DNA of 14,009 nt from contig CAZHPN010000162.1 in NCBI GenBank assembly GCA_964534375.1, forward strand, positions 1 through 14,009, read 5' to 3'. Shown in pieces: positions 1-14,009 of this stretch. Under the pieces are notes generated by a model that saw nothing but the letters and a program-made list of their open reading frames with translations, made no database searches and was not told the DNA's origin. The number at the start of each line of letters is the position of its first letter. Position 1 is the stretch's first letter. Both the position numbers and the translations under genes were made by a program. Origin of the DNA: an uncultured bacterium. Its GTDB lineage: Bacteria > Lernaellota > Lernaellaia > Lernaellales > Lernaellaceae.

Positions 1-2
1 TG

Positions 3-446
3 CTCGACGTGCTGGACCAGATGAGCTTCGACATCATGGAAATCGACAAGACGATGCACGCGCTGCACCGGCCGATCATCATCATCACGAGCAACGCGAA
101 GAAGGATTTGTCCGATCCGTTCCTCGGCCGCTGCGTCTTCCACCACATCGCCTTTCCGACGCCGGAATTCATGCGCCGCATCGTGCAGGCGCACTACGCC
201 GACCTGTCCGACCGCTTGATGCAGGCCTGCATCGAGGCCTTCTACAAGATGCGCGAGATCGACGGCGTCGAAAAGAAACCCGCGACCCGCGAACTGCTGC
301 ACTGGATTCGCGCCTTGATGTCCGAACCCGAGTTCGACGCCAAGAACCTCTCCGACGATCGCAAGATTCCGCTGCTGGGTCTGCTGTTCAAGAAATCCGA
401 GGATCTCGGCCGGGCGAAACGGGCGTTGCGGCAGACGGTGGCGTAG
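3..446 (+). CDS. MoxR-family AAA+ ATPase, C-terminal part (5' truncated by window edge)
   Basis: Frame is open back to the window start. Translation contains MoxR-like segments 'RPIIIITSNAKKDLSDPFLGRCVFHHIAFP' and 'KKPATRELLHW'. TAG stop at 444-446. The Walker A/B motifs are not in the window. Confidence 0.8.
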   Translation, partial: LDVLDQMSFDIMEIDKTMHALHRPIIIITSNAKKDLSDPFLGRCVFHHIAFPTPEFMRRIVQAHYADLSDRLMQACIEAFYKMREIDGVEKKPATRELLHWIRALMSEPEFDAKNLSDDRKIPLLGLLFKKSEDLGRAKRALRQTVA

Positions 447-486
447 CCAGACGTTTCGCTTCGTGCGGTCCCGGCAAGACCCCGCG

Positions 487-993
487 CTAATCCGGTTTCT
501 TCGGCCCGGAATTTTGACCGATCTGCGCCGCCAGGCGCTTGACCGCCTCATTCTGGCGGCGAAACACGACCTCGAAGAAAGCATACGGCATGCCGTAGGG
601 ATCGGGGATGTCGCCGCCGCGCTGCGCGTCGTCGGCCCATTCGCTGAGCAGGAACGTCTTGTAGCCGGCGTTGAAATCGAGCGCGCGGACCGCGTCGGCG
701 TGCGATTTTTCCATGACGACGATCAAATCCGCGCGGCGCACCAATTCCCGAGTCAGCGGCGTGGCGCGATGATACGAGATGTCGAGGCCGTGCTCTTCGG
801 CAGTCTCGACCGCCTCGGGGCTGGCGAGCGCTCCCGGCGTCGCGACCGTGCCGGCGGAGTGGACTCGCGCGCCGCGCACCCCGGCCGTCGCCAGTTCGGC
901 GCGCAGGGCCGCCGCGGCCATCGGGCTGCGACAGATGTTGCCGGAGCAGATGACGAGGATATCGTGGATCGGAGTGGGGAGAGGCCTGGTCAT
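487..993 (-). CDS. Low-molecular-weight protein-tyrosine(/arginine) phosphatase, 168 aa
   Basis: P-loop 'VICSGNICRSPMA', 'HSAGT', 'ADLIVVME' and general-acid loop 'DIPDPYG'. ATG at 993 chosen because the 18-aa ORF extension is largely translated heptamer repeat. Ile in the CxGNICRS loop favours pTyr specificity over YwlE-type pArg (Thr). Confidence 0.9.
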   Translation of the reverse strand: MTRPLPTPIHDILVICSGNICRSPMAAAALRAELATAGVRGARVHSAGTVATPGALASPEAVETAEEHGLDISYHRATPLTRELVRRADLIVVMEKSHADAVRALDFNAGYKTFLLSEWADDAQRGGDIPDPYGMPYAFFEVVFRRQNEAVKRLAAQIGQNSGPKKPD

Positions 994-1006
994 GGCGAGA
1001 TCCGAA

Positions 1007-1172
1007 CGGGATTCGGGATTCGGGATTCGGGATTCGGAATCACGCACTTAAACACAGAGGGCACAGAGGAAGACACAGAGGGCGCAGAGGTTCGGGTTCC
1101 CGGGATCGGGATTCGGGACTCGGGGTTCCGGAATGGCGCTCCGGCACTGCACATTCCGCATTCCGCAATCCG
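1007..1172. repeat. Composite intergenic repeat: CGGGATT heptamer arrays, RCRCAGAGG 9-mer array, and an oppositely oriented CATTCCG heptamer array
   Basis: CGGGATT x4 plus CGGAATC (1007-1041). ACACAGAGG/GCACAGAGG/AAG/ACACAGAGG/GCGCAGAGG (1052-1090). Degenerate CGGGATT units (1093-1127). CACTGCA-CATTCCG-CATTCCG-CAATCCG (1145-1172). Confidence 0.9.
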
Positions 1173-1180
1173 CCATCGCT

Positions 1181-2218
1181 TCATTCCTCCGGTTCCTCCG
1201 CAAACAGATTCAGCGTCGCGCCTTTCGGAACCTTGCGGCTGAGGTGTTCGTAGGCGCGCGGGGTCGCGATGCGGCCGCGGGGCGTGCGCTTGAGGAAGCC
1301 CCGCTGGATGAGAAACGGCTCGATCACATCTTCGATCGTGTCTTTTTCTTCGGCGAGGCTGGCGGCGATGGTCTCCACACCGACCGGTCCGCCCTGGAAA
1401 TGATCGATGATAGTCAGCAGCACGCGCTGGTCCATCTTGTCGAGACCTTCCTCGTCGACGCCCAGCCGGTTCAGGCTCTTCGAGGCGATGGCATGCGTGA
1501 TCACGCCGTCGCTTTCGATCTGCGCGAAGTCGCGCAGGCGGCGCAGCAAGCGGTTGGCGACGCGCGGCGTGCCGCGGCTGCGGCGCGAGATTTCCCTGGC
1601 GCCTTCGTCTTCCATGGCGACGGCGAGGATGCGGGCGCTGCGCTGGATGATGGTCAGCAGATCGGCCGGTTCGTAGAAATCGAGCCGATCAACGATGCCG
1701 AAGCGGTCGCGCAACGGGTTGGCGATCAGGCCCAGCCGGGTCGTGGCGCCGATCAGCGTGAACGGTTCGAGCGGCATCTGCACGGTGCGCGCCGACGGCC
1801 CCTGGCCGAGAATCAAATCGATCGCGAAGTCTTCCATCGCCGGATACAGCTTTTCTTCGACGATTTTCGGCAGGCGATGGATTTCGTCGATGAACAGCAC
1901 GTCGCGCGGCGCGAGGTTCGTCAGCAGCGCGGCGAGGTCGCCGGCCTTTTCCAGCGCCGGGCCGCTCGTGCAGTGAATATTGACGCCCAACTCGGCGGCG
2001 ACGATGTGCGCCAGCGTCGTTTTGCCGAGCCCCGGCGGGCCGTAAAGCAGCACGTGGTCGAGCGACTCCTGCCGCTCGCGCGCGGCGCTGATGTAGACTT
2101 GCAAATTGTCTTTCAGCGTTTGCTGGCCGATGAACTCGGCGAAACGGCGCGGGCGCAACGAGGCTTCGAGCGCGGCGTCGTCGGTCGCTTTCGCCGGATC
2201 GATGTTCGGGCGGTCCAT
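1181..2218 (-). CDS. ruvB: Holliday junction branch migration ATPase RuvB
   Basis: '[13 protein letters not shown]', Walker A 'GPPGLGKTT', Walker B 'LFIDEIHRL', 'LYPAMEDF', '[13 protein letters not shown]', 'RTPRGR'. 345 aa, 3 nt downstream of ruvA. Confidence 0.99.
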
Positions 2219-2221
2219 GCG

Positions 2222-2830
2222 TTATTCCCTCGCCAGCCGCTTGAGTGCGGCGCGCACCACTTCCGGAATGGCGGCCGATTCGCCCAACGTCTTGCGCGCC
2301 TCCGCCACCCGCGCTTCGGCCTCGGCCGGCCGGTAGCCGAGGTTGAGCAGCGCGCTGATCGCGTCGTCGTCGGCGCGCGCCGGGCGCGGCACATGGTCGA
2401 TCGCCGCAAGTTTCGCTTCGGGCAGCAACGCGGCGGCTTTGTCGGTCAGGTCGACGAGAATGCGCTCGGCAGTCTTCGCGCCGATGCCGCGCACCTTGGC
2501 CAGCGCCCGCGCGTCGCCGGCGGCGATTGCGGCGAGCATCTGATCGGCCTGGAACGCCGAGAGCAGCGCCATCGCCGCCTTGGGCCCGACCTTGCTCACC
2601 GAAATCAGCAGACCGAAAACGCGCCGTTCCAGCGCCGTCGAAAAACCATAGAGGCTGATATCGTCCTCGCGCACGGCCGTGTGCACGTGCAACGTCACCG
2701 CGCCCGGCGGCTCGGGCAGCGCGTAAAAGCAGTTCGTGCTGATCGACACGAGATACCCCACGCCGCTGACGTCGACGACGACGTGGTCGAGCTCTTTGGC
2801 GGCGAGTTGCCCCGTCAAACGAGCAATCAT
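2222..2830 (-). CDS. ruvA: Holliday junction DNA-binding protein RuvA
   Basis: 'MIARLTG', 'VDVSGVGY', 'VREDDISLYGF', HhH motifs 'VSKVGPKAA' and 'VRGIGAKTAERI', C-terminal 'ALLNLGY'. 202 aa. Confidence 0.98.
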   Translation of the reverse strand: MIARLTGQLAAKELDHVVVDVSGVGYLVSISTNCFYALPEPPGAVTLHVHTAVREDDISLYGFSTALERRVFGLLISVSKVGPKAAMALLSAFQADQMLAAIAAGDARALAKVRGIGAKTAERILVDLTDKAAALLPEAKLAAIDHVPRPARADDDAISALLNLGYRPAEAEARVAEARKTLGESAAIPEVVRAALKRLARE

Positions 2831-2846
2831 GGGAGATCCCCAGGAA

Positions 2847-2968
2847 GGAAAAAGGAAAAAGGAAAAAGGAAAAATTCGGGCGCCCGCGGGGCTGAAAGCG
2901 CGGCGCCAAGCCCGACTCGGGGTCTCTCTTCAGGCGCCGTTTTTTCTTTGTTCATTGTTGCTTTTTCC
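2847..2968. repeat. Inverted heptamer arrays (GGAAAAA x4 and a degenerate opposite-strand array x4) flanking a GC-rich core
   Basis: GGAAAAA at 2847-2853, 2854-2860, 2861-2867 and 2868-2874. TTTTTCT/TTGTTCA/TTGTTGC/TTTTTCC at 2941-2968 reads GGAAAAA GCAACAA TGAACAA AGAAAAA on the minus strand. Confidence 0.85.
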
Positions 2969-3473
2969 CTCGTTTCTCGATCTTGTCCAGCGCCAGCCGA
3001 ATGCCGCGGCTGTTGAGGTGGCAGATCGCGCCGGCGAGCGCGTCCGAGGCGTCGGTCATCGCGGATTCCGGCAGACGCAGCAGCGACTTGACCATCAGCG
3101 CGACCTGCCGTTTTTCCGCGCGGCCGTAACCGGCGACGGCCTGTTTGATCTGCGTCGCCGAATACTCGAAGACCGGCAGGCCCTCGTGCAGACAGGCGAG
3201 CATGGCGGCCGCGCGCGCATGGCCGAGCACCAACGCGCTGCGGGCGTTCTTGTGATAGAAGACGTTCTCCAGCGCGGCCTCCTGCGGGGCGTAGGTGCGA
3301 ATGCGTTCGCGCAGACCTTCGTAAATGCATTGCAAGCGGTCGGGCAAGCCGGTGCTCGTGTCGGTGAAAATGCCGCCGCAATCGACGTGGCACAGGCGCG
3401 CCGGGCGGGCGAGTTCTTCGACCACGCCCCAGCCGCAAATGCGGCTGCCGGGATCGATGCCGATGACGCGCAT
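2952..3473 (-). CDS. ruvC: Crossover junction endodeoxyribonuclease RuvC, 173 aa
   Basis: C-terminal part of the 2952..4337 ORF: 'MRVIGIDPGSRICGWGVV', 'ALENVF', 'LGHARAAAML', 'YSATQIKQAVAGYGRAEKRQV', 'DASDALAGAICH'. The ATG at 3473 overlaps the yebC stop (TGATG), indicating translational coupling. Confidence 0.97.
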   Translation of the reverse strand: MRVIGIDPGSRICGWGVVEELARPARLCHVDCGGIFTDTSTGLPDRLQCIYEGLRERIRTYAPQEAALENVFYHKNARSALVLGHARAAAMLACLHEGLPVFEYSATQIKQAVAGYGRAEKRQVALMVKSLLRLPESAMTDASDALAGAICHLNSRGIRLALDKIEKRGKKQQ

Positions 3474-4219
3474 CACTCGTCTGCCGGCATATCCTCGTCG
3501 GCGATGTCGTAGTTGCCCCAGACGTTCTGCACGTCGTCGATTTCTTCGAGGGCGTCGATCAGCTTGAGCAGCGTGTCGACATTCTTGCCCTCGACTTTGA
3601 CGGTGGTCGTGGCGATGCGGGCCAGGTCGGCGTTTTCGGGCTCGAAGCCGGCGTTGCGAAACGCTTCCTGCAAGGTGTTGAAGTCGGCGACGGCGCAGGT
3701 GACGGTGACTTCCTCTTCTTCGGCGAAGATGTCTTCGGCGCCGTTTTCGATCGCGACTTCCTCGAATTTGGCCATATCCACGCCGTCGCTCGGGAATTGC
3801 AGGCGGCCTTTGCGGTCGAACATCCAGCCGACGCTGCCGGCCGCGCCGAGGTTGCCGTTGTGCTTGTCGAACGCGTGGCGCACGTCGGCCGTGGTGCGGT
3901 TGCGGTTGTCGGAAACGGTTTCGATGATCAGCGCGACGCCGCCCGGCCCGTAGCCTTCGTAGGCGATTTCTTCGATCATCACGCCGTCGAGTTCGCCGGC
4001 GCCTTTTTTGATCGCGCGGGTGATGTTCTCTTTCGGCATGTTCGCCGCGCGGGCCGACGCGACCGCATTCCGCAGACGGATGTTGCTGTCGACGTCGCTC
4101 CCGCCGCCGCGAGCGGCCAGCATGATTTCCTTGTTCAGACGCGAGAAGATGCGGCCGCGTTTCGCGTCCGCCGCGCCCTTCTTGCGTTTGATCGTGCTCC
4201 ACTTGCTGTGACCTGACAT
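3473..4219 (-). CDS. yebC: YebC/PmpR/TACO1 family protein, 248 aa
   Basis: 'MSGHSKWSTIKRKKGAADAKRG', 'YEGYGPGG', 'SDNRNRT', 'WMFDRKG', 'LEEIDDVQNVWGN'. SD GGAGG (4224-4228, minus) precedes the ATG at 4219. Classic yebC-ruvCAB synteny. Confidence 0.98.
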   Translation of the reverse strand: MSGHSKWSTIKRKKGAADAKRGRIFSRLNKEIMLAARGGGSDVDSNIRLRNAVASARAANMPKENITRAIKKGAGELDGVMIEEIAYEGYGPGGVALIIETVSDNRNRTTADVRHAFDKHNGNLGAAGSVGWMFDRKGRLQFPSDGVDMAKFEEVAIENGAEDIFAEEEEVTVTCAVADFNTLQEAFRNAGFEPENADLARIATTTVKVEGKNVDTLLKLIDALEEIDDVQNVWGNYDIADEDMPADE

Positions 4220-4290
4220 GACGCCTCCGTAAGAAATTCGCCGCAAACGCAGCCGCAGCCACGCTTTTTTCGTCGATAGGGCGAATGTGG

Positions 4291-4319
4291 ATTTTGCCGT
4301 TCCGGCGGTGGCTTGTCAA
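4291..4319 (-). promoter_or_regulatory. Sigma70-type promoter for the yebC-ruvCAB operon
   Basis: Minus strand TTGACA (4319-4314), 17-nt spacer, CAAAAT (4296-4291), about 70 nt upstream of the yebC ATG. Confidence 0.65.
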
Positions 4320-4481
4320 GCATTGGGCGCGCGCCAAAAAACGACGATCAACGGACTATTTCGCTTCGTCGGCCGCGGCCGACGGGGCGGCTAAACTATC
4401 GCCCAACGCAACGGCACGGGCGTCTTCCATCGCCTTCGTCGGGCGTGGTTATCTTCCAATTTGCGACAGGAGGAGGCTGCC

Positions 4482-5327
4482 ATGGATTGGGGAGCCGTTG
4501 ACGCGATCGCCACGGTCGTTTCGGCTGTGGCCTTTATCGTGACCGCACTTTACGTGCGGCAGCAGTTGCGGGCCGTCGAGAAGGATCGCTATCTCGAAAT
4601 CACCAACCAATTGTTCCAAATCTGGCAAGACCCGGATTTCATGGCGGCCCAACTCTGGCTGCTGCACAAATTGCAGGAGAAAACCTGGGCCGAGTTCATC
4701 GAGAAGCACCGCGGCGACTATGGCGAGGCGGCGTTTCATCGCGTCGGGGCGTTTTACACGCGGCTCGGAGCGCTGGCGCGGCTGCGGTTGATCGACGAAA
4801 AGGAAACGCTGTCGACCCTCGGCGGCTACGCGCTGGCCGTCTGGCAGAAAATCGAGCCGTTGGTCAAGGAGGCTCGCGCGCTCGAGAATTCGACGTTGTT
4901 CGCCGATTTCGAGCGCATCATCCCCGCGTGTTACGAGTGTTATGTGCCGAACCTGCGCGAACCGCGCAATATTCGGCTGTTCGCGCCGCAAAAACCGGCG
5001 GATCGTGTCGAGATTCGCGAGTTGCAGCGCAAAATCGAGGCCGGCGAGCCCGTCCTTATTCTGGATGTGCGAAAGACCGCCGACCACGATGCCGACCCGC
5101 GCCGGCTGCCCGGCGCCCGGCACATCGCGCCCGACGCCATCGCCGGGACCTGGGGCGAATTGCCGCACGATCGCGAGATCGTGCTGTACTGCGCCTGACC
5201 CGACGAAGCGACAAGCGCCCGGGCGGCGCTTTTTCTGAGCGAAAAAGGCTACTGCGCCCGCGCGCTGATCGGCGGCTTCAACGGGTGGCGCGACGCCGGT
5301 CTCCCGCTCGATTTGCCAGCGGCGTGA
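4482..5327 (+). CDS. Probable selenoprotein: N-terminal TM helix + DUF4760-like helical domain + CxxC + rhodanese domain with C-x-U loop (Sec at codon 239, TGA 5196-5198), 281 aa
   Basis: SD AGGAGG (4471-4476) before the ATG at 4482. The rhodanese domain begins 'LILDVR...RLPGARHI...LPHDREIVLYCA', then TGA, then continues in frame 'PDEATSARAALFLSEKGYCARALIGGFNGWRDAGLPLDLPAA' to TGA 5325-5327. This supplies the 'L.GG...W..AGLP' rhodanese C-terminal signature. A hairpin follows the internal TGA. Confidence 0.88.
5199..5235 (+). promoter_or_regulatory. Putative bacterial SECIS element
   Basis: Perfect 7-bp stem AAGCGCC (5213-5219)/GGCGCTT (5225-5231) with loop CGGGC. The loop starts 21 nt after the UGA and has G at position 2, as in the general bacterial SECIS model. 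A lower pairing GAA (5205-5207)/TTC (5233-5235) is possible. Confidence 0.7.
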
Positions 5328-5387
5328 ATCGTCATTACATGCTTCCAACTGACGGAAATCGAATTTCCGCACGAAAAGGAGAACAAC

Positions 5388-6323
5388 ATGTCCATTGCAA
5401 TCGTGGCCCCGACGGGCAAAGTGAGTTCGGCATTGACCTGCCATCTGCTGGATGCCAATGCCGACCTGGTGCTGCTGGCGCGGCATCCGGAGAAAGTCAA
5501 AGAGCACGCGGCGTGCGGCGCCAAAGTGCTGCAGGGTTCGCTCGACGACGAGAACTTCGTCATCAACGCCACCGAGGGCGTCGAGGCCCTTTTCTGGATG
5601 ATCCCGCCGAAATTCGACAGCGACGATTACCGCAGCTACCAGCGCGAGATCGGGCGCATCGGGGCGGCCGCGATCGCCGCCAATCAGATCCCGTATGTCG
5701 TCAACCTGTCGAGCATCGGCGCGCAGCATCCGAACGGCACGGGGCCGATCGCCGGCTTGCACGACGTCGAGGAGGCGCTGAACAAGGCCGCCAAGAACAT
5801 CGTCCACGTCCGCGCCGGGATTTTTTTCGAAAACCACCTGGGATCCTTGGAATCGGCCCAGAACCTGGGTCAGATTTACGCACCGATTCCCGGCGATCTG
5901 GCCATGCCCCAAGTAGCGACGCGCGACATCGCGGATTTTGCGGCGAATCTGCTGCTGCACCTGGATTGGCAAGGCCGCCATTACCGCGAACTTCACGGTC
6001 CGGCGGATCTGAGCTACAACGATCTGGCGAACGCGTTTTCCGACGTGTTGGGCAAAAAGGTCGACTTCGTGCAGGCGCCGCCGGAAGCGGTTCTCGACAG
6101 TTTGCTGAAGATGGGCTTCAGCCGCAACGTCGCGACGAGCTTCCTCGCAATGTACGCCGGCGGCGAAAAGGGTCTCGTGGCTCCGCTGGAGCCGCGGTCG
6201 GCGAATAACACGACCAAGACGACGTTCACGCAATTCCTGCGGGCGTATCTGCAAAAGACGGCGAAAGCAACGACGACGCCCCCGGCCGCGCCGAAAAAGC
6301 GCTCAAAACACCGTGCGGCGTAA
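5388..6323 (+). CDS. NmrA-family NAD(P)-binding (atypical SDR) protein, 311 aa
   Basis: Rossmann start 'IAIVAPTGKVSS', 'GSLDD', 'EGVEALFWMIPP', 'VVNLSSIGA', 'VRAGIFFEN', 'VATRDIA', 'LHGPADLSY'. SD AAGGAG shortly before the ATG. Starts 60 nt after the selenoprotein stop, so probably co-transcribed. Confidence 0.88.
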   Translation: MSIAIVAPTGKVSSALTCHLLDANADLVLLARHPEKVKEHAACGAKVLQGSLDDENFVINATEGVEALFWMIPPKFDSDDYRSYQREIGRIGAAAIAANQIPYVVNLSSIGAQHPNGTGPIAGLHDVEEALNKAAKNIVHVRAGIFFENHLGSLESAQNLGQIYAPIPGDLAMPQVATRDIADFAANLLLHLDWQGRHYRELHGPADLSYNDLANAFSDVLGKKVDFVQAPPEAVLDSLLKMGFSRNVATSFLAMYAGGEKGLVAPLEPRSANNTTKTTFTQFLRAYLQKTAKATTTPPAAPKKRSKHRAA

Positions 6324-6635
6324 CCGGGACGCGGCGCGGAGTTTGGCCCTGTAAGGAAGACCAGCGCCGGCCGACAACTTGGATAGACTTCTTGGCGCGC
6401 TCCTCCGAATCGCCAAAAGCGACTCAAAAGGAGTTCGGTGGCAGTAAAGGTTCCAAACTTTACATAAGGCCATCGGGGCTCAGAGCCGAACAAAACTGAA
6501 AAAAAGTTATGTTCAAGCTCTCGAGCCGCGCTGGGAAGCTGGATTTCCGCCTCGGTCGTTATCTGAAAAAAAGATTGGGAAGGGAAGTTGGTTGTTGCCT
6601 GTTTCCGTCCGGTGCACGCTCCACGATAAGAATCC

Positions 6636-9032
6636 TTATTTACGCTGACGGAAAAAATCAATCACGCTGTCGCGGTTCAGCGGGCTTTCACTGCGCGGTT
6701 CGGCGCCTTCCAGAAACGCCTCGTCCGCGGTCTCCGGACTGTCGTAGTGCGCGAGCAGGCCGGACCGCTCGTCGATCTTGCGGAAGACAATTCCCGGCGG
6801 CGGCTCGAACGCGTCGCCCTGCTGGCCGCGCGCGTAGTCGATCATGAACCGCGTCCAGATCGGCAGCGCGGCGCGCGCCCCGGTCAAGCCCACGTTCTTT
6901 TCGCGGTCGAAGCCGACCCAGGTCGCCGCCAACAGCGACGGCGTGTAGCCGACAAACCACGCGTCGTGCCCTTCGTTCGTCGTGCCGGTCTTGCCCGCCG
7001 CCGGGATCTTCAGGCCCATCCGCCGCGCCCCGGCCGCTGTGCCGGTCTCGAGCACGCCTTCGAGGATGTGCGTGACCAGATACGCCACCTGCGTCGGCAG
7101 CGCGCGGCGCGGCTTGACGCCGCGCTTCTCGAGCACGCGGCCGTTGCGATCGACGACGTCGCGGATGGCGATCGGCTCGCAGTAGTAGCCCTGGCTGGCG
7201 AGCGGCGCGTAACTGGCGGCCAACTCCAGCGGGCTCATTTCGGCGACGCCCAGGGCCAGCGACGGATACGGCTCCAGCTTGGCGATGACGCCCATCTGCC
7301 GCGCGGCGGCGATCACGCGATCGAGGCCGACGTCGAGCGCGACGCGCGCCGTCGGCACGTTGCGGCTGTGCTCCAGCGCGTGCCGCACGGTGACGTCGCC
7401 CTCGAATTTGCCGTCGAAGTTTTGCGGCGACCAGGGCTTGCCGCCGGAGGGGATCGTCAGCGGCTCGTCCTTGAGCATCGTCGCGCCGGTGAAATGGTAA
7501 TTGCGATCTTCATAGGCGCGCAGAAACGCCGCGGTGTAGACGAACGGCTTGAACGCGGAGCCGACCTGGCGGCGCATTTGCACGGCGCGATTGAACGGGC
7601 TGGCCGCGTAGTCGCGGCCGCCGACCATCGCGCGCACGTAGCCGGTGGACGGCTCGAGCGCAATCAACGCGGCCTGGAGGCGATTGTCGTCATTGGCCAC
7701 GAGCGATTTGGCGCTGGCCTCGAGTTCCGCCAGGGATTTCTGCACGGCGCGTTCGGCCATCCGCTGCAGCGCCACGTCGAGGGTCGTGTAGATCGCCAGG
7801 CCTTCGCTCTGCAGCACGTCCTCGCCGTAGCTGGCGGTCAATTGCTGGCGCAGGAAATCGATGAAGAACGGCGCGATGGTGCGCGACGGCATGTGCCGAT
7901 TGACCGACAGCGTTTGCGTTTTCGCGGCGACGAGGTCGGCGGCCGTGACGTGCAGTTGCGCCATCGCCTCGGGCATCTTCGCCAGCCGATCGAGAATGTA
8001 GTCGCGGCGGATGCGCGCACGCTCCTCGAATTTGCGCGGATTGTAGCCGGTCGGGCTGCGGATGAGGCTGGCGAGCAGCGCCGATTCGGCCAGCGTCAGT
8101 TCTTCCGGATTCTTGCCGAAGTAGAACCACGCCGCTTCGCCCAGGCCGCAGATCGAGACGCTGCCGGACTGGCCGAAGTAGATTTCGTTGATGTACACCT
8201 CGAAGATCTTTTCCTTCGGGTAGTGCATCTCCAGCACGATCGCCATCACCGCTTCCCGCCCCTTGCGCGTCAGCGTGCGTTCGGGCGAGAGGTACATATT
8301 CTTGACGAGCTGCTGCGTCAGGCCGCTGCCGCCCTCGCGAATCTTGAAGCGGATCAAGCCCTTCAACAGCGCGCGGAACACGCCTTTGACGTTGATGCCG
8401 TGATGCTCGAAGAATGCGGCGTCTTCGACCGCGGCGACGCTCCAGACGAGGCTTTTCGGGATCGCGGCCCACGGGATCAACCGCCGCTCCTCCTGCACCT
8501 GGCCGAAGAATCGTCCGATCAGTTCGGGCTCGACCTCGACCATCGGCATTTCTTCTTTTTTGGTCAGGTCGAACACCTTCGCGATCACGTCGCCGTTCAG
8601 CGTGATCTTGACCAGCCGCGGCTGCACGATCTCGCCCGGATAGGTGAACTTGCGCAGGTAGATCCACAGCGCCGTCGGCGATTTGAAGAACTCACCGGGC
8701 CGCGCGGGCTCATGATCGACCGATTGGTAGTCCAGGCGTTGCAGGCGGTCGAGGACGCCGGTGGTCAGCAGCAACGAGCCGGGCAGCATCGTTAGCGAAT
8801 CCGAATAGACGTGCGTGGGCAGCTTCCAGCGCTTGCCCTCGAATTTGGCGGTCAAGTCGTGGTCGATGGAAAACGCGTAGAGTCCGCCAGCGATCACCGC
8901 GGCGAGCGTCGCCCAAAACGCCAGATTGAACGCCCACCAGAGCGCGTAATGAAACCACCGTCGTTCGGAGGATTTCGCCGATTTTTTCCGCCCCGGTTCC
9001 GGGACGGTGCGGGACGCGCGCGGGCCGGGCAT
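6636..9032 (-). CDS. mrcB: Class A bifunctional penicillin-binding protein, PBP1B-type (TM, UB2H-like, transglycosylase, transpeptidase), 798 aa
   Basis: N-terminal TM. UB2H-like region 'KFEGKRWKLPTHVYS...LQRLDY...PGEF'. GT51 motifs 'EDAAFFEHHGI', 'GGSGLTQQLVKN', 'RKGRE', 'YINEIYFG'. Transpeptidase motifs SxxK 'GSAFKP', SxN 'SRN' and KTG 'GKTGTT'. Confidence 0.92.
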   Translation of the reverse strand: MPGPRASRTVPEPGRKKSAKSSERRWFHYALWWAFNLAFWATLAAVIAGGLYAFSIDHDLTAKFEGKRWKLPTHVYSDSLTMLPGSLLLTTGVLDRLQRLDYQSVDHEPARPGEFFKSPTALWIYLRKFTYPGEIVQPRLVKITLNGDVIAKVFDLTKKEEMPMVEVEPELIGRFFGQVQEERRLIPWAAIPKSLVWSVAAVEDAAFFEHHGINVKGVFRALLKGLIRFKIREGGSGLTQQLVKNMYLSPERTLTRKGREAVMAIVLEMHYPKEKIFEVYINEIYFGQSGSVSICGLGEAAWFYFGKNPEELTLAESALLASLIRSPTGYNPRKFEERARIRRDYILDRLAKMPEAMAQLHVTAADLVAAKTQTLSVNRHMPSRTIAPFFIDFLRQQLTASYGEDVLQSEGLAIYTTLDVALQRMAERAVQKSLAELEASAKSLVANDDNRLQAALIALEPSTGYVRAMVGGRDYAASPFNRAVQMRRQVGSAFKPFVYTAAFLRAYEDRNYHFTGATMLKDEPLTIPSGGKPWSPQNFDGKFEGDVTVRHALEHSRNVPTARVALDVGLDRVIAAARQMGVIAKLEPYPSLALGVAEMSPLELAASYAPLASQGYYCEPIAIRDVVDRNGRVLEKRGVKPRRALPTQVAYLVTHILEGVLETGTAAGARRMGLKIPAAGKTGTTNEGHDAWFVGYTPSLLAATWVGFDREKNVGLTGARAALPIWTRFMIDYARGQQGDAFEPPPGIVFRKIDERSGLLAHYDSPETADEAFLEGAEPRSESPLNRDSVIDFFRQRK

Positions 9033-9127
9033 GCTTCGTTCGCCTTATCGGTCGCTTCGGACCTTGAACATCGACTGCAAGGCGCCAGTCCCCCCGTTTC
9101 GCCCGACCCCGTGGACCCGCCAGCGAC

Positions 9128-9200
9128 AGCCACCTCGGAGACTTGAACTCCGGACCTGACGATTACGAATCGTCTGCTCTGCCAACTGAGCTAAGGTGGC
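9128..9200 (-). tRNA. tRNA-Thr(CGT), CCA not encoded
   Basis: Minus strand GCCACCT-TA-GCTCAGTTGGCAGAGC-A-GACGA-TTCGTAA-TCGTC-AGGTC-CGGAG-TTCAAGT-CTCCG-AGGTGGC-T forms a complete cloverleaf with anticodon CGT. It is followed by GTC rather than CCA. Confidence 0.97.
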
Positions 9201-9210
9201 GCGAGGGCGT

Positions 9211-9238
9211 ATTATAGTTAAATCAAATCGGCTGACAA
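9211..9238 (-). promoter_or_regulatory. Sigma70 promoter of tRNA-Thr (possibly reading into mrcB)
   Basis: Minus strand TTGTCA (9238-9233), 16-nt spacer, TATAAT (9216-9211), then GC-rich discriminator ACGCCCTCGC directly before the tRNA 5' end. This is typical stable-RNA promoter layout. Confidence 0.8.
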
Positions 9239-9301
9239 GCGCAAAAAACGAGTTCGACATGCATCCTTGCATCCGCCGGTGACAGCAGCTAAAGGATGGG
9301 C

Positions 9302-9574
9302 ATGAGTTTCCCGTCGTCATTCGTTCGCACGGTGTGGGAGAGGGCATCGCCGCATGTTCTGTTTTGCGGCGCCGCCGTCATCTATCCGGTGCTATTCAGA
9401 AACATCATCGTTTTCGATCGCCTGCAACTGTGGAGCGACGCGTTCCGCCAATTGCAGGGCGCCGAGCAATTTGTCGCCGCGAAAACGTTCCGGCTGGTCG
9501 GCAAAAGGCGCATTTTCCCCGATTCGCTTCGGGCCGCGGGCCCGGCGACCCGACGCCGGAGACCGCGCGCGTGA
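9302..9574 (+). CDS. Possible small hypothetical protein or gene fragment (90 aa)
   Basis: SD-like AAAGGA (9291-9296) lies 5 nt before the ATG at 9302. One hydrophobic stretch 'VLFCGAAVIYPVLFRNIIVF'. The Arg-rich tail looks like non-coding run-on. No family recognised. Confidence 0.25.
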   Translation: MSFPSSFVRTVWERASPHVLFCGAAVIYPVLFRNIIVFDRLQLWSDAFRQLQGAEQFVAAKTFRLVGKRRIFPDSLRAAGPATRRRRPRA

Positions 9575-9888
9575 CGCGAACAAGGCCGAGGCCGCGTTCG
9601 GGCGCGCCGGCGCAATTCGCTTCACCGACGGACGCCGCGCCACGTTAGCTGCCGTTTCATTTTTCGGTTCTGCCGAGCTATCCGGCGCCTTGGCCCGGAA
9701 TCGGCGCTGCACGGCGTACGCCGTTTCACCGTTCCGAAACCACGGCGTCGCCGCCGATGCGCTTGACTCCGCCGCAACGGCTATGCTGTACTTCGCACGA
9801 CGGCGGGGCGCTATTTCGCGGGGATTGGCTTGGTCGCGCGACGGCCGGCCGCGGGGCCGACTTGCCGGCGGAGGTCGTTTTTTAGTCC

Positions 9889-11211
9889 ATGAGCGACAGC
9901 GAATCACTTTTGACCGAGCGCGTTTTCGCCGACATCAAACGAATCTTTTTCTTGCGCGAAGCCAAGAGCGAATTCGTTCCGGGGCAGACGCTGGTGCGCT
10001 ATGCCGGCGCGGTTTACGACCATGAAGAAGTGAATGCGATGGTCGCCGCCATCCTCAACGGCTGGTTCGGCCTTGGCGCCAGAGCCGAGGAGTTTGAAAC
10101 GGAATTGGCCGCGCACCTCGGCGCCGCGGGCGGCGTGTTAACCAACTCCGGCTCCAGCGCCAGCTTGCTGGCCGTCGCCGGCCTAATGAGCCCGGCGTTG
10201 CCGGATCGCTTGCGCCCCGGCGACGAAATTATCGCGCCCGCCTGTTGTTTTCCGACGACGATCAATCCGTCGATCGTTCTCGGCCTGACGCCGGTTTTTA
10301 TTGATATAGTTCCCGGCACGTACACCATCGACGTCGATGACTTGCTCCGCGCTCTGTCCGCCGCCACGCGCGCGATCATCGTGCATCACACGCTCGGCAA
10401 TCCCAACGAAATGGCGCCGATCATGGAGTTCGCGCAGCGGCGCAATTTATTTGTCATCGAAGACAATTGCGGCACCATCGGCTCGGAGTACGACGGCCGG
10501 AAGACCGGGTCGTTCGGCGACTTGGCCTTCGAGTCGTTTTATCCCGCGCACCATCTCACGATCGGCGAAGGCGGCATGGCCCTCTACAATGACGAACGCT
10601 TCGCGCGGCCGCTGCGGTCGTTGCGCGACTGGGGCCGCGCCTGCTTCTGCCGCGGCGACGAGCAAGCGACGCTCGGCGCCTGCGGCCAGCGGTTTTCGCA
10701 CGCGATCGACGGCCGCGCTTACGATCACAAATACCTGTACAGCGAAATCGGCTACAATTTGAAACCCGTCGAATTCCAAGCGGCCATGGGCCTGGCGCAG
10801 TTGAAGAAACTGCCCGCCTTCCTGGCGCAGCGCGCCCGCAACTTCGCGCGCCTGCACGCCCGGCTCGCCGACCTGGCGGATGTTTTCATCCTGCCGGAGA
10901 GCCTGCCGGCGGCGAAGGCCAGTTGGTTCGCCTTTCCGCTGACGATCCGGGCCGGGGCGCCGTTCGACCGTTCCGCCGTCACAACGTTCTTGGAGGATCG
11001 CCGAATCCAGACGCGGCCCCTGCTGGCGGGCAACATCCTACGGCACCCGGCGTACCGCGAGACGCGCTGCCGCGTCGTCGGCGAGTTGACGAACTCCGAC
11101 TACCTGCTGCACCACGCATTTTTCGTGGGAATTTACCCGGGGCTGGGAGACCGGGAAATGGATTATATTGCCGACGTCTTGCAGGAATTCGTGCAGCAAC
11201 GTCGGAAATAA
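9889..11211 (+). CDS. rfbH: RfbH/DdhC (E1)-type NDP-4-keto-6-deoxyglucose 3-dehydrase (PMP/[2Fe-2S]; DegT/DnrJ superfamily), 440 aa
   Basis: 'TNSGSSASLLA', 'CFPTTINP', 'HTLGNP', 'IEDNC'. 'SFYPAHHLTIGEGG' has His in place of the Schiff-base Lys, diagnostic of E1/ColD-type dehydrases. Also the Cys cluster 'RDWGRACFC...ACGQRF' and 'YDHKYLYSEIGYNLK'. Confidence 0.88.
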   Translation: MSDSESLLTERVFADIKRIFFLREAKSEFVPGQTLVRYAGAVYDHEEVNAMVAAILNGWFGLGARAEEFETELAAHLGAAGGVLTNSGSSASLLAVAGLMSPALPDRLRPGDEIIAPACCFPTTINPSIVLGLTPVFIDIVPGTYTIDVDDLLRALSAATRAIIVHHTLGNPNEMAPIMEFAQRRNLFVIEDNCGTIGSEYDGRKTGSFGDLAFESFYPAHHLTIGEGGMALYNDERFARPLRSLRDWGRACFCRGDEQATLGACGQRFSHAIDGRAYDHKYLYSEIGYNLKPVEFQAAMGLAQLKKLPAFLAQRARNFARLHARLADLADVFILPESLPAAKASWFAFPLTIRAGAPFDRSAVTTFLEDRRIQTRPLLAGNILRHPAYRETRCRVVGELTNSDYLLHHAFFVGIYPGLGDREMDYIADVLQEFVQQRRK

Positions 11212-11245
11212 GCGCCGGCCCCGCCGACCGCGAAAGCAGCGCCAG

Positions 11246-12364
11246 ATGATCGACGACAAACCTATTTTCATGAACGGCCCCTGGATCACCGACCTCGAAA
11301 TCAAAGTCGTCGACGACTGCATGCGCGGCGGTTGGTACGATTATCACTTCGTGGAAATGTTCGAACAGGAATTTGCGGCGTATCACGGGCGTAAATACGG
11401 CCTGATGACGCCCAACTGCACGACGGCGATTCATCTAGCCTTGACGGCGATGGGCCTCCGGGAAGGCGACGAGGTGATCGCGCCGGATTGCACCTGGATC
11501 GGCAGCGTCGCCGGCGTCACCTATTTGCGGGCGACGCCGGTATTTTGCGACATCGACGCCGCGACCTGGTGTTTGGATCCGGAGTCGGCGGCGCGCGGCC
11601 TGTCGCCGCGCACCAAAGCGATGATCGTCGTCGATCTGTACGGGAACATGCCGCGGATGGACGAGTTGCTCGCGCTCGCGCAATCGCACAACATCCCCGT
11701 GCTCGAGGACGCGGCGAACGCGGTGGGCTCGACGTACAAAGGCGTCCGCGCGGGCAAGTTCGGCCTGGTCTCGGTCTTCAGTTTCCATCGCACCAAGACA
11801 ATCGTCACCGGCGAAGGCGGCATGTTGCTGACCGATGACGAGCAACTGTTCGAGCGCTGCCGCGTCCTGCGGGACCACGGCCGCCGCCCTGGCGGGCCGC
11901 CCTATTACAATTACGAGGTTGCCTACAAATACATGCCGTTCAATCTGCAGGCGGCGATGGGCCACGCCCAATTTCAACGGCTTGAGGAACTGGTCGGCAG
12001 GAAGCGCTCGCTCCTGCAACAATATCGCGATTTGCTGGCGGACATTCCGGACATTCAACTCAATCCCGAGCCGCCCGACGGCGTCAACGGCGCGTGGGTC
12101 ACGGCGTTGGTGTTCGGCCGCAGCCATCGGCTCACGAAAGCCGAGGCGATGCGACGCCTGACGGAATTGGGGCTGCCGACGCGGCCGTTCTTCTATCCGT
12201 TGACGGCGATGCCGGCCTACGCGGCCGCCGGCGCCGGCCGCGCGCCGAACGCCGTGGCGCATGATATCTCGGACCGCGGAATCATTTTGCCCGCGGCGCC
12301 GATCCTGACGGAAGCGCAACTCTCGCGTTACTGCGACGGCATCAAGAAAATCATCGGCCTGTGA
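11246..12364 (+). CDS. DegT/DnrJ/EryC1/StrS-family sugar aminotransferase (perosamine synthase-like), 372 aa
   Basis: 'NCTTAIHLAL', 'GDEVIAP', 'ATPVFCDID', 'VDLYGN', 'VLEDAA', and 'SFHRTKTIVTGEGG' with the catalytic Lys retained. ATG at 11246 chosen, 34 nt after the rfbH stop. The longer ORF start overlaps rfbH. Confidence 0.92.
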   Translation: MIDDKPIFMNGPWITDLEIKVVDDCMRGGWYDYHFVEMFEQEFAAYHGRKYGLMTPNCTTAIHLALTAMGLREGDEVIAPDCTWIGSVAGVTYLRATPVFCDIDAATWCLDPESAARGLSPRTKAMIVVDLYGNMPRMDELLALAQSHNIPVLEDAANAVGSTYKGVRAGKFGLVSVFSFHRTKTIVTGEGGMLLTDDEQLFERCRVLRDHGRRPGGPPYYNYEVAYKYMPFNLQAAMGHAQFQRLEELVGRKRSLLQQYRDLLADIPDIQLNPEPPDGVNGAWVTALVFGRSHRLTKAEAMRRLTELGLPTRPFFYPLTAMPAYAAAGAGRAPNAVAHDISDRGIILPAAPILTEAQLSRYCDGIKKIIGL

Positions 12365-12884
12365 TCGCGGGCAATGGAGGTGAGTGCGCGCAGGCGATCG
12401 ACTCGGGCGCCTCGGCGACGGTTTCGCCCGGATAGCCGAACGGACCGGGCGGGTCGCGATCGTCGATGAACGCCGCCCGCCGGATTCGCCCGCACGCCGC
12501 GGTTCGCGCCAGGCCGGCCCGGGAACGTCATGGAAACCCCCGCCCTCCGGCGGCATCTAGCCCTTTCGCGGCGTTATGGTATCCTCGAAGTATGTGTTTT
12601 TCTCAGGGGATGGCCGTTTGATCGGGCATTATCGAGACCCACCGTGTACGGCGCGGCGCGCCCCGCAACGTGCTGGAAAATAAGCTGCAAGTTCCGAGTT
12701 CGGCCGCGCATGGAGGATGCCGCCTGCCGCGATGCAAGAACGCCGTCGGGCGGCATGCGTGACGTTTTCCGCGAAAAATCGCCGGCGCCGGCGGCCGTTT
12801 CGCGACCTAACAGATTGTTATTACTGCTGTTTTATTTTCATGGACAGAGAGGTTTTTGTTTGATAGGTTGATGGTGTTTCTAGT

Positions 12885-12912
12885 TTGACAACGTCGCTTT
12901 GCAATTTAGATT
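12885..12912 (+). promoter_or_regulatory. Putative sigma70 promoter for the downstream secreted-protein gene
   Basis: TTGACA (12885-12890), 16-nt spacer, TAGATT (12907-12912), within an AT-rich patch (about 12805-12915). Confidence 0.5.
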
Positions 12913-13035
12913 TGCGCGTTATGGCGGCCCTGGGGTAGCAGCGAAGCTGCTGGCCGATCAACACTGAAATGCTTCTCCGATCTCGCCGGTTCCGCCGGCG
13001 AGTTGCGACGAAGTTTGGGGCCAAGGGGGCATGGC

Positions 13036-13944
13036 ATGAGACCACTATACCGCCGGGCGCTCGTGGGCGCCTTGGTGCTGCTGACCGCGGTGCTGGCGAT
13101 TCAATCGGTCGTCAGCGCGGCGAAAAAAAAGCCGCTGGCGCACAATGACATCCCGCCGGCGATGGTGATTCCGTCGCGGCCGGCCGATGCGATCACCGGT
13201 TCCGAGTTCGCCCGCCGGACCGAGGGCATGTCCGAAGCCGAACGGCAAGCGGCGGCGCTCGTCGAATTGCGATCTGGGAATGTTCCCCCGTCGTCCCGCC
13301 GCCTTACGGCGGTTTCGATGACGGGCGAGAGCCCGGACGGACAACCTGTTACCGCCACGGTCTGGGTCATGCCCGACTATTTGTCGATCGGCTCGGACCA
13401 GGATTTCTTGCGGGCGCCGCTGACCTATTCCTCGGCTGCCGCCATCGCCAACGAATTCGGGGCGGTGCTGCCGACGCCCAAGATCGTGGACGCGGTCTAC
13501 GACCGTTCGACGGAACGCCTGACGCCGCAGCCCCTGCCCGCCGGCCGCGGCATGCGCTCGAGCGAATACTGCCTGCGGCATCACGAGATGATCCAGCAGC
13601 AACTCCAGCGGATCGAACCCCGGCGAATCGGCGACCTGGTTGCGGGCCACAAGAAAGATGTGGTCATCACCAATCGTTTGCTGAAGAAACCCCGCCAAAT
13701 TGCGATCTACGGCTGGCACCGGTCGTCGGGCAAACCGATCCAGCCCCTGAGTACGGTCCATGAAGCCGAATACGCGGATTACAGCCATGGCGTGCGGCTC
13801 GTCAGTCGGACGGTCCGGATCGACGGCCAGAAGCATTCGATCGTTCGCGCGCTGGAAGACCCGCGCGTGGCCCCGGCCCTGAGCTACGAAGGCCCGCTGA
13901 TGAACGTCGATCGCCTCATGCGGCGCACCGTCCCGATTCCATAA
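13036..13944 (+). CDS. Exported protein of unknown function, 302 aa
   Basis: SD-like AAGGGGG (13023-13029), ATG at 13036. Signal peptide 'MRPLYRRALVGALVLLTAVLAIQSVVSA/A'. Globular, motif-rich body 'VMPDYLSIGSDQDFLRAPLT', 'LPTPKIVD', 'AGHKKDVVI', 'IYGWH', 'IQPLSTVH', 'YADYSHGVRLV', with GC3-rich codon usage. Confidence 0.85.
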   Translation: MRPLYRRALVGALVLLTAVLAIQSVVSAAKKKPLAHNDIPPAMVIPSRPADAITGSEFARRTEGMSEAERQAAALVELRSGNVPPSSRRLTAVSMTGESPDGQPVTATVWVMPDYLSIGSDQDFLRAPLTYSSAAAIANEFGAVLPTPKIVDAVYDRSTERLTPQPLPAGRGMRSSEYCLRHHEMIQQQLQRIEPRRIGDLVAGHKKDVVITNRLLKKPRQIAIYGWHRSSGKPIQPLSTVHEAEYADYSHGVRLVSRTVRIDGQKHSIVRALEDPRVAPALSYEGPLMNVDRLMRRTVPIP

Positions 13945-14009
13945 GCCGAAGTTCCCGGCCAAGAAACTAATAAGTGGCTGATTATTCAGGGAAAGTGCAG
14001 AAATCGGCG

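Follow-up and report, generated by a model that had tools for sequence, protein, structure and literature searches.

Rhodanese-domain proteins with a C-x-U motif are a recognised class of selenoproteins, as an earlier note on the DNA studied here had stated. The class has its own NCBIfam model, NF041203 (rhodanese_LYCAU, 'rhodanese-related (seleno)protein'), and is listed as 'form 3, NF041203, CxU' in the accessible part of PMC13188914 and as 'COG0607 form 2, CxU' in that of PMC9312934. The model is about 126 residues long and describes a stand-alone protein with a single rhodanese domain, an L-Y-C-A-U motif and selenocysteine (Sec) two residues past the cysteine. Another described system is TsoB (NF045694), a rhodanese/DsbD fusion-like selenoprotein that is given as 'form 5' with a UxxxxU motif in the accessible part of PMC13188914. 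The rhodanese fold itself is known from solved structures of Cys-rhodaneses (3iwh, 3gk5, 1yt8 and 6mxv) and is shared by persulfide reductases (3nta) and by fusions to persulfide dioxygenase (5ve3) in their rhodanese domains.

Here we analysed a window of 14,009 nucleotides, positions 1 to 14,009 of contig CAZHPN010000162.1, from an uncultured bacterium of the phylum Lernaellota. The earlier note, made from the letters alone, had proposed that a UGA at positions 5196-5198 is read as Sec in the active site of a rhodanese. We put the probability that this UGA is a Sec codon, decoded by the standard bacterial SelB/SECIS route, at roughly 0.93. We infer Sec decoding because a comparative signature and the Sec machinery of the genome were both found; support for the proposal came from the pairing of Cys with TGA in homologues, from coding conservation downstream of the UGA, from a covarying hairpin and from the Sec machinery.

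The protein resembles NF041203 in its motif (V-L-Y-C-A-U), in the position of the predicted Sec two residues past the cysteine and in having a single rhodanese domain. The hairpin geometry is also shared, as a stand-alone relative (L073) has a hairpin about 15 nt past its UGA. NF041203 was the best NCBIfam match, with model positions 18-123 corresponding to residues 178-283 of the 289-residue read-through, but the score was 73.8 bits against a cut-off of 115 and the protein is therefore not an equivalog member of that family. The same model was the best NCBIfam match for five of five fused relatives scanned (72.0-86.8 bits, all below 115) and for one stand-alone relative. In contrast to the stand-alone model, the rhodanese here makes up the C-terminal third of 281 residues, and the protein adds a putative membrane helix, a probable DUF4760 domain and a CxxC motif, with the probable DUF4760 domain accounting for the N-terminal 170 residues. 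No model in NCBIfam release 20.0 covers this fused DUF4760-rhodanese form. TsoB is similar in that a Sec rhodanese domain is fused to a second thiol-redox module, but it has another Sec motif, two Sec residues and another partner domain, and NF045694 was not among the NCBIfam matches of the protein at E <= 0.1. Compared to the solved Cys-rhodaneses (24-28% identity), the fold is the same, as is the C-x5-S spacing in gap-free alignments; however, those enzymes have Cys in place of Sec and no Cys at -2, and the active-site loop is acidic (P-D-E) here instead of basic.

The Sec residue, the CxU motif and the domain type are thus already known, and the recoding follows the usual bacterial route. 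The architecture of membrane helix, DUF4760, CxxC and rhodanese is not described in the literature searched. DUF4760 is not mentioned in the accessible parts of PMC13188914 or PMC9312934, a literature search for DUF4760 returned one unrelated paper, and searches for LYCAU or NF041203 returned unrelated papers among the matches listed.

The gene and its reading frame

The gene lies on the + strand, as do its features described below. Its frame opens in an ORF at 4461..5198, which ends in the C-terminal residues EIVLYCA followed by the TGA at 5196-5198. Past this codon, a further 42 sense codons stay open in that frame before a second TGA at 5325-5327, which on the reading of the frame is the true stop codon. 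The earlier note had described exactly this interruption after Y-C-A, and both the length of the continuation and the downstream peptide that it quoted were confirmed. The start codon is likely the ATG at 4482. A Shine-Dalgarno-like sequence, AGGAGGAGG, was read at 4469..4477, with 4 nt between its end and the ATG. The database gene call for the protein itself has 238 aa, which matches a start at this ATG, and most homologues begin at the equivalent Met. The predicted selenoprotein CDS, stop codon included, spans 4482..5327 and would encode 281 residues with Sec as residue 239, as read from the Cys/TGA pairing in relatives and the Sec machinery in the genome. The Cys of the C-x-U motif is encoded by the TGC at 5190..5192 and is an invariant column in 24 of 24 aligned sequences.

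That the continuation completes a rhodanese, as had also been claimed, was borne out by a Pfam match that spans the UGA. PF00581 (Rhodanese) aligned to residues 186-278 of the 289-residue read-through (5016..5294) with 44.9 bits against a cut-off of 22.2.

The recoded position in homologues

A search of 5.8 billion clustered proteins gave 212 matches at E <= 0.001, and the best 120 of the 212 were examined. In 109 of these 120, the protein itself included, the gene call ends exactly two residues past the first motif Cys. The remaining 11 run on with C-x-C-P and a complete rhodanese domain, and no third class was found among the best 120. The naming follows the same division, since the homologues that end in C-x are called 'hypothetical protein' where they are named at all and the Cys forms are called 'rhodanese-like domain-containing protein'.

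The codon itself was read from genome loci on one-genome-per-species contigs, where 50 stretches fitted the search patterns and 25 of them encode a relative. At the Sec column, 18 of the 25 loci have TGA, six have TGC or TGT and one has TGG; neither TAA nor TAG was found there in any of the 25. The codon was read in frame at 23 loci and in the gene under study, giving TGA at 16 loci and in the gene itself, TGC or TGT at six and TGG at one. The two remaining loci have frame breaks in the reported frame, and both carry the TGA and the hairpin, which brings the total to 18. The UGA thus aligns with a conserved Cys, as the earlier note had held from the motifs of related rhodanese domains, with Cys at this position in 11 of the 120 homologues and in six of the 25 loci. 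The homologues were also searched for signs against Sec, and none of them has a frameshift here or a TAA or TAG codon.

The stretch downstream of the UGA showed the signature of a translated sequence. None of the 17 aligned TGA forms, which come from Planctomycetota, Armatimonadota and Eisenbacteria, has a stop within 31 codons after the UGA, while in each of the other two frames such a stop occurs in nine of the 17. Pairwise differences per site at codon positions 1, 2 and 3 among the same 17 forms were 0.258, 0.245 and 0.479 after the UGA and 0.361, 0.297 and 0.576 before it. Variation is dominated by the third position on both sides, so that the same coding constraint acts past the UGA as ahead of it. 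Conservation on the two sides of the UGA, which had been named as a check on the proposal, was hence found together with coding periodicity downstream. In 10 of the 17 TGA forms the gene terminator is also TGA, so TGA is not reassigned in general.

The SECIS hairpin

A perfect 7-bp stem begins 14 nt past the UGA and forms a hairpin at 5213..5231, in which 5213-5219 pair with 5225-5231 around the apical loop CGGGC (5220-5224). The loop begins 21 nt past the UGA. The earlier note had placed the stem at 21 nt; the stem and the loop were real as described, but the distance of 21 nt fits the loop and the stem lies at 14 nt. In the accessible part of PMC13188914, a bacterial SECIS is modelled as a stem of 4-16 bp whose apical loop of 3-9 nt has a G within its first two positions and lies 16-37 nt past the UGA, with an energy of <= -7.5 kcal/mol. 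The hairpin agrees with the model as given there on every count, with a 5-nt loop, G in position 2, 7 bp, a distance of 21 nt and -11.0 kcal/mol for a 24-nt segment.

When the 17 TGA forms were folded together with RNAalifold, the single consensus element was the core of the hairpin at 5213-5231. Over seven pairs and 17 TGA forms, 90.8% of the 119 cells were paired, a value that was reached by 0 of 500 shuffles, and as a control the paired cells dropped to 21.8-60.5% when the 3' partners were slid by 1-3 columns. Three pairs have changed on both sides, namely from G-C to A-U (at two loci), from C-G to U-A (at one) and among G-C, A-U and C-G at the outer pair. In the same register, the 17 TGA forms retain 5-7 of the seven pairs, the six Cys forms 2-4 and the TGG form six. 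The hairpin loop in the relatives is mostly CGUGU.

The fold of the single sequence speaks against the hairpin. The 71-nt stretch 5190-5260, folded alone, was no more stable than its shuffles (z -0.44; 56 of 200 shuffles as stable). Its minimum-energy fold uses a competing hairpin at 5220..5260, with an inner stem CUUUUUC/GAAAAAG and the loop UGAGC (5236-5240), and in this context the SECIS pairs have a probability of 0.002 and lie 4.3 kcal/mol above the minimum. Only when the context is cut to 42 nt (5199-5240) does the SECIS hairpin become the minimum-energy fold. The competing hairpin is seen in the gene's own sequence only; the consensus fold of the 17 TGA forms lacks it, and it is not conserved. 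An Rfam scan of 5100-5400 at E <= 10 returned no SECIS family and two sRNA rows at chance level. The idea of an adjacent SECIS-like hairpin was supported, as the element is conserved and covaries in the relatives, with the caveat that it is not part of the minimum-energy fold of the 71-nt stretch.

Selenocysteine machinery and alternative readings

The genome assembly consists of 381 contigs and is 94% complete. The earlier note had implied that selA, selB, selC and selD should lie elsewhere in the genome, and the set was recovered as a tRNA-Sec (78.1 bits, over the cut-off; anticodon TCA by ARAGORN), selA (586 bits), selB split between two contig ends (with scores of 218.1 and 134 bits, neither of which reaches the cut-off of 242.25) and selD (353.4 bits). 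The selD gene has one in-frame TGA of its own and is thus Sec-containing. In 15 other genomes selA was over the cut-off in all, comprising eight of eight with the TGA form, six of six with the Cys form and the one with the TGG form. The presence of selA was considered as a discriminator between Sec and Cys forms and was rejected, as it is present in all 15.

Three readings other than Sec were weighed. It is close to negligible in our estimate that the TGA is an error of sequencing or assembly and that the true codon is TGC or TGT, even though the source assembly is fragmented into 381 contigs. The stretch was found without differences in Logan contigs of three runs. Two of these runs may be the source of the DNA, but the third belongs to a different sample, one not flagged as a possible source; its one 877-base contig covers 4510-5386 with 0 differences, which speaks against the sequencing error that the earlier note had named as a possible refutation. 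The TGA that 18 of 25 independent loci share at this column also argues against an error. It is extremely unlikely, if not quite to that degree, that the TGA is a real stop, with a functional product of 238 residues and a downstream stretch that is conserved but untranslated, or is the relic of a pseudogene or truncated gene. As far as is known, termination always competes with Sec insertion in bacteria, and the public gene calls of 109 of the best 120 homologues do end at this codon. However, a 238-residue product would sever the rhodanese fold at its active-site loop, the 31 downstream codons are open in 17 of 17 TGA forms with variation mostly at third positions, and a relic would not keep 50-60% protein identity over several phyla. 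The 11 homologues among the best 120 that have Cys at the column and run through it also speak against a real stop.

The UGA could in principle be read through without Sec, by a near-cognate tRNA-Trp or tRNA-Cys. Residue 239 would then be Trp or Cys, and the hairpin would do no more than stimulate read-through. The locus L058 speaks for such a reading, as it has TGG at the Sec column and retains six of the seven hairpin pairs; from this combination, a non-Sec reading of the column is apparently viable in at least one lineage. For the gene studied here we regard it as very unlikely, since the hairpin fits the SelB-type SECIS model down to the G in the loop, the full Sec machinery is present in the same genome and selA is present in all eight other TGA-form genomes tested. 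Moreover, Cys, the classic partner of Sec, stands at six of the seven non-TGA loci, and the nearest curated family (NF041203) is a selenoprotein family. Decoding of the UGA as Sec remained by far the preferred reading.

Domain architecture and predicted structure

The protein begins with a hydrophobic helix (4488..4556), seen in the sequence and in AlphaFold models, where one long helix runs from residue 3. This helix is a putative membrane anchor, and the basic residues that follow the hydrophobic part suggest that the remainder of the protein faces the cytoplasm. The helical domain that follows was matched by Pfam to DUF4760 (PF15956) at 4596..4919, corresponding to residues 46-153 of the 289-residue read-through, with 25.0 bits, which is exactly at the cut-off of 25. 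PF15956 is also in the precomputed Pfam matches of nearly all homologues among the 120 listed. At the end of the helical domain lies a CxxC motif, C-Y-E-C (4929..4940), whose columns are invariant in two family alignments; in its wider form, P-x-C-x-x-C-[YFH]-[VIL]-P, the motif was found in 119 of the 120 homologues listed.

The AlphaFold model of the read-through, built with 19 sequences, had a pLDDT of 85.8 and a pTM of 0.53. It showed a long N-terminal helix that is hydrophobic at first, a helical domain reaching residue 161, a linker of low confidence (162-180) and the rhodanese domain. In the latter, a strand (239-243) leads into the loop C-A-U-P-D-E (244-249), which is followed by a helix (250-261). 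When the model was compared with solved structures by Foldseek, it matched rhodaneses only (E 2e-7), with a target TM of up to 0.91; this value belonged to 3gk5, at an rmsd of 1.6 over 106 columns, and 3tp9 was another match. The N-terminal domain modelled alone was all-helical with a pLDDT of 86.4, and Foldseek found nothing for it among solved structures at E <= 0.001. Two folds were considered for this domain and rejected as below the level that VIA-align itself treats as meaningful for helical bundles; its best rows were the helical domains of EDS1/PAD4 (Z 9.9, rmsd 3.5, 118 aligned) and many C-terminal domains of GST (Z ~6). Scans of the read-through protein against PADLOC and PHROGs returned 0 families each.

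In its active-site loop, the rhodanese domain has the residues C-A-U-P-D-E-A-T-S. Profile alignments to the five best solved rhodaneses were divided over which residue of the C-x-U pair matches the catalytic Cys. In 1yt8 (domain 2), 6mxv and 3iwh, the catalytic Cys falls on the Sec column without a gap, and the invariant Ser of the family lies six residues past this column, as in C-x5-S loops. In 3tp9 and 6pfz, the catalytic Cys pairs with the first Cys instead, and the alignment has a two-residue gap. AlphaFold places both the first Cys and the Sec in the loop at 244-249. From these alignments the Sec would probably occupy the canonical position of the catalytic Cys, with the invariant Cys at -2.

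Distribution and gene neighbourhood

Relatives at 47-59% identity were found in Planctomycetota (Isosphaeraceae and Gemmataceae), Armatimonadota (Chthonomonadales and Fimbriimonadaceae), Eisenbacteria and Actinomycetota, and the loci in Actinomycetota are Cys forms. In the 16 other genomes available for the bacterium's own phylum, any match was confined to the rhodanese part, with the query starting no earlier than residue 172 and an identity of at most 37%. The nearest named YebC to the one beside the gene, at 63% identity, is that of Candidatus Lernaella stagnicola, a pointer to the phylum that falls short of proof. A tree of 24 sequences, calculated with the Sec column masked, had an unresolved backbone in which the protein pairs weakly (80/90) with a locus from Eisenbacteria. 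The best tree requires four changes for the Cys label, and the well-supported branches force only one. The patchy distribution suggests that the gene has been transferred horizontally.

The ORFs within 3 kb of the 25 loci and of the gene itself were compared for a conserved neighbourhood. After clustering, nothing recurred apart from the gene and its shadow ORFs, and the other clusters span at most three loci of close kin. The neighbourhood is not conserved and offers no clue to the function. Within the window, the gene has divergent RuvC/YebC on one side, and an NmrA-like gene and a class A PBP lie downstream.

Discussion

In the mechanism that we propose, a ribosome that reaches the UGA at 5196-5198 would meet the hairpin at 5213-5231, which would recruit SelB carrying Sec-tRNA(Sec). 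Sec would then be inserted at the UGA in place of termination, and a single selenoprotein of 281 residues would be made. The product would have four parts, namely an N-terminal membrane helix, a DUF4760 domain with the invariant CxxC at its end, a flexible linker and one rhodanese domain. As to its chemistry, the C-x-U pair might cycle through a selenenyl-sulfide or might carry sulfane sulfur or selenium, and a membrane-tethered relay of thiol/selenol or sulfane sulfur could operate between the C-x-U site and the CxxC, which may be a second redox centre.

In rhodaneses, basic active-site loops go with thiosulfate-type substrates. The loop of this protein is the acidic P-D-E, and a role in a redox or chalcogen relay therefore seems likelier than that of a classical thiosulfate sulfurtransferase. 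A redox-relay function for the C-x-U rhodanese is possible on these grounds, at somewhat less than even odds. More tentatively still, the CxU rhodanese with its embedded SECIS could be a portable Sec cassette that has been fused repeatedly to different membrane anchors, in this case to a helix plus DUF4760. The DUF4760 fusion would then be a distinct and unrecognised family of selenoproteins with two redox centres, the invariant CxxC and the C-x-U, that acts as a membrane-tethered thiol/selenol or sulfane-sulfur relay and is patchily spread across Planctomycetota, Armatimonadota and Eisenbacteria of wetland and soil and the small phylum of the bacterium itself, probably by horizontal transfer.

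The advance is incremental, as Sec-rhodaneses of the CxU type are already catalogued. The fused CxU Sec-rhodanese is widespread, and it is consistently truncated in public annotation. At least 109 public protein clusters are cut at the Sec codon, and with a model of its own the family would be annotated at full length and would join the known selenoproteomes of bacteria from soil and wetland. For the CxU class of selenoproteins, the fusion sets a Sec-rhodanese beside an invariant CxxC on a putative membrane tether and thereby offers a pairing that can be tested.

RNA structure and conservation around the UGA

Besides the conserved SECIS hairpin (stem 5213-5219 with 5225-5231), a second, window-specific hairpin can form at 5220-5260, presenting a UGAGC loop (5236-5240) 37 nt after the UGA. 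The two are in thermodynamic competition, and the 3' arm of the SECIS stem is common to both. The hairpin at 5220-5260 showed no conservation among the relatives. Short contigs of 151-299 bases from sequencing runs X1 and X2 matched the window solely over 33-37 bases within 5187-5223, with 2-3 differences, and were unlike the window sequence beyond the matched stretch. These contigs look like copies of the stretch from Cys-x-UGA to the SECIS element carried by other community members, conserved at the nucleotide level.

Variation among relatives

At the Sec column, one relative, L058, carried TGG (Trp; L058:876-878). The hairpin after this codon kept 6 of 7 pairs, and selA was found in the same genome. 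Possible explanations for the TGG are a sequencing slip, a replacement that is tolerated, or a Sec position that changed to Trp recently. A stand-alone rhodanese of 109 residues was located on the minus strand of locus L073 (406-735; G022:C62), in an unrelated genome. Its motif reads L-Y-U-T-U-P-G-E, with TGA at both motif positions. The second TGA is followed, at a distance of about 15 nt, by an 11-bp hairpin, and the top NCBIfam match was the CxU (seleno)protein family NF041203 at 72.6 bits, under the cut-off of 115 bits. L073 may represent a variant of the CxU rhodanese with two Sec residues (UxU).

At the end of the DUF4760 domain, the CxxC of the window (C-Y-E-C, 4929-4940) is shared by 119 of the 120 best-matching family members out of 212 homologues. 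The gene copy of locus L052 (CAWHLK010000056.1) clustered with a Fimbriimonadaceae (Armatimonadota) copy with support of 100/99; the record is titled 'uncultured archaeon', and this mismatch may reflect a wrong bin label or gene transfer.

Sec machinery of the window's genome

In the window's own assembly (G000), selB was recovered in two pieces, C302:1-1710 and C43:2-262, both at contig ends; the first spans profile positions 60-580 and the second 2-87. The split looks like an assembly break rather than a broken gene. The selD gene (C112:2531-3454; L018) contains one in-frame TGA, and selenophosphate synthetase is therefore itself a selenoprotein in this genome.
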